Shown here: positions 1 through 64,000 of the stretch, piece by piece | How positions within the stretch are numbered: position 1 is the stretch's first letter | Layout: the number at the start of each line of letters is the position of its first letter | From: an uncultured Bacilli bacterium | GTDB taxonomy: Bacteria > Bacillota_I > Bacilli_A > RF39 > UBA660 | Direction: 5' to 3' | Length of the DNA stretch: 64,000 nucleotides | Assembly: GCA_934085675.1 (NCBI GenBank) | Contig: CAKOHH010000005.1 | Coordinates: 899 to 64,898 of the forward strand | The notes under the pieces: model-generated | The model's database searches: none | The model's input: only the letters and a program-made list of their open reading frames with translations | Told to the model about the DNA's origin: nothing | Translations under genes and position numbers: made by a program

Positions 1-1610
1 GTCCAGATAAATTTGAAAATATTATTGGGCAAGATTACTCCATACAAATGCTGAAAAATTCTATTATTCACAATAAAATATCGCATGCTTATTTGTTTAC
101 AGGGCCTAGAGGAACAGGAAAAACATCGACAGCTAAAGTATTTGCTAAAACAATAAATTGTTTAAATCCCGTTAATGGCGAAGCATGTGGCAAGTGTGCT
201 GCTTGTTTAGCTTTTTCAACAAGTCCTGATATAATAGAAATAGACGCAGCTTCAAATAATGGTGTTGATGATATAAGAGAACTTATCAACAATGTAAAAA
301 TTGCTCCTTCTGAGGGTAAATATAAAATCTATATTATAGATGAAGTACACATGATGACAACTAGTGCTTTTAATGCTTTGTTATTAACACTTGAAGAACC
401 CCCTGCACATGCCGTTTTTATCATGGCTACGACAAATGTAGAAAACGTACCAATAACGATTTTGTCGCGTTGTCAAAGATTTAACTTTCAAAAGATATCT
501 TTAGAAAATTTAAAAAAACAAATTAGGAAAATTTGTGATTTAGAGAAAATAAAAATAACAGAGGAAGCCATCGAAGAAATTGCTTATTTATCCGAAGGAG
601 GTTTAAGGGATGCTCTTAGTCTTTTAGACCAACTTTCTAGTAATGAAGAAGAAATCACTGCTGAAAAAATTTTAGAAAATTATGGATCTATTTCTTCTAA
701 ATTTGTTAAAGATTTATTAAAAGAATTATCAGAAGGAAATGTTTCTTCCGTTATTGATAAGATCCAAGAACTTGAAAATACATCAAGTGACTATAAAATT
801 TTCATAAAAAAAGTTGTACAAGAGTTAGCACATATAGCTGTATTAATAAAAGTAAACAATTATCAAGGAAAATTTAGTTTTCAACAGGTAAAAAAATTAA
901 TCTTTGAATTAAATGATGTGCTTAACAAAATAAATATAAATGTTAATCCATATGAATTAATTGAAATAATTTTATTAAATGTTATTTCAAACGAAGAAAC
1001 TGCAGGAGAGGCAACAGGAGAAAGTAAAATAATTAAAACTAATACTTTTAATGCTGAAAAATTAGTAAATAATAATCCTGAAAACATAGTTTTTGAAAAG
1101 AAGGAAGATAAAATAGCAGAAGAAGTTATTGAAAACAGCGATAATGACGGTAGTGCATACATTAATGAACTAAAGAAAATCCGTGTTAATAATTGTTTTA
1201 CTGACGCAAAAAAGGAAACTTTGATTTCAAATAAAGTTATATGGAATCAAAAAAAATCTGATTCAAATGTTGATAAACGCATTCTGGGGTTAATTGTAGA
1301 CTCTCAATTAGTGGCTTCATCTTTAAAAAATGTCATTATAACTACAAAATTAGCAAGTATGGCAACACTTATTAATAGTCAACTGGAAGAAATAGAAAAA
1401 AATTTAAATTTAGAATTTCATATAATTGCTTTAAGTATGGAAGAGTGGACAAATGAAAAAAATAAATATATTCAGAATATAAAAAATAAATATGTTTATA
1501 ATTATATTGAAGAAGAAACGATTGCAAATTTAAAGCCTAAAAAGGCAAGTAGTGATTTTGAAGAAATTACTACAAATATATTTAATAGTGATAAAATAGA
1601 AATTGTGTAA
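1..1610 (+). CDS. dnaX: DNA polymerase III subunit gamma/tau, 5' end cut by the window edge
   Basis: The frame is open from base 3 (PDKFENIIGQ...), so the ATG at 48 is only the first in-window Met. Walker A GPRGTGKT, DEVHM and SRCQRF motifs. Followed by ebfC-recR. Confidence 0.95.
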   Translation, partial: PDKFENIIGQDYSIQMLKNSIIHNKISHAYLFTGPRGTGKTSTAKVFAKTINCLNPVNGEACGKCAACLAFSTSPDIIEIDAASNNGVDDIRELINNVKIAPSEGKYKIYIIDEVHMMTTSAFNALLLTLEEPPAHAVFIMATTNVENVPITILSRCQRFNFQKISLENLKKQIRKICDLEKIKITEEAIEEIAYLSEGGLRDALSLLDQLSSNEEEITAEKILENYGSISSKFVKDLLKELSEGNVSSVIDKIQELENTSSDYKIFIKKVVQELAHIAVLIKVNNYQGKFSFQQVKKLIFELNDVLNKININVNPYELIEIILLNVISNEETAGEATGESKIIKTNTFNAEKLVNNNPENIVFEKKEDKIAEEVIENSDNDGSAYINELKKIRVNNCFTDAKKETLISNKVIWNQKKSDSNVDKRILGLIVDSQLVASSLKNVIITTKLASMATLINSQLEEIEKNLNLEFHIIALSMEEWTNEKNKYIQNIKNKYVYNYIEEETIANLKPKKASSDFEEITTNIFNSDKIEIV

Positions 1611-1628
1611 AGAAAGAAGGAAAGTAAA

Positions 1629-1925
1629 ATGAATATGCAAAGTATAATGGCACAAGCTCAAAGAATGCAACGTGACATTCAAAAAAAGAAAGATGAAATA
1701 AATCAAAAATTATTTCCCGGGAAATATGAATTTGTAGAAGTTATCTTAAATGGTAAAAAAGAATTGACAAAAATAACAATAAATAAGGATAACTTAGATA
1801 AAGAAGATATTGAAATGTTAGAAGATTTTATTGTTCTAGCGCAAAAACAAGCTTTAGCAGATATTGATAAAGAAATTCAAAGTAAAATGGGCCAATATGC
1901 TGGGATGCTTGATGGTTTAATGTAA
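1629..1925 (+). CDS. ebfC: YbaB/EbfC nucleoid-associated protein
   Basis: 98 aa with an N-terminal MQ-rich helix (AQAQRMQRDIQK). Canonical position between dnaX and recR. Confidence 0.9.
   Translation: MNMQSIMAQAQRMQRDIQKKKDEINQKLFPGKYEFVEVILNGKKELTKITINKDNLDKEDIEMLEDFIVLAQKQALADIDKEIQSKMGQYAGMLDGLM
1711..1726. repeat. Palindrome copy 1: TATTTCCCGGGAAATA (16-bp perfect)
   Basis: Read directly. Lies inside ebfC and encodes LFPGKY. Confidence 0.95.
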
Positions 1926-1926
1926 T

Positions 1927-2535
1927 ATGAATTCTGTATATCCTAATAGTTTAGAAAGTATCATTGAATTTTTTAAAAAGTTTCCAGGTATTGGTGAAAA
2001 AAGTGCAGAGAGAATGGCTTTATCTATATTGAATATCCCTTTGGGTGAAATACAAATAGCAAGTGATGCTTTAGTTAAAGCACGTGAAACCCTTCATCCT
2101 TGTGATATCTGTGGCAATTTGACAGATTCTTTAAAATGCAATATTTGTGAAGATAAAACTAGAAATCAAAATTTAATATGCGTAGTTGAGGATTACAAAA
2201 GTATTTACGCTTTTGAAAAAGCTGGAAATTTTAAGGGTGTCTATCATGTATTAAATGGACTAATATCGCCTATAGATGATATTGGAGTGGACGATATTAA
2301 TTTGTCATCACTCATAAGAAGAATCCAGAAATTAGAAAATCCAGAACTTATTTTAGCTTTAAAAGGAACCATAGAAGGTGAAACCACAACATTATATATC
2401 AAAAAGATATTTGAAAATCAAAATATAAAAATATCAAGGTTGTCTTATGGATTACCGAGTGGAGCCGAGATTGATTATTTAGATATGTCAACAATAGAAA
2501 AAGCGTTAAAGGATAGAAAAATAATTTCAGAATAA
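1927..2535 (+). CDS. recR: Recombination protein RecR
   Basis: C4 zinc finger CDICGNLTDSLKCNIC, Toprim-like C-terminal half, dnaX-ebfC-recR synteny. Confidence 0.95.
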   Translation: MNSVYPNSLESIIEFFKKFPGIGEKSAERMALSILNIPLGEIQIASDALVKARETLHPCDICGNLTDSLKCNICEDKTRNQNLICVVEDYKSIYAFEKAGNFKGVYHVLNGLISPIDDIGVDDINLSSLIRRIQKLENPELILALKGTIEGETTTLYIKKIFENQNIKISRLSYGLPSGAEIDYLDMSTIEKALKDRKIISE

Positions 2536-2585
2536 AATCTGAAATTTTTTCATATTCTGTAACAAAGATAAAAGGAAAATGACAG

Positions 2586-2771
2586 ATGAAAAAATTGATA
2601 AATATACTTCGAAAAGTAGTATGGGCATTTTTATTACTTTATGGTTTGAATTATTTTATATCGTCCTTACATATTTATATACCTATTAATTTTATTACTG
2701 TCAGTATCGTTACATTACTAGGTTTACCAGGGCTTTCTGCTTTAATTATTTTGTTTTTTATAGTAAAATAA
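2586..2771 (+). CDS. bofA: BofA-family small membrane protein (pro-sigma-K processing inhibitor-like)
   Basis: 61-aa two-TM protein. HIYIPINFITVSIVTLLGLPGLSALI resembles the B. subtilis BofA C-terminal motif. Sits downstream of recR as in Bacillus. Confidence 0.6.
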   Translation: MKKLINILRKVVWAFLLLYGLNYFISSLHIYIPINFITVSIVTLLGLPGLSALIILFFIVK

Positions 2772-2777
2772 TTAAAG

Positions 2778-3623
2778 GTGATGTCTATGACGGAAACATC
2801 TGGAATACAGCAATTATATCAAGAATACATGAGTGAGCATCTTTCTCATGCTTTTTTGCTTGAAACAAATAATCAAGAAAAATGTTTGAAAGAATTATTA
2901 CAATTTTTGAGTAAAATTAACGAAGTTGAAAATGAACAAGAAAATATTAAATTAAATAAACTTATTTTAAATGAAACATTACCTAGTTTAGTAGTTATAA
3001 GACCAGATGGTAATTCAATAAAAAAAGAACAAATTATAAATTTGAAAACATCTTTTCAAACAAAACCAATTTTTTCTAAGTATAATATGTATGTTATACT
3101 AAATGCTGAAGATTTAAATCCGTCTAGTGCTAATACGATTTTAAAATTTTTAGAAGAACCAGAAGATTTTATATTAGGTTTTTTTATTACAGATAACAAA
3201 GAAAATATAATAGATACTATTCGCAGTCGGTGTGAGATTATCAGAGTGAATTATGAACAAAATCATGAAAATGACATACCTAAAGTTTGGGAAGATTTAG
3301 CGATAAATTATATTAGGGAGTATGAAATTATAGGTGATAATACTTTACTTTATAATAAACAAGTTATTTTGCCACTAATTCACGATAAAAAAGAATTAAA
3401 ATACTTATTTCAGGCAATCTTTAATACTTATTATGGAATATATATTTGTAAATTAAAAAATCTAGAATTAGAAGAAAAGTATAGTAGTTTAAATTTTGTT
3501 ATGAAAAAAGATAAAAATTATTTTTACAATCAAGTTAAATATATTGCTAATTTACTTGATAATCTTAATTTTAATTTAAACACGTCATTTGTTTTGGATT
3601 GTTTTGTATTGGAAAGTAGGTGA
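2778..3623 (+). CDS. holB: DNA polymerase III delta' subunit
   Basis: Clamp-loader-like HAFLLE, LKFLEEPE and SRCEII motifs with no Walker A. Precedes ricT as in Bacillus. Start is ambiguous (GTG 2778, ATG 2781 or 2787). Confidence 0.8.
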   Translation: MMSMTETSGIQQLYQEYMSEHLSHAFLLETNNQEKCLKELLQFLSKINEVENEQENIKLNKLILNETLPSLVVIRPDGNSIKKEQIINLKTSFQTKPIFSKYNMYVILNAEDLNPSSANTILKFLEEPEDFILGFFITDNKENIIDTIRSRCEIIRVNYEQNHENDIPKVWEDLAINYIREYEIIGDNTLLYNKQVILPLIHDKKELKYLFQAIFNTYYGIYICKLKNLELEEKYSSLNFVMKKDKNYFYNQVKYIANLLDNLNFNLNTSFVLDCFVLESR

Positions 3624-3627
3624 TTAA

Positions 3628-4413
3628 ATGAACATTTATGAAGTTATCTTTAAAGATAAGGGAAAAGGTTATTATTTTAAAATTGAAAATGTTTTTATTC
3701 CCAATAAAGTAACGGTTATTGTTGAAACTGAAAAAGGCTTGCAATTCGGAAGGGTTGTCAAAAAAATAACGGACACTTCTATTAAAGAAGAAGACATTAA
3801 AAATATAATTAGAATTGCTACAAAAAAAGATTATGAACAATATTTAAAAAATTTAAAAGAAGCTGAAATAGCTCTACAAACTGCTCGAGAAGAAGCCAAA
3901 AAGAGCAAATTAAATATGAACTTTATAGACGCTTCATTTACATTTGATAGAAAACAATTATTATTTAATTTTTATGCTGATCAAAGAGTAGATTTTAGAG
4001 AACTTGCTAAAATATTAGCAGCAAAGTATAAAACACGTATTGAACTACGACAAATTGGCGCTCGAGATAAAGCAAGTGAAGTAGGCGGTATTGGCATTTG
4101 CGGACGTAAATTATGTTGTGCGGGATGTTATAAAGTAAATGAATCAATTACTATGCAAATGGCTAAAAACCAAAATATTGCTTTAAATCCATCTAAAATA
4201 AATGGCGCATGTGGTAGATTACTTTGTTGCTTATCTTATGAAGATAAAGAATATGTGAGATGTTCTAAACAATTACCTAGTATTGGAGATACTATAAAAA
4301 CACCTAATGGTGAAGGAAAAGTAGTAAGCATTGATATTTTAAATTTTAATTGTAAAGTTTTAGTAGGTGAAGAAATAGTTGAGGTTAAAATAAACGATGA
4401 AAAAGACGCTTAA
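3628..4413 (+). CDS. ricT: PSP1-domain protein RicT/YaaT (stage 0 sporulation protein)
   Basis: PSP1 core with Cys clusters GICGRKLCCAGCY and CGRLLCC. holB-yaaT synteny. Confidence 0.9.
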   Translation: MNIYEVIFKDKGKGYYFKIENVFIPNKVTVIVETEKGLQFGRVVKKITDTSIKEEDIKNIIRIATKKDYEQYLKNLKEAEIALQTAREEAKKSKLNMNFIDASFTFDRKQLLFNFYADQRVDFRELAKILAAKYKTRIELRQIGARDKASEVGGIGICGRKLCCAGCYKVNESITMQMAKNQNIALNPSKINGACGRLLCCLSYEDKEYVRCSKQLPSIGDTIKTPNGEGKVVSIDILNFNCKVLVGEEIVEVKINDEKDA

Positions 4414-5107
4414 TTGGTTATTCGATTATCCTGCGCTTAAAGTTTATCAATACGAAGAAGCATTTAAATTTTCCTTAGATTCTATTCTTTTATTTGAATT
4501 TGCTCAGATAAAAAAGAATGATAACAAGATTATGGATTTTTGTACGGGTAACGCTGTTATTCCTATCTTAGTTTATAATAAATACAAAAAAGATGTTGTT
4601 GGGATAGAGTATCAAAAGGAAATATATGATCTAGCTGTTGAATCTGTAAAGCAAAATAAGATGGAAAAGCACATTTCTTTGTTTCATGATACTGTATTAA
4701 ATGTTAAAAATTATTTCCCGGGAAATAATTTTGACGTAATTTTGTGTAATCCACCTTATTTTAAGTACGAACAAACGAGCCATATTAATAAAAATGAATT
4801 AAAAAGTGTTGCCAGACATGAGATTACCTTAAAATTAGAAGATATTTTTATAATGGCAAAATACTTATTGAAAGATAATGGCAAAATATATATGGTTCAT
4901 ATTCCAAGTCGAATTGATGAACTTATTGTTTACGCTAATAAATATGGATTTGCCGTAAAAGAATTACAATTTATTCAGGCTAAAGAAAATGCTAAGCCAG
5001 AAATAGTGTTGTTGACATGTGTAAAAAGTGGCAACTTTGGAACAAAAGTATATGCTCCTATTAATATACATAATTTAACAACGTATCAAAATATATTTAG
5101 GAGATGA
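4397..5107 (+). CDS. SAM-dependent N6-adenine methyltransferase, tRNA1(Val) m6A37 (YfiC/YabB-like)
   Basis: NPPY motif (ILCNPPYF), DFCTGNA SAM-binding loop, YabB position after yaaT. Confidence 0.75.
   Translation: MKKTLNWLFDYPALKVYQYEEAFKFSLDSILLFEFAQIKKNDNKIMDFCTGNAVIPILVYNKYKKDVVGIEYQKEIYDLAVESVKQNKMEKHISLFHDTVLNVKNYFPGNNFDVILCNPPYFKYEQTSHINKNELKSVARHEITLKLEDIFIMAKYLLKDNGKIYMVHIPSRIDELIVYANKYGFAVKELQFIQAKENAKPEIVLLTCVKSGNFGTKVYAPINIHNLTTYQNIFRR
4707..4732. repeat. Palindrome copy 2: AAAATTATTTCCCGGGAAATAATTTT (26-bp perfect)
   Basis: Read directly. Lies inside the methyltransferase CDS and encodes KNYFPGNNF. Confidence 0.95.
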
Positions 5108-5664
5108 AAAATATGAAAATGATAGTTGGTCTAGGTAATCCTGGAAAAGAATATGAAAATACAAGACATAATGTTGGTTTTATGATATTAGATTCTTTTA
5201 TAAAAGATTTTAAACTAGAAAAAAAATTTCAAGCAATGATTAAAGTGTCGGATGTAGCAGGGGAAAAATGTTTGTTTGTGAAACCTTTAACATTTATGAA
5301 TGAAAGCGGTTTAAGTGTTGGTAAAATTGCTAAATACTATAATATATCATGTTCTGATATATTTGTAATTCAAGATGATATGGATTTACCATTTGGCAAA
5401 ATTAAACTAAAAATAAATAGTAGTGCTGGTGGTCATAATGGAATTAAATCAATTATTAATGCTTTATCATCTAATTCTTTTGCCCGTTTAAAAGTAGGAA
5501 TTGCTCATGACAAAGATAATGATGCTATAAAACATGTATTAGGGCATTTTTCTAAAACAGAAATGGAATTTTTTGAAAAAAATTATGACCATTTTCAAGA
5601 AATAATTGTTTCATATATTAGAAATGGTATAGATGTAACAATGAATCGTTATAATACAAAGTAG
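5104..5664 (+). CDS. pth: Peptidyl-tRNA hydrolase
   Basis: GLGNPG...YENTRHNVGF N-terminus. ATGA overlap with the upstream gene. An AGGAG 9 nt upstream favours the alternative start at 5113. Confidence 0.95.
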   Translation: MKNMKMIVGLGNPGKEYENTRHNVGFMILDSFIKDFKLEKKFQAMIKVSDVAGEKCLFVKPLTFMNESGLSVGKIAKYYNISCSDIFVIQDDMDLPFGKIKLKINSSAGGHNGIKSIINALSSNSFARLKVGIAHDKDNDAIKHVLGHFSKTEMEFFEKNYDHFQEIIVSYIRNGIDVTMNRYNTK

Positions 5665-5672
5665 GTGTTAAC

Positions 5673-8600
5673 GTGAAAAAATTTGAAGAATTTACATACG
5701 AAAATGGTTCAATTATTGAAGGCTTGACTAAAGAGTTATCGTATCGTTATATTATTAATTATTTTGATACTCAAGAAAATTCTCTTTTAATTGTTACCTC
5801 TAATTTATATGATGCAAATAAAATTCAAAATTCTTTACAAACATACGAAGAAAATGTTTTCCTTTTTCCAATGGATGATTTTTTAACCTCACTTGCTTTG
5901 GCGGTCTCACCCGAATTAAAACTAAAACGTTTAGAGACTCTTGAGAAAATTCAAAATAACAAATGTATTGTGGTTACTAACATGATGGGATATTTAAAAT
6001 TAAATACCTCTTTAAAAGAACAAAATTCACTATATCAAACTCTTAAAACTAATACAGATGTTAATCGTGATTCATTAGTAGAAATTTTTGAAAAACTAGG
6101 TTATCAAAGGGATTCTATGGTTACATCAACTGGAGAATATGCGGTAAGAGGATTTGTTTTAGATATTTTTTTAGTAGATGAAAAACATCCAATAAGGATT
6201 GAATTTTTTGGAGATACAATTGAAAGTATCCGTTATTTTGATGAAAATACACAACGTACCATTGAAAAAATAGATGAAATCGTTTGCAAACCTGTTGATG
6301 AAATCATTACCGAAAATACCAGTTCTTTATTAGATTATATGCCTAATAGTACAGTTTTTTACTATGATTATCCATTACTTATGACGGCATATACTAAATT
6401 GTTAGAAGAAAAGAAAACATATTTAGAAGAACAAAATTTAGAAGATAAAAAATATTTTTATTCGTTCGAAGAACTATTACCTACTAAAGAACTTTTTATT
6501 AACACCGTAGCTAATGAAATGCAAAAAAAGAAAGTTCATAGTTATAAAACGACTGATATTGAAAATTTTAAAGGTGATTTTAAAAAGTTAAAATCTTTTG
6601 TAGATAAAAATATAGCCTTAAAAAAAACAATTGTTTTTTTCCTTTCAACCAAAGAACAGATTGAAGAAATTAAAGATTTATTTAATGAAAATGTTGTATT
6701 AACAAACGAAAATGAACTTTTTTTAGAAAAAATAAATATTGTTCAAAGTAAAATTAACAAAGGTTTTATCTGGGATGATTTAGTTGTTATCTCAGAAAAT
6801 GATATTGAAGAAATAAAAGAAAAAATAACTTATAAAAATAATTTACATATTGGTAAAAAAATTCGTAACCTAGACGCGATTGCAATTGGAGATTATGTTG
6901 TTCATAGAAATCATGGTATTGGTATTTATGCAGGTGTTGTTACTTTAACGATTGGTGGACTTAAAAAAGATTATTTACAAATAGAGTATTTTGGAAACGA
7001 TAAAGTCTATGTTCCAGTTGAAAAAATATCAAGTATTTATAAATACAGTGATAAAGATGGAATGAAACCTCAGATAAGTAAGCTTAATTCAACAGCTTGG
7101 CAAAGAAAAAAACAAGCTTTACAAAAGAAAATTAAAGATATTTCAGGAGAGCTTATCAAGCTTTATGCTGAAAGAAATAATATTGAAGGGGAAGCTTATA
7201 AAGATTTTGAAGAAGAAACTATTTTTGCCAATGATTTTACATATGAACCAACCAAAGATCAACAATTTGCTATTGATGATGTTTTAAAAGATTTGGATTC
7301 TAAAGTTCCTATGGATCGTTTACTATGTGGAGACGTTGGTTTTGGCAAAACAGAAGTTGCTTTTCGTGCCATGTTTAAGGCAGTATGTAATAATAAACAA
7401 GTAATGTATCTTTGTCCAACAACAATTTTATCTAAACAACAATATGAATCAGCATTAGATAGATTCAAAAATTTTCCTGTGGAAATAAGATTATTTAATC
7501 GATTTACTTCAACTAAAGAAGCCAACGAAATTATTGAGGATTTAGCCAGTGGAAAAATAGATATTGTTTTTGGAACACATCGTTTACTATCTGATAAAAT
7601 TAAACCTAAAAAACTAGGATTGCTGGTTATTGACGAAGAACAACGTTTTGGTGTTACTCATAAAGAGAAAATAAAAAATTTAAAAAAAGATGTTAACGTT
7701 TTAACCCTATCTGCAACACCGATACCTCGTACTTTAAAGATGAGTTTATCAGGTTTAAGAGATTTATCAATTATAGATACACCACCGGTTAACAGATATC
7801 CTATTCAAACATATGTTATTCCAGAAAGTGATATGATTGTGAAAGATGCGATTTATAAAGAATTAGGACGAGATGGCCAATGCTTTATTTTATATAATCG
7901 TGTTGAAACTATTGAAAAAGCTGTCGAGAAAATACATGATTTGGTGCCAGAAGCGAGAATACAGTATGCTCATGGTAGATTAAATAAAATCGAGTTAGAT
8001 AATATTATGTCTGATTTTATTAATCATAAATTTGATATACTTGTTAGTACAACAATTATAGAAACAGGTATTGATATTCCAAACGCTAATACTTTAATTA
8101 TTTATGATGCCGATTGTTTTGGCTTGAGTCAACTTTATCAATTAAGAGGAAGAGTTGGTAGAAGTAATAAAATTGCCTATGCTTACTTACTTTATAGTAA
8201 AGAAAAAATGCTTAATGATATTGCAGTAAAAAGATTACAAGCCATTCGTGATTTTACAGAATTAGGAAGCGGTTATAAAATTGCTATGCGAGATTTATCT
8301 ATCCGTGGAGCAGGTGATTTATTGGGAAGTGAACAAGCAGGTTTTGTTGATACAGTAGGAATCAGTCTTTATATGAAAATGATAGAAGAGGAAATGAGAC
8401 GCCTTAAAGGTGAAAATGTTGAAACTGATGAGGAAAGTGAATCATTAGTTAAGGTAGAAACTCATATTTCAGATCAATATGTTTCCGATGAAGAAGTAAA
8501 AATCGAAATCCACAAAATGATTAACGAGATAGATTCTTATCAGAAATTAGAAGATGTTCGTAAAAATTTAGAAGACCGTTTTGGTAAAATAACCAAAGAA

Positions 8601-8891
8601 ATGGAAATCTACATGTATGAAGAATGGTTTGAAAAACTAGCAGAACGCTTGAAAATTACCAAAGTTATTCAAAATAATCTTTATGTTTTGCTTTGGTTAC
8701 CAGAAGAAACTTCTAATAAAGTAAAAGGAGATAAATTATTTTTACAGGCTTTCAATATTAATCAAAAATTTGAAATTAAATATGAAAATAATCAAATTGG
8801 TATCAAATTAAATATTGTAAATAATGAAAAACATTTTCTTTATTATATTGTACCTTTACTTCAAAAAATCGCGGATGATTTATCTGTATAA
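5673..8891 (+). CDS. mfd: Transcription-repair coupling factor
   Basis: 1072 aa. CarD-like RNAP-interaction region, SF2 helicase motifs GDVGFGKTEVA and DEEQRFG, TRCF C-terminus. pth-mfd-spoVT synteny. Confidence 0.97.
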   Translation: MKKFEEFTYENGSIIEGLTKELSYRYIINYFDTQENSLLIVTSNLYDANKIQNSLQTYEENVFLFPMDDFLTSLALAVSPELKLKRLETLEKIQNNKCIVVTNMMGYLKLNTSLKEQNSLYQTLKTNTDVNRDSLVEIFEKLGYQRDSMVTSTGEYAVRGFVLDIFLVDEKHPIRIEFFGDTIESIRYFDENTQRTIEKIDEIVCKPVDEIITENTSSLLDYMPNSTVFYYDYPLLMTAYTKLLEEKKTYLEEQNLEDKKYFYSFEELLPTKELFINTVANEMQKKKVHSYKTTDIENFKGDFKKLKSFVDKNIALKKTIVFFLSTKEQIEEIKDLFNENVVLTNENELFLEKINIVQSKINKGFIWDDLVVISENDIEEIKEKITYKNNLHIGKKIRNLDAIAIGDYVVHRNHGIGIYAGVVTLTIGGLKKDYLQIEYFGNDKVYVPVEKISSIYKYSDKDGMKPQISKLNSTAWQRKKQALQKKIKDISGELIKLYAERNNIEGEAYKDFEEETIFANDFTYEPTKDQQFAIDDVLKDLDSKVPMDRLLCGDVGFGKTEVAFRAMFKAVCNNKQVMYLCPTTILSKQQYESALDRFKNFPVEIRLFNRFTSTKEANEIIEDLASGKIDIVFGTHRLLSDKIKPKKLGLLVIDEEQRFGVTHKEKIKNLKKDVNVLTLSATPIPRTLKMSLSGLRDLSIIDTPPVNRYPIQTYVIPESDMIVKDAIYKELGRDGQCFILYNRVETIEKAVEKIHDLVPEARIQYAHGRLNKIELDNIMSDFINHKFDILVSTTIIETGIDIPNANTLIIYDADCFGLSQLYQLRGRVGRSNKIAYAYLLYSKEKMLNDIAVKRLQAIRDFTELGSGYKIAMRDLSIRGAGDLLGSEQAGFVDTVGISLYMKMIEEEMRRLKGENVETDEESESLVKVETHISDQYVSDEEVKIEIHKMINEIDSYQKLEDVRKNLEDRFGKITKEMEIYMYEEWFEKLAERLKITKVIQNNLYVLLWLPEETSNKVKGDKLFLQAFNINQKFEIKYENNQIGIKLNIVNNEKHFLYYIVPLLQKIADDLSV

Positions 8892-8938
8892 AAAAAGTTC
8901 ATCTCTCCAAACTAATGAGGTAGAATGGAGTGAATATC

Positions 8939-9445
8939 TTGAAGGAAACAGGTATTATTCGAAAGGTCGATGAATTAGGCAGAATTGTTTTACCTAAAGA
9001 AATTCGTAAAACTTTAGGAATAAAAGATGGTGAAGATTTAGAAATATATATTAAGGATAAAGCCATTTATTTACAAAAGTATTCTCGTTTATGGGCATTA
9101 AAAGATATTTCTGAAATATTAATTCAATATGCTTTAGAAGAAATGAATTTAAATATTATTATTACAGACAAAGAACAGATATTAGCAAGTTTTAATAGGG
9201 AATTAGTTTATCGAAAATTAGATATAAAATTTGAAAATCTCTTAAACTCATTTGAAATTTATGAGTCAATCACAGAAGAACAATTTTTTTCTTTAAATGG
9301 TTTTTGGTTTGTAAAGCCAATTAATGTACATGGGGATATTATAGGTTTTCTAATTCTTTATTCCTTGAATAAAATAGAAGAATATATGAAGAATTTTCTA
9401 TCATTTTTAGAAAAAATAATAATAAATAAAATTGACATTGTTTAA
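8939..9445 (+). CDS. spoVT: Stage V sporulation regulator SpoVT (AbrB-type SpoVT/AbrB N-domain plus GAF-like C-domain)
   Basis: KETGIIRKVDELGRIVLPKEIRKTLGIKDGEDLEIY matches the AbrB/SpoVT swapped-hairpin domain. TTG 8939 lies 9 nt after GGAG; the ORF track begins at GTG 8930. Confidence 0.85.
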   Translation: MKETGIIRKVDELGRIVLPKEIRKTLGIKDGEDLEIYIKDKAIYLQKYSRLWALKDISEILIQYALEEMNLNIIITDKEQILASFNRELVYRKLDIKFENLLNSFEIYESITEEQFFSLNGFWFVKPINVHGDIIGFLILYSLNKIEEYMKNFLSFLEKIIINKIDIV

Positions 9446-9459
9446 TTTTGTGCTAGAAT
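9432..9459 (+). promoter_or_regulatory. Sigma-A-type promoter for the metG leader
   Basis: TTGACA (9432-9437), 16-nt spacer, then extended -10 TGcTAGAAT (9454-9459). Confidence 0.6.
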
Positions 9460-9464
9460 TATGT

Positions 9465-9666
9465 TAATCAACGACGAAGGAAAGAGTAAATAATAGAACT
9501 TTGAAGAGAGTTTATGGTCGGTGCAAATAAATATTGTTTTATTATTGAAGATGGCTCTGGAGTTGAATCGTATTTCTAGCGTTAAAAGAAAAAGAGCATG
9601 GTTATAATCATGAATAAAGGTGGTACCACGGGGTAAACTCGTCCTTTAGTTCATGATTTTTTTTAT
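9465..9666 (+). promoter_or_regulatory. T-box riboswitch leader, Met specifier (ATG)
   Basis: Stem I elements (GAAGAGAG bulge, distal GGTGCAA). ATG in the specifier position (TTTATGG). T-box sequence AAAGGTGGTACCACGGGG at about 9616-9633. Terminator stem AATCATGAA/TTCATGATT followed by a U-tract. Sits upstream of metG. Confidence 0.85.
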
Positions 9667-9667
9667 T

Positions 9668-9691
9668 AAATTATTTCCCGGGAAATAATTT
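9668..9691. repeat. Palindrome copy 3: AAATTATTTCCCGGGAAATAATTT (24-bp perfect), intergenic
   Basis: Read directly. Sits between the T-box terminator U-tract and the metG SD. Identical 24-mer to 4708-4731. Confidence 0.95.
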
Positions 9692-9711
9692 TTAGGAAAG
9701 GAAGAGGAAAA

Positions 9712-11259
9712 ATGAAACCAAAATACTATATTGCAACAGCGATAGCCTATGCTTCTGCTAAACCTCATATTGGTAATACTTATGAAATTGTTTTAGCAGA
9801 TTCTATAGCACGTTATAAAAGAAGTCGAGGATTTGATGTTTATTTTCAAACAGGAACTGATGAACATGGGGAAAAAATTGAACAAAAAGCTATTTCCGCA
9901 GGAATATCTCCAAAAGAATATGTCAATAATATTTCCCGGGAAATAAAAAATATATGGGATATCATGAATACTAGCTACGATAAGTTTGTCAGAACGACTG
10001 ATGAACATCATAAAAAGGTTGTTCAACATATTTTTGAATATTTATATCAAAAAGGTGATATTTATTTAGGGCAATATAATGGTATGTATTGTACACCTTG
10101 TGAATCTTTTTGGACAGAATCGCAACTTGTAGATGGAAAATGTCCTGATTGTGGTCGTGCTGTAGAACCAAGATGTGAAGAAGCTTACTTCTTTAAAATG
10201 AGTAAATATCAAGATAAATTAATAGAATATATTGAAACACATCCAGAATTTATTCAACCAGTTTCCAGAAAAAATGAAATGATTAATAATTTTTTGAAAC
10301 CAGGACTACAAGATTTATGTGTATCGCGTACTACTTTTGACTGGGGAATAAGAGTTCCATTCAATAACAAACATGTTGTTTATGTCTGGATTGACGCCTT
10401 AACAAATTATATAACTAATATCGGATATGATGTTAATAATGAGTCAGAGGAATTTAAGAAATGGTGGCCTTGTGATTTACATCTAATAGGTAAAGACATT
10501 ATTCGTTTTCATACTATTTATTGGCCAATTTTATTAATGGCCCTAGACTTGCCATTACCTAAGCAGGTATTTGGACATCCATGGCTTCTTATGAATAACG
10601 ATAAAATGAGTAAAAGTAAAGGAAACATCCTATATGCTGATGATTTAGTAAATCTATTTGGTGTTGATGCTATCCGTTATTATCTTCTTCATGAAATTCC
10701 ATTTCAAAATGATGGCACGATAAGTTATGAGCTTATTATTGAAAGAATAAATAGTGATTTAGCTAATATTTTGGGAAACTTAGTAAATAGAACTATTTCT
10801 ATGTCTCAAAAATATTTTGATGGTGAGATAACTAATAAGAATATTAATGAAACTTTAGATGAAGAATTTATCGAATCTATTAAAAATTTACCATCTGAAG
10901 TGGATAAAGCTATGGAAAAATTAGAAATAGGTAACGCGATTGATAAAATCTTTGATGTTTTAAGAAAATCAAATAAATATATTGACGACACTACTCCTTG
11001 GAGTTTAGCTAAAGATGATACGAAAAAAGAAAGGTTAGAAACTGTTTTGTATAATTTACTTGAAAGTATTAAAGTTTGTGGTAGTGAATTAATGCCATTT
11101 TTACCGGATACATCCAAAGAAATATTAAGACAAATTAATACAGAGTTATCTAATAATTTTGAAACTTCTAATAAATATAATGTTTTAACTCCAGAACCAA
11201 TTTTTATGAGAATTGATACAGCTAAAAAACTAGAAGAAATAAATGCCAAAAGGTCGTAA
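9712..11259 (+). CDS. metG: Methionine--tRNA ligase (short form, no C-terminal tRNA-binding domain)
   Basis: HIGN (HIGH-type) motif, KMSKS, Cys knuckle CTPCE...CPDCG. Preceded by a Met T-box. Confidence 0.97.
   Translation: MKPKYYIATAIAYASAKPHIGNTYEIVLADSIARYKRSRGFDVYFQTGTDEHGEKIEQKAISAGISPKEYVNNISREIKNIWDIMNTSYDKFVRTTDEHHKKVVQHIFEYLYQKGDIYLGQYNGMYCTPCESFWTESQLVDGKCPDCGRAVEPRCEEAYFFKMSKYQDKLIEYIETHPEFIQPVSRKNEMINNFLKPGLQDLCVSRTTFDWGIRVPFNNKHVVYVWIDALTNYITNIGYDVNNESEEFKKWWPCDLHLIGKDIIRFHTIYWPILLMALDLPLPKQVFGHPWLLMNNDKMSKSKGNILYADDLVNLFGVDAIRYYLLHEIPFQNDGTISYELIIERINSDLANILGNLVNRTISMSQKYFDGEITNKNINETLDEEFIESIKNLPSEVDKAMEKLEIGNAIDKIFDVLRKSNKYIDDTTPWSLAKDDTKKERLETVLYNLLESIKVCGSELMPFLPDTSKEILRQINTELSNNFETSNKYNVLTPEPIFMRIDTAKKLEEINAKRS
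9930..9945. repeat. Palindrome copy 4: TATTTCCCGGGAAATA (16-bp perfect)
   Basis: Read directly. Lies inside metG and encodes ISREIK, a third reading frame relative to the motif. Confidence 0.95.
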
Positions 11260-11330
11260 AGGCCTTTTTTTGGTCTCTAGACAACTAATTATACTTTTGA
11301 TAAAATTAATTTAGGTAAGGTGAAGCATAA

Positions 11331-13166
11331 ATGTTTGGAAAAATTTTATATATAAGCGATAATATGGCATACATTGAAAATAAAATGAAAGATGATGTTA
11401 GTAGCGATTTATTAAATTTACATTTAATTTTTGAAAAAGATGACCATAAAATTTTAAGTGAAATTACAGAAGTAAAAAGTGATGAAATCAGAGTTAAATT
11501 TTTGGGTGAATTTGTAAATGGTAAATATTTTAATGGTATTTTAAGAAAAGCTAGTTTAGATAGTCACATTAGAATTATAAACGACGACGAATTAAAAGAA
11601 TTATTTGGCGTTGAATCAAAGCAAAACTTTATATTGGGAATGAGTGCAACCTATAAAGATCATTTAGTCTGCCCAAACATTAATGATTTATTAGCTAGTC
11701 ATTTATGTATTTTTGGTAATACCGGTTCAGGAAAAAGTTGTGGAGTTGCTAGAATTGTGCAAAACTTATTAAGTAATCAGTACGCTGCTGCGTATAATGC
11801 TAATTTATTATTTTTTGATTCTTTTGGCGAATATAAAAATGCTTTTAAAAGTATTTCTAATATAAATTCTTATTATAATTATAAGTTTATTACTTCACAA
11901 AGAAAAGAAGAGTCAGACATTTTAATGCAAATACCAATGAATTTATTAAAAACAGATGATATGGCTATTTTACTTCAAGCTGACAAACATTCGCAATTAA
12001 CTATTATTGAAAGGGCAATGAAAATTGCTAAAATATTTGCAATTGATGATGACCGTGCTACTAAATATAAAAATCATATTATTGCCCAAGCCTTAATAAC
12101 AGTTTTATATAGTTCATCAAGTATTGATAGAAAAAAGGATGACATATTTAGTATTATTAATACTTGTCATACTAAGGAATTTAACTTGGATACCCAAATT
12201 CCAGGTATTGGTTATACAAGAAGCTTCTCAGAATGTTTTCAAATTGATTCTCGGGGAAAATTTGGCGAAGAAGTATTAATCACTGATTATATTTTAAAAT
12301 ATATTGATGAAGATTTAGATATAGACGAGTCTTTGGCCAATGTAACCTACGATTTAAAAGCCTTTTCCAAAGCCCTTGATTTTACTTTGATTAGTGAAGG
12401 TTTTCAAAATAATCGTAATTTACAAGATGATGCCCAATTGTTGAAAGTACGTCTTTATGCATTGATTCATGGTCCGGTTGGTAAATTATTTCAAGGACTT
12501 AAGTATGTAACTTATGAAGAATTTATTTCTGGTTTATTAAATAATGGAAATAAAAAATCGCAAATCATTAATATTAATTTAGAAGGTCTTGATGACAATA
12601 TTTCCAAAGCTATTGTTAAAATTTATACACGTATGATATTTGACTTTGCCAAAGAAAATGCAAGTCGTGGCACTATACCATTCCATTTATTTTTAGAAGA
12701 AGCCCATCGTTATATTCAAAAAGACAATGATGTGTTTCTAATTGGATATAATATTTTTGAGAGAATTGCCAAAGAAGGGCGTAAATATGGTGTTTTATTA
12801 GATATAATAAGTCAAAGACCAATGGAAATCAGTGATACCGTTGTTTCGCAATGTTCTAATTTCTTAATTTTTAAAATGACACATCCCAAAGATATTAAAT
12901 ACATTGAAGAAATGCTTCCAAATATCAGTCAAGATGTTATTGAAAAAATGAAGATATTACAACCGGGAACATGTGTAGCTTTTGGTAGTGCTTTTAAAAT
13001 TCCAATGATAGTAAAAATGGATATGCCAAATCCGAGACCATATTCATCAAGTTGCAACGTATCAGGATATTGGGAAACTAATCCAAATATGGCATCTTTA
13101 AATCATTCTCAGGTTTCTCATCCTGAAACAATGCCACGTTTTTCTTCTCAAATAGATACATTATAG
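11331..13166 (+). CDS. HerA/FtsK-superfamily ATPase (DUF87-like) with N-terminal barrel-like domain
   Basis: Walker A GNTGSGKS, Walker B FHLFLEEAHRY, GRKYGV...ISQRP and NFLIFKM segments typical of HerA-like hexameric translocases. No NurA-like partner is visible. Confidence 0.7.
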   Translation: MFGKILYISDNMAYIENKMKDDVSSDLLNLHLIFEKDDHKILSEITEVKSDEIRVKFLGEFVNGKYFNGILRKASLDSHIRIINDDELKELFGVESKQNFILGMSATYKDHLVCPNINDLLASHLCIFGNTGSGKSCGVARIVQNLLSNQYAAAYNANLLFFDSFGEYKNAFKSISNINSYYNYKFITSQRKEESDILMQIPMNLLKTDDMAILLQADKHSQLTIIERAMKIAKIFAIDDDRATKYKNHIIAQALITVLYSSSSIDRKKDDIFSIINTCHTKEFNLDTQIPGIGYTRSFSECFQIDSRGKFGEEVLITDYILKYIDEDLDIDESLANVTYDLKAFSKALDFTLISEGFQNNRNLQDDAQLLKVRLYALIHGPVGKLFQGLKYVTYEEFISGLLNNGNKKSQIININLEGLDDNISKAIVKIYTRMIFDFAKENASRGTIPFHLFLEEAHRYIQKDNDVFLIGYNIFERIAKEGRKYGVLLDIISQRPMEISDTVVSQCSNFLIFKMTHPKDIKYIEEMLPNISQDVIEKMKILQPGTCVAFGSAFKIPMIVKMDMPNPRPYSSSCNVSGYWETNPNMASLNHSQVSHPETMPRFSSQIDTL

Positions 13167-13173
13167 GTGTCAT

Positions 13174-13923
13174 ATGTTTACAGATACACATTGTCATTTA
13201 TATAAAGAATATTATGAAAACTTAGAAGAAATTTTAAACCATGCTTATGAAACCAAAGTGAACCGTTTTATTGTCGCAGGATGTGATAGTTCCTCTAATA
13301 AAGAAGTTTTTAATCTTGTGCAAGAATATAAAAATATTTATGGATGTGTGGGTATACATCCTGAAGAAACTTTAACATATAAGGTTATTGATTTAGAAGA
13401 AATGGAACAGGAATTAAAATCAGATAAAATTGTAGCTATAGGAGAAATTGGATTAGATTATCATTATGACAAAGAAAATAAAGAACTACAAAAAAAATTA
13501 TTTATCAAACAATTAGAAATAGCTAAAAAATATAAGAAACCAGTTGTTATTCATAGTAGAGATGCCACTCAAGATACTATTGATATTTTAAGAAAATATC
13601 CTATGGTTAGGGGAGTTATTCATTCTTTTTCAGGTAGTTTAGAGGTGGCTAAAATATATATTAACATGGGATATAAATTAGGTATTAATGGGGTTGTTAC
13701 TTTTAAAAACAGTCGTTTAAAAGAATTATTACCTGATATTAAAGATAACATAGTTTTAGAGACAGACAGTCCTTATTTAACTCCTCATCCTTACAGAGGA
13801 ACACCAAATGAGCCAAAATATATTTTCAATATTGCCTCTTTTGTAAGTGATTATTTAGATATTTCTTTAGAAGAATTGGCAAGGATTACCAATAAAAATA
13901 TAATGTCGATTTTTGACATTTAG
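13174..13923 (+). CDS. tatD: TatD-family metal-dependent DNase/hydrolase (YabD)
   Basis: DTHCHL start, GEIGLDYH and VIHSRDA motifs. Position downstream of metG as in Bacillus. Confidence 0.9.
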   Translation: MFTDTHCHLYKEYYENLEEILNHAYETKVNRFIVAGCDSSSNKEVFNLVQEYKNIYGCVGIHPEETLTYKVIDLEEMEQELKSDKIVAIGEIGLDYHYDKENKELQKKLFIKQLEIAKKYKKPVVIHSRDATQDTIDILRKYPMVRGVIHSFSGSLEVAKIYINMGYKLGINGVVTFKNSRLKELLPDIKDNIVLETDSPYLTPHPYRGTPNEPKYIFNIASFVSDYLDISLEELARITNKNIMSIFDI

Positions 13924-13961
13924 TAAATGGTATGTTATCATTTAGCCATAAAGGTGATGCC

Positions 13962-14498
13962 ATGAAAAAAATTGTAATTGGATTTAAAACAACTATTCAA
14001 TTAGCTATTTTGATTGTTGTTGTTTTAATAGCCAATATCAGTACAACTCGAGATGTAAATAGTGTTTCGTCTTTAGCTCAAAACAGAGTTATTAATTTAA
14101 CAACGATGGCTATGAAATTAGAAAATGATATCAAAAATGATTTATATAGTGCCAAGGATACTTTTACAGGGGATGTAACGGGATATGGAGCTGATTGTCC
14201 TTTATGTAGTGGCAAACTTTCATGTATCCCATCCTATAATGTAAGAAATGGTACAACTATTTATCCGGATGTCACTTATGGAAACGTAAGGATTGTCGCT
14301 TCAAGTAAAAACTTACCTTGTGGTTCTATTGTGAGATTTAATTTATCCAAATTATCAAATGAACCAATTGTTGCCATTGTGTTAGATAGAGGAGTTCTAG
14401 GTACTGATTTGGACTTACTTATGCCAAGTGAAAATGATGCTTCTATGTATGTAGGGCGTAATACATTAAGTTATGATGTTTTAAGGGTTGGTTATTAG
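13962..14498 (+). CDS. Membrane-anchored 3D-domain (RlpA/YabE-like) protein
   Basis: N-terminal TM, then GYGADCPLCSG and a D-rich C-terminal DPBB-like segment (VLDRGVLGTDLDLL). YabE position. ATG 13962 is preceded by AAAGGTG. Confidence 0.6.
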   Translation: MKKIVIGFKTTIQLAILIVVVLIANISTTRDVNSVSSLAQNRVINLTTMAMKLENDIKNDLYSAKDTFTGDVTGYGADCPLCSGKLSCIPSYNVRNGTTIYPDVTYGNVRIVASSKNLPCGSIVRFNLSKLSNEPIVAIVLDRGVLGTDLDLLMPSENDASMYVGRNTLSYDVLRVGY

Positions 14499-14557
14499 CC
14501 ATACTCTTTTTTTTAATCATTTTTTATGGTATTCTTTTCTGAGAGGTGAAAACACTT

Positions 14558-15340
14558 ATGACAAAAATTCCTGCAAAAAAAAGTTTGGGTCAAAATTTTT
14601 TGAAAGATGAAAATGTTTTAAAGAAAATTGCTAATACTATTGAAACAAATGAAAATGATATTATTATTGAAATTGGGCCTGGTAAAGGGGCTCTCACAAA
14701 ATATTTAGTTCAGAAAAAAGGTAAACTTATTTGCTATGAAATAGATGAAAGAATGAAAGATATTTTGCAAAAATATGAAAATGAAAATACTAAAGTTATT
14801 TTTCAAGATTTCTTACAAAGAAATATCAAAGAAGATTTACCATCTAACTATGAAAATATTTATATTATTGCCAATATTCCTTATTATATAACTACTCCCA
14901 TTATTGAACATATTATCAAGTGTGATATAAAAGAAAAAGCAATGACTTTATTAGTTCAAAAAGAAGTTGGCTACCGGTTTAGTGCCCAACCTGGTTCGAA
15001 GGATTATGGCTTTTTTACGGTTTTTCTTAATCATTATTATTATGTTAATTATTTATTTGATGTCTCAAGGACATCATTTGATCCTTCCCCAAATGTAGAC
15101 AGTGCCGTGATTGCTTTTGAAAGAAAAGAAAATATTGTTGATATAGATATGCTACATTTTCAAAAATTTTTAAAACAATGTTTCTTACAAAAAAGAAAAA
15201 AATTAAAGAATAATTTATTGAAAGAAGATTGGTCAAATACTCTAGAGATACTAAAAGACAACGGTTATGATGAAAATGCTCGAGCCGAGGATATATCCTA
15301 TGAAGTATTTGTAAAAATTTTTAATAAATTGCATAAATAA
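14558..15340 (+). CDS. rsmA: 16S rRNA (adenine1518/1519-N6)-dimethyltransferase
   Basis: KKSLGQNFL start, EIGPGKGALT SAM motif, NIPYYITTPI. ATG 14558 is preferred over GTG 14546 on SD spacing. Confidence 0.93.
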   Translation: MTKIPAKKSLGQNFLKDENVLKKIANTIETNENDIIIEIGPGKGALTKYLVQKKGKLICYEIDERMKDILQKYENENTKVIFQDFLQRNIKEDLPSNYENIYIIANIPYYITTPIIEHIIKCDIKEKAMTLLVQKEVGYRFSAQPGSKDYGFFTVFLNHYYYVNYLFDVSRTSFDPSPNVDSAVIAFERKENIVDIDMLHFQKFLKQCFLQKRKKLKNNLLKEDWSNTLEILKDNGYDENARAEDISYEVFVKIFNKLHK

Positions 15341-15422
15341 CCTGTTTTTATAAAATGAAAATAATAAATTTAATTAGTGCATAAGTACTAATTTTTTTCA
15401 TATATTGAAATAGGTGAATTAA

Positions 15423-16193
15423 ATGACACTAGAGGTAGGAAATTTAGTAACAAGATACAAGTATAATCATGATGTTGTTTTTAAAATCTTATCCATTAAA
15501 AATGAAACTGCCTACTTAAAAGGCGTGAATGTCCGTCTATATGCTGATGCTCCTTTAGAAGATTTAAAACTATATCAAAATGAAACAAGAAGTGAAGATG
15601 AAGATGAGCCATTATTATTTAATGATGATCGTGGAGATTATTTTTTTCTTCCAGGGAAAGTACTTCATATTGATGCGGATAAAGATTATTTAGAAAGATG
15701 CTTGAATTTTTATAAAAAAAATAAAGTCATGGCTATTGGTAAACAAATAAATGAAAAAGAAATCTATAAAGAAATTAAAAATTTGTTAATAGAATATCAA
15801 CCAGATATTGTGGTTATTACAGGTCATGATGCCTATTATGAAAAAAAGGGTAGTAAAAATGATATTAAAAATTATAAAAATACCGAGTACTTTGTTAAGG
15901 CCGTTAAAGAGGCTAGAAAATATGAAAAAAGTCATGAAAAACTTGTTATTATTGCGGGAGCCTGCCAGAGTGATTATGAAGAACTTATTAGAGCTGGTGC
16001 CAATTTTGCAAGTTCACCCAAACGTGTTAATATTCATGCCTTAGATCCAGCTATCATTGCTACTGTACTTGCTATGAGTGAAAGAAATAAAGAAATTGAC
16101 TTAGTTAGTCTACTTTCAAAAACAAAGTATGGCTCAGATGGCATGGGAGGAATCATTAGTACGGGCATGATGTATGTTGGTTTTCCAAGGTAG
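15423..16193 (+). CDS. yabG: Sporulation-specific protease YabG (peptidase U57)
   Basis: Family-typical GxVLHIDxD, ITGHDAY and ACQS segments. ksgA-yabG-veg synteny. Confidence 0.85.
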   Translation: MTLEVGNLVTRYKYNHDVVFKILSIKNETAYLKGVNVRLYADAPLEDLKLYQNETRSEDEDEPLLFNDDRGDYFFLPGKVLHIDADKDYLERCLNFYKKNKVMAIGKQINEKEIYKEIKNLLIEYQPDIVVITGHDAYYEKKGSKNDIKNYKNTEYFVKAVKEARKYEKSHEKLVIIAGACQSDYEELIRAGANFASSPKRVNIHALDPAIIATVLAMSERNKEIDLVSLLSKTKYGSDGMGGIISTGMMYVGFPR

Positions 16194-16202
16194 GGAGGGA
16201 CA

Positions 16203-16415
16203 ATGAATTTAGATATTGTGAGAGAAAATATGAAAAAATACTTAAACAAAACAGTTAAAATAGATGTGTACGGTATGCGTAATAAAAATCATGAATATTA
16301 TGGTGTTGTATCTGGACTCTATCCATATGTTTTTACCGTTTTAATAGATGGTAAGCAACAAAGCTTTAATTATTCAGATGTTATAATTGGCGATGTCGTT
16401 GTAAACTTTGCGTAA
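16203..16415 (+). CDS. veg: Veg protein
   Basis: 70 aa. Similar in length and pattern to B. subtilis Veg (GxxxxxYPxVFxV...FSYxDxL). Position after yabG. Confidence 0.8.
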   Translation: MNLDIVRENMKKYLNKTVKIDVYGMRNKNHEYYGVVSGLYPYVFTVLIDGKQQSFNYSDVIIGDVVVNFA

Positions 16416-16491
16416 AAGTCTTGAAATCGCCCTTTGGTTCGTTATAAAATAAAAGCATAAGTTAGAGATAACTTTAGAAGGAGAGAATATT

Positions 16492-16752
16492 ATGAAGATT
16501 ACATCTGTAAGTGTTCGTAAAATTACGAAAGAAAATTCAAGATTGAGAGGAATTGCATCTGTATTATTAGATGATTCATTTGCTATTCATGATATTAGAA
16601 TAATCGAAGGAGATAATGGTCTATTTATAGCAATGCCAAGTAGAAAAACTGCTACTGGTGAATATAAAGACGTATGTCATCCAATTAATCCAGATGTACG
16701 TACTGAGTTTACAAACGCTGTTTTAGATGCTTATAAAAAGGCTGAAGAATAA
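16492..16752 (+). CDS. spoVG: Septation/regulatory protein SpoVG
   Basis: MKITSVSVRKI...LRGIASVLLDDSFAIHDIRIIEG...FIAMPSRK is the canonical SpoVG N-domain. Confidence 0.95.
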   Translation: MKITSVSVRKITKENSRLRGIASVLLDDSFAIHDIRIIEGDNGLFIAMPSRKTATGEYKDVCHPINPDVRTEFTNAVLDAYKKAEE

Positions 16753-16757
16753 AAAAT

Positions 16758-16780
16758 ACTAGGAAATCCTAGTTTTTTTA
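16758..16780 (+). terminator. Rho-independent terminator after spoVG
   Basis: ACTAGG/CCTAGT stem, 4-nt loop, T7 tract. Confidence 0.7.
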
Positions 16781-16824
16781 GTGATAAATTGATTTTAACA
16801 TCATATGCTTTACTGGGTGATAAT

Positions 16825-17115
16825 ATGGATAGTGTTCCACAGTTAGTTTCAAGTAGTCATGAAGTAAAAATTATCGATAGACGAGAAATATATTTAACAG
16901 GTGTAAAAAAAATAACAAGTTTTGACCATGAAGAATTTTTAATGGAAACAACGATGGGGACATTACTCTTAAAAGGGAGCAACTTAGAACTATTAAAATT
17001 AGATACTCATGACGGTAATGTAAAAATAAAAGGAAAAATAAATAGTTATCAATATTTAGAAAAAACAGGAACAAAGCCAAAAGAAGAAAGTTTTATGGCT
17101 AAATTATTTAAATAA
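16825..17115 (+). CDS. yabP: Sporulation protein YabP
   Basis: REIYLTGVKKITSFDHEEFLMETTMGTLLLKGSNLELLKLD matches the YabP core. ATG 16825 is preferred over TTG 16789. Confidence 0.8.
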   Translation: MDSVPQLVSSSHEVKIIDRREIYLTGVKKITSFDHEEFLMETTMGTLLLKGSNLELLKLDTHDGNVKIKGKINSYQYLEKTGTKPKEESFMAKLFK

Positions 17116-17420
17116 TGAATGAAGTTATTCAACTTTTATCTTTTTTTGCTTCCTTTTGTTTTGGCTTTTTCTTTCATGTTTTAACCAATTTTCATTTTAA
17201 ATTAACAGATACTTATCCCATTTGGCTTAAATATCTAACCACTTTTCTTTTCATAGGTGATATTACTTTAATGTATTTACTTCTCCTTTATTATCTAAAT
17301 GATGGTGTTGTTCATATTTATTTTGTTTTCTTTGTTCTCTTTGGTTTTGCTTCATATGGTTACCTGTCAAAAAATGTCAACATTTCAAAAAATTCTATCC
17401 TTAAAATTGTAAAAAAATAG
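17115..17420 (+). CDS. yabQ: Spore cortex biosynthesis membrane protein YabQ
   Basis: 101-aa polytopic membrane protein, start overlapping the yabP stop. yabP-yabQ-divIC synteny. Confidence 0.7.
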   Translation: MNEVIQLLSFFASFCFGFFFHVLTNFHFKLTDTYPIWLKYLTTFLFIGDITLMYLLLLYYLNDGVVHIYFVFFVLFGFASYGYLSKNVNISKNSILKIVKK

Positions 17421-17459
17421 AAAGAATGATATAATCCGCGTAGAAAGTAGGGATGGTAT

Positions 17460-17762
17460 TTGCAAAAGAAAACACTTTCTAAGGCGAAAAAAAGATTCTT
17501 TCTTTTAACGATTGCTCTTGTGCTAGTAGTATCTTTTTCTATCATTCAGATTTTTCAAGATTGGATTTCTATAGTATCCAATAAAACAGAAATACAAAAT
17601 TTAAATAATTATTACGATGAACTACTTGCGGAAGAAGAAAGTTTAAATAGCGAAGTGACAAAGCTACATGACCCAGAATATGTGGCTCGTTATGCCAGAG
17701 AAAAGTATATGTATAGCTTACCAGGCGAATTTATCATAAAAATGCCTTCAAAAGATGAATAA
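17460..17762 (+). CDS. divIC: Septum formation initiator DivIC/FtsB family
   Basis: Single TM followed by a coiled coil (NLNNYYDELLAEEESLNSEVTKL) and the DPEYVARYAREKY motif. TTG start. Extended -10 TGaTATAAT upstream. Confidence 0.85.
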   Translation: MQKKTLSKAKKRFFLLTIALVLVVSFSIIQIFQDWISIVSNKTEIQNLNNYYDELLAEEESLNSEVTKLHDPEYVARYAREKYMYSLPGEFIIKMPSKDE

Positions 17763-17765
17763 AAA

Positions 17766-17796
17766 GGCTAATTTTGACGATTGGCCCTTTTTTTTT
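17766..17796 (+). terminator. Rho-independent terminator after divIC
   Basis: GGCTAAT/ATTGGCC stem (one G-T pair), 7-nt loop, T9 tract. Confidence 0.7.
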
Positions 17797-17832
17797 ACCT
17801 TTTTTTTCGTTAAACTATAGTTAGTGATCAAT

Positions 17833-18489
17833 ATGGAAAAGTACTTCGTAGCCGTAAATTATAATTTGGTTTTTCATGGGTTAACCATGATAGAAAATTT
17901 AAATATCGATTTACAGACGTCTTGCTGTCTTTTAGGAGAAAGTGGCTCTGGAAAAACTATGCTTTTAAAATCACTATTAAAAAATAAAAACTATGACACG
18001 AATGGTACAGTATCTTTTTATTTAAAAGAACGTTTACTTTTCCAAAAAATAGATATTCAAAATTATGATGAAGAAACGATTTCCTTTTTAAAAAATTTTT
18101 TTAAGCAACCTGATGATTATAAATATGCCTTATGGACTAAAATCAAAAATATTCCCGATTTTTTGTTTTGTGATGAACTTAATCTTGATAGTGAAGATTT
18201 TATATTATTTTTAAATTATCTCAAAGTTAAAAATATAAAAATATTTTATGTAACTAAGAACATTGAACAAACAATATATTTTGATTATTTATATGTTCTA
18301 AAAAATAATCAAATTGCCATAGAGGGAACTACAGAGTCTGTTTTAAAAGAAGAAAAATTAATGAAATTATTAGGTTATTCAATTCCTTTTTATGTTAATT
18401 TATCAAAACAGTTAGGATATTACGGATTATCACATAAAATTTGTTATAATAAAGAAGACTTGGAGGAATCGTTATGGCCATCAATCTGA
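17833..18489 (+). CDS. Degenerate EcfA-like ABC ATPase (Walker A/B kept, signature and H-loop lost)
   Basis: GESGSGKT Walker A, FLFCDE Walker B, no LSGGQ. EcfA-type C-terminal tail (LGYSIPFYVNLSKQLGYYG). Position upstream of truA. Confidence 0.6.
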   Translation: MEKYFVAVNYNLVFHGLTMIENLNIDLQTSCCLLGESGSGKTMLLKSLLKNKNYDTNGTVSFYLKERLLFQKIDIQNYDEETISFLKNFFKQPDDYKYALWTKIKNIPDFLFCDELNLDSEDFILFLNYLKVKNIKIFYVTKNIEQTIYFDYLYVLKNNQIAIEGTTESVLKEEKLMKLLGYSIPFYVNLSKQLGYYGLSHKICYNKEDLEESLWPSI

Positions 18490-19118
18490 CGTCTTTTTTA
18501 AAAGAAGATAATTTTACGGTTTTTGTAAATTTCAAATCGCATTTTCGTAATGCCAAATCATCTTTAGAACAAGGTTTTATTTTAGATAATAAAGTGACGT
18601 CTTTGATAAGTGTAGAAGAGTATTTAAAAAATAATACCTGTGCTTCAAGTGATAAAATTATTAAGCTTTTTAAACTTGTGAAACTAAAAGAGAGTATTTT
18701 AACTGAATCTTTAAAATATTTGACTCCTTTAGAATTAAAAAAAGTTTATTTAGCAGAAGTTTTGCTTTTAAAATCAAAAATCATTATATGTGAATATTTT
18801 TTTAGAGATATGATTAATGAAGAGAAAGATTATTTTAGAAGACTTTTACGTAACTTAATATATAAACAAAAAATAAAAATCATTTTAATTGAAAATGACA
18901 TAAACTTTATATGTGAAACAGTAAAAGAATTCTATTTGTTTACAAAAAACGAGAAATGCAAATTAATCACAGATTTTTATAACGAAGAAATTTATAAGTA
19001 TGTGCCAATGCCATATACTGTAGAAATTATTAAATATTTAGAAGAATGTGGCTATGAAATTGACCATGAAATAACGTTCAATGAAACTTTAAAAGCCATA
19101 TATCGAGGTGTAGCATGA
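18474..19118 (+). CDS. Degenerate EcfA-like ABC ATPase paralogue (no Walker A)
   Basis: LTPLELKKVYLAEVLL in place of the LSGGQ...RVAIA segment, IIICEYF in place of Walker B. EcfA-type tail (PMPYTVEIIKYLEECGY). Overlaps both neighbouring genes. Confidence 0.5.
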   Translation: MAINLTSFLKEDNFTVFVNFKSHFRNAKSSLEQGFILDNKVTSLISVEEYLKNNTCASSDKIIKLFKLVKLKESILTESLKYLTPLELKKVYLAEVLLLKSKIIICEYFFRDMINEEKDYFRRLLRNLIYKQKIKIILIENDINFICETVKEFYLFTKNEKCKLITDFYNEEIYKYVPMPYTVEIIKYLEECGYEIDHEITFNETLKAIYRGVA

Positions 19119-19837
19119 AATATTTAGCCATAATAAAATATGATGGAAGTAAATTTGAGGGTTTTCAAAGGCTTAATAATGGTAAAGGAGTGCAAAATGA
19201 AATAGAAAATGTTCTTTCTATAATTGCCAAACGAAAAGTAGATATAAAAGGGGCTGGGCGAACAGACCGAAAAGTTCATGCTTTAGGTCAAGCTATTTCT
19301 TTTGATTTAGATATGGATATTACTTTATCTAAATTAAAGTATGTTATGAATAGGTTATTAAATCCCTATGTATCTGTGTTACATATTCAAAATGTGGATG
19401 ATACTTTTCATGCTCGTTACAGTGCCAAAGAAAAAACTTATGTATATAAAGCCTATTATGGTGAAAAAGATCCCTTTTTAAGCGATTATGTCACTTATAT
19501 TTATCAAAAGCCAAATTTACTAAAAATGAAAAAAGCAGCTAAATTATTTTTAGGTACACATTCATTTAATAACTATGTCAGTGGTTTTAGGGATAATTAC
19601 GAAACAACTATTTACGATATTAAAATAAAAAAACAAGGAAATTATTATTATTTTACATTACGTGGAACAGGTTTTTATCGTTATATGGTAAGACATATTG
19701 TTGGGGCTTTATTAGAAGTTGGTTTTAATAAAATATCTTTTGAAGACATCTCTTTTTCACTTTCTAATCCAACACAGAAAGTTCAATTTATGGTAGCAGA
19801 GCCACAAGGGCTGTATTTAAAAGAAGTAAAATATTAA
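19115..19837 (+). CDS. truA: tRNA pseudouridine38-40 synthase
   Basis: YDGSKFEGFQ start, catalytic GAGRTDRKVHALGQ motif. Confidence 0.95.
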   Translation: MKYLAIIKYDGSKFEGFQRLNNGKGVQNEIENVLSIIAKRKVDIKGAGRTDRKVHALGQAISFDLDMDITLSKLKYVMNRLLNPYVSVLHIQNVDDTFHARYSAKEKTYVYKAYYGEKDPFLSDYVTYIYQKPNLLKMKKAAKLFLGTHSFNNYVSGFRDNYETTIYDIKIKKQGNYYYFTLRGTGFYRYMVRHIVGALLEVGFNKISFEDISFSLSNPTQKVQFMVAEPQGLYLKEVKY

Positions 19838-19885
19838 AAATTAACAAGAAAAATGTTAACTATTGATATTATTCGCTTTTTTTGT

Positions 19886-19914
19886 TTGACAATAACCATT
19901 TAATCGCATATAAT
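19886..19914 (+). promoter_or_regulatory. Consensus sigma-A promoter of rplM-rpsI (about 85-nt leader follows)
   Basis: TTGACA, exactly 17 nt, then TATAAT. All read directly. Confidence 0.75.
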
Positions 19915-20000
19915 TTTAATCGGTACATTTTATTTTATCTTTAAGAAGTTTGCCGTGGGAAAGTGGATTTTGAGAAGATTAGATGAAAGGAAAGAATATT

Positions 20001-20432
20001 ATGAGTACATTTTTACAAAAAAAAGAAAATGTTGACCGTAAATGGTATGTAATTGATGCCGAAGGAAAAACATTAGGTCGCGTAGCTAGTAAAGCTGCTA
20101 CAATTTTAAGAGGTAAACATAAACCTACTTATACACCAAGCGTTGACTGTGGAGATTATGTTATTATCGTTAATGCATCTAAAGTTCGTTTAACTGGAAA
20201 CAAGTTAGAAGACAAAATGTATTATAACCATTCTGGATTTCCAGGAGGCTTAAGAGAACGTAATGCTCGTACAATGCTTCAAAATTATCCTGAAGAAATG
20301 ATGGAACGTGCTGTTAAAGGAATGCTTCCTCATGGACGCTTAGGAAGACAAATGGGTAAAAAGTTATTTGTTTATCGCAATGAAAATCATAAACAAACAG
20401 CTCAAAAACCAGAAGAATTGAAAGTAGATTAA
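20001..20432 (+). CDS. rplM: 50S ribosomal protein L13
   Basis: [19 protein letters not shown] canonical N-terminus. ATG 20001 is preceded by AAAGGAAAG; the ORF track starts at 19983. Confidence 0.97.
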
Positions 20433-20444
20433 GGAGGATAATTT

Positions 20445-20861
20445 ATGGCTAAACAAACATGGAGTGCTATTGGTAGAAGAAAACGTGCAACTGCACAAGT
20501 AACTTTAACAAGTGGTACAGGAAATATTACAATTAATGGTGTAGATGTTAATGAATATATGCCTGATAAAATTTTAGTTTTAGACTTAAAACAACCTTTA
20601 ACATTAACAAATAACGAAAATCGTTTTGATATCGAAGTTAATGTAAAAGGTGGAGGATACGCTGGACAAGCTGGTGCTATTCGTTTAGGTATTACAAGAG
20701 CTCTATTAAAATTTGATGCTAACACTGATCAAACTGCAGATACTGCTTATCGTAAAATCTTAAAACCAGCTGGTATGATTACAAGAGACCCAAGAGTTAA
20801 AGAACGTAAAAAATATGGTCTTAAAAAAGCTCGTCGTGCTCCTCAATTCTCAAAACGTTAA
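20445..20861 (+). CDS. rpsI: 30S ribosomal protein S9
   Basis: GRRKRATAQV...GGGYAGQAGAIRLGITRAL...KKARRAPQFSKR. Confidence 0.97.
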   Translation: MAKQTWSAIGRRKRATAQVTLTSGTGNITINGVDVNEYMPDKILVLDLKQPLTLTNNENRFDIEVNVKGGGYAGQAGAIRLGITRALLKFDANTDQTADTAYRKILKPAGMITRDPRVKERKKYGLKKARRAPQFSKR

Positions 20862-20885
20862 TATTTTCTTTTTAAAAATGTCAAA

Positions 20886-20910
20886 AAGCTCACAAATGTG
20901 GGCTTTTTTT
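20886..20910 (+). terminator. Rho-independent terminator after rpsI
   Basis: AGCTCACA/TGTGGGCT stem followed by a T7 tract. Confidence 0.8.
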
Positions 20911-20934
20911 GTAGTTATAAACGTAAAATAAAGT

Positions 20935-21567
20935 ATGAAAAAGAATTATATTTGTTTATTTTTGTTTTTATTATTTTTTTGCTTTTTTAATGTTGCTTTT
21001 GCTTCAGAAAAGCAGTTGCAAAACATTGTTATTTTAGATCCAGGTCATGGTGGAGTTGATCCTGGAACAGTGATAGATGACATTAAAGAAAAAGATATTA
21101 ATTTGAAGATTGCTCTTAAAGTAAAAGAAAAATTAGAGCATAAAAATATAACAGTTTTACTTACAAGGGACGGAGATTATGATTTAGCAAGCCCGGAAGT
21201 TAATAGACGTAAAAAAAGTGATTTTGATCATCGTATTCGTAGAATAAATGAAAGTGGCGCTAATTATTATATTTCTATCCATTTAAACTATTTAGAAAAT
21301 AAAAGTTATTTTGGACCACAAGTGTTTTACACAAAAGAAAACAAAGATTTAGCTATTCAAATGCAAAATGACTTTAATAAAACCCTTAATGTAAACCGAG
21401 AGGCCAAAAAAATTCCAAATACCATTTATATGTATTCAAAACTAAAAGTTCCTGGTGTTTTAATAGAATGTGGTTTCTTATCTAATTATGAGGAAAGAAA
21501 AAAATTATTAGATGATAACTACATAGATAATTTAGCTAGTATCATTGCTAATAATCTTAAATTTTAG
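20935..21567 (+). CDS. cwlD: Germination-specific N-acetylmuramoyl-L-alanine amidase CwlD (Amidase_3)
   Basis: Signal/TM segment, then DPGHGGVDPG and ISIHLN Amidase_3 motifs. About 210 aa. Lies downstream of rpsI as in Bacillus. Confidence 0.8.
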   Translation: MKKNYICLFLFLLFFCFFNVAFASEKQLQNIVILDPGHGGVDPGTVIDDIKEKDINLKIALKVKEKLEHKNITVLLTRDGDYDLASPEVNRRKKSDFDHRIRRINESGANYYISIHLNYLENKSYFGPQVFYTKENKDLAIQMQNDFNKTLNVNREAKKIPNTIYMYSKLKVPGVLIECGFLSNYEERKKLLDDNYIDNLASIIANNLKF

Positions 21568-22522
21568 AGTAAATAAGCGGCTTATTGTCATGCCAAGAAA
21601 TACCAGATAAGTAAGAATAATCTTTTAAAATGTTCATAACTTCATTTAAGGAAACTTTATTGGCAAAATAGTTATCAATAATTTTAATGGCGTTTAATGC
21701 ATTATCAAGTGCTTCTTCATATAAGTCATTAAAAGATTGGTTACTTTCTTTACCACTCCAAGGATTCAACCATAAATCATGTTTTTCATTTAAATAATTA
21801 CGATTTATTTCTGTGACATGAAAACTTAAATATTCATAACGACGTTTACTAAGGAAAGTAATGTTGTCCCTTAATCGATAAAGTTTTTTCTTGATTCCCA
21901 TTTTATCCGTGACAAAATTTTTGAGAATGAAGTTCCCATTTTGAACCGACTTTTCATAAATAGTCCCCATATTTTTAACATTAAATGTTTGCAAATAAAC
22001 ATTATCCATTATACTTTTAAGTTCTTTAGAAAATTTTATTTTGGGTAAAAGAATATTAGCTAACTGTTCATCTTTTAAGGCTTTATTCTCCCTTTTTTTG
22101 AGCATGTAGGCATCTAGATTTACTTCCATTTTTGCGTGTAATCCTCGATGTTTCAAATTCAAATTAACATCGTTTGTATAATAGAAAACAAAGGGGTGAC
22201 AATGATAATCCAAGATGTAATGGGTGACACTACCATAAAGAAAGGCTAAAAGTTCGGCATTATTTTCTAAATGCTTTTTCTTGATATTTTCTATAATTTT
22301 TTTAAAATAAATATCTGTTTTTACTTTTTGAGCGTCTATCCCTAATTGTCTTATTTTTTGACCAGTAATAGGAAATAAAAAATGATAATAAAATAAATTA
22401 TCAAAACTTTGCGCAAATATTAAGTAGGTTTCGATGTTTTTGTTGACCGTTTCTTTTATAGAATGGGGTAGACTTTCTAAAATATCTTTGGCAAATAAAT
22501 GATGGGTAACAATTGAGGGCAT
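21557..22522 (-). CDS. Zinc-dependent phospholipase C-like family protein
   Basis: MPSIVTHHLF start and HYILDYHCHPFV His cluster typical of this family. Convergent 11-nt overlap with cwlD. Confidence 0.55.
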   Translation of the reverse strand: MPSIVTHHLFAKDILESLPHSIKETVNKNIETYLIFAQSFDNLFYYHFLFPITGQKIRQLGIDAQKVKTDIYFKKIIENIKKKHLENNAELLAFLYGSVTHYILDYHCHPFVFYYTNDVNLNLKHRGLHAKMEVNLDAYMLKKRENKALKDEQLANILLPKIKFSKELKSIMDNVYLQTFNVKNMGTIYEKSVQNGNFILKNFVTDKMGIKKKLYRLRDNITFLSKRRYEYLSFHVTEINRNYLNEKHDLWLNPWSGKESNQSFNDLYEEALDNALNAIKIIDNYFANKVSLNEVMNILKDYSYLSGISWHDNKPLIYSKI

Positions 22523-22589
22523 AACAAGCTCCTTTCTTAAAAAATATTATAAAACAATTTCACCTTTTTTTCACAAAATCATAACAAAG

Positions 22590-22618
22590 TTGACATGAAA
22601 ACTTTTTACAATTAATAT
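22590..22618 (+). promoter_or_regulatory. Sigma-A-type promoter upstream of the Abi gene
   Basis: TTGACA, 17 nt, TAATAT. A second extended -10 TGaTATAAT lies at about 22627-22635. Confidence 0.55.
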
Positions 22619-22656
22619 GTACTTTGTGATATAATGTTTGCAGAATATGGGGCGAT

Positions 22657-23586
22657 GTGATGCAAAAAACATTCAAAACTCTTGAAGAACAAGTCAGCAT
22701 TATGCAAGGTAAAGGGCTTATTATTACGAATACAAAAGAAGCCGAAGATATTTTACTTCGTGAAAATTATTTTTTCTTTAATGGTTATCGAATGCTTTTT
22801 ATGGAAAGTGCCAGCAATAAAAAATTTATTGAGGGAACAACCTTTGAAGAAGTATATGCGATGTTCCAATTTGATAGACACATGCGTAATATTATTTTTA
22901 AAAACTTACTAATTATTGAAAATAATATTAAAAGTATAACATCTTATAATATGTCAAAACATTATGGTATTCGTGAGGAAGATTATTTAAATCCTAAAAA
23001 TTTTGTTTCTGATAAAAAAAGAAGAAAACAAGTAGATGATTTACTAAGAAAAATGAAAAGACAAATTAGAATTAATGGTGGTCAACATCAGGCTACCATG
23101 CATTATATTGATAAATATGGCTATATTCCTTTTTGGATTGTGGTTAAAATCTTGTCTTTTGGAATTGTTAGTGAATTATATCAAATCTTAAAGCCTGAAA
23201 ATCAAGCCGAAATAGCTAAAGATTTTGATGTCAGTGTTGAACAGCTTATTGTTTATTTACCAATTTTAGCTAATTTTCGGAATCTGTGTGCTCATGAAGA
23301 TATCTTGTATGATCATAGAGCTCAACGTGACATTGAAGATACAATTTATCATGAACAACTACATATTCCTAAATTAAATGGGGAATATATATATGGAAAA
23401 AGTGATTTATTTGCTATTGTTTTAATTTTAAAACAAATGCTTCGTAAGGATGATTTTTTCTTACTAATGAGTGAAATGGAATATGAAATTCAAATTTTAG
23501 CAGATAAATTAAAAACAATCTCTATCGAAAAAGTATTAGATAGAATGGGATTTCCAATCAATTATCAACAACTAATTAAATTATGA
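22657..23586 (+). CDS. Abi_2 (AbiD/AbiF-like) abortive-infection family protein
   Basis: Family pattern: LEEQVSIMQGKGLII, YFFFNGY, FEEVYAMFQFDRHMRN, IPFWIVVKILSFG, LANFRNLCAHED. Confidence 0.8.
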   Translation: MMQKTFKTLEEQVSIMQGKGLIITNTKEAEDILLRENYFFFNGYRMLFMESASNKKFIEGTTFEEVYAMFQFDRHMRNIIFKNLLIIENNIKSITSYNMSKHYGIREEDYLNPKNFVSDKKRRKQVDDLLRKMKRQIRINGGQHQATMHYIDKYGYIPFWIVVKILSFGIVSELYQILKPENQAEIAKDFDVSVEQLIVYLPILANFRNLCAHEDILYDHRAQRDIEDTIYHEQLHIPKLNGEYIYGKSDLFAIVLILKQMLRKDDFFLLMSEMEYEIQILADKLKTISIEKVLDRMGFPINYQQLIKL

Positions 23587-23604
23587 AAGGAATGTTAAAC
23601 TAAA

Positions 23605-24744
23605 ATGAAAAAAGAAAAAGTTGTTACTGCCAAAACATCAAATTCTATAGGACGTTATTTGATACTTTCAGTTATTATGCTTTTTATAGGAGCTGGAGGA
23701 TTATATTTACTTATTTATTTTTTCCCAGAACCATTTGTTAAAACGATAACTGAGGAAGTCGTTAATAAAAATGTGACTGTGACAGATACTGGTATTGCTG
23801 ATGCGGTTGACAAAGTTTATGATGCTGTTGTTGTTGTAAAAACTTACATTAATAAAGAATTATACGCGACAGGGACTGGTTTTGTATACAAAAAAGAAGG
23901 TAATAAAACCTATATTTTAACCAATAACCATGTTATTGATAGTGGAGACGCAGTTTATGCCGTTTTCACTGATGGCTCTATTGTTGAGACTAAAATAGAA
24001 GGCAAAGATTCTTACTCAGATACTGCTGTTTTATCCATTGATTCATCAAAGGCTTTAGCAATAGCAACGATGGGTAGCAGTGAAAATTCAAGACTTGGCG
24101 ATACAGTCTTTACAGTCGGCGCTCCAATTAATGCTGATACTTATTCGGGAACCGTTACAAGAGGTATCTTATCGGGAAAAAATAGACTTGTCAGTGTTTC
24201 TTCATCTAATAGTTCTCGTGCAGATATGATGATGAGTGTTTTACAAACAGACGCGGCTATTAACTCTGGAAACTCAGGTGGACCATTATTAAATGCTAAT
24301 GGTGAGGTTATTGGAATGAATTCTTTAAAATTATCTTCAGGAAGTTCAACATCTACTGCTACTATTGAGGGAATGGGTTTTGCTATTCCAATTGAAACTG
24401 CTTTAAAATACGCTACTAAACTAGAAAAAGGTGAAACGATTGAACGTCCATCTCTAGGAGTATCTATGTTAAACGTCAGTGACTTTAACTATCCTACATT
24501 AAGTAGTCTAGGTGTTTCAAGTGGTGTTTACATTCAAACGGTTGTCGCTTCTTCTCCGGCTGAAAAAGGTGGTATCAAAAATGGTGATATTATCGTTGCA
24601 GCGGATGACAAAGAAGTTACTAACTTGGCCTATTTAAGATATTTACTTTATAACCACACAGTGGGTGATACGATGAAAATTAAAGTTTATCGTAAAGGAG
24701 AATATAAAGAATTAACAATTACTCTAGACCAAAAAGCAAGTTAA
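23605..24744 (+). CDS. htrA: HtrA/DegP-family serine protease with PDZ domain
   Basis: N-terminal TM, catalytic TNNHV...D...GNSGGPL triad, C-terminal PDZ (GDIIVAADDKEV). Confidence 0.9.
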   Translation: MKKEKVVTAKTSNSIGRYLILSVIMLFIGAGGLYLLIYFFPEPFVKTITEEVVNKNVTVTDTGIADAVDKVYDAVVVVKTYINKELYATGTGFVYKKEGNKTYILTNNHVIDSGDAVYAVFTDGSIVETKIEGKDSYSDTAVLSIDSSKALAIATMGSSENSRLGDTVFTVGAPINADTYSGTVTRGILSGKNRLVSVSSSNSSRADMMMSVLQTDAAINSGNSGGPLLNANGEVIGMNSLKLSSGSSTSTATIEGMGFAIPIETALKYATKLEKGETIERPSLGVSMLNVSDFNYPTLSSLGVSSGVYIQTVVASSPAEKGGIKNGDIIVAADDKEVTNLAYLRYLLYNHTVGDTMKIKVYRKGEYKELTITLDQKAS

Positions 24745-24768
24745 TTTAAATAAAAAAGGAAGTTGCAA

Positions 24769-26142
24769 TTATGCAGCTTCTTTTTCTAAATAATTTTTAA
24801 ATCCATTAGCGATACCATTCGCGTAGCCATCTTTATTGTTTAAAATATTTTGTAAATCTTCTAAATTGTCTAAATAACCTAATTCTATTAAATAAGATTC
24901 TGCAGTTTTATTCGCATTATAATAAGGGTTTTTAGGATAATAGTAAGGGCCAACATTTTCGTATCTACCATCATTAGAAGCATGAGTAGAAATGCCACCA
25001 ACTTCTCTTAAATTATAATAATAAGGTGTGTCTGTCGTTTTATTACTTGGTTGAACATCATCTTCTAAAATTTCTTTTTCTGTAAATAATCTTTGATAAA
25101 TGCCTTCGTCTACTTTGTTGGTGTATTTATAAGAAGGAGACGCATTCGCATCTTTAATAAGACTATCAACAATCGAAGTAGCTAAGGAAAGTTTGGTGTC
25201 ATTAGCAATGTAAACTTCAATTCCTTTTGCACTTGTTTGATTTCCTCCTGCCCCAGTGGAATTATGATGAATAGCAATATTATATTTTGAAGAAGTATCA
25301 TTTGCCATCGTGGCACTGCCCATTGTCTCATAAATATTTACCAAATCATTTTTTGTTTCTCTTGTCATACTTACCTTATAACCTAGAGCGGTTAATTTAT
25401 CTTTCAAGGCTAAAGATACATCTAAATTGAAATCACTTTCCTTATATAAAGTCATATTATAAGGACAATAATCTCCATAAGGATTTGTAATAATATTATT
25501 TTTAAAACATATTGTCATGCCAGGATCACTCGCATCATGTCCTGGGTCAATCGTGAAATCATAAACATCATCTGGTAAAGTTGTCTCAGTAATCTCAAAC
25601 CTTAAAGTAGGTAGTTCTTCGTAAGTATTCCATTCAATTTTTATTTTGTTGTTTTTGGCATTTTTAGTTAAAGTATAATAAGTAAGATTATCGTAGTCTG
25701 TATCATTTAAAACCGAATAATATTTGTCACCATTTTCTTCATCTTTTGTTTTGATAAGAAGATAATAAGTATCATTTGGTATATTTTCTAAATATAGTCC
25801 ATCGTTAATATAGTTGCTTAAGTAAAAAGAGTAGCCAGAATCATCTTTATCAAAAGTAGCTTTTAAATCTTTTTCTTCCTTGTCACTTTTTAAAATAAGT
25901 TTAATATCATTAACGTTTTCTTCTATAGTAATATTACCTGCAATATTCATATGTGTCCCGTAAATTACATATTTATTAATATTAGCATAAGTGCCAACTT
26001 GGACGTTTTCTAAAAACGAAGCAATTTTTTTTCTTGTCAAAATTTTATAACCGCAAAATAAACCAAAAATCAAAATAGCCACGATAATAAGAGGAATAAT
26101 GACTTTTAAATTTTTCCTTTGGTTCCTGTTTATTTTTTTCAT
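24769..26142 (-). CDS. Membrane-anchored N-acetylmuramoyl-L-alanine amidase (Amidase_3) with uncharacterised N-terminal beta-rich domain
   Basis: TM near the N-terminus, DPGHDASDPG and AIHHNS Amidase_3 motifs in the C-terminal half. Confidence 0.75.
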   Translation of the reverse strand: MKKINRNQRKNLKVIIPLIIVAILIFGLFCGYKILTRKKIASFLENVQVGTYANINKYVIYGTHMNIAGNITIEENVNDIKLILKSDKEEKDLKATFDKDDSGYSFYLSNYINDGLYLENIPNDTYYLLIKTKDEENGDKYYSVLNDTDYDNLTYYTLTKNAKNNKIKIEWNTYEELPTLRFEITETTLPDDVYDFTIDPGHDASDPGMTICFKNNIITNPYGDYCPYNMTLYKESDFNLDVSLALKDKLTALGYKVSMTRETKNDLVNIYETMGSATMANDTSSKYNIAIHHNSTGAGGNQTSAKGIEVYIANDTKLSLATSIVDSLIKDANASPSYKYTNKVDEGIYQRLFTEKEILEDDVQPSNKTTDTPYYYNLREVGGISTHASNDGRYENVGPYYYPKNPYYNANKTAESYLIELGYLDNLEDLQNILNNKDGYANGIANGFKNYLEKEAA

Positions 26143-26204
26143 AAATCCTACTTTCTATGGTAAAATTATAGCAAAGTTTATGAAAGAACTCAATATTAGA
26201 AAAG

Positions 26205-27278
26205 GTGGGAAAATCTTTGAAAACAGTTTTTGATTATATTGAATTTTATGGCGATATTTCCTTTTTAGATTATGAATTTAATGATGTTGATGCCCTTGTT
26301 TTTGCCTTATTAAGTTATGTGAAATTAGAAGGAATTGTTCCTAAAGAAAAAGGAAAAAGCATAACGATTAAAGAGGCCAGTACTAAATTTTTAGATAAAT
26401 ATAGTGAAAAAGATTTTAAAAAAGAAGATTGGTTGTTTCCTAATTCCTATAAATTAATGCTCATGCTACAAATCGCTAAAAGATATCAAAATATTAGACT
26501 TTCTCATTTGGTACTAGAGGCTAATGAATTTTCTCAATTCGGAGCTTTAACGATTAGAACACCTTTTGTGACTTACATTTCTTTTGAAGGAACGGATAGT
26601 CATGTCGTTGGTTGGAAAGAAGATTTTGAATTAATTTATAAATTCCCGGTGGAGGCTCAGTTAAGAGCTAAGCGCTATTTAGAGGAAACACTTAATTTTT
26701 TTGACCGTAATGTCTATGTTGGTGGACATAGCAAAGGTGGAAATTTGGCCATGTATGCTTATATGTATGCGAAAGAAGCGGTTAAAAAGAAAATCAAAAA
26801 AGTATGTAATTTTGATGGACCTGGTTTTTTAAAAGAGGTTGTAAATTCTTCTTTATATGAAGAAATGCAAAACAAGCTTTTAATGGTTGTTCCAGAAGAA
26901 AGTGTTGTTGGTATGATTTTGGAACATAAAAATTATATGGTTGTCAAAAGTAATGCTAAAAATATTATGCAGCATAATGGATATAGTTGGGAATGTTTTG
27001 GAGGCTTCTTAGTACCGGCTACTTTATCTAAAAAAAGTAAAAAATTAGAGAGCAACTTACAAGAATATTTAGATGGTATGAGTATGGAGGAAAAGAAAAA
27101 TTTTGTTCTTACTTTTTTTGCTATTTTTGAAAAAATGAACATTCAAAATGTTTTGGAATTAAAAGAACTTAAATTAGCTATGCTTCTTAAAATAATGAAA
27201 GAACTTACGAATATTCCAAGTAGTACTAAAAGAAACTTGGTGGCAATTTTAAGAATGTTAATAACTGGTATGAATTAA
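26205..27278 (+). CDS. Mbeg1-like/DUF2974 alpha-beta hydrolase-like protein
   Basis: GGHSKGGNLAMYA nucleophile-elbow-like motif and family-typical N-terminus (YIEFYGDISF...DALVFALLSY). TTG 26217 may be the true start. Confidence 0.6.
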   Translation: MGKSLKTVFDYIEFYGDISFLDYEFNDVDALVFALLSYVKLEGIVPKEKGKSITIKEASTKFLDKYSEKDFKKEDWLFPNSYKLMLMLQIAKRYQNIRLSHLVLEANEFSQFGALTIRTPFVTYISFEGTDSHVVGWKEDFELIYKFPVEAQLRAKRYLEETLNFFDRNVYVGGHSKGGNLAMYAYMYAKEAVKKKIKKVCNFDGPGFLKEVVNSSLYEEMQNKLLMVVPEESVVGMILEHKNYMVVKSNAKNIMQHNGYSWECFGGFLVPATLSKKSKKLESNLQEYLDGMSMEEKKNFVLTFFAIFEKMNIQNVLELKELKLAMLLKIMKELTNIPSSTKRNLVAILRMLITGMN

Positions 27279-27643
27279 GTATAAGTGGCATTTTATATGT
27301 TTGGCAGGGATGTAAAAGAATATATTTAAATACTTTTCTTTGAAGAAAATTGCATAAAATACATTTAGTTTTGTTGATAGTAAATATTGATTTCATAAAG
27401 CAAGGATGAATTTGTATAATTGATTGCAAAATGAGACCCTAATCTATAGAATCTAATTTTCTTTTTAGAAAATTTAAAAAGCTATTTCTTAAAAGTGTGA
27501 TACTTTTCTTTCTAAGGCTTTAAAATCGCAAAAATTTGTTATTTACATTCCCAAAATATAATGCTACAATAACTTACGAGTAAGCGATTACTCCTTGCTT
27601 TTTTTTAGTGAAAAAGCCATTAGACCATAAGGAGGTGTAGAAA

Positions 27644-27934
27644 ATGAACAAATATGAAATCATGTTTATTGTTAAATCTACTATGGAAAGCGCAGATGTT
27701 AAAAAATGTGCTGAAACTTTTAAAAAACTTGTAGAATCTTTAAAAGGAAAAGTAGTAGAATACAAAGAACTTGGTAGCAAAAAACTTGCTTATCCTATTA
27801 ATAAAGAATTAAACGGATATTATTTTGTTATGCAAGTTGAAGCTGACAAAGATATCATTAATGAATTTGACCGTAAAATTCGTTTAGATGAAAATGTTTT
27901 AAGACATTTAATTATTCGTTTAGATGAGGAGTAA
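27644..27934 (+). CDS. rpsF: 30S ribosomal protein S6
   Basis: MNKYEIMFIV start. rpsF-ssb-rpsR operon. Confidence 0.95.
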   Translation: MNKYEIMFIVKSTMESADVKKCAETFKKLVESLKGKVVEYKELGSKKLAYPINKELNGYYFVMQVEADKDIINEFDRKIRLDENVLRHLIIRLDEE

Positions 27935-27939
27935 GAGAT

Positions 27940-28422
27940 ATGAATAAGGTTATTTTAATTGGAAGACTTGCTAGAGATCCTGAGATGAGAACAACAAGTT
28001 CAGGTGTTTCTGTCACTAGATTTACAGTTGCTGTTACAAGACAATTTACAGGACAAGGAACACAACCACAAACTGATTTTATTAGTTGTATTGCATGGCG
28101 TAGACAAGCTGAAAATATTGCCAAATATTGTACTAAAGGCTCTCAAGTTGCTGTTGATGGAAGAATCCAAACAGGTAGCTATGATGGTCAAGATGGCCAA
28201 AGACATTATACAACAGACATTGTTGCGGATAATGTTACTTTTTTAGGCAGTCGTAATACTGGTGATACTTCATCAAGCTATGGCCAATCTAATGCAAGTT
28301 ATCAAGATGAAATGCCTTCATATAATGAACCTCAAGGAATGCCATCAAACGATGTAAGCACAGATCCATTTAAAGATTTTGGAGAAGAAGTAGCTTTGTC
28401 TGATGATGACTTACCATTCTAG
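27940..28422 (+). CDS. ssb: Single-stranded DNA-binding protein
   Basis: [17 protein letters not shown] fold, Gln/Ser-rich linker, acidic tail DDDLPF. Confidence 0.97.
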
Positions 28423-28439
28423 GAAAGGAGAGTTTATTT

Positions 28440-28655
28440 ATGGCAGAATTTAGAAGAAAAAAGAAAAAAATTTGTCAAATGTGTGCTGGTAAAAGTGTTG
28501 ATTACAAAGATGTTATGATTATTAACAAATATATTAGTGATAAAGGAAAAATTTTACCAAGACGTATGACTGGTGCTTGTGCTAAACACCAAAGACATAT
28601 CGCTGAACAAATTAAATATGCAAGATTTATGGCTTTAATACCATACGTTAAATAA
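28440..28655 (+). CDS. rpsR: 30S ribosomal protein S18
   Basis: [11 protein letters not shown]...DYKD...[29 protein letters not shown]. Confidence 0.97.
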
Positions 28656-28686
28656 AACATTTCTGAAAGTGAAATGTTTTTTTTTA
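28655..28686 (+). terminator. Rho-independent terminator after rpsR
   Basis: AAACATTTC/GAAATGTTT perfect 9-bp stem, 7-nt loop, T-tract. Confidence 0.8.
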
Positions 28687-28733
28687 ACACAATTAATGTT
28701 ATAATATGAAAGCAAAAGAAAGCGGTGATAAAA

Positions 28734-29174
28734 ATGAAAGTAATCTTATTACAAGATGTCAAAGGACAAGGAAAGAAAAATGATGTGATTAATGTTAGTG
28801 ATGGCTATGGAACTAACTACTTAATCAAAAGAGGTTTAGCCGTATTAGAAACTAAAAAAAGTAAGGAACTTTTAGATCAAAGTTTATTAGAACAACATTT
28901 AGAGGAAGAGGAAAAAATAGCAGAATGTAAAAAAATAGCTGCAGAATTAAAAAATAAAAAAATGAAATTCCAAGTTAAAACAGGTAAAGAAGACCGTGTT
29001 TTTGGAATGATATCTACAAAACAAATTAGTGATGAATTTAAAAAAATGGGATACAACATTGATAAAAAGTGTATTAAATTAGATCATCCTTTAGATTCAC
29101 TTGGTGTTCATGAAGTAACTATTGAACTCCATAAAAAAGTAGTTATTAAGTATTCTATAACTCTTACAAAATAA
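28734..29174 (+). CDS. rplI: 50S ribosomal protein L9
   Basis: [31 protein letters not shown]. Extended -10 TGtTATAAT at 28697-28705. Confidence 0.95.
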
Positions 29175-29194
29175 AAAAGAAAGGAAGTGTTTTT

Positions 29195-30547
29195 ATGGCT
29201 ACAAGAAATATGCCCCAAAATATTGAAGCAGAAATGAGTGTTCTAGGTGTCCCATTTCTTAATCCATATGCTATGGAAAAAATAACAGAAAATTTAACCG
29301 AAGATATGTTTTTTGTAGACGCACATAGGAAAATATATAATGCTCTTGTTAGCCTTTATAAAGAAAACGTTCCTATTGATATTACAACAGTAAAAAATGA
29401 ACTGGATAAACAAAAAAACTTAAATGCTATTGGAGGTATAGACTATTTAAGTGAAGTCATTGATTCTGTAGCTACAAGTGGCAATTTAGATTATTATATT
29501 GAAATAGTCAAAGAAAAAGCAACAAGAAGAAAACTAATTGATACTGCGACAGATATTATCACAAATGCTTATAATGAAGAAGATGATTTGACTAAACTTT
29601 TAGACCAATCAGAGCAAAAATTAACACAAGTAGCAAGAGCTCGTAAAACAAGTGAGTTTAAACCTATTTCAGTTGCTTTACATGAAGCTCATGAAAACTT
29701 AGAAAGACTAAGTCAAAACAAAACGGCTGTAACAGGTGTTCCAAGTGGTTTTCCTGATTTAGACCGGGCTACCTCTGGTTTCCATGAGGGTGAACTTATT
29801 ATTTTAGCAGCTCGTCCAGGTATGGGAAAAACGGCTTTTGCTCTTAATATCGCGACAAATGCTGCTATGAAAATTGATAAAAATGTTGCCATCTTTAACT
29901 TAGAAATGAGTGCGGAACAACTCGTTAATCGTATGATAAGTGCTGTTGGGCAAATCGAAGGTGAAAAACTAAAAACCGGTATGTTAAATGACAATGATTG
30001 GAAAAGATATACAGAAGCTATGAGTGAACTTGCGGATACTAATATTTATATCGAAGATGACGCGAGTGTTACCTCTTCGGAAATCAAAGCCAAATGTCGT
30101 CGTCTTGCTGCCAGTCCAAAAGGATTAGGACTAGTCGTTATTGACTACTTACAGTTAGTTACGACAGGCGGTCGGGTTGAATCAAGACAAGTCGAGGTAT
30201 CTGAAATTTCTCGTGCCTTTAAAACAATGGCTATGGAACTTAAAGTGCCTGTTATTGCTTTAGCGCAGCTTTCCAGAAATGCTGAAAGAAGAGAATCCAA
30301 CCAACCAAGACTTGCTGACTTACGTGAATCAGGTTCTATTGAACAAGATGCCGATCTTGTAATGTTTTTAAATCGTCAAGATTATTTTGAAAATAAAACT
30401 GCAGATAACAAACAGACTATTGTTCCTGTTGATGTTATCATTGCGAAACATCGTCGTGGTAGCACTGGTTTATTTCAAATTTTATTTGAGCTTAATAAAA
30501 GCTGTTTCAAACCATATTCTCCTATTGATGAAAATTCATTTAGTTAA
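29195..30547 (+). CDS. dnaB: Replicative DNA helicase (DnaB family; DnaC in B. subtilis nomenclature)
   Basis: PQNIEAEMSVLG N-domain, Walker A ARPGMGKTAFAL, Walker B VVIDYLQL, RecA-like C-domain. Follows rplI. Confidence 0.97.
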   Translation: MATRNMPQNIEAEMSVLGVPFLNPYAMEKITENLTEDMFFVDAHRKIYNALVSLYKENVPIDITTVKNELDKQKNLNAIGGIDYLSEVIDSVATSGNLDYYIEIVKEKATRRKLIDTATDIITNAYNEEDDLTKLLDQSEQKLTQVARARKTSEFKPISVALHEAHENLERLSQNKTAVTGVPSGFPDLDRATSGFHEGELIILAARPGMGKTAFALNIATNAAMKIDKNVAIFNLEMSAEQLVNRMISAVGQIEGEKLKTGMLNDNDWKRYTEAMSELADTNIYIEDDASVTSSEIKAKCRRLAASPKGLGLVVIDYLQLVTTGGRVESRQVEVSEISRAFKTMAMELKVPVIALAQLSRNAERRESNQPRLADLRESGSIEQDADLVMFLNRQDYFENKTADNKQTIVPVDVIIAKHRRGSTGLFQILFELNKSCFKPYSPIDENSFS

Positions 30548-30616
30548 TCATTTACTTTGTAAAGTATCAAAAAATATGTTAGTATGAAACTAAGATATAA
30601 AAAGGAAGGTATCATT

Positions 30617-32152
30617 ATGCAAAGAAAGAAAGTTGCTGTTATAATTCTTAGCATTCTTACATTGTTAATAGTTGTAACAACAAGTTTAAATCATAAAAAT
30701 GTCAACCCACAAAGTGTATATCAAGTTTATTTAGATGGTGAGGTCATCGGTCTTGTTAAAGATAAAGATGAACTTTTAAATTTGATTAATGATGAACAAC
30801 AAGACATTAAAGATAAATATAAAGTTAATGAAGTTTATCCACCTAACGGGTTTAATATTGAAGAATATATTACTTATGATGATAATATTACTTCAGCAAA
30901 TAATGTATATAAAAAAATTCAAGAAAAAAGTGACTTTACTATCAAAGGTTATGTTATTACCATTACCAGAGCTAAAACAGAGTCAGAAGCTGAGAAAGTC
31001 ACTAAAATTTATGTCTTAGATGACAAAATATATTACGAAGCCGAACAAAACTTTATTCATGCTTTTGTTGATGAAGGTACTTACAATGCTTATATTACTA
31101 ATACTCAAAGTGAAATTAAAGATGTTGGCTCAATTATTAAACATATGGAATTTGGCGAAACAGTTACTGTAAAGCAAGTTAATATTTCTACAAAAGAAAA
31201 AATATTTACTGATGCCGATGAACTTACCCAATATCTTTTATATGGAAAGACAGATGCAACTTCAACTTACACCGTAAAAAAAGGAGACACTTTGGCTTCA
31301 ATTGCTAGTGCTAGTAAATTAAATGTTCAAGAACTTATCATTGCAAATCCTAAATTTAGAAGTTCTAATGCTATCTTAGCAATCGGAGACAAAGTAAAAA
31401 ATAGTTTAATTGATCCGATTTTAACTTTATATGAAGAAGTAAGAGTAACTGAGGATATTGAACAAGCTTATACCAAGAAAACCGTAACGGATAACACCAT
31501 GGCTTATAATACCACTAAGGTAACCCAAACAGGTATTACTGGTTTAGAACGTGTTACTCAAGAAATAAGAATTATCAATGGTGAAAGAGCGCAAGACTCA
31601 AATGTTATTTCAAGTGTAACGATTCGTCAGTCAGTGGATGAGATTACCTCAGTTGGACCAAAATATACGCCAATAACGACATGGGGTTCTCAAGGAAAAA
31701 GCAATTCTGTTATCAACACAGGATTATCTTGGTCATGGCCAACGAAAACACCTTATATTATTACAACCGATTATGAATATCGTTGGGGTTCTTTCCATGA
31801 CGCCTTAGATATCTCTGGTACTGGTTTTGGCTCACCAATTTATGCCGCCCGTGCTGGTGAGGTTGTCGAAGTTTATACCTCATGTGCTAACTATGGCTGG
31901 TATGGCAGTATGTGTGGGGGCTCTTATGGAAACCATATTATTATTCGTCATGATAATAATTACTATACAATGTACGCCCATTTAAAAAGCGATTTATTAG
32001 TCTCAGTTGGTTCTCACGTTTCACAAGGACAACAAATTGGCTACATGGGTAGTAGTGGTTCATCTACCGGAACCCATCTTCACTTTGGTTTCTCAGTAGG
32101 TTATCCACATCATGGAGGAACATGGTATAGTCCATGGAGTTTGTACCGATGA
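30617..32152 (+). CDS. M23 peptidoglycan DD-metalloendopeptidase with LysM domain
   Basis: N-terminal TM, LysM (YTVKKGDTLASIASASKLNVQELIIANP), M23 motifs HDALDI...HLHFG. Confidence 0.85.
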   Translation: MQRKKVAVIILSILTLLIVVTTSLNHKNVNPQSVYQVYLDGEVIGLVKDKDELLNLINDEQQDIKDKYKVNEVYPPNGFNIEEYITYDDNITSANNVYKKIQEKSDFTIKGYVITITRAKTESEAEKVTKIYVLDDKIYYEAEQNFIHAFVDEGTYNAYITNTQSEIKDVGSIIKHMEFGETVTVKQVNISTKEKIFTDADELTQYLLYGKTDATSTYTVKKGDTLASIASASKLNVQELIIANPKFRSSNAILAIGDKVKNSLIDPILTLYEEVRVTEDIEQAYTKKTVTDNTMAYNTTKVTQTGITGLERVTQEIRIINGERAQDSNVISSVTIRQSVDEITSVGPKYTPITTWGSQGKSNSVINTGLSWSWPTKTPYIITTDYEYRWGSFHDALDISGTGFGSPIYAARAGEVVEVYTSCANYGWYGSMCGGSYGNHIIIRHDNNYYTMYAHLKSDLLVSVGSHVSQGQQIGYMGSSGSSTGTHLHFGFSVGYPHHGGTWYSPWSLYR

Positions 32153-32931
32153 AGGCATATGTATTGGCAAGTGGGAGTGAAGGTAATTCTACCTTCTTTT
32201 CTCATAATAACTGTAATATTTTAATTGATATTGGTAAAAATGCAAAATACATCAGTGAACACTTAAAAGAAATTAATGTCGAACCAGCAAAAATAGATGC
32301 CATCTTAATAAGTCATACTCATGATGACCATGTGACAGCTTTGAAAGTATTTTTAAAGAAAAATCATCCTAAAGTTTATATTACTGAAAAAATGTACTAT
32401 GACTTAGAATACTTAAAAGACTATGATAATTTAGTTATTTATGATGATGATTTTTACATTGGTAACATTAAGGTGACTACGATAAAAACAAGTCACGATG
32501 TATCAGATTCTAGAAATTTCCTTCTTTCTTGGGATAATGAATCTTTAGTTTATTTAACTGACACCGGTTACTTAAATCGAAAATACTTTAGTCTTTTGGA
32601 AAATGCCAGTTTTTATCTTATTGAAAGCAACCATGATATAGAAATGCTTTTAAATGGACCTTATCCTAAATGGTTAAAAGAAAGAGTTTTAGGCACTTCG
32701 GGACACTTATCAAATAAAGATAGTAGTTTCTATTTAACAAAATTAGTAGGAGAAAAAACTAAAAAAATAGTCCTTATGCATTTATCACATACTAATAATA
32801 CCGAAGAAAAAGCTTTAGAAACTTTAGAAGAAACATTTAAAGAATACGAAAAAGAATTGCCACCTACCATTTGTGCTAAACAAAATTTTATCACGGAGGT
32901 TTTTGATGATAAAAATATTATGTCTCGGTAA
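32149..32931 (+). CDS. walJ: MBL-fold metallo-hydrolase, YycJ/WalJ-like
   Basis: HTHDDH motif, LASGSEGNS start. Sits immediately upstream of rlmH as yycJ does in Bacillus. ATGA overlap with the M23 gene. Confidence 0.7.
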   Translation: MKAYVLASGSEGNSTFFSHNNCNILIDIGKNAKYISEHLKEINVEPAKIDAILISHTHDDHVTALKVFLKKNHPKVYITEKMYYDLEYLKDYDNLVIYDDDFYIGNIKVTTIKTSHDVSDSRNFLLSWDNESLVYLTDTGYLNRKYFSLLENASFYLIESNHDIEMLLNGPYPKWLKERVLGTSGHLSNKDSSFYLTKLVGEKTKKIVLMHLSHTNNTEEKALETLEETFKEYEKELPPTICAKQNFITEVFDDKNIMSR

Positions 32932-33343
32932 AATAAAAGAACCTTATTTAAATGCTTTAATTGCTGATTATCAAAAAAGAATTTCCAAGTATCACCCTTT
33001 AGAAATTATTGAATTAAAAGATACGGGAAATATCGAAGAAGAAAAAAGAAGTCTTTTAAAACATATAAGTTCCAAAGATTATATCATTACTTTAGAAATA
33101 GAAGGTGAAAAACTAACAAGTGAAGCCTTTGCTTCTAAAATAGAAAAAACTTTTATCTATTACCCTAATATTACTTTTGTTATTGGAAGTTCTTTAGGAC
33201 TTCATCCAGATATCAAAAAAATAAGCAATTTTGCTCTTTCTTTTTCTTCATTAACTTTTCCTCATGGTCTTTTTCGAGGAATATTATTAGAACAAATTTA
33301 TCGGGCATTTAAGATAATAAATCACGAAACATATCATAAGTAG
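32906..33343 (+). CDS. rlmH: 23S rRNA (pseudouridine1915-N3)-methyltransferase
   Basis: MIKILCLGKIKEPY start with a GGAGG SD. SPOUT C-terminus (FSSLTFPHGLFRGILLEQIYRA). Confidence 0.93.
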   Translation: MIKILCLGKIKEPYLNALIADYQKRISKYHPLEIIELKDTGNIEEEKRSLLKHISSKDYIITLEIEGEKLTSEAFASKIEKTFIYYPNITFVIGSSLGLHPDIKKISNFALSFSSLTFPHGLFRGILLEQIYRAFKIINHETYHK

Positions 33344-33356
33344 GAAGGATGATAAA

Positions 33357-34022
33357 ATGATAGGTAACGATTGGGATGAAAAATTAAAATTAATTGAAGA
33401 AAGTGAAGGATTCAAAAACTTTATGAGTTTAGTGGATTATGAATATATATGTAAAACCATTTATCCACCTCGTAACTATATTTTTAATGCTTTAAAATTA
33501 ACTCCTTACAAAGATGTCAGAGTAGTTATTATGGGTCAAGATCCATATCATGGTGAAAATGAAGCTCATGGTCTTTCTTTCTCTGTCCAAAAAGGAATAA
33601 AAATTCCTCCCTCACTTCAAAATATTTATAAAGAACTTTATAATGATTTAGGAATACCACCTCAAAAAGATGGTGACCTTACAGGTTGGGCAAAAGAAGG
33701 TGTATTACTTTTAAATGCTGTCTTAACCGTAGAAAAAGATAAACCTGCTTCCCATCGAAATTTAGGCTGGGAAAGACTAACGGATTACATTATTGAACTT
33801 GTTAATCAAAAAGAAGAACCAGTGGTATTCATTTTATGGGGAAATTTTGCAAGAGAAAAGAAAAAATTTATTACTAATCCTATTCACTGCATTATTGAAT
33901 CTCCCCATCCGAGTCCTTTCGCGGCTAGAACGGGTTTCTTTGGAAGTCATCCTTTTTCCAGAACTAACGAATTTTTGAAAAGTAAAGGTCTTAAAGAAAT
34001 TAACTGGGCTCGTCATGAGTAA
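33357..34022 (+). CDS. ung: Uracil-DNA glycosylase (family 1)
   Basis: VVIMGQDPYHG water-activating loop, HPSPF(A) motif. Confidence 0.95.
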   Translation: MIGNDWDEKLKLIEESEGFKNFMSLVDYEYICKTIYPPRNYIFNALKLTPYKDVRVVIMGQDPYHGENEAHGLSFSVQKGIKIPPSLQNIYKELYNDLGIPPQKDGDLTGWAKEGVLLLNAVLTVEKDKPASHRNLGWERLTDYIIELVNQKEEPVVFILWGNFAREKKKFITNPIHCIIESPHPSPFAARTGFFGSHPFSRTNEFLKSKGLKEINWARHE

Positions 34023-34047
34023 AGAAAAAGAATTAATGAATCCATCA

Positions 34048-34578
34048 CTAATTCTTTTTTTGTAGTAATAAACTCATTAATTCAGATACCGCATAAATAA
34101 TGAGAACAATACCTAAGAAAATAAACAAGACATTATCTGTGAAAATTGTGTAAAAAGCAAGTAGGATAATAATGATACTGCTAATGATTTCGCTTAAATA
34201 TTTTTTCTCACTAAAGCCTTTGTATATGGTAGCGTTTTGTAATTTTTCAAGACCAATAAAAATAAGCCAAATACCGGTAACTACTTGAATAGCATTGGTT
34301 AAAAAATTAGATAAAATAATAACCAAAATACCTACGACCATACTTGTAATGGCACTTTTTAAAAGCTCACCGTGAATAATATTGCTTTTTTTCTTTAAAG
34401 CATAGTAATGATACATCTTATAAATGCCATATAAAAAAATTAATAAGCCACAAATATTAAAAATAAAAACAATTAAATTTTTGGAATTAAAGGTTAAAAT
34501 AATTCCTAAAATCAGTAAAAAAATATTACTAATAATGTTGCTTTTTTGAGGTTCATCTTTAATAACAGTTACTTTCAT
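34048..34578 (-). CDS. Polytopic small membrane protein (HdeD/DUF308-like)
   Basis: About six hydrophobic helices with repeated G-rich TM pattern. Family assignment is tentative. Confidence 0.4.
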   Translation of the reverse strand: MKVTVIKDEPQKSNIISNIFLLILGIILTFNSKNLIVFIFNICGLLIFLYGIYKMYHYYALKKKSNIIHGELLKSAITSMVVGILVIILSNFLTNAIQVVTGIWLIFIGLEKLQNATIYKGFSEKKYLSEIISSIIIILLAFYTIFTDNVLFIFLGIVLIIYAVSELMSLLLQKKN

Positions 34579-34656
34579 TAAGGCTCCTTTCTAGAAACAT
34601 TATAGCATAAAATTTTGGGGTGTGTTATAATTAACTAAAGTTAAAAGAGGTTTGCT

Positions 34657-36348
34657 ATGAATAAAGAAATGATATTAAATTTATTACGACAATATGGCTT
34701 TGGCTTAAATCAAAAAGACCCTTATTTATATGATGGTGAACTGGGTTTAGGTATTGTTTATTCTTTTAAAGATCCTTTTTATGGAATGTTAACAAGAGTA
34801 TATCAAGCTTTTTCTTTAAAAGAATATGAAGACTTTTTAAATAAATACTCTTGGTACAAAAAAAATGGTCAAAAAACTCGTGTTAAAATTTGTTTAGAAA
34901 ATTATAAAGAAATTATGGCTAATCCTAAATTTATCTATCAAGGAAAAGAAAAAAATTATCAAGAATTACAAGATATTGCTCAAAATAAAAAAGAAACGGT
35001 TTTAAAAGAAAAAAATTATATCAAAAAATTACGTAGAACAGTTAATATTCTTATGCAAATCTTGGATATTAAAAGAAAACTCCAAATAGAAACAAGAAAA
35101 AACTACGAAGAATTTTATCAAAATTATATTACAAAAAAAGAAGCCTTTGAAAAAGAATTAGCAAATTATCTAAAAGAAAAACAAGAAGAAAAAGAAACTT
35201 CATTGCCACCTTTTATAGAAGATTTAAAAGATGTAGAAATTAATAAATTACGTTCAGAATTAGAAAAAGACCTAACCAAAGAAGAATTAGAACAACAAAT
35301 TTATAACTTGACCGATTTTATTAAAGAATTAGAAGTAGATGAAGAATACTTAAAAAATAAATATCAATTAATTTGTTTACCGTTACAAATTAAAGAAATC
35401 AAAGAAAAAGAACAAGTATTAGAAAGTTATAAAAAGAAAATATCTTTATTTAATAAAAGGGAAAAACTACTAAAAGAATTACAAGATATAGAAGAAAAAA
35501 GTACCTTAAAAAGCATTGTTACTTATAAACATTATAAAGAAAACGAAGAAAAAAGAATCATAGAAAAATATGCCATGATACCTGATTTAGACATGCGCAC
35601 CATTGGCGATTTTTTAGCAGAGTTTGATAACATTAAATTTGAAGAGATGACTTATACAAGTGAAGAAAAAGAAGAATATTCTTTTGAAGAAATCATGGAA
35701 GAAGTAGAAAGCGATTATCAAAATAGAAGCAAAGAAGAACAAGATTTTTTAGTGGGCTATTCTTATTTGTTAAATGTGATAAAGACCAATCGTGTTTCTG
35801 AATTTTTTAACATGTTAAGAAATCCAAATAATGTTATGGTGCGAGTGAAATATTTTCAAGATATCGATTTTACGAGTGAAAATAAATGTGCTTTAACAAT
35901 TAAAAAATATATGAAAAAAATTAATAGTATTATTTCTTATCCACTTATCGGCAATTTAAATGTTTTCTTTATTGATAATAAAATTATGACATCAGATAAA
36001 GTGATTAAAGCTTCTTCTAAAAAAGCTCAGGCCCCTGTTTTAACAAATGGTGATGAAGTTACATATGTTTGCAATTTAAAAAAAGGCATATCTACTTATT
36101 TTATACCTTGTGAGTTAAAAGAAGATATTTATAACGATGGTAATTTAATTCTTGCATCTGACCGTTCCTTATTTTTAATTGATTTAAGTAATTTAGTTAT
36201 AAAAAAAGACAATGATGACATGTTAAAAGTAGTACAATATGAAATGGTTAAAGAAATGAAAGAAGATTATTTACAGGCTGATGATTTTAACAGTAAGAAA
36301 ATTTTAATGTATCGAAATATTACAATAGAAAGAGGAAATGAAATATGA
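34657..36348 (+). CDS. Hypothetical 563-aa protein with long Lys/Glu-rich coiled-coil centre
   Basis: Long intact ORF and no motif I recognise. ATGA-coupled to the downstream HAAS/DUF1700-like gene. Confidence 0.5.
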   Translation: MNKEMILNLLRQYGFGLNQKDPYLYDGELGLGIVYSFKDPFYGMLTRVYQAFSLKEYEDFLNKYSWYKKNGQKTRVKICLENYKEIMANPKFIYQGKEKNYQELQDIAQNKKETVLKEKNYIKKLRRTVNILMQILDIKRKLQIETRKNYEEFYQNYITKKEAFEKELANYLKEKQEEKETSLPPFIEDLKDVEINKLRSELEKDLTKEELEQQIYNLTDFIKELEVDEEYLKNKYQLICLPLQIKEIKEKEQVLESYKKKISLFNKREKLLKELQDIEEKSTLKSIVTYKHYKENEEKRIIEKYAMIPDLDMRTIGDFLAEFDNIKFEEMTYTSEEKEEYSFEEIMEEVESDYQNRSKEEQDFLVGYSYLLNVIKTNRVSEFFNMLRNPNNVMVRVKYFQDIDFTSENKCALTIKKYMKKINSIISYPLIGNLNVFFIDNKIMTSDKVIKASSKKAQAPVLTNGDEVTYVCNLKKGISTYFIPCELKEDIYNDGNLILASDRSLFLIDLSNLVIKKDNDDMLKVVQYEMVKEMKEDYLQADDFNSKKILMYRNITIERGNEI

Positions 36349-36935
36349 AATTTAATGAATTTAAACAAAAATTAAAAAACAAATTAGATATTTTAACACC
36401 AAAAGCCTTTGATGAGGAAATGAAAAACTATGAAAACACCTTAAATAGAGAATTAGAAAATGGTATGAACGAAGAAGAAATTGTTTTATCTTTTGGTAAT
36501 CTTGATTTTATTGTGGATAACATCTTAGAAAAAAGAGGTATTGATAAGGCAAAAATATCAAATCATAAATTTTTATATAAAGAATTTGAACGACTATTTA
36601 CTTCCATTCACAACCTAGTGGATGTGATGGCTAAAAATGATATGAAAGAAAACGCTAAAATTATATTAGACCTTCTTGTTTTAATAGCCTTTATTTGCTT
36701 ATTAAAGATTCCTTTTTTGTTTATTCAAAACATTGGTGATGATCTATTACTATCCTTTAACCAACCAATTTTATTAGAAATCGGTCATTTTATTTTAGAA
36801 ATTGTTTATATAGTTGTGGCTTTAATGTTCTTTATGAATATTTTTAATAAATGGTTCAGTAATTTGAAAAATAAAAAAAGAGTTAAAATTGAAGGAAAAG
36901 AACTTGAAGCAGTTTCGCTTAAGGAGAGTAAGTAG
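36345..36935 (+). CDS. DUF1700/HAAS-domain membrane protein
   Basis: The N-terminal helical pattern (FKQKLKNKL...EEMKNYENTL...GMNEEEIVLSFGNLDFIV) matches the DUF1700 layout. Two C-terminal TM helices. Confidence 0.55.
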   Translation: MKFNEFKQKLKNKLDILTPKAFDEEMKNYENTLNRELENGMNEEEIVLSFGNLDFIVDNILEKRGIDKAKISNHKFLYKEFERLFTSIHNLVDVMAKNDMKENAKIILDLLVLIAFICLLKIPFLFIQNIGDDLLLSFNQPILLEIGHFILEIVYIVVALMFFMNIFNKWFSNLKNKKRVKIEGKELEAVSLKESK

Positions 36936-37012
36936 CCACTCTTTTTTTCTTGCAAAAAGACGTGTTTTGTTGTAAACTCTATTAAGTATTCATTTTGAAG
37001 GGGATGAGTTTA

Positions 37013-38815
37013 ATGGATAAAATTATTAATATAGCAGTTGTTGCCCATGTAGATGCGGGAAAAAGTACTCTTGTTGATGCATTACTAAAACAAAATGGTG
37101 TTTTTAAAGCTCATGAAGAAGTTGGCGAACTTATCATGGATAGTGATTCTATTGAAAAAGAAAGAGGAATTACTATTTACTCTAAAAACTGTTCCATTAA
37201 ATATAAAGACTATAAAATTAATATCGTAGATACACCAGGCCATGCTGATTTTTCAAGTGAGGTAGAACGTGTTATTAAAACAGTAGATACCGTTGTTTTA
37301 ATCGTGGACTCAAAAGAAGGACCAATGCCTCAAACAAGATTTGTTTTGAAAAAAGCCTTAGAGCAAAATTTACGGCCAATTTTATTTATTAATAAGATTG
37401 ATAAGAAAGATGCACGTCCAACTGAAGTTGTTGATATGACCTTTAATTTATTTATGGAATTAAATGCTACTGATGAACAATTAGATTTCCCAATTGTTTA
37501 TGGCATTGCTAAAGACGGAAAAATTGGTTTCTCACCTGATAAATTGGAAGACACAGTAGAACCATTACTAGAAACTATTTTAAAACAAGTTCCTGCCTAT
37601 AAAGGTGATGAAAATGATCCATTACAACTTCAAGTAAGTAATCTTGATTATGATAATTTCTTAGGACGTTTAGGTATTGGTAGAATTTCAAAAGGCTCTA
37701 TTAAAAATGGCGAGATGGTTTCACTTGCTCGTAATGATGGAAAAGTAGAATCTTTCAGAGTTACTAAATTATATGTAACAGAAGGTATCAAAAGGGTAGA
37801 AAAAGAAAAGGCTTACTTTGGCGATATTGTTACTATTGCTGGTTGTCCTGATATCAGTATTGGAGATACCATTTGTTTAAAAGACCATATTGAACCTCTT
37901 CCTCCAATTCATATTGAAAAACCAACTTTGTCTATGAATTTCTTAGTTAATAATGGACCTTTCGTGGGTAAAAGTGGTAAATTTTTAACATCTCGTCATT
38001 TAAGAGAAAGACTTGAAAGAGAACTTGAAACTAACGTTGGTTTACTTGTTGAAGAACTTCCTAATTCAGATGGTTTCAAAGTAAGTGGTCGTGGAGAATT
38101 ACACTTATCTATATTACTTGAAAATATGCGCCGTGAAGGCTACGAACTTTGCGTTTCAAAACCAGAAGTTTTATTAGAAGAACGTGATGGCAAGAAATAT
38201 GAACCATTTGAAAGAGTTATTATCAATTGCCCATCTGAATATCAAGGTACTGTTATTAATGATTTACAAGAAAGAAAAGCTACTTTAGAAATTGTTAGTA
38301 CGACAGATGAAGGTTATTCACACTTAGAATTTTCTGCTCCAACTAGAGGACTCCTTGGCTATCGTAGTGCATTCATTACCAATACTAAAGGTGAAGGTAT
38401 CATGATTCGTAGTTTTGAAGATTACAAACCTTATGTTGGTGATGTTATTCGTCGTAAAAATGGCGTTCTTGTATCCATGGAAAATGGTAAAACTTTAGGT
38501 TACTCTTTATATAACTTACAAGACCGTGGAACTCTTATTGTAGGACCTGCTAAAGATGTTTATGTAGGTATGATTATTGGTATTCATAACCGCGATAACG
38601 ACTTAGATGTTAACCCTTGTAAAAATAAAGAAATGTCTAATACGAGAAGTAAAGCAAGTGATGACGCGATTGCTCTTGTACCACCACGTATTTTTACATT
38701 AGAAGAAGCATTAGAATTTATTGAAAGTGATGAATATGTCGAGGTAACTCCTGATGATATTCGTTTAAGAAAAGCTATTTTAGACCCTAAAATGCGTTTT
38801 AGAAATAATCGCTAA
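37013..38815 (+). CDS. typA: Translational GTPase TypA/BipA
   Basis: NIAVVAHVDAGKST G1, DTPGHADF G3, NKIDK G4. EF-G-like domains without domain IV. Confidence 0.97.
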   Translation: MDKIINIAVVAHVDAGKSTLVDALLKQNGVFKAHEEVGELIMDSDSIEKERGITIYSKNCSIKYKDYKINIVDTPGHADFSSEVERVIKTVDTVVLIVDSKEGPMPQTRFVLKKALEQNLRPILFINKIDKKDARPTEVVDMTFNLFMELNATDEQLDFPIVYGIAKDGKIGFSPDKLEDTVEPLLETILKQVPAYKGDENDPLQLQVSNLDYDNFLGRLGIGRISKGSIKNGEMVSLARNDGKVESFRVTKLYVTEGIKRVEKEKAYFGDIVTIAGCPDISIGDTICLKDHIEPLPPIHIEKPTLSMNFLVNNGPFVGKSGKFLTSRHLRERLERELETNVGLLVEELPNSDGFKVSGRGELHLSILLENMRREGYELCVSKPEVLLEERDGKKYEPFERVIINCPSEYQGTVINDLQERKATLEIVSTTDEGYSHLEFSAPTRGLLGYRSAFITNTKGEGIMIRSFEDYKPYVGDVIRRKNGVLVSMENGKTLGYSLYNLQDRGTLIVGPAKDVYVGMIIGIHNRDNDLDVNPCKNKEMSNTRSKASDDAIALVPPRIFTLEEALEFIESDEYVEVTPDDIRLRKAILDPKMRFRNNR

Positions 38816-38837
38816 TTTAAATAAATATAAGAAAAAT

Positions 38838-38862
38838 CTTCACTTTTTAGTGGAGTTTTTTT
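38838..38862 (+). terminator. Rho-independent terminator after typA
   Basis: CTTCACT/AGTGGAG stem followed by a T-tract. Confidence 0.7.
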
Positions 38863-38920
38863 CCTCTTTAAAAATAAAATGATTTACGATATAATAAGTA
38901 TACAAAAGTTGGTGAAATAA

Positions 38921-39421
38921 ATGAAAAAAATAAAAGAGTTATGGGATAGAAATCGTGTCTTATTTGTTTTGACGACAATCGTTTTAGTATGTTTAATTTT
39001 AATGTCTGTTGTTATTGTTCGTTACTTCGTGGGTAATGGCACAGGTAACTATGGGGATAGATTAGAGAGTATTGAAAAAATACCTTTAGAAGAAGCCGAT
39101 AAGGAGGCTATCATCAGTAAATTTAAAGAAAATGAAAGTGTTAGTGACGTTAGTATTCATTCTCAAGGTAAAATTATTTATATTCGTGCTACTTTTGCAA
39201 ATGTTACCGCGGATAGAGCTAAGGAAATTGCCTCTTCAACTTTAGAGGTTATATCTGATAAGTATTTAAATAATTATGACATTCATTATACTTTAATTAG
39301 TAATGCAACTGAAAGCGCTACAGGATTCATTGTAATGGGTGCAAAAAATATTGGCGAAGCTCAAAAACAAATTATTTGGGGTAGTGTCATAACAAAGGAA
39401 ATTCAAAGTAAAGAGGAATAA
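38921..39421 (+). CDS. Hypothetical membrane-anchored protein (166 aa)
   Basis: Single N-terminal TM with an extracytoplasmic alpha/beta-looking domain. Stop lies 1 nt before the next start. Confidence 0.45.
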   Translation: MKKIKELWDRNRVLFVLTTIVLVCLILMSVVIVRYFVGNGTGNYGDRLESIEKIPLEEADKEAIISKFKENESVSDVSIHSQGKIIYIRATFANVTADRAKEIASSTLEVISDKYLNNYDIHYTLISNATESATGFIVMGAKNIGEAQKQIIWGSVITKEIQSKEE

Positions 39422-39422
39422 T

Positions 39423-41426
39423 ATGAAAAAGAATAAGTTTAAAATCTTCATAACAGCTATCATCGTTATTTTAATTGTTGTCTTAGGAATTTTAATTTTT
39501 AAAAATGACCAATATAAATTATCATCAGCTGAAAAGTCTTGGATAACAAATAATGCCAACTCTATTTTAAATGTTAATGTTATTAATGATACCAATATTT
39601 TTGGTAAATTAGGTAAAGGTGTTTTTTACGACTTCTTACAAGATTTTAAAGATGAATACAATCTTAAAATAAATAATGTTATGGTTGGTAAAAATGAACA
39701 AGAAAATAATATTTCTTTTATTGTTACGGATACTAAAAATGCCAATGCTTTAAGTTTTTATGAAGATCATTACATTGTTGTTTCTAAAAAAAGTGAATTT
39801 ATTAATTTAGATTCTTTAACAAATCAAAAAATTGGTATTTTAAATTTTACAGAAAAAACAGTTAAAAATTATTTTAATAATCAAGCAGTTAGTTTTACGA
39901 ACTATTCAAATTTTAGTGATTTAAGAAACGCTTTAAATAATGGTACAATTTCTTATATTATTGTTCCTAGAATGGAATATGTTGATGAAGTTTTAAAAAA
40001 TAAATTTAATATTAGTTATCATTTAAGTGATTTAAAAAGATATTTCTATGCGACTGATAGTACCTCATCTACTTTATTTCAAATTATGACTAAGTATTTT
40101 CATAGTTGGTCTAAAAAAAGTTTAGAAGATGAAATATTTTCTGGAGAAAGAAGTGTTTTTCAAGACGCTTTAAGTATTACAGATGCTTCTATTGATGAAA
40201 TAAAAAAACAAACTATTCGTTATGGTTTTGTAAATAATGCTCCATATGAAGTTTATGGTGATGGCAATTTTGGTGGTATTTTAGCCTGCTATATTAAAGA
40301 CTTTGCTAAGTTTTCCGGAGCGGACATTGAATATGTTAAATATGCTTCTTTGAAAAAAATGAATAAAGATATTAATAACATTAATCTTTACTTTAATTAT
40401 AATACATCTCTAACAAATGGCTCTATTGTTGAAACGAATTTACCACTTTTCTATGATGTTTATGCTTCTTCTTTGAATGATACTCTTATTCATTCTTTCA
40501 ACTCATTAAAAGATATTACTCTTTATGTTGAGAATAACTCCTTATTACAACAAAATTTAAGTAAAATTCAGGGGTTAAAAATAGAAACTTATGAAAAAGA
40601 TAAATTAGATAAAGTTTTAAAAGATGAAAAAAACATCATTATTATTGATTCTTTAGTGGGTAAGTATTTAGAAAAAAGTACTTTAAAAAATTACACAAGT
40701 CGTTATCATAGTTATTTAAATGTAAACTATTCTATGAAGTCTACTCAAAGCGAAGATTTTAACTTATTAATGACAAAATACATAAGTTATGTGGATAATA
40801 ATCTTATGGTAGAAAAAGGAATGTATTCTGCTTCTGTTACAGAATCTAAAGGAGCATTCGTTAATAGCTTAGCTAAATATTTATTATATAGTGTTCTAGT
40901 TATTCTAGTTATCTTATTTATTATTTACCGTTCTAGTAAAAAAGTAAGAATGCAAAAGAAAATAAAAAAAGAAGATAAATTAAAATTTGTTGACCAATTA
41001 ACCTCTTTAAAAAATAGAAATTATTTAAATGAAAATATGCTTAATTGGAATAAAAATACGCTTTATCCTCAATGTGTTATTATGATTGATTTGAAAAAAA
41101 TTCAAGAAATCAATGATACGTTAGGCTATGAAGAAGGGGATAATCAAATTAAAAGTGCTGCGAATAGTCTTATTAAAACACAATTAGATAATACAGATAT
41201 TATTAGAACAAACGGTAATGAATTTATGATATATTCTATCGGTTATAATCAAAAACAAATTACAAGTTATATTCATAAGTTAAGTAAAGAATTAAATAAT
41301 TTACCTTATAACTATGGGGTATGTATTACTTATAGTATGATTGAAAATGATTTAAAATCAATAGAAGATGCGATTAATGAATGCGTTGAAGATATCAAAA
41401 ATCAAAAAGGAAAAGATACAAAATGA
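39423..41426 (+). CDS. Membrane receptor with periplasmic SBP-like domains and a degenerate GGDEF domain
   Basis: TM, about 450-aa extracytoplasmic region (IRYGFVNNAPYEVYGDGNFGGILACYIKDFA resembles SBP_bac_3), second TM, then a GGDEF fold with NGNEF in place of GGDEF and DLKK in place of DxDxF. Confidence 0.65.
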   Translation: MKKNKFKIFITAIIVILIVVLGILIFKNDQYKLSSAEKSWITNNANSILNVNVINDTNIFGKLGKGVFYDFLQDFKDEYNLKINNVMVGKNEQENNISFIVTDTKNANALSFYEDHYIVVSKKSEFINLDSLTNQKIGILNFTEKTVKNYFNNQAVSFTNYSNFSDLRNALNNGTISYIIVPRMEYVDEVLKNKFNISYHLSDLKRYFYATDSTSSTLFQIMTKYFHSWSKKSLEDEIFSGERSVFQDALSITDASIDEIKKQTIRYGFVNNAPYEVYGDGNFGGILACYIKDFAKFSGADIEYVKYASLKKMNKDINNINLYFNYNTSLTNGSIVETNLPLFYDVYASSLNDTLIHSFNSLKDITLYVENNSLLQQNLSKIQGLKIETYEKDKLDKVLKDEKNIIIIDSLVGKYLEKSTLKNYTSRYHSYLNVNYSMKSTQSEDFNLLMTKYISYVDNNLMVEKGMYSASVTESKGAFVNSLAKYLLYSVLVILVILFIIYRSSKKVRMQKKIKKEDKLKFVDQLTSLKNRNYLNENMLNWNKNTLYPQCVIMIDLKKIQEINDTLGYEEGDNQIKSAANSLIKTQLDNTDIIRTNGNEFMIYSIGYNQKQITSYIHKLSKELNNLPYNYGVCITYSMIENDLKSIEDAINECVEDIKNQKGKDTK

Positions 41427-42250
41427 AAAAAAAGTTAAGTGATTTTGGAAAAAGAATATTCGGGATGTTATCTCGTAATGATATGCTTATTTTACCAGGT
41501 CAATTAGCTTTTTTTCTTCTTTTAGCTGTTGTACCAACTATTACATTAATTATTTATTTTGCCTCTATATTTAATGTTTCCGTTAATTTTTTAACTAATT
41601 TTTTAACCAAGGCTTTTGGCAGTGAAGTGGCAAAATTAATTGTACCCATTATTAATGATATTCAATTAAATCCCAGTTTACTAGTTCCTCTTTTAGTTGC
41701 TTTATATGCAGCTTCAGGTGGAGCAAGTTCTCTTATAGTTACCTCTAATCAATTATATGGAATTGAAAACACAAATTTTATTCATCGTAAAATAAAAGGA
41801 CTTATGATGACCATTATCTTAATTGTTATTGTTGTTTTTTTACTTTTAATTCCTGTTTTTGGTGATAAATTAATCGAATTAATTGAATTTATTAATTTCA
41901 ATGATACCTTGACAAATATTTTTTCCTTTACGATTCATTTATCGAAAACACCACTGTCATGGTTATTAATCTTTTTCCTTATTAAAGTCGTTTATACGAT
42001 GGCACCCGATGATGTTGTTCCGAGTACTTGTACTACCAAAGGCTCTTTATTTACGACATTTGGACTTGTAATTAGTACTTCGATTTATTCAGCATATGTT
42101 AATAACATGGCCCATTATGACGTTTTATATGGTGGGTTATCTCATTTTGTTGTTCTTATGATTTGGTTTTATATTATATCTTATATTTTAACGATAGGAA
42201 TTGCCATCAATGGTGATGATGTTAAAATTTGGAAAAATAATAAAAAGTAA
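41423..42250 (+). CDS. YihY/BrkB-family membrane protein
   Basis: Six-TM protein with the family N-terminus (LPGQLAFFLLLAVVP). ATGA overlap with the upstream gene. Confidence 0.75.
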   Translation: MKKKLSDFGKRIFGMLSRNDMLILPGQLAFFLLLAVVPTITLIIYFASIFNVSVNFLTNFLTKAFGSEVAKLIVPIINDIQLNPSLLVPLLVALYAASGGASSLIVTSNQLYGIENTNFIHRKIKGLMMTIILIVIVVFLLLIPVFGDKLIELIEFINFNDTLTNIFSFTIHLSKTPLSWLLIFFLIKVVYTMAPDDVVPSTCTTKGSLFTTFGLVISTSIYSAYVNNMAHYDVLYGGLSHFVVLMIWFYIISYILTIGIAINGDDVKIWKNNKK

Positions 42251-42350
42251 AATAGTCATATTAAAACTAAGACACACCAGTATTAAATGTGTCTTATCAT
42301 GTTAATTGTTAAATTTAAGAGAATTTAAAATTAACCTTAATACTGAAAAA

Positions 42351-42381
42351 GGAAAGTAGGGAGAATTACTTTTCTTTTTTT
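42351..42381 (+). terminator. Rho-independent terminator
   Basis: GGAAAGTA/TACTTTTC stem (one G-T pair), 8-nt loop, T7 tract. Confidence 0.65.
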
Positions 42382-42419
42382 GGACAATGTGTTAAAATGT
42401 TTTTGCATTACGAGAGGAA

Positions 42420-43931
42420 ATGAAACAAATGAAAAAAATATGTATGGTTATTTTAGATGGTTTTGGCTATAGTGACAATAAATTAGGAAACGCTGTTATG
42501 ATGGCTCCACCTACTAACTTTTTGAATTTATGGAAAAAATATCCTCATAGTTTATTAGAAGCAAGTGAAGAAGCTGTTGGTCTACCTAAAGGACAATTTG
42601 GTAATAGTGAAGTAGGTCACATGACTATTGGCGCCGGTTATAAAATTTTACAATCTAATGAACTTATTAATTCTTTTTTAGATGGTGATTATCATCAAAA
42701 TGAAGTATTCGAAGAACTTTTAAATAAAGCTCGTGAAGAAAATAAAAGAATTCATTTAATTGGTTTAACAAGTGATGGCGGGGTTCATGGTAATATTGAA
42801 CATACCTTAAAATTGTTAGACATCTTTGCTAAAGAAGGTATTAAAGATGTTTATGTTCACGTCATTAGTGATGGTAGAGATACTGATATTCACTCATTAT
42901 ATAGTTATATTTCTATGTTAGAAGAAAAAATGAATACTCTTCATGTTGGTAAAATTGCTTCTATCTGTGGTCGTTATTATGCGATGGATCGTGATAAAAA
43001 CTTTGAAAGAACTAAAAAATATTATGATCTTATTGTAAATGGCGAAGGTATTTTAGCTGAAAATATTCCCAAAGCGATTCAAACTTGTTATACCAAAGAT
43101 ATTACGGACGAATTTATCCCTCCATTAAAAACAACATCTTATCAAAAGATTGAGGAAGACGATATTATACTATGGACCAATTATCGTATTGATAGAGCTA
43201 AACAAATTATGAGTGCTCTAGCTTCTAATAATTTCCAAGATTTTGAAATTAAAGATGTTAAATTTAATGCTTATTCTTTTTTACCTATTGATTCTAAAAT
43301 AAAAGCTAAAAATATCTTAGAAAGGGCTAAAATAGAAATGCCATTAGGCGTATATTTATCTAAACTAGGTCTTACACAAGCTAGGGTAGCAGAGACAGAA
43401 AAATATGCTCATGTTACTTATTTCTTTGATGGTGAAAGCAATGCTTCTCTAGAAGGATGTCAAAAGTTTTTAATTCCATCTCCTAAAGTAGCAACTTATG
43501 ACTTGAAACCAGAAATGAGCGCGATTGATGTTACTAAAAAAGTAGTTAATTGCATGGATAAAGATTATGATTTTATTTTAGTTAATTATGCTAATCCAGA
43601 TATGGTTGGTCATACTGGTAACTTAGAAGCAACTATTAAAGCCTGTGTTACCGTAGATTTATGTTTGAAATTACTTGCTGAAAAAGCCGAAGAAAATTTT
43701 TATACTTTAGTAGTTTTAGCAGACCATGGTAATGCGGATAAAATGCTTGATGAACAAGGTAATCCTGTTACCACTCATACAACAAGTTTAGTACCTTTTA
43801 TTATTACAGATGAAAAAGTAAAACTTGAAGAAAAGGGTGCTTTACCTAATGTCGCTCCGACTGTATTAGATTATATGCAAATAGCTTTACCAAAGGAAAT
43901 GAAAGAAACAAAAAGTTTACTTATTAAATAA
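42420..43931 (+). CDS. gpmI: 2,3-bisphosphoglycerate-independent phosphoglycerate mutase
   Basis: ILDGFG, NSEVGHMTIGAG, ISDGRD, NPDMVGHTG and ADHGNA motifs. Confidence 0.96.
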   Translation: MKQMKKICMVILDGFGYSDNKLGNAVMMAPPTNFLNLWKKYPHSLLEASEEAVGLPKGQFGNSEVGHMTIGAGYKILQSNELINSFLDGDYHQNEVFEELLNKAREENKRIHLIGLTSDGGVHGNIEHTLKLLDIFAKEGIKDVYVHVISDGRDTDIHSLYSYISMLEEKMNTLHVGKIASICGRYYAMDRDKNFERTKKYYDLIVNGEGILAENIPKAIQTCYTKDITDEFIPPLKTTSYQKIEEDDIILWTNYRIDRAKQIMSALASNNFQDFEIKDVKFNAYSFLPIDSKIKAKNILERAKIEMPLGVYLSKLGLTQARVAETEKYAHVTYFFDGESNASLEGCQKFLIPSPKVATYDLKPEMSAIDVTKKVVNCMDKDYDFILVNYANPDMVGHTGNLEATIKACVTVDLCLKLLAEKAEENFYTLVVLADHGNADKMLDEQGNPVTTHTTSLVPFIITDEKVKLEEKGALPNVAPTVLDYMQIALPKEMKETKSLLIK

Positions 43932-43934
43932 GAA

Positions 43935-43962
43935 AAACGTTTGGGAGAACCAACGTTTTTTT
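43935..43962 (+). terminator. Rho-independent terminator after gpmI
   Basis: AAACGTT(T)GG/CCAACGTTT stem with a 1-nt bulge, followed by a T-tract. Confidence 0.7.
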
Positions 43963-44022
43963 GCTTTGAATGTGGTTTTTTAACAGGAATACTGTTATAA
44001 TTATTCTAGAGGTTTGATAAAC

Positions 44023-46104
44023 ATGATAGATTTAAGCAATTTAAATGAATTACAAAAAAAGGCTGTAGAACATATTGATGGCCCGTGCTTGGTTATTGCT
44101 GGAGCAGGCTCTGGTAAAACAAAAGTTTTAACAACGAGAATTGCCAATTTAATAGCAAATGGCGTCCCATCTTATCAAATACTAGCTATCACCTTTACCA
44201 ATAAAGCCGCTAAGGAAATGAAGGAAAGAATCGCTGGTTTAACATCTTTTACAGACGCTTTTGTCGGAACTTTTCATAGTTTTGGTATGAGAATTATTAG
44301 AGAAAATGTTGAAGCATTAGGGATGAAACGTAATTTTACTATTTTAGATACCGATGATGTCACCAGTCTTATTAAAAAAATATTAAAAGAAAAAGGATAT
44401 GACCCCAAAGAAGTATCACCTTATTTTGTACGTAGTAAAATTAGTTTTATTAAAAATGAAATGTTAACTCCTTATGAAATTGAAAAATATTTTATAGATG
44501 ATTTAGAAAAGATAGCTTATGAAGTTTATTTAGAATATAATAGCATTTTACAAAAAAATAATTCTGTAGATTTTGATGATTTATTAAGACTTCCTGTTTT
44601 ACTCTTTGAACGTCATCCAGAGATTTTAGAAATTTATCAAAATAGATACCGTTATATATTGATTGATGAATATCAAGATACGAATGAAGTACAATATAAA
44701 ATGGTCAAATTATTAGCTAAAAAAAGAAGAAACTTATTTGTAGTAGGTGATCCCGACCAATCTATTTATCAATTTAGGGGTGCTAATTATAAAAATATTT
44801 TAAATTTTGAAAAAGATTATCCAGATACTAAAGTGATTTCTTTAGAAGATAACTATCGTAGTACCAAAATGATTTTAGATGCCGCGAATGATGTTATTAA
44901 AAATAATCAAAATCGTAAAGAAAAAAATTTAAGAAGTCATCATGGCGAGGGTTCTAAAATAAAATATATGCGTGCTTCCGATGAAAAAGAAGAAGCTCAC
45001 TTTATTATAAGAGAAATTCGTAAATTATTAGAAGAAGGTTATCAAAAGAAAGACATCGCAGTTTTCTATCGTACAAATGCCCAGTCTCGTTCTTTAGAAG
45101 AACAATTTTTAAAAAGCAATATTCCTTATAAAGTAGTGGGTAGTTTTTATTTCTACTCACGAAAGGAAATTAAAGATTTAATTAGTTATTTGAAACTCAT
45201 TTTAAATCCATCTGATGATATTAGTCTTCGAAGAGTTATTAATACTCCTAAAAGAGGAATTGGTAATGCAAGTATTGATAAGTTAGAAGCAAGAGCTTTA
45301 GAAAAGAAAACAAGTATGTTTGAAACTATAGAAAGTGGTAAAGAACAAAATTTTAAAGATTTAATTACTACTTTACAAGAAGATGCAAAAAGTTTAAGTT
45401 TAACTGAACTAGTAGAAGATGTATTAAACAAATCCGGTTTAAGACAAGAACTTGAAAATGAAAAGTCCTTGGAAGCTGAATTAAGGCTAGATAACTTAAA
45501 TGAGTTTAAAAGTATTACTGCTAATTATGAAAAAGAAACTGGTAGTGTTGATTTAGGAGATTTCCTAGAAGAAATTAGTCTTGTGGCTGATATGACAGAA
45601 CATAAAGAAGAAGGTGACGAGGTTACCTTAATGACTCTTCATAGTGCCAAAGGTTTGGAGTTTCCGGTTGTTTTCTTAACAGGTATGGAAGAAGAATTAT
45701 TTCCTCATTTAAATAGTTTAATGGAAAAAGACGGTTTAGAGGAAGAAAGAAGACTTTGCTATGTTGGAATTACTAGGGCTAAAGAAAGACTTTATTTAAC
45801 GAATGCTCGACAAAGAATGCTTTATGGACGTACAAATCAAACGATGCCAAGTCGTTTTCTAGATGAAATATCAGATGATTTGATTGAAAATTTAAGCAAT
45901 GAAAGAACGTTTGTTTCAAAGGCAAATATGTATAATAATAGTGATAACACCGATTATCAAGTAGGCGACATTGTGATTCACGAAATGTTTGGCCGTGGTG
46001 TTGTTGTTGGAGTCGATAAAACTTTAATAAGTATTGCTTTTGGAAAACAATATGGTATTAAAAAATTGATGAAAAATCATAAAAGTTTAAGGAAGGTAAG
46101 TTAA
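44023..46104 (+). CDS. pcrA: ATP-dependent DNA helicase PcrA/UvrD family
   Basis: AGAGSGKT motif I, TFTNKAA, DEYQDTN, VGDPDQSIYQFRGA, TLHSAKGLEF, LCYVGITRAK. Confidence 0.95.
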   Translation: MIDLSNLNELQKKAVEHIDGPCLVIAGAGSGKTKVLTTRIANLIANGVPSYQILAITFTNKAAKEMKERIAGLTSFTDAFVGTFHSFGMRIIRENVEALGMKRNFTILDTDDVTSLIKKILKEKGYDPKEVSPYFVRSKISFIKNEMLTPYEIEKYFIDDLEKIAYEVYLEYNSILQKNNSVDFDDLLRLPVLLFERHPEILEIYQNRYRYILIDEYQDTNEVQYKMVKLLAKKRRNLFVVGDPDQSIYQFRGANYKNILNFEKDYPDTKVISLEDNYRSTKMILDAANDVIKNNQNRKEKNLRSHHGEGSKIKYMRASDEKEEAHFIIREIRKLLEEGYQKKDIAVFYRTNAQSRSLEEQFLKSNIPYKVVGSFYFYSRKEIKDLISYLKLILNPSDDISLRRVINTPKRGIGNASIDKLEARALEKKTSMFETIESGKEQNFKDLITTLQEDAKSLSLTELVEDVLNKSGLRQELENEKSLEAELRLDNLNEFKSITANYEKETGSVDLGDFLEEISLVADMTEHKEEGDEVTLMTLHSAKGLEFPVVFLTGMEEELFPHLNSLMEKDGLEEERRLCYVGITRAKERLYLTNARQRMLYGRTNQTMPSRFLDEISDDLIENLSNERTFVSKANMYNNSDNTDYQVGDIVIHEMFGRGVVVGVDKTLISIAFGKQYGIKKLMKNHKSLRKVS

Positions 46105-46106
46105 TT

Positions 46107-46462
46107 ATGACAAATTTAGATTTATTAGGTGCAGAAATTTATAAAAGAGGCAAAAATGCCAGTATTATTTTTAAGGGAAATCGACCTTATTTGGTGTGGC
46201 AAAGTACACAAGAACAACGTTTACAAAAATTAAATCCAAGTTTATTCTCTTCTTATAAAGAATTAGAACAAGTTTTAAAATGTGTGAACAATGCCTATCT
46301 TTTAATATCTTATACGGATAACTATTATAGAACGACTTTATTTTGCGGAAGAAGCGTTTTTGAAGCCAGTGATATAGACTTAAATCAATGTATTATTTTA
46401 TTAAATGAACAAGTGAGATTAGCAAAAAAAGGCGTGGAAGCACAAGTAGGGGGAATAAGAAA

Positions 46463-46466
<4 letters not shown>
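46107..46466 (+). CDS. Hypothetical protein (119 aa) embedded in the pcrA-ligA operon
   Basis: Intact ORF, starts 3 nt after the pcrA stop, ATGA overlap with the next gene. No recognisable motif. Confidence 0.45.
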
Positions 46467-49379
<2,913 letters not shown>

Positions 49380-49380
<1 letters not shown>

Positions 49381-50018
49381 TAGTCTTCGTAAATCGCATC
49401 AATATAATAAATAGGTCTACCTTCTTTAAAATATTGCTTTTCATAATTGGTCATAATATTAGGAATTTGTAGTTCATCATGATGTAGGTCCATACTTACT
49501 CTTTTAAAAGTATACCAATAAGATGAAAGATACTCAATAGAACGAGCAATGTAACCTTTATTATCTGTTTTGACAATAATATGTTTTTTCTTTTTGAATA
49601 TTTTATCGTAAAGTTTCAAATAAACAGGATGAGTTAATCTTTTTCTTTCATCAATTTTTTTTGGCCATGGTTCTGGAAATGTAAGATAAATAGTATCAAT
49701 TTCTTTGCCAAAAACAGTATCTAAATAAGTCGCATCCATACAAATAAGTTTTAAGTTAGGCAAATTTTTATTATTTAAATTATTAACAGCATTTACCATT
49801 TGTGATTCATTGATTTCAATTCCTATAAAGTTTTTATTAGGGTAAGTCTTAGCCATATCAATAATAAAATCTCCTCTACCCATACCAATTTCAATACATA
49901 TAGGGTTATTATTTTTGAACACGTCTTTCCACTTATTTTTAAAGTTTTTGGGGTTTGTTACGAGATAGTTTGATTTTTTGATGATATCTTCAGCATTTTT
50001 AATTTTAATATATTCCAT
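49380..50018 (-). CDS. trmB: tRNA (guanine46-N7)-methyltransferase
   Basis: CIEIGMGRGDF SAM motif, LTFPEPWPKK motif, 212 aa. Confidence 0.92.
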
Positions 50019-50208
50019 AATTTTGTCCGTCCTTTTCGTTCTTTATTATAGCATATGAATGGTAAAAAACCTAGACAATCTGGTTTTTTAAAAACAATGT
50101 CAAAATAGTATAGTTTTTAATGTAAACTTATCAAAAAATAGCGATGATTAGAAAATATTAATGTAAAATAAAGATAGAATTAGAATATAAAAGTGAGGTA
50201 AGCAGAAC

Positions 50209-52845
50209 ATGATAAGATTATTTTTCATAAAAAGCAAATTAAAAAATAAAAATTTGATAAATAACAATGACGATAAAATATTAGAAAAATATATAAATAT
50301 TGCCAAGAAATCAAAAGAAGAAATATTACAAGAATTTAATACAAATATAGAAAAAGGTTTAACAACAAAAGAAGCTAATTTACGTTTAGAAAAAGATGGG
50401 GAAAATGTTGTTGTTAAAGATGATAAACACTCCTTTATATATTTCTTTATAAATTCTTTTAATGATAAATTTATTTTTATTCTCCTTCTTTTAGCAATAA
50501 TAAATAGATTAGTCGGCAGTGATACAATAGGTACGATTATTATTTTAGCAATTGGTTTTATAAGTGCGATGATAAAATTCTTCCAAAATTATTCTACTTA
50601 TAAGTTTAATAGAAAATTAAAAAGTGAAATGTTTTCAACAGCAATTGTTTTAAGAAACGGTAAAGAAGTAAGTCTTAGAACAGAAAAAGTTGTTAAAGGA
50701 GATATTATTCATTTAAATGCTGGGGCTATTATTCCAGCCGATGTCATTATTATAGAAAATAAGGATTTATTTTTAAATCAATCTGTTTTTACAGGAGAAA
50801 GTGCACCGATTGAGAAAAAAAACTTATTTAATGATACGAATGAAATATTTTCTTTATCGAATGTATGCTTGATGGGAACAAGTGTTATAAGTGGTAATGC
50901 AATTGCTGTTGTTATTAATACAGGCTTTAAAACTTATCTAGGAAGCATGGGTAAACAAATTGATAACAAAAGAGAAATGACAAATTTTGAAAAAGGAATG
51001 AATGAAATCACGAAGTTATTAATTAAATATATGGTTGTGGTTTCTATCGCTGTCTTTTTCATTTATGCTTTTATTCGAAAAGATATTTTAGAGGCCATTT
51101 TATTTTCTTTGTCTGTCGCGGTAGGTATTACGCCAACGATGTTACCTATGATTGTGAATGTTAATTTAACTAAAGGAACAAAAACGCTTGCAAAGAAAAA
51201 AACATTAGTAAAAAACATTCAAGCTATTCAAAATTTGGGCGCTATTGATGTTTTATGTACTGACAAAACAGGAACATTAACCTTAGATAAAATTGTTTTA
51301 CAAAAATACATCAATGTTGAAGGAAAAGAAGATTTATCTATATTAGAATATGCTTTTTTAAATAGTTACTATAGTACAGGCATGAAAAATCTGGTTGATA
51401 AAGCGATTATAACTTATGGTCTCGAACATAAGATAAAAGATCAAATCGTGACTTATGAAAAAATAGATGAAATACCCTTTGACTACACTAGAAAAAAAGT
51501 AAGTGTTGTTGTTAAACATGAAAACCATTATAGAATCATTACCAAAGGAGCTTTAGAGGAAATATTAAAGGTTTGTAAGGATGTTAAGATTAATGAAACA
51601 TATAAACCATTAACAAAAGATATGCTGGAAAGTATTAATAAAAATGCTGAAAGCCTTGCTAAAGAGGGCATGCAAGTCATTGCACTTGCTTCTAAAAAAG
51701 AATACCGAGGTAAAGATATTTTTGATAGTAATGATGAAAAAGATATGACCTTTATCGGGTTTGTTGCTTTTTTAGATCCACCTAAAAAAGAAGTTAAAAG
51801 TACTATTCAAAAGTTAAATGAATATGGCGTAACCACTAAAATATTGACCGGGGATAATCCTTATGCTACAGAAAATATTTGCCATTTAGTAGGAATAGAA
51901 AATAAAGAAATATTACTTGGTTCAGATATTGATAAAATGGATGATACTAAACTTTCTAAAAAGGTAGAAGAAGTAAATGTTTTTGCCAGAATGAATCCTT
52001 TACAAAAAGAGAGAATAATAAAAATACTTAGACAAAATGGCCACGTTGTTGGTTATATGGGTGATGGAGTAAACGATGCCCCATCATTACATAATGCGGA
52101 TGTAGGAATCTGTGTAAATACAGCCACGGATATTGCTAAAGAAGCAAGTGATATCATTCTATTAGAAAAAAGTTTAAAAGTTGTTTTTAATGGGGTTATC
52201 GAAGGAAGAAAAGTATACGGTAACATCATAAAATATATGAAAATGGCTTTAAGTTCTGATTTCGGTGATGTCTTTAGTATTTTTCTTGCCAGTATTTTCT
52301 TACCATTTCTACCATTATTACCTATTCAAATGTTGATTCAAGATTTTTTGTATGATTTTTCTCAAATCGGTATACCTTATGATAATGTTGATGAAGAATT
52401 TTTACTTAAACCTAAAAAGTGGAACACAAAAGGATTAGGAACATTCATGAATGTAATGGGACCAGTAAGTTCTATTATTGATGTTTTAGCTTTTTTAAGT
52501 TTTTGGTTTATCCTTGGTTACAACCAAACGGCAAGTGAAAGTTATTTTCAAACGTCTTGGTTTGTGGAGTGTTTGATAAGTGAAACTTTAATTATTCATT
52601 TTATCAGGACGTCCAAAGTTCCTTTCATTCAGTCAAAAGCAAATCCTATATTAATGTGTTTAACGACAGTTACGATAGTAGGGACAATACTTGCTCCAAT
52701 AGTTTTACATAATATTAAATCTTTTCATTTTGAATTATTACCACCATTATACTATGTGCTAGTAGTAGGCTTAACTGTTTTATATGTAATTTTAGTTCAA
52801 ATTGTAAAGAAAATATACATTAAGAAATTTGGAAACTGGTTGTAA
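50209..52845 (+). CDS. mgtA: Magnesium-translocating P-type ATPase
   Basis: TGES, DKTGTLT, TGDN and GDGVNDAPSL motifs. MgtA-type N-terminus (GLTTKEANLRLEKDGEN), 10-TM layout. Confidence 0.9.
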   Translation: MIRLFFIKSKLKNKNLINNNDDKILEKYINIAKKSKEEILQEFNTNIEKGLTTKEANLRLEKDGENVVVKDDKHSFIYFFINSFNDKFIFILLLLAIINRLVGSDTIGTIIILAIGFISAMIKFFQNYSTYKFNRKLKSEMFSTAIVLRNGKEVSLRTEKVVKGDIIHLNAGAIIPADVIIIENKDLFLNQSVFTGESAPIEKKNLFNDTNEIFSLSNVCLMGTSVISGNAIAVVINTGFKTYLGSMGKQIDNKREMTNFEKGMNEITKLLIKYMVVVSIAVFFIYAFIRKDILEAILFSLSVAVGITPTMLPMIVNVNLTKGTKTLAKKKTLVKNIQAIQNLGAIDVLCTDKTGTLTLDKIVLQKYINVEGKEDLSILEYAFLNSYYSTGMKNLVDKAIITYGLEHKIKDQIVTYEKIDEIPFDYTRKKVSVVVKHENHYRIITKGALEEILKVCKDVKINETYKPLTKDMLESINKNAESLAKEGMQVIALASKKEYRGKDIFDSNDEKDMTFIGFVAFLDPPKKEVKSTIQKLNEYGVTTKILTGDNPYATENICHLVGIENKEILLGSDIDKMDDTKLSKKVEEVNVFARMNPLQKERIIKILRQNGHVVGYMGDGVNDAPSLHNADVGICVNTATDIAKEASDIILLEKSLKVVFNGVIEGRKVYGNIIKYMKMALSSDFGDVFSIFLASIFLPFLPLLPIQMLIQDFLYDFSQIGIPYDNVDEEFLLKPKKWNTKGLGTFMNVMGPVSSIIDVLAFLSFWFILGYNQTASESYFQTSWFVECLISETLIIHFIRTSKVPFIQSKANPILMCLTTVTIVGTILAPIVLHNIKSFHFELLPPLYYVLVVGLTVLYVILVQIVKKIYIKKFGNWL

Positions 52846-52866
52846 AATATCTAAATTTCTACTTTA

Positions 52867-52906
52867 AAGTAAGTAGCTAACAAAAAGGGCGTACTTACTT
52901 TTTTGT
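52867..52906 (+). terminator. Rho-independent terminator after mgtA
   Basis: AAGTAAGTA/TACTTACTT perfect 9-bp stem, 16-nt loop, T-tract. Confidence 0.7.
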
Positions 52907-53015
52907 TCTTTCATAAAGAAAATAAAATCCGATTGTAGATTATATTGTTTTGTAAAATTGTTAGAAAATTAATTTTGTATCATACAGAGTACAAAATTTT
53001 CCTTAAAATTATAAT

Positions 53016-53043
53016 TTGAATAATTACTGATGTTTAGTATAAT
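53016..53043 (+). promoter_or_regulatory. Sigma-A-type promoter upstream of the UPF0158-like gene
   Basis: TTGAAT, 16 nt, TATAAT. Confidence 0.5.
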
Positions 53044-53137
53044 AATAACAGATTAATGTATTTACTAATTTAGTATGAAAATATATATATTTAAAAAAGT
53101 AAAGACAGCAAGTACTGTAAAAAAAGGCGTGAGGAAA

Positions 53138-53548
53138 ATGATAAAATTATCAAAAATAATAGAAGCTCTAGAAGATGTTGATATTAATATGACCGCGTAT
53201 TATAATACTAAAACAAATGAAATACTGTGGCAAAATGGTATTGAGCCAGAATATTCGACTTATAAAAAAGAGGATGAATTTAATGATGAAGTTATCTTTA
53301 TGTTTGATTTTACTTCTAAAAATGATTATGATATTATGCTTCAGTTTATTTATACGATAGATAACATTGAGTTAAAAATGTTTTTGATATCTCAAGTAAA
53401 TGGTCGTGGTGCCTTTAAAAGATTTAGAATAGCTATTGATACTTATAGTTTAACTGAAAAATGGTATAAGTTTAGGGATGAAAAATATAAAGAAATTGCT
53501 ATCAATTGGTGTGAAGATAATCACATTAAATATGAAAAAGATTGTTAA
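53138..53548 (+). CDS. UPF0158-like small cytoplasmic protein
   Basis: MIKLSKIIEALEDVD...AYYNTKTNEILW N-terminal pattern of UPF0158. ATG 53138 follows a GAGG SD; the ORF track start at 53075 is unlikely. Confidence 0.5.
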   Translation: MIKLSKIIEALEDVDINMTAYYNTKTNEILWQNGIEPEYSTYKKEDEFNDEVIFMFDFTSKNDYDIMLQFIYTIDNIELKMFLISQVNGRGAFKRFRIAIDTYSLTEKWYKFRDEKYKEIAINWCEDNHIKYEKDC

Positions 53549-53597
53549 ATAAAAAATGAAAAAAGCTGTACGAAATTACTTTATTTCATTATAGCCC

Positions 53598-53915
53598 TTA
53601 TTTTAGTGATTTTTTATCAATTATTTCAATGTATTTTATTGAATGTATTAAAACGAATAAGCCAAGTAAAAAATCAAGAATATCTGCAGATAATATAGTA
53701 AGCATCATCAGTATTCCAATAATTATCCCAATTATACCAGCGTTTTTATTTCCTTTTTTTGCCTCATTATAACCTATAAATAAAATCACAGCGTATACAA
53801 GTGAAAAAAAATTAGCCTTATTTATTAGTGTAAAAAAGAAAATTATTAAGTCCAATATAAATAATACTAGCATATCATTTTTTAAATTTTTTTGTGCCTT
53901 CTCAAACTCCGTCAT
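53598..53915 (-). CDS. Small membrane protein (105 aa, 3 TM)
   Basis: The Met at 53915 is preceded by GGAGG on the minus strand. Hydrophobic helices. No family assigned. Confidence 0.5.
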   Translation of the reverse strand: MTEFEKAQKNLKNDMLVLFILDLIIFFFTLINKANFFSLVYAVILFIGYNEAKKGNKNAGIIGIIIGILMMLTILSADILDFLLGLFVLIHSIKYIEIIDKKSLK

Positions 53916-54068
53916 TTGTTTACCTCCTATATTTAAGATTATTATAGCATACGTTTTGATATAATGTGAAATTTTAAAAACTATTAGTAACTTAGAATGT
54001 AGTTTTTTCAAAATGGATATGTCATAAAATTATTTATAAATGATTTAATAATGGTAAAAAATATATAT

Positions 54069-54097
54069 TTGCTAATACCCTGCAGGGGTGTTATAAT
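54069..54097 (+). promoter_or_regulatory. cop promoter with a CsoR-type GC-rich operator filling the spacer
   Basis: -35 TTGCTA (54069-74), a 17-nt spacer ATACCCTGCAGGGGTGT containing ACCC-N5-GGGT, and extended -10 TGtTATAAT (54089-97). Confidence 0.6.
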
Positions 54098-54143
54098 GCT
54101 TTTAGCAGAGCTAAAAAAACTCTAAAATAAGTCAGGAGTCTTT

Positions 54144-54319
54144 ATGTATGTAACTTACATTAAAATAGATGGTATCCATTGTGATAATTATCGTAAAAAG
54201 ATAAAAGAAAAATTATTAAAAGAGAAAGATATAAAAAAGTAGAGATAAATAAAAATATGGCTAAAATTATTTCTTCTAAAAAATTAGATGATGAAAACTA
54301 TTTTGAGGTGAAAAAATGA
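54144..54319 (+). pseudogene. Degenerate, frameshifted HMA (CopZ-like) mini-gene upstream of copA
   Basis: MYVTYIKIDGIHCDNYRKKIKEKLLKEKDIKK then a stop. The -1 frame continues VEINKNMAKIISSKKLDDENYFEVKK and ends in an ATGA overlap with copA. The shift sits at an A6 run (54233-54238). CxxC is decayed to CDNY. Confidence 0.6.
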
Positions 54320-56517
54320 AAAAAATAATTTTAAGAATAGAAGGTATGACTTGCAGTGCTTGTTCAAGTAGTCTTGAAAAATATTTACTAAAACAAAAAG
54401 GCATTGAGGATGCTTTAGTAAATTTAGTCATGTCTTCTGCAAGTATAAGTTATGACGATAGTCTTACCGAGGATGATTTAAATCAATTTGTGAAAGAAGC
54501 AGGTTTTAAATCTTTAGGTGTTTATCAAGAGCAGGAAGAAAAAGAGTCTCATAAAAAAGTGTACTTTGCTATTAATGGCTTACTAGCATTATTTGTTTTA
54601 TATGTTTCTATGTCTCACATGGTTCATTTGCCTGTCATACCTTTTCTAAATATGATGACATATCCTTTGAATTACGCGTTTTGTTTATTTCTGTTTAGCC
54701 TCTATTTCTTATATTTTGGTAAAGACATTATTATAAGTGGTATTAAAAATATCAAATATAAATCGCCCAACATGGATACACTTGTTATGTTAGGGGTTAT
54801 GGCAAGTTTTTTATTAAGTACATTTAACTTAGGAATGATTTTAAAAGGAAATACCGATTATGTTGAGAATCTATATTTTGAAAGTGTCTGTGTTATTCTT
54901 TACTTAATTAAGTTTGGAAGATATATAGATAATATCAGTAAGGAAAAAACAAAAGAAGCCATAAAAGGATTAGTAACTATCACCCCTAATAAAGCCCTTC
55001 TTTTTAAGGATAATGCAGAAAAAGAAGTATCTATAGATGAGGTAAAAAAAGGAGATATTTTAATAACAAGACCTGGAAATCGTTTTGCCGTAGATGGCAT
55101 CGTGGTTAAAGGACATTCTCATGTTGATGAATCTTTTATCAGTGGGGAATCAACGCCTGTAAAAAAAGGTGAAAATGATAAAGTCGTAGCAGGTTCTATT
55201 AATTTAGACGGTGAAATTTTTTATAAAGCTGTAAATATTGGCAAAGAGTCTACCATATCAGAAATTGTTAGATTAGTCGTTGAAGCTACCAATGCGAAAG
55301 CCCCTATCGCGCGTATTGCCGATAAAGTAAGTGGTGTTTTTGTTCCGATTGTTATTGTTCTTTCTCTTTTAACATTTATTATTCACTTGTTATTAGGATT
55401 TACTTTTAGTGATTCTATTGTTTATCTTGTCAGTGTTCTTGTTTGTGCTTGTCCTTGTGCTTTAGGACTTGCTACTCCTCTTGCAATTGTTGTCAGTGAA
55501 GGATTATGTGCTAAAAATGGAATTTTAGTAAAGAAATCAGCGATACTTGAAAATGCTAACAAAGTAAATGTTGTTGTTTTTGATAAAACGGGCACTTTAA
55601 CTTATGGCAATTTAAGAATTTCTAAGGTAATAAATAAATCTTCTTATTCTGAGGACGATTTATTAAAACTTGTTTCTTCTTTAGAGATAAAATCCACTCA
55701 TCCTATTGCCGGTGCCTTTAAAACTTATTTAGAAGATAATAATTTAAAAACATTAGAAGTCGAAAATTTTAAAAATATTCTCGGCGTAGGCTTATCAGGA
55801 AAAATAAATGATAAAGAATATTTGTTAGGTAGTCATAAAATTTTAGAACAATACCATATTGATAATGAACTTTTAAGTGCCGAAGAAGATTTATCACAAA
55901 ATGGTAATAGTATTGTTTATGTTGCTGAAAATAAAAAGGTCATTGCTCTAATCGGTGTAAAAGATATTATTAGAGATAATGCTAAAGAAGTTGTAAAAAA
56001 ACTAAAAGAATTAAATAAAGAAGTTATCATGCTAACAGGCGATAATGAAGTAACCGCTAAAAATATTGCTCAAAGTATTGGTATAGAAAAGGTCATTCCA
56101 GAAGTGTCTCCTAAGGATAAAGCCGAAGAAATAAAAAAATTAAAAGCCAAAGGTCTAAAAGTGATGATGGTAGGAGATGGTATCAATGACGCGCCAAGTT
56201 TATCCATTGCTGATATTGGAGTCAGTTTAAATTCTGCTATTGACATTGCAGCTGATTCGGCAGATGTCATTTTGATGCGAAATGATTTGAATTCTATTTA
56301 TCATTTATTTGATATTAGTCAAAAAACGTTGCATAATATAAAAGGCAATTTGTTCTGGGCTTTTTTCTATAATGCTTGCATGATACCTATCGCCTGTGGC
56401 TTATTTGAATTTATAGGTGTTAAAATGAATCCGATGCTTGCTGGTCTTACAATGACCTTATCTAGTTTTACTGTCATAATAAATGCTTTAAAACTAAAAA
56501 AATGGAAAGGAAAATAA
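54316..56517 (+). CDS. copA: Copper-translocating P1B-type ATPase
   Basis: N-terminal HMA GMTCSACSS, TM6 CPC motif (CACPCALGLATP), DKTGTLT, GDGINDAP. Confidence 0.96.
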   Translation: MKKIILRIEGMTCSACSSSLEKYLLKQKGIEDALVNLVMSSASISYDDSLTEDDLNQFVKEAGFKSLGVYQEQEEKESHKKVYFAINGLLALFVLYVSMSHMVHLPVIPFLNMMTYPLNYAFCLFLFSLYFLYFGKDIIISGIKNIKYKSPNMDTLVMLGVMASFLLSTFNLGMILKGNTDYVENLYFESVCVILYLIKFGRYIDNISKEKTKEAIKGLVTITPNKALLFKDNAEKEVSIDEVKKGDILITRPGNRFAVDGIVVKGHSHVDESFISGESTPVKKGENDKVVAGSINLDGEIFYKAVNIGKESTISEIVRLVVEATNAKAPIARIADKVSGVFVPIVIVLSLLTFIIHLLLGFTFSDSIVYLVSVLVCACPCALGLATPLAIVVSEGLCAKNGILVKKSAILENANKVNVVVFDKTGTLTYGNLRISKVINKSSYSEDDLLKLVSSLEIKSTHPIAGAFKTYLEDNNLKTLEVENFKNILGVGLSGKINDKEYLLGSHKILEQYHIDNELLSAEEDLSQNGNSIVYVAENKKVIALIGVKDIIRDNAKEVVKKLKELNKEVIMLTGDNEVTAKNIAQSIGIEKVIPEVSPKDKAEEIKKLKAKGLKVMMVGDGINDAPSLSIADIGVSLNSAIDIAADSADVILMRNDLNSIYHLFDISQKTLHNIKGNLFWAFFYNACMIPIACGLFEFIGVKMNPMLAGLTMTLSSFTVIINALKLKKWKGK

Positions 56518-56520
56518 AAT

Positions 56521-56751
56521 ATGTTTCATAAAAAGATTAGAAAAATAGTTACTATTGAAGGTATGATGTGTAATCATTGCAAAAATAAAGTAGAAAGTTC
56601 TTTAAAAGGACTAGAAAATGTGACGAAGGTTAAAGTGAATTTAGCTAATAAAAGGGCTGAAATTTATTCAAATGCCGTGATTAGTGATGAAGATATTAAA
56701 AAAACTATTACAAATCTTGGTTACCAAGTAACTAGTATTGAAGGAAAATGA
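56521..56751 (+). CDS. copZ: Copper chaperone CopZ (HMA domain)
   Basis: 76 aa, GMMCNHCKNKVE metal-binding loop. Lies directly after copA. Confidence 0.9.
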   Translation: MFHKKIRKIVTIEGMMCNHCKNKVESSLKGLENVTKVKVNLANKRAEIYSNAVISDEDIKKTITNLGYQVTSIEGK

Positions 56752-56753
56752 TT

Positions 56754-56819
56754 ATGAAAAGAATAGTTGTTCTTTTCATACTATTTACTTTTATTTTTTC
56801 GGTAACTGGATGTAATTAA
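56754..56819 (+). other. 21-codon ORF consisting only of a lipoprotein signal peptide plus Cys-Asn
   Basis: MKRIVVLFILFTFIFSVTGCN then a stop. Lipobox SVTGC. In frame after the TAA the sequence reads KETEITDDEKVKEENNG, a typical lipoprotein linker. Confidence 0.5.
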
Positions 56820-56865
56820 AAGGAAACAGAGATAACTGATGATGAAAAAGTTAAGGAGGAAAATA

Positions 56866-57819
56866 ATGGGCTATTTAGATGAGTATATTTTAGAAGTAAA
56901 AAAATACATTGCAATACATCCTGATATAACAGAACTAGAACTTATAAGATATGTTTACTTAACTCTTGGTGAAAGATTATCTTTTAATGAAAAATTTTTG
57001 CCATTTGGAAATAGTAAAACAAGACAAAATATGTATAAATATCATAGTCAATTTAAAAATGATTTAGAAGAATGCTTTAAAAACGCCAAAATCATCTGTA
57101 AATCTTCTTCTTATATTTTAGAATATATCTTAAGGTCTTTTAAAGTGGATATTAAAACATTAGTGGATCAAGATGATATAAGAAAATGTCCTCATGTTTA
57201 TAATATGATAAAGCAAAAAGATGGTCGGACTTATTTTGTTGATCTTCAAGAAGATTTATATAATATTCAATCTCATTATTTTACGAAAAATTTTGGTATT
57301 GATTCTATCAAAGAAATGAATATGGTTATTTCAAGATTCGAACAAGAACAAATAGATAGAAAAATTGGGTATATTTCATCTGATTATTATTATGCAGATG
57401 AATATTTATATTTAATTAGGCTCATTTCTGATTCTATTCCTGATTTTAGAGAAAAGGTACAATTTATTTTAGAAAATATCGACGTTTATTCTTTAGAAAA
57501 GATGGGATATACGGATATAGAATGGCATCATAAAACAATATTAGAACATTTTTTTAATAAAGATGAATTTGATTATCAAAAATCAATGGGAAAAATCAGA
57601 ATGATAGACTGTTATAAAGATATAAATGGGGAACGGAAGTATATTCTTTGTATATCTGTTCAAACTGGCCAATTAACAGACATTTATTTATATAATAGAA
57701 AACGAGCCAAATATTGTAAAGTGGATATTAGTAATTTTGCTCATGCGGTTAAAAACGGTTTAATTGTACATAATTGTTCAGTGCCCAATTTAAATAGAAT
57801 TTTAAAAAAAATCAATTAA
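56866..57819 (+). CDS. Hypothetical protein, possible transglutaminase-like Cys-His-Asp fold
   Basis: AAGGAGG SD 7 nt upstream of ATG 56866. ICKSSSY...CPHVYN...FVDLQED spacing resembles a transglutaminase-core triad. Assignment is tentative. Confidence 0.45.
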   Translation: MGYLDEYILEVKKYIAIHPDITELELIRYVYLTLGERLSFNEKFLPFGNSKTRQNMYKYHSQFKNDLEECFKNAKIICKSSSYILEYILRSFKVDIKTLVDQDDIRKCPHVYNMIKQKDGRTYFVDLQEDLYNIQSHYFTKNFGIDSIKEMNMVISRFEQEQIDRKIGYISSDYYYADEYLYLIRLISDSIPDFREKVQFILENIDVYSLEKMGYTDIEWHHKTILEHFFNKDEFDYQKSMGKIRMIDCYKDINGERKYILCISVQTGQLTDIYLYNRKRAKYCKVDISNFAHAVKNGLIVHNCSVPNLNRILKKIN

Positions 57820-58071
57820 CTGCAATTTGATTTTTAGTTTGTTCAATTCCTAGTTGATTTATATAATCATGAAAAATATTTATAATGGTGACTAGGAGAT
57901 AAAAAAACGATTATTTTAAATATCGAAATTTATCTATAACAGGAGAAATACTTTCTGAAGAAAAAGAATTATTTGATAAATTTTATCAAAATACCAAGGC
58001 ATGATTCAATAATTGTTAAAACGACAATAACATATTTAGGTAATTATCATACAATACTTTAGGTGATAAAT

Positions 58072-59256
58072 ATGGCTAAAAAAATTGTGATAGACGCAGG
58101 TCATGGGGGAGATGATCCTGGAACAAGTGCCAATGGTATTATAGAAAAAAATAAAACGTTGGAAATAAGCAAATATTTACATAAAAGGTTTGATGAACTT
58201 GGCATTGAAAATAGTATGACAAGAACAGATGATAGTACCTTAGGTCCAAAAGAAAGACCGATAAAAGCTCAAAGTTTTTATGGGAATGGGAATGATGTTT
58301 TGCTTATATCTAATCACATTAATGCCGGTGGTGGTGATGGTGCGGAAATTATTTATGCTTTGAGAAATAATGATAAATTGGCTAAGACAATAGCAAATGA
58401 ATTTATTCGCTCAGGCCAAAATGTTCGTAAGTATTATCAAAGAAGATTGCCAAGTGACCCATCTAAAGATTATTACTATATTTTAAGAGATACTCCTAAT
58501 AATGAATCTATTATTGTTGAATATGGCTTTGCAGATAGTACAGGTGATGATGTCAATCTTTTGAAAAATGATTGGCAAGAATTGGCGGAAGCTGTTGTAA
58601 GGGGTGTTGCTAATTACTTAGGAGTTGCCTATACACCAAGTAGTGGCTCGTCTAATACTTATATTGTAAAACCAGGTGATACTTTATGGACGATTGCTAG
58701 AAAATATGGTGTGACAGTTTCAGAATTAAAAGAAAAAAATAATTTAACAGATAATAGTTTATCTATTAATCAAGTTTTAATTATCCCAACTAAAGATGAA
58801 GATAATGAAAGTACATATATTGTTCAAAAAGGTGACAACCTTTATAGTATTGCCAACCGGTTTAATCTAACGGTTAATGAATTAAAGGACTTAAATAATC
58901 TTACAAGTGATTTTTTAAGCGTAGGCCAAACTCTTAAGGTTAAGAAAAATAGTCAGAGTTCTTCAGGAAATACCTATATTGTAAAACCAGGTGATAACTT
59001 ATATCAAATTGCCTTAAAAAATAACACAAGTGTTGATGAACTTAAAGCATATAATAATTTAACAAGTAATCTTTTAAGTGTAGGGCAAATCCTTAAAATT
59101 CCAACTAGTACCGAGAATGCTATTTATACAGTTTCTAAAGGCGACAATCTTTACTCCATAGCAAGAAAGTACAATACTACAGTTGATGCCATAAAAAAGC
59201 AAAATAATTTAACAAGTAATTTATTAAGTATTGGTCAAAAACTCATAATACCATAA
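58072..59256 (+). CDS. N-acetylmuramoyl-L-alanine amidase (Amidase_3) with four C-terminal LysM repeats
   Basis: IDAGHGGDDPG and SNHINAGGG motifs. Four repeats of YxVxxGDxLxxIAxKxxxxVxELKxxNNLTS. Confidence 0.9.
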   Translation: MAKKIVIDAGHGGDDPGTSANGIIEKNKTLEISKYLHKRFDELGIENSMTRTDDSTLGPKERPIKAQSFYGNGNDVLLISNHINAGGGDGAEIIYALRNNDKLAKTIANEFIRSGQNVRKYYQRRLPSDPSKDYYYILRDTPNNESIIVEYGFADSTGDDVNLLKNDWQELAEAVVRGVANYLGVAYTPSSGSSNTYIVKPGDTLWTIARKYGVTVSELKEKNNLTDNSLSINQVLIIPTKDEDNESTYIVQKGDNLYSIANRFNLTVNELKDLNNLTSDFLSVGQTLKVKKNSQSSSGNTYIVKPGDNLYQIALKNNTSVDELKAYNNLTSNLLSVGQILKIPTSTENAIYTVSKGDNLYSIARKYNTTVDAIKKQNNLTSNLLSIGQKLIIP

Positions 59257-59288
59257 AAAACAGTTCATATATTGAGCTGTTTTTTTTT
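59255..59288. terminator. Bidirectional terminator between convergent amidase and cwlJ-like genes
   Basis: AACAGTTCA/TGAGCTGTT stem flanked by an A-run and a T9 run. Confidence 0.7.
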
Positions 59289-59294
59289 AAATCG

Positions 59295-59720
59295 TTAATT
59301 ATAAATTTCACTACATTGACCTTTTTGAGGATTATAAAAACAATGTCCTTTATAACTACCAGCAAGAGGTTGGGTATACCAAGTTGATTTACAACCTTTA
59401 TTCTTAGAAGGTGCATAAAACCACAAAGCATGCGTTGCAGGATAATAATATTCTCCTTTTAAAATTCTTTCAGCTAAGTTTTTTTCTAATTTTGTTGGAC
59501 TAGCTTGGAATAAAGAACTATTTATACCCACAAATTGATTAGGTTGATAAATGGCATCATATATTGTATTGATTTTTTTAAATGTATAACAATTTGCTAA
59601 GGCTCTATTTACAACGACATTTCCAACCATAAGCATGCCAAGGTCACCTTCAGCTAATGCTTCAGCCCGCATAATTCTGGCTAATAATTCTTTTTCCTTT
59701 GCTGTATATTGAATAATCAT
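59295..59720 (-). CDS. cwlJ: Spore cortex-lytic cell wall hydrolase, CwlJ/SleB catalytic-domain family
   Basis: LLARIMRAEALAEGDLGMLMVGNVVVNR...YQPNQF...WYTQP...GHCFYNP parallels B. subtilis CwlJ over its full length of about 140 aa. Start is ATG 59720 after GGTGA. Confidence 0.8.
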   Translation of the reverse strand: MIIQYTAKEKELLARIMRAEALAEGDLGMLMVGNVVVNRALANCYTFKKINTIYDAIYQPNQFVGINSSLFQASPTKLEKNLAERILKGEYYYPATHALWFYAPSKNKGCKSTWYTQPLAGSYKGHCFYNPQKGQCSEIYN

Positions 59721-59815
59721 AATAATCACCTAAAATAGTGTATGTAAAATTTTCTTAATTGTTTTTTATATGATATTCTACAAGTATAAAATAATAATTT
59801 AAAGAGGAGAAAAAT

Positions 59816-59973
59816 TTGAAAATACAAATAATTGGTTCAGGAAGCATGTTGACAAAATTTAATAATGCTTGTTATCTTATACTAAATTAATGATTTTGCT
59901 TGATAATGGGTTTTCTAGTTGGTTTATGTTAAAATTTTTTAGAAATGTCACTTTTTTGCTATTGGACAGATAA
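59816..59973 (+). pseudogene. 5' stump of an MBL-fold hydrolase gene (frameshifted and truncated)
   Basis: LKIQIIGSGSMLTKFNNACYLILN then a stop. The +1 frame continues MILLDNGFSSWFMLKFF... then a stop. Only about 50 codons of a fold that normally needs about 250. Confidence 0.55.
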
Positions 59974-60221
59974 ACAACAAAGGTGAACTTTGTTGACAAA
60001 ATCATAATAATTGTAACTTTTATTTTTGGATATTGCCTATAACTAATTTTGCAAGTGCAAAATAAGAAATAATAGCATAAAGTCTTTATTTATATAGAAG
60101 AACTAAAGGTAGTGATATCAATTTCCTCATCCTACTTAATAATTACCAAAAATTTACTTAAAGTAACTTGAAAAAATACTATTTTTAGTATACAGTATTT
60201 TAAAAGAAGGGAGAGTTGTTA

Positions 60222-60581
60222 ATGGAAGAAGTTTTTAATGTGGGAGACCCAACAAAAGAAAATATAGATTATGCTTTTAAAAATTTGATTTTTTATATTA
60301 CAGCCTCAACTCAAATAAATATATATAATGAGCAAAAAGAGAATTTTAAAAAAGTATTTACTGAAATTATTGAGATTTTAGCAACATATGTAAATAAAGG
60401 AAGTTTAGCGTCTATAAGTGAAGAAAAATTACAAAATATAAAATTCGATTTAATTGATTTAGATACTGAAACAAAATCTTTAAAATCTTATTTTGCTGAA
60501 TGGTCATTGTTATGGTTAGATGCAATTATTTCTTTGAGAATGTCAGAAATTAAATTGGGAGGTGTTAATAATGGCAGATAG
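60222..60581 (+). CDS. Hypothetical acidic helical protein (119 aa)
   Basis: AAGGGAGAG SD before ATG 60222. No recognisable motif. 11-nt overlap with the next gene. Confidence 0.5.
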   Translation: MEEVFNVGDPTKENIDYAFKNLIFYITASTQINIYNEQKENFKKVFTEIIEILATYVNKGSLASISEEKLQNIKFDLIDLDTETKSLKSYFAEWSLLWLDAIISLRMSEIKLGGVNNGR

Positions 60582-61149
60582 AGATAAATATGGAAATTAT
60601 GTAAATGATAAAGGAGTCACTATAAAAATTAATACAGATAAAAGCGGTAATGAACACATCAGTTTTTATGGTGGTGAAGTAGATAAACCGCATGATGCAG
60701 CCCATGTTAATATAAATTATGATAAAGAATCTTGGAGTTCTACAACACATGGTCCAGATAAAAATGATACAAATTCGGGATCTGGTGGTTGTTATTTGAC
60801 TTCGGCCTGTATGAAGTATTTTCAAGAAAATTTTGATGATAATTGTTATGAATTGACAGTATTAAGGTGGTTTAGAGATAATTTTGTATCAAAAGAAGAT
60901 ATAGAACACTATTATGAAGTTGCACCTATTATTGTTGAAAGTATTAATAATGAAGAAAAATCAGATATAATATATAATTATATATATGATAATATAGTTG
61001 ACTATTGTGTTGGGCAAATAGAACAAGGAAACTATGATAAAGCGTATAGTAGGTACAAAAGTAGTGTTTTAACATTAGAAGAACAATTTGTTAGACCTAA
61101 ATTAGAAAAAAGATTAGTACAGGTTTTAAAACTAAAAAAACATAGTTAG
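60571..61149 (+). CDS. Hypothetical protein with C-terminal Cys-motif domain (GGCYLTSAC...DDNCYELTVLRWFRDNF)
   Basis: GGAGG SD before ATG 60571. The C-terminal CxxxxxC...DDxCxEL..LRxFRD pattern recurs in uncharacterised Firmicute and phage proteins as far as I recall. I cannot name the family. Confidence 0.5.
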   Translation: MADRDKYGNYVNDKGVTIKINTDKSGNEHISFYGGEVDKPHDAAHVNINYDKESWSSTTHGPDKNDTNSGSGGCYLTSACMKYFQENFDDNCYELTVLRWFRDNFVSKEDIEHYYEVAPIIVESINNEEKSDIIYNYIYDNIVDYCVGQIEQGNYDKAYSRYKSSVLTLEEQFVRPKLEKRLVQVLKLKKHS

Positions 61150-61274
61150 ATTTAGTTAACGAAATAGTTAATCTGAATTAGATAATAATATACTACATAA
61201 GCAAGTTGGAAACACTAAAAAAATACTAGAAATATCCCAGTAGGTATGTTATAATGAACTTGCTTTTGTTTTTT

Positions 61275-61348
61275 AGAGGCGTGGTATAATGGTAGCATAG
61301 GAGTCTCCAAAACTTTTGATGGGAGTTCGATTCTCTCCGCCTCTGCCA
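61275..61348 (+). tRNA. trnW: tRNA-Trp (anticodon CCA), CCA end encoded
   Basis: Acceptor stem AGAGGCG/CGCCTCT, anticodon loop CTCCAAA, T-arm GGAGTTCGATTCTCTCC, 74 nt. Confidence 0.9.
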
Positions 61349-61768
61349 TTTAGAAATCTGCTCCAACTTTTGGAGTTAAAATATCTAAAAACGTTTGATT
61401 TTAAACGGAAATCGAGCGTTTTTTGTTTTTTACAAAATGGTGTAAAAAAATGGATATTTTAATGGATGATTTGAACCAAAATGCTCAATTCGAGAAAAAA
61501 ATTGCCTAATTATGCAGTTTAAATGATGTTAAATGTAATTTAAAACAAGGTAAAATATTAATTATTCAAAATACCAATATTAGTTTCATACAATCTCATC
61601 AGATAGAAATAATTATTAAAGTTAAAATATTATTACTATTCTATTTTAATGCAGATAATTTATTTCTATATAACCGAACATTGCCTATCGATACGAAGAA
61701 ATTAGATATCTTGATTAAAGATATTAAGAATAAGGTATCATAGCGTCTGTTAAAAGAAAACTAATTAA

Positions 61769-62618
61769 AAAACTACTATTAATGATGAGACAATAGTTAG
61801 TTTAAAAGAGATGGGTAATATTTATGAAGTGTTTTGGCGCGAGCATAAAAATAATAAAGCTCCAATCACTAAATTAGATAAAGATCATTATATAGTAATG
61901 CTACTGGTGAAGCAAAAAAAGTAAACATATTAAAAATAGATATGAAAATAAATCGCAATCATCTCAAAGTTTTAAGCGATTAAGAGACTTAATCAATACC
62001 AATGCTACCGAGATAAAAAATTGTAAGTGGATTACATTAATTTATAGAGAACAGGTCACTGATACTATTAGAGCATATAAAGATTTCGAAAAATTTATTA
62101 AAAGGTTTAAATATAGGTATGGTGATGTAGAATACATTAACGTACGTGAACCACAAGGAAATGGTAGATGGCATTTTCATTGCCTATTAATATTTCCTAG
62201 TAAAACACAACAACTAAATAATAATATTGATAATGTAGGTGCATATCTATCAGCACATATAAGCAATATTTCGATAGAAGAAGCAGATAAATTAAATATT
62301 AACTATGATGAATCTGATATTAAAGAAGTAAATATAATTGATGGTATTAAAACTAGCAATCCTAAATACTATATTAAAGGAGATAGATTAAATTTATATC
62401 CACCTGTTTTTAGATTGTATAGAACATCTAGAGGTATTAAACAACCAAAAAAAGAATATTTAACATATAAAGAGGCAAAAGAAAAAATAGGCTTATCCGA
62501 GCCTACTTATTCTAGATTAATACAAATAGATATTGATGGACAATTTAGTAAAAAAATTATCTATGAGGATTATAACATAAAGAGAAAAAAATATTCAAAA
62601 AAAAACGGGTATAGCTAA
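61769..62618 (+). pseudogene. Rolling-circle replication initiator-like (HUH) gene, fragmented
   Basis: Frame A reads ...MGNIYEVFWREHKNNKAPITKLDKDHYIV... and stops at 61922. Frame B is open from 61911 to 62618 with no start codon before 62415. It carries WITLIYRE, YINVREPQGNGRWHFHCLL (HUH) and GAYLSAHIS. An A7 run sits at the junction. Confidence 0.6.
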
Positions 62619-62959
62619 TAAGGATATTAAAAATACTACTAATAGTAGAAATAGTAGTATTTTTTTATCCTTGAAGTTATACATTTTTACGCGATTTAAA
62701 CCACTATTTAACCATCTTATATTAATATATATGTGGATTAAAGAAAAATTAAAATTTACACGGGAAAAACGTGAATAACAATATACTACTATCTTCTCGT
62801 ACTATCTAACTATCAATATATTAAATAATTAGATAATAAAATATTTGTTTATATTGATTTAATTAGTAATTAAATAATACGAGAATGAGTGATATTCAAT
62901 TATAAATATGTGATAATGCCGGAGATTAATTTAGAAAATTAATTGAAAGGAGTTATTAT

Positions 62960-63287
62960 ATGTTAAATCAAGTTATTATAGTAGGAAGATTAGTTGATAC
63001 TCTTACTGTAGAAGAAGATGGTGAAAAGAAAATATCTAATATAGTTGTAGCTGTACCTCGTTCTTATAAAAATAGTGATGGTGAGTATGATACGGACTTT
63101 ATTGATGTTGAATTATGGGATGGTGTTGCTAGCAGTGCAGATGATTATTGTAAAAAAGGAGATATCATTGGGGTTAAAGTTAGAATTAAAGTAGATAATT
63201 ATAATAATAAGGGGGACTACTGTTAAAGCAACTAAAATAATTGCTGAAAAAATAACTTTTCTTAGTAGTAAAAAAGATGATGAGTAA
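62960..63287 (+). pseudogene. Element-borne SSB-like OB-fold gene with a frameshift at a G5 run
   Basis: MLNQVIIVGRLVD...DVELWDG...GDIIGVKVRIK then YNNKGDYC and a stop. The +1 frame continues TTVKATKIIAEKITFLSSKKDDE, a typical SSB OB-fold end. G5 at 63211-63215. Confidence 0.6.
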
Positions 63288-63323
63288 TATTCACATATCC
63301 CCTACAGGCCGTTATATGGGCCA

Positions 63324-63761
63324 TTGGGTGAAAAGAAGATATTTACTTTGAGTGAACATATTGGATATAGAAAAGTAGATGATTTAAATAACAATCATAT
63401 TCATAAAATAAATGAGTTAATTGGTAATGGTAAAAACGTGAGTATTGAAGCTAAACTTATAGATAATAGAAAGTTTGTTATAGATGATACAATAGTTAAT
63501 CATCTCTCATTTGAAGACAATACTGGTGTTATAAATGCCCTACTTATTACCGATAAGGTTGATTATGTAAGATTTAAGGTAAATAGTCATTATAGAGTTA
63601 GAGGTAGTATTGTAATATTAGATAAAGATAAAAAAATTGATTTTAGTGAGTTAATTAGTAGGATTAATATAGTTAATTATTTTGTTAAGGATATGAAGTT
63701 ATTGTGCGTTAGATCAGCACAACATATCCAAGATAAAACACTTATTATCTCTATATTATAA
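63324..63761 (+). CDS. Hypothetical protein (145 aa) of the element remnant
   Basis: ORF only, with a TTG start and no recognisable motif. Confidence 0.3.
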   Translation: MGEKKIFTLSEHIGYRKVDDLNNNHIHKINELIGNGKNVSIEAKLIDNRKFVIDDTIVNHLSFEDNTGVINALLITDKVDYVRFKVNSHYRVRGSIVILDKDKKIDFSELISRINIVNYFVKDMKLLCVRSAQHIQDKTLIISIL

Positions 63762-63774
63762 TAATAAAAATGAT

Positions 63775-64000
63775 TTGAATGAGTTAAATATCCCTATTAG
63801 CGCAATAGAAGTATTAGAAATAAATAAAATATCAAATTCTATATTATATTTAAAAAATGAAAATTATGATGAGATTATAAATTGCGGTTGTTTATGGCTA
63901 AGATTGTTGGTCGATAAGTTGGATAAAAAAACAGCAAAAATATTATTGGAAGATATATGTATTTTTACAATAGCATTATTTATGGATAATGATGAAATGA
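63775..64000 (+). CDS. Hypothetical ORF running off the window end
   Basis: Open frame (LNELNIPISAIEVLEINK...) from TTG 63775 to the last base. Not in the ORF track because it has no stop. Confidence 0.25.
   Translation, partial: MNELNIPISAIEVLEINKISNSILYLKNENYDEIINCGCLWLRLLVDKLDKKTAKILLEDICIFTIALFMDNDEM

Follow-up and report, generated by a model that had tools for sequence, protein, structure and literature searches.

What places four copies of one CCCGGG-centred palindrome within 8 kb of an AT-rich chromosome? The 64-kb stretch of DNA analysed here (the window), whose start is ~10 kb from dnaA, belongs to an uncultured, AT-rich lineage of gut Bacilli. The initial annotation had reported four such palindromes where fewer than one was expected, and no further CCCGGG in the window. 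Our scan agrees, placing CCCGGG at 1716, 4717, 9677 and 9935 only, against a mean of 0.77 in dinucleotide-preserving shuffles of the window, with four or more in 0 of 100 shuffles. All four are embedded in the exact 16-mer TATTTCCCGGGAAATA. A mismatch-tolerant search and Markov comparison, of the kind that the annotation had proposed for the whole genome, gave no further match to this 16-mer in the 64 kb with up to three mismatches allowed, and an order-1 Markov model predicts 2.7e-5 copies. Reading the sequence also bore out the perfect palindromes of 26 bp (4707-4732) and 24 bp (9668-9691), which share the 24-mer AAATTATTTCCCGGGAAATAATTT letter for letter. Successive copies are 3.0, 5.0 and 0.26 kb apart.

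Profile matches agree with the host genes named earlier, ebfC, a methyltransferase gene and metG (Table 1), and the three in-gene copies do, as claimed, lie in different codon phases (1, 0 and 2, encoding LFPGKY, YFPGNN and ISREIK). The methyltransferase gene follows ricT, a conserved housekeeping place by gene order. Its family profile matches are weak, fall below the cut-offs and include RNA and protein methyltransferases only, with no match to a DNA cytosine methyltransferase. The fourth copy lies in the metG leader, 23 bp 3' of the T-box.

Table 1. Predicted Noc-binding sites (NBS) and their host features in the window.
Feature	Position	Strand	Details
ebfC/ybaB, host of NBS1	1629..1925	+	TIGR00103, 60 bits vs cut-off 49
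NBS1, exact match to the 16-bp Noc-binding site, in ebfC	1711..1726	.	phase 1, LFPGKY
Small SAM methyltransferase (TrmN/YabB-like), host of NBS2	4397..5107	+	weak TrmN, PrmC and HemK matches
NBS2, exact 16-bp match, in TrmN-like methyltransferase gene	4712..4727	.	phase 0, YFPGN
T-box leader of metG	9465..9649	+	RF00230, 112.9 bits vs gathering score 93
NBS3, exact 16-bp match, in metG leader	9672..9687	.	between T-box terminator and ribosome-binding site
metG, host of NBS4	9712..11259	+	NF008900, 749 bits; start codon at 9712
NBS4, exact 16-bp match, in metG	9930..9945	.	phase 2, ISREI

The motif itself has been described. In Bacillus subtilis, whose Noc-NBS system serves nucleoid occlusion (Wu et al. 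2009; Adams et al. 2015, PMC4331003; Jalal et al. 2020, PMC7383237; Jalal et al. 2021, bioRxiv 2021.02.11.430593), Noc nucleates on a 16-bp NBS and spreads with CTP, and the protein was co-crystallised with the duplex GGATATTTCCCGGGAAATATCC (PMC4331003; PMC7383237; bioRxiv 2021.02.11.430593). According to the crystallographic paper, specificity for the NBS resides in Q173, K179, K184 and R201, where Q173 reads A1, R201 reads C6, and one lysine, at either 179 or 184, is enough. The window 16-mer is identical to the experimental NBS in four exact copies, with the 14-bp core ATTTCCCGGGAAAT also matched, and both symmetric pairs that discriminate NBS from parS (A2/T15 and C7/G10) can be read from the sequence. 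The earlier statement that no motif of this form was known does not stand, while its first candidate, a site for a dimeric DNA-binding protein, accounts best for the motif. We predict that the four palindromes are Noc-binding sites, and very probably nucleation sites for the organism's own Noc-type ParB paralogue. Overall, the motif is known and the system around it is a variant.

Two other systems are instructive for comparison. The parS sites of ParB are also 16-bp palindromes of like architecture, share 12 of 16 bases with the NBS, and cluster near oriC, often within genes; their binding protein is a CTP-dependent clamp from the same family. They differ at four of 16 positions, with G/C instead of A/T at 2/15 and A/T instead of C/G at 7/10. 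No match to parS (TGTTNCACGTGAAACA) was found in the window within two mismatches. The parS arrays are a separate site class that coexists with the NBS: a tandem array lies 0.6 kb upstream of the window, and the first NBS is 2.3 kb downstream of it. The SlmA-SBS system of Escherichia coli, a functional analogue, likewise uses palindromic sites, excluded from the terminus, to mark the nucleoid for division control, but with an unrelated TetR-family protein and another site sequence.

Across 1.74 Mb of lineage DNA, 96 of 100 CCCGGG hexamers lie inside ATTTCCCGGGAAAT, having identical 4-bp flanks, and 92 lie in the full 16-mer; the A2/T15 and C7/G10 pairs are invariant among these 92 sites. NBS-bearing stretches of the lineage are at oriC in 116 of 120 cases in one set and in 50 of 56 in another, the latter against 6 of 64 for other Firmicutes (Fisher p = 4e-20); these counts are of DNA stretches rather than complete genomes, and chromosome-wide scatter was not seen among them. 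Among these stretches, the sites appear restricted to ~30 kb around oriC (roughly +/-15-20 kb). In relatives, they are often interleaved with tandem parS arrays, and form tandem arrays themselves, together with parS, in the gyrA-tadA spacer.

That about 90% of the NBS-bearing lineage stretches are at oriC is a departure from the textbook Noc system. B. subtilis and Staphylococcus aureus carry ~70 and 41 sites, respectively, scattered across the half to two-thirds of the chromosome nearest the origin (PMC4331003; PMC7383237; bioRxiv 2021.02.11.430593; PMC5540599). The sites of B. subtilis are also on the origin-proximal side, but scattered at ~1 per 60 kb, whereas the window holds four in 8 kb beside oriC. 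S. aureus (Pang et al. 2017, PMC5540599) shares the NBS core and origin-proximal sites, with minor peaks around dnaA, and its Noc is linked to replication-initiation control, likewise without ParA (PMC5540599); its 41 sites, however, extend over +/-700 kb, and its Noc keeps the membrane helix. The lineage pattern would take the origin-biased NBS gradient known from Bacillus and Staphylococcus to an extreme.

The species encodes a Noc-type protein. One lineage stretch (L083) is of the window's species (99.86% nucleotide identity), and a further one (L360) overlaps L081-L084 at 99.3-99.5% nucleotide identity and so belongs to the same species. On L360, the order mnmE-mnmG-rsmG is followed by a gene for a 386-residue ParB-family protein. 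As in B. subtilis, this ParB paralogue directly follows rsmG, the noc position, ~6.7 kb beyond dnaA on the other side. In sister clades the order is rsmG-noc-soj-spo0J, and in the window's clade no soj-spo0J follows noc. The orthologue from a sister species (L101) is 97% identical to the L360 protein, its N-terminal 200 residues being the same, and has Geobacillus Noc (7NG0/7NFU, E 2e-55) as its best PDB matches, ahead of Spo0J. Its helix-turn-helix (GVSQSTIANKLRLLNL...GERHAR) carries Q-K-N-R as specificity residues, that is, the Q173, K179 and R201 of B. subtilis Noc with asparagine at position 184. QKNR is found in 120 of 120 nearest homologues, with R..G/S in the ParBs of the lineage. The Noc-type protein contains PF02195 and PF17762, the ParB N-terminal (CTPase) domain and the ParB-type helix-turn-helix, and its ParB/Srx N-terminal domain has the GERR box seen in B. 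subtilis (here GERRYKA). For TIGR00180 it reaches 182 bits, where the cut-off is 58. The best NCBIfam model for the L101 orthologue is TIGR04285 (nucleoid_noc), at 287 bits, below the curated cut-off of 315 and with the C-terminal 35 profile positions unmatched.

The N-terminus of the protein diverges from that of canonical Noc, whose amphipathic membrane-targeting helix (residues 1-15) is 'extremely conserved' and required in B. subtilis (PMC4331003; PMC7383237; bioRxiv 2021.02.11.430593). This helix is absent from our query, residue 5 of which aligns to Noc residue 26-28, and helix alpha2 is also lacking. In-frame stops lie directly 5' of the start, and the sequence just 5' of it, back-read from the translation, looks like a ribosome-binding site. 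The helix is also missing in ~35 relatives, and only 16 residues precede PNRFQPR in 116 of 120 database homologues. The protein of the window's species is ~100 residues longer than B. subtilis Noc, with a low-complexity linker in which the motif KFFNFLE is fully conserved (120 of 120 homologues). KFFNFLE is similar to the K/R-F-F core found in the canonical membrane helix and, judged from this likeness, could be a replacement for it. The system thus departs from textbook Noc in three respects: it has no membrane helix, its NCBI score is below the cut-off, and its NBS are at oriC. The sub-cut-off score (287 bits), asparagine instead of lysine at 184, the missing helix and the tight oriC cluster are also points that count against reading the sites as NBS.

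From sequence comparison, we infer how the sites might work. The Noc-type protein would bind the NBS through Q173 on the A:T pair 2/15 and R201 on the C:G pair 7/10, and binding would make the clamp close with CTP and then slide or spread across several kb. Because of the NBS spacings and the nearby parS array, the four sites would load one continuous Noc domain to the right of oriC, ~15-20 kb long, adjoining and overlapping the ParB-parS complex. As to the output, we would guess that the system marks origin DNA just after its replication, for control of the division site or of segregation. Since the canonical helix is missing, we give classical membrane tethering by this Noc only about an even chance.

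The strongest competing explanation accepts the sites as genuine NBS but not a role in nucleoid occlusion, and casts the helix-less Noc as a second ParB-like clamp loader near the origin that, together with the adjacent parS array, might serve origin organisation, positioning, segregation or restraint of DnaA, the last as reported for S. aureus Noc. The widespread absence of the helix, the confinement of the sites to the ~30 kb around oriC, interleaved with parS in many relatives, and the control of replication initiation by S. aureus Noc (PMC5540599) all favour this explanation. Against it, KFFNFLE could stand in for the helix, and origin-only sites fit occlusion as well. We consider it a serious contender that falls somewhat short of an even chance. 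We are similarly tentative, leaning slightly against, about a broader proposal: that Noc in the lineage does not act in occlusion across the chromosome, but is a helix-less ParB paralogue whose parS-interleaved sites near oriC build a composite, two-paralogue origin domain. Such a domain could be a derived repurposing, perhaps by way of KFFNFLE, to position or segregate origins or to control initiation; it could equally be a surviving ParB-to-Noc intermediate, whose new specificity evolved at the centromere, with dispersal of the sites and gain of the helix coming later.

For ParB and Noc specialists, the motif is textbook and ordinary by itself; what gives it value is its setting. Hundreds of gut Bacilli species encode a Noc-type protein that goes publicly under 'ParB family' (records of relatives read merely 'ParB/RepB/Spo0J family') and that is without the membrane anchor regarded as universal and indispensable in Noc; its sites crowd beside parS at the origin. 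They offer a natural experiment on how a duplicated ParB gained a new DNA specificity and cellular job, and on the role of Noc when the usual membrane helix is unusable. The data also yield a simple annotation rule for NBS and Noc in AT-rich metagenome-assembled genomes: nearly every CCCGGG is an NBS.

Returning to predicted Noc binding, the same palindrome might instead serve as operator for a dimeric transcription factor unrelated to Noc and acting on ebfC, the methyltransferase gene and metG, as its perfect symmetry, operator-like size and one copy in the metG leader would allow. This is very unlikely, with three of the four copies inside coding sequence, the 16-mer equal to the NBS and co-occurring with a Noc-type helix-turn-helix, and relatives carrying it as tandem arrays in the gyrA-tadA spacer with parS.

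The initial annotation had further listed a restriction-modification or methylation target, a cruciform or hairpin, and an uptake or recombination signal, each of which we now regard as extremely improbable. The first drew on the core, which is a SmaI/XmaI site, and on the copy within a methyltransferase gene. That gene is a conserved TrmN/YabB-like housekeeping gene, and no restriction-modification gene is among the ten proteins named in the first 11 kb of the window. The fixed flanks also count against such a target because a hexamer-specific enzyme would impose none. CCCGGG is not depleted outside the NBS (4 observed in lineage DNA against 4.7-9.3 expected), other GC-rich palindromes are also at expectation, and the sites are confined to oriC.

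A structural element (DNA cruciform, RNA hairpin or terminator) could draw on the 24-26 bp palindromes, which allow a 10-bp hairpin, and on a T run 3' of the leader copy. The metG leader, however, folds like shuffled sequence (z = -0.06), three genes would have to carry the structure within their coding regions, and structure needs no single fixed sequence, yet the 16-mer is identical in 92 of 100 cases. No compensatory, stem-keeping changes were seen in relatives. A palindromic mobile element that had inserted here, or a signal for DNA uptake or recombination, would explain repetition in several reading frames but is exceedingly unlikely, since orthologues with and without a site are equal in length, copies are alike over 24-26 bp at most, uptake signals are genome-wide where these sites are at oriC, and the sites track a Noc-type protein.

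Orthologue alignments, which had also been suggested at the outset, upheld both the absence of an insertion and selection at the nucleic-acid level. There are no extra residues at the EbfC and MetG sites, and the methyltransferase orthologues have equal lengths with and without NBS2. Among 92 distinct EbfC orthologues, 15 keep NBS1 as the exact 16-mer, and among 57 distinct methyltransferase orthologues, 21 so keep NBS2, down to 45% protein identity; methyltransferases without NBS2 carry unrelated peptides there (YLLPE, YFSIE, WLKGK). Relatives L001 and L002 have NBS3 at the same place. The codons used are rare, with relative use of 0.067 (CCC) and 0.060 (GGG) at NBS1 and of 0.042 (TCC) and 0.035 (CGG) at NBS4, and 42 of 43 orthologues with the same peptide have the exact NBS codons (codon-usage probability 1.7e-4 to 1.8e-3). 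Because the exact 16-mers persist to 45% identity, in three codon phases, in rare codons and without change in length, the pattern indicates that the sites are maintained by selection at the DNA level, independent of coding context. NBS4 is the youngest of the four, being found in just 6 of 84 distinct MetG orthologues, every one with at least 75% MetG identity.

The 64-kb window contains exactly four copies of CCCGGG, where chance predicts 0.77 (at least four in 0/100 shuffles), in agreement with the initial annotation, which had put the chance expectation below one. All four lie inside an exact 16-mer, TATTTCCCGGGAAATA, for which a first-order Markov model predicts 2.7e-5 copies, and no further match was found in the window with up to three mismatches permitted. 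The extended palindromes of 26 bp (4707–4732) and 24 bp (9668–9691), and the identical 24-mer they share, were confirmed on the sequence. The three in-gene sites do occupy different codon phases, as had been noted (1, 0 and 2 for ebfC, the methyltransferase gene and metG, respectively).

The palindrome had been thought to match no described motif, which is incorrect. The DNA-binding domain of Bacillus subtilis Noc was crystallised with the duplex GGATATTTCCCGGGAAATATCC (Jalal et al. 2020, PMC7383237), and this duplex includes the 16-mer of the window exactly. Judged by sequence, the window motif is the already-known Noc-binding site (NBS); beside this match, an operator of an unrelated regulator is disfavoured. 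In Caulobacter ParB numbering, the switch in specificity from parS (the ParB site) to NBS consists of Q173, K179, K184 and R201, of which Q173 recognises the adenine at half-site position 1 and R201 the cytosine at half-site position 6, and a single permissive lysine, 179 or 184, is enough (Jalal et al. 2020, PMC7383237). Between the window motif and canonical parS (TGTTTCACGTGAAACA), the only differences are at the two symmetric pairs read by Q173 and R201, and no parS was found in the 64-kb window. The features are collected in the table.

Coordinates of Noc-binding sites, parS arrays and associated genes in the window and in loci of the window species and its relatives (L-handles)
Feature	Position	Strand	Context
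NBS1	window 1711		ebfC
NBS2	window 4712		TrmN/YabB-like small methyltransferase gene
NBS3	window 9672		metG leader, 23 bp past T-box (RF00230, 9465-9649)
NBS4	window 9930		metG coding sequence
Noc-type gene	L360:10001-11161		window species
Noc-type gene	L101:397-1557	(-)	sister species
parS array	L083:7198-7457; L084:6947-7457; L086:18-399; L101:17277-17817		gyrA-tadA spacer
Spacer arrays in relatives	L278:2429-3700; L169:2263-2905; L168:45-435; L219:1117-1510		L169: complete 1.52-Mb MAG OZ006970.1
Sporulation-associated genes	window 2586-2771, 8930-9445; L360:18294-18800

Conservation of the motif points to selection on the DNA itself, and this part of the initial annotation stood while its claim of novelty did not. 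The exact 16-mer is kept in 21 of 57 distinct methyltransferase orthologues (down to 45% protein identity), in 15 of 92 for EbfC (within reach of the alignment), and in 6 of 84 for the MetG coding site (closest relatives only). Where orthologues encode the identical peptide, 42 of 43 use the exact codons of the NBS, among them CCC, GGG, CCG, CGG and TCC, which are rare; from codon usage this has a probability of 1.7e-4 to 1.8e-3, with the 43 orthologues being kin and not independent events. Synonymous sites are saturated at these divergences. In site-less orthologues the peptide varies locally (YFPGN vs YLLPE, YFSIE or WLKGK).

Across 1.74 Mb of lineage DNA, sampled through protein anchors, 96 of 100 CCCGGG lie within ATTTCCCGGGAAAT and 92 within the full 16-mer, with AAAT...ATTT as the preferred flanks. 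A restriction-modification or methylation target, which had been among the candidates, is disfavoured by these figures, since CCCGGG outside NBS occurs at its expected frequency, neither avoided nor enriched, and the flanks are fixed in 96/100. A hairpin, also proposed previously, has in its favour that the metG leader transcript could fold into a 10-bp hairpin with a U run after it, but this RNA folds no better than its shuffles and the explanation is disfavoured. NBS3 falls in the stretch from the T-box terminator to the ribosome-binding site of metG (window 9640-9711), where bound or spreading Noc might in principle alter metG expression. Having or lacking a site makes no difference to the length of an orthologue, so it did not arise by insertion, as had been argued before, and a mobile element is disfavoured.

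The four sites fall within 8.2 kb, and none occurs in the other ~74 kb of the 82 kb examined from the species, L360 included; four sites placed uniformly would span so little with a probability of 0.004. We inferred NBS distribution from the surroundings of random NBS-bearing stretches (loci of up to 21 kb) rather than from complete genomes. Among the stretches of species-representative genomes listed as matching the site in its 22-mer form, 116/120 carry oriC-region marker genes, which argues against an uptake signal. An independent scan of metagenome contigs with the bare 16-mer placed 50/56 AT-rich stretches at the oriC region against 6/64 at ≥33% GC (Fisher p = 4e-20, among the matches listed), the latter, from other Firmicutes, serving as an internal control. 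For comparison, S. aureus Noc has 41 sites within ±700 kb (Pang et al. 2017, PMC5540599).

The window itself is ~28% GC with positive GC skew throughout, and begins just within dnaX. Using its RecR as an anchor for relatives' contigs, we found gut-metagenome contigs (ENA) with an identical RecR that are 99.86% identical to the window (L083). Contigs of the window species display the order dnaN-comK-recF-gyrB-gyrA-[spacer]-tadA-dnaX-ebfC-recR-bofA-holB-ricT-methyltransferase-pth-mfd-spoVT-like-metG, and in the sister species (L101) the dnaA start lies ~11.9 kb from NBS1.

No ParB/Noc or ParA gene was found in the window by tblastn with Spo0J and Soj queries. Sister species (92–94% nucleotide identity) have one ParB-family gene directly 3' of mnmE-mnmG-rsmG, matching the position of B. 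subtilis noc after rsmG. A locus from a Hadza metagenome, L360, overlaps window-species contigs at 99.3–99.5% identity and bears the same 386-aa ParB-family gene; over the N-terminal 200 residues its product does not differ from the sister-species copy (L101), on which the protein scans were run. The best solved relatives of this protein are Geobacillus Noc 7NG0 and 7NFU (E 2e-55), with Thermus Spo0J behind, and its top NCBIfam model is nucleoid_noc. Its recognition region (GVSQSTIANKLRLLNL...GERHAR) gives Q-K-N-R, residues present in 120/120 of the nearest database homologues listed, whereas the sister-clade ParBs have R..G or R..S (120 listed). In the arginine box, GERRYKA takes the place of the GERRxRA found in Noc and ParB.

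The protein departs from canonical Noc at its N-terminus. Residue 5 onward aligns with Noc from residue 26–28, so the N-terminal amphipathic helix and helix α2 are missing. The helix-less start is agreed by independent gene calls in 116/120 listed homologues, in-frame stops lie directly 5' of it in ~35 relatives, and what looks like a ribosome-binding site, back-read from the translation, sits just upstream. The helix is reported as extremely conserved across all Noc examined and needed for function (Adams et al. 2015, PMC4331003). The score against TIGR04285 was 287 bits, under the cut-off of 315, and public annotation, where there is any, reads only 'ParB/RepB/Spo0J family'. A disordered, low-complexity linker of ~150 aa is also present, and within it the motif KFFNFLE is invariant in 120/120 listed homologues and absent from the lineage ParBs. 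In sequence, KFFNFLE is similar to the canonical helix at its K/R-F-F core, and it might represent a membrane- or partner-binding element that has changed position.

Outside the window, the gyrA-tadA spacer of the window species holds tandem perfect canonical parS with a period of 40–41 bp, ending 618 bp before window base 1. Copy number ranges from 5 to 14 by sample, and several MAG contigs break within the array, which is reminiscent of F-plasmid sopC although it lies on the chromosome. This spacer in many relatives carries a single array of alternating NBS and parS (L278: nine NBS and seven parS, period ~125 bp), and the L168 array is NBS only (seven copies, 62-bp period). Given the parS array upstream and the alternation in relatives, the four window sites form the downstream portion of a predicted composite origin-proximal ParB/Noc loading region.

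A parS-type ParB of the window species was not found in the window or within 10 kb beyond noc. Downstream of noc, this clade has a convergent class A PBP gene and no soj-spo0J within 10 kb (L360:11168-21161), whereas sister clades retain rsmG-noc-soj-spo0J (L232:5114-8000; L356:3680-6882). A scan with the sister-clade Spo0J matched that clade only, and a protein search for a parS-type ParB gave at least 120 matches at ≥66% identity, all sister-clade; the one examined, P0080, comes from another species, where it lies in a canonical rsmG-noc-soj-spo0J operon. Serine replaces glycine at specificity position 201 (SMSHAR) in 13/120 listed lineage ParBs (P0014-P0017, P0020, P0021, P0025, P0034, P0058, P0062, P0091, P0111, P0116); S or T here marks variants that recognise parS as well as NBS (Jalal et al. 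2020, PMC7383237). A ParA/ParB pair ~8.5 kb 3' of metG in a relative, L004 (18199-20729; a 258-aa ORF, ParA and a divergent GHRR-type ParB) was set aside as a chromosomal system given its mobile-element-like context, and is unrelated to the chromosomal ParB/Noc system.

Noc nucleates on the 16-bp NBS and then spreads in a CTP-dependent manner (Jalal et al. 2021, bioRxiv 2021.02.11.430593). Most likely, Noc-type dimers would nucleate at the four NBS and, by homology, CTP-dependent clamps would then coat ~15–20 kb of DNA next to oriC. The lack of the membrane helix leaves the cellular output uncertain. The motif is known, and the surrounding system is a Noc-NBS variant; we found no description in the literature of this system, of a helix-less Noc or of interleaved NBS/parS arrays.

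Related records are uncultured gut MAGs labelled Bacilli, Tenericutes or 'Mycoplasma sp. CAG', and by inference are probably members of the RF39/RFN20/ML615J-28 group (see PMC10868615). Lineage oriC-region contigs (gyrB-gyrA-tadA-dnaX etc., about 28% GC) also occur in MAGs labelled Muribaculaceae, Bacteroides helcogenes or Clostridium (L178, L180, L181, L194, L195, L198 and others), which probably reflects misbinned contigs in public records. Often labelled Tenericutes or Mycoplasma, the lineage carries sporulation-associated bofA-like, spoVT-like and spoIIR genes together with a class A PBP, which would fit reduced Bacilli that have a wall and possibly sporulate.
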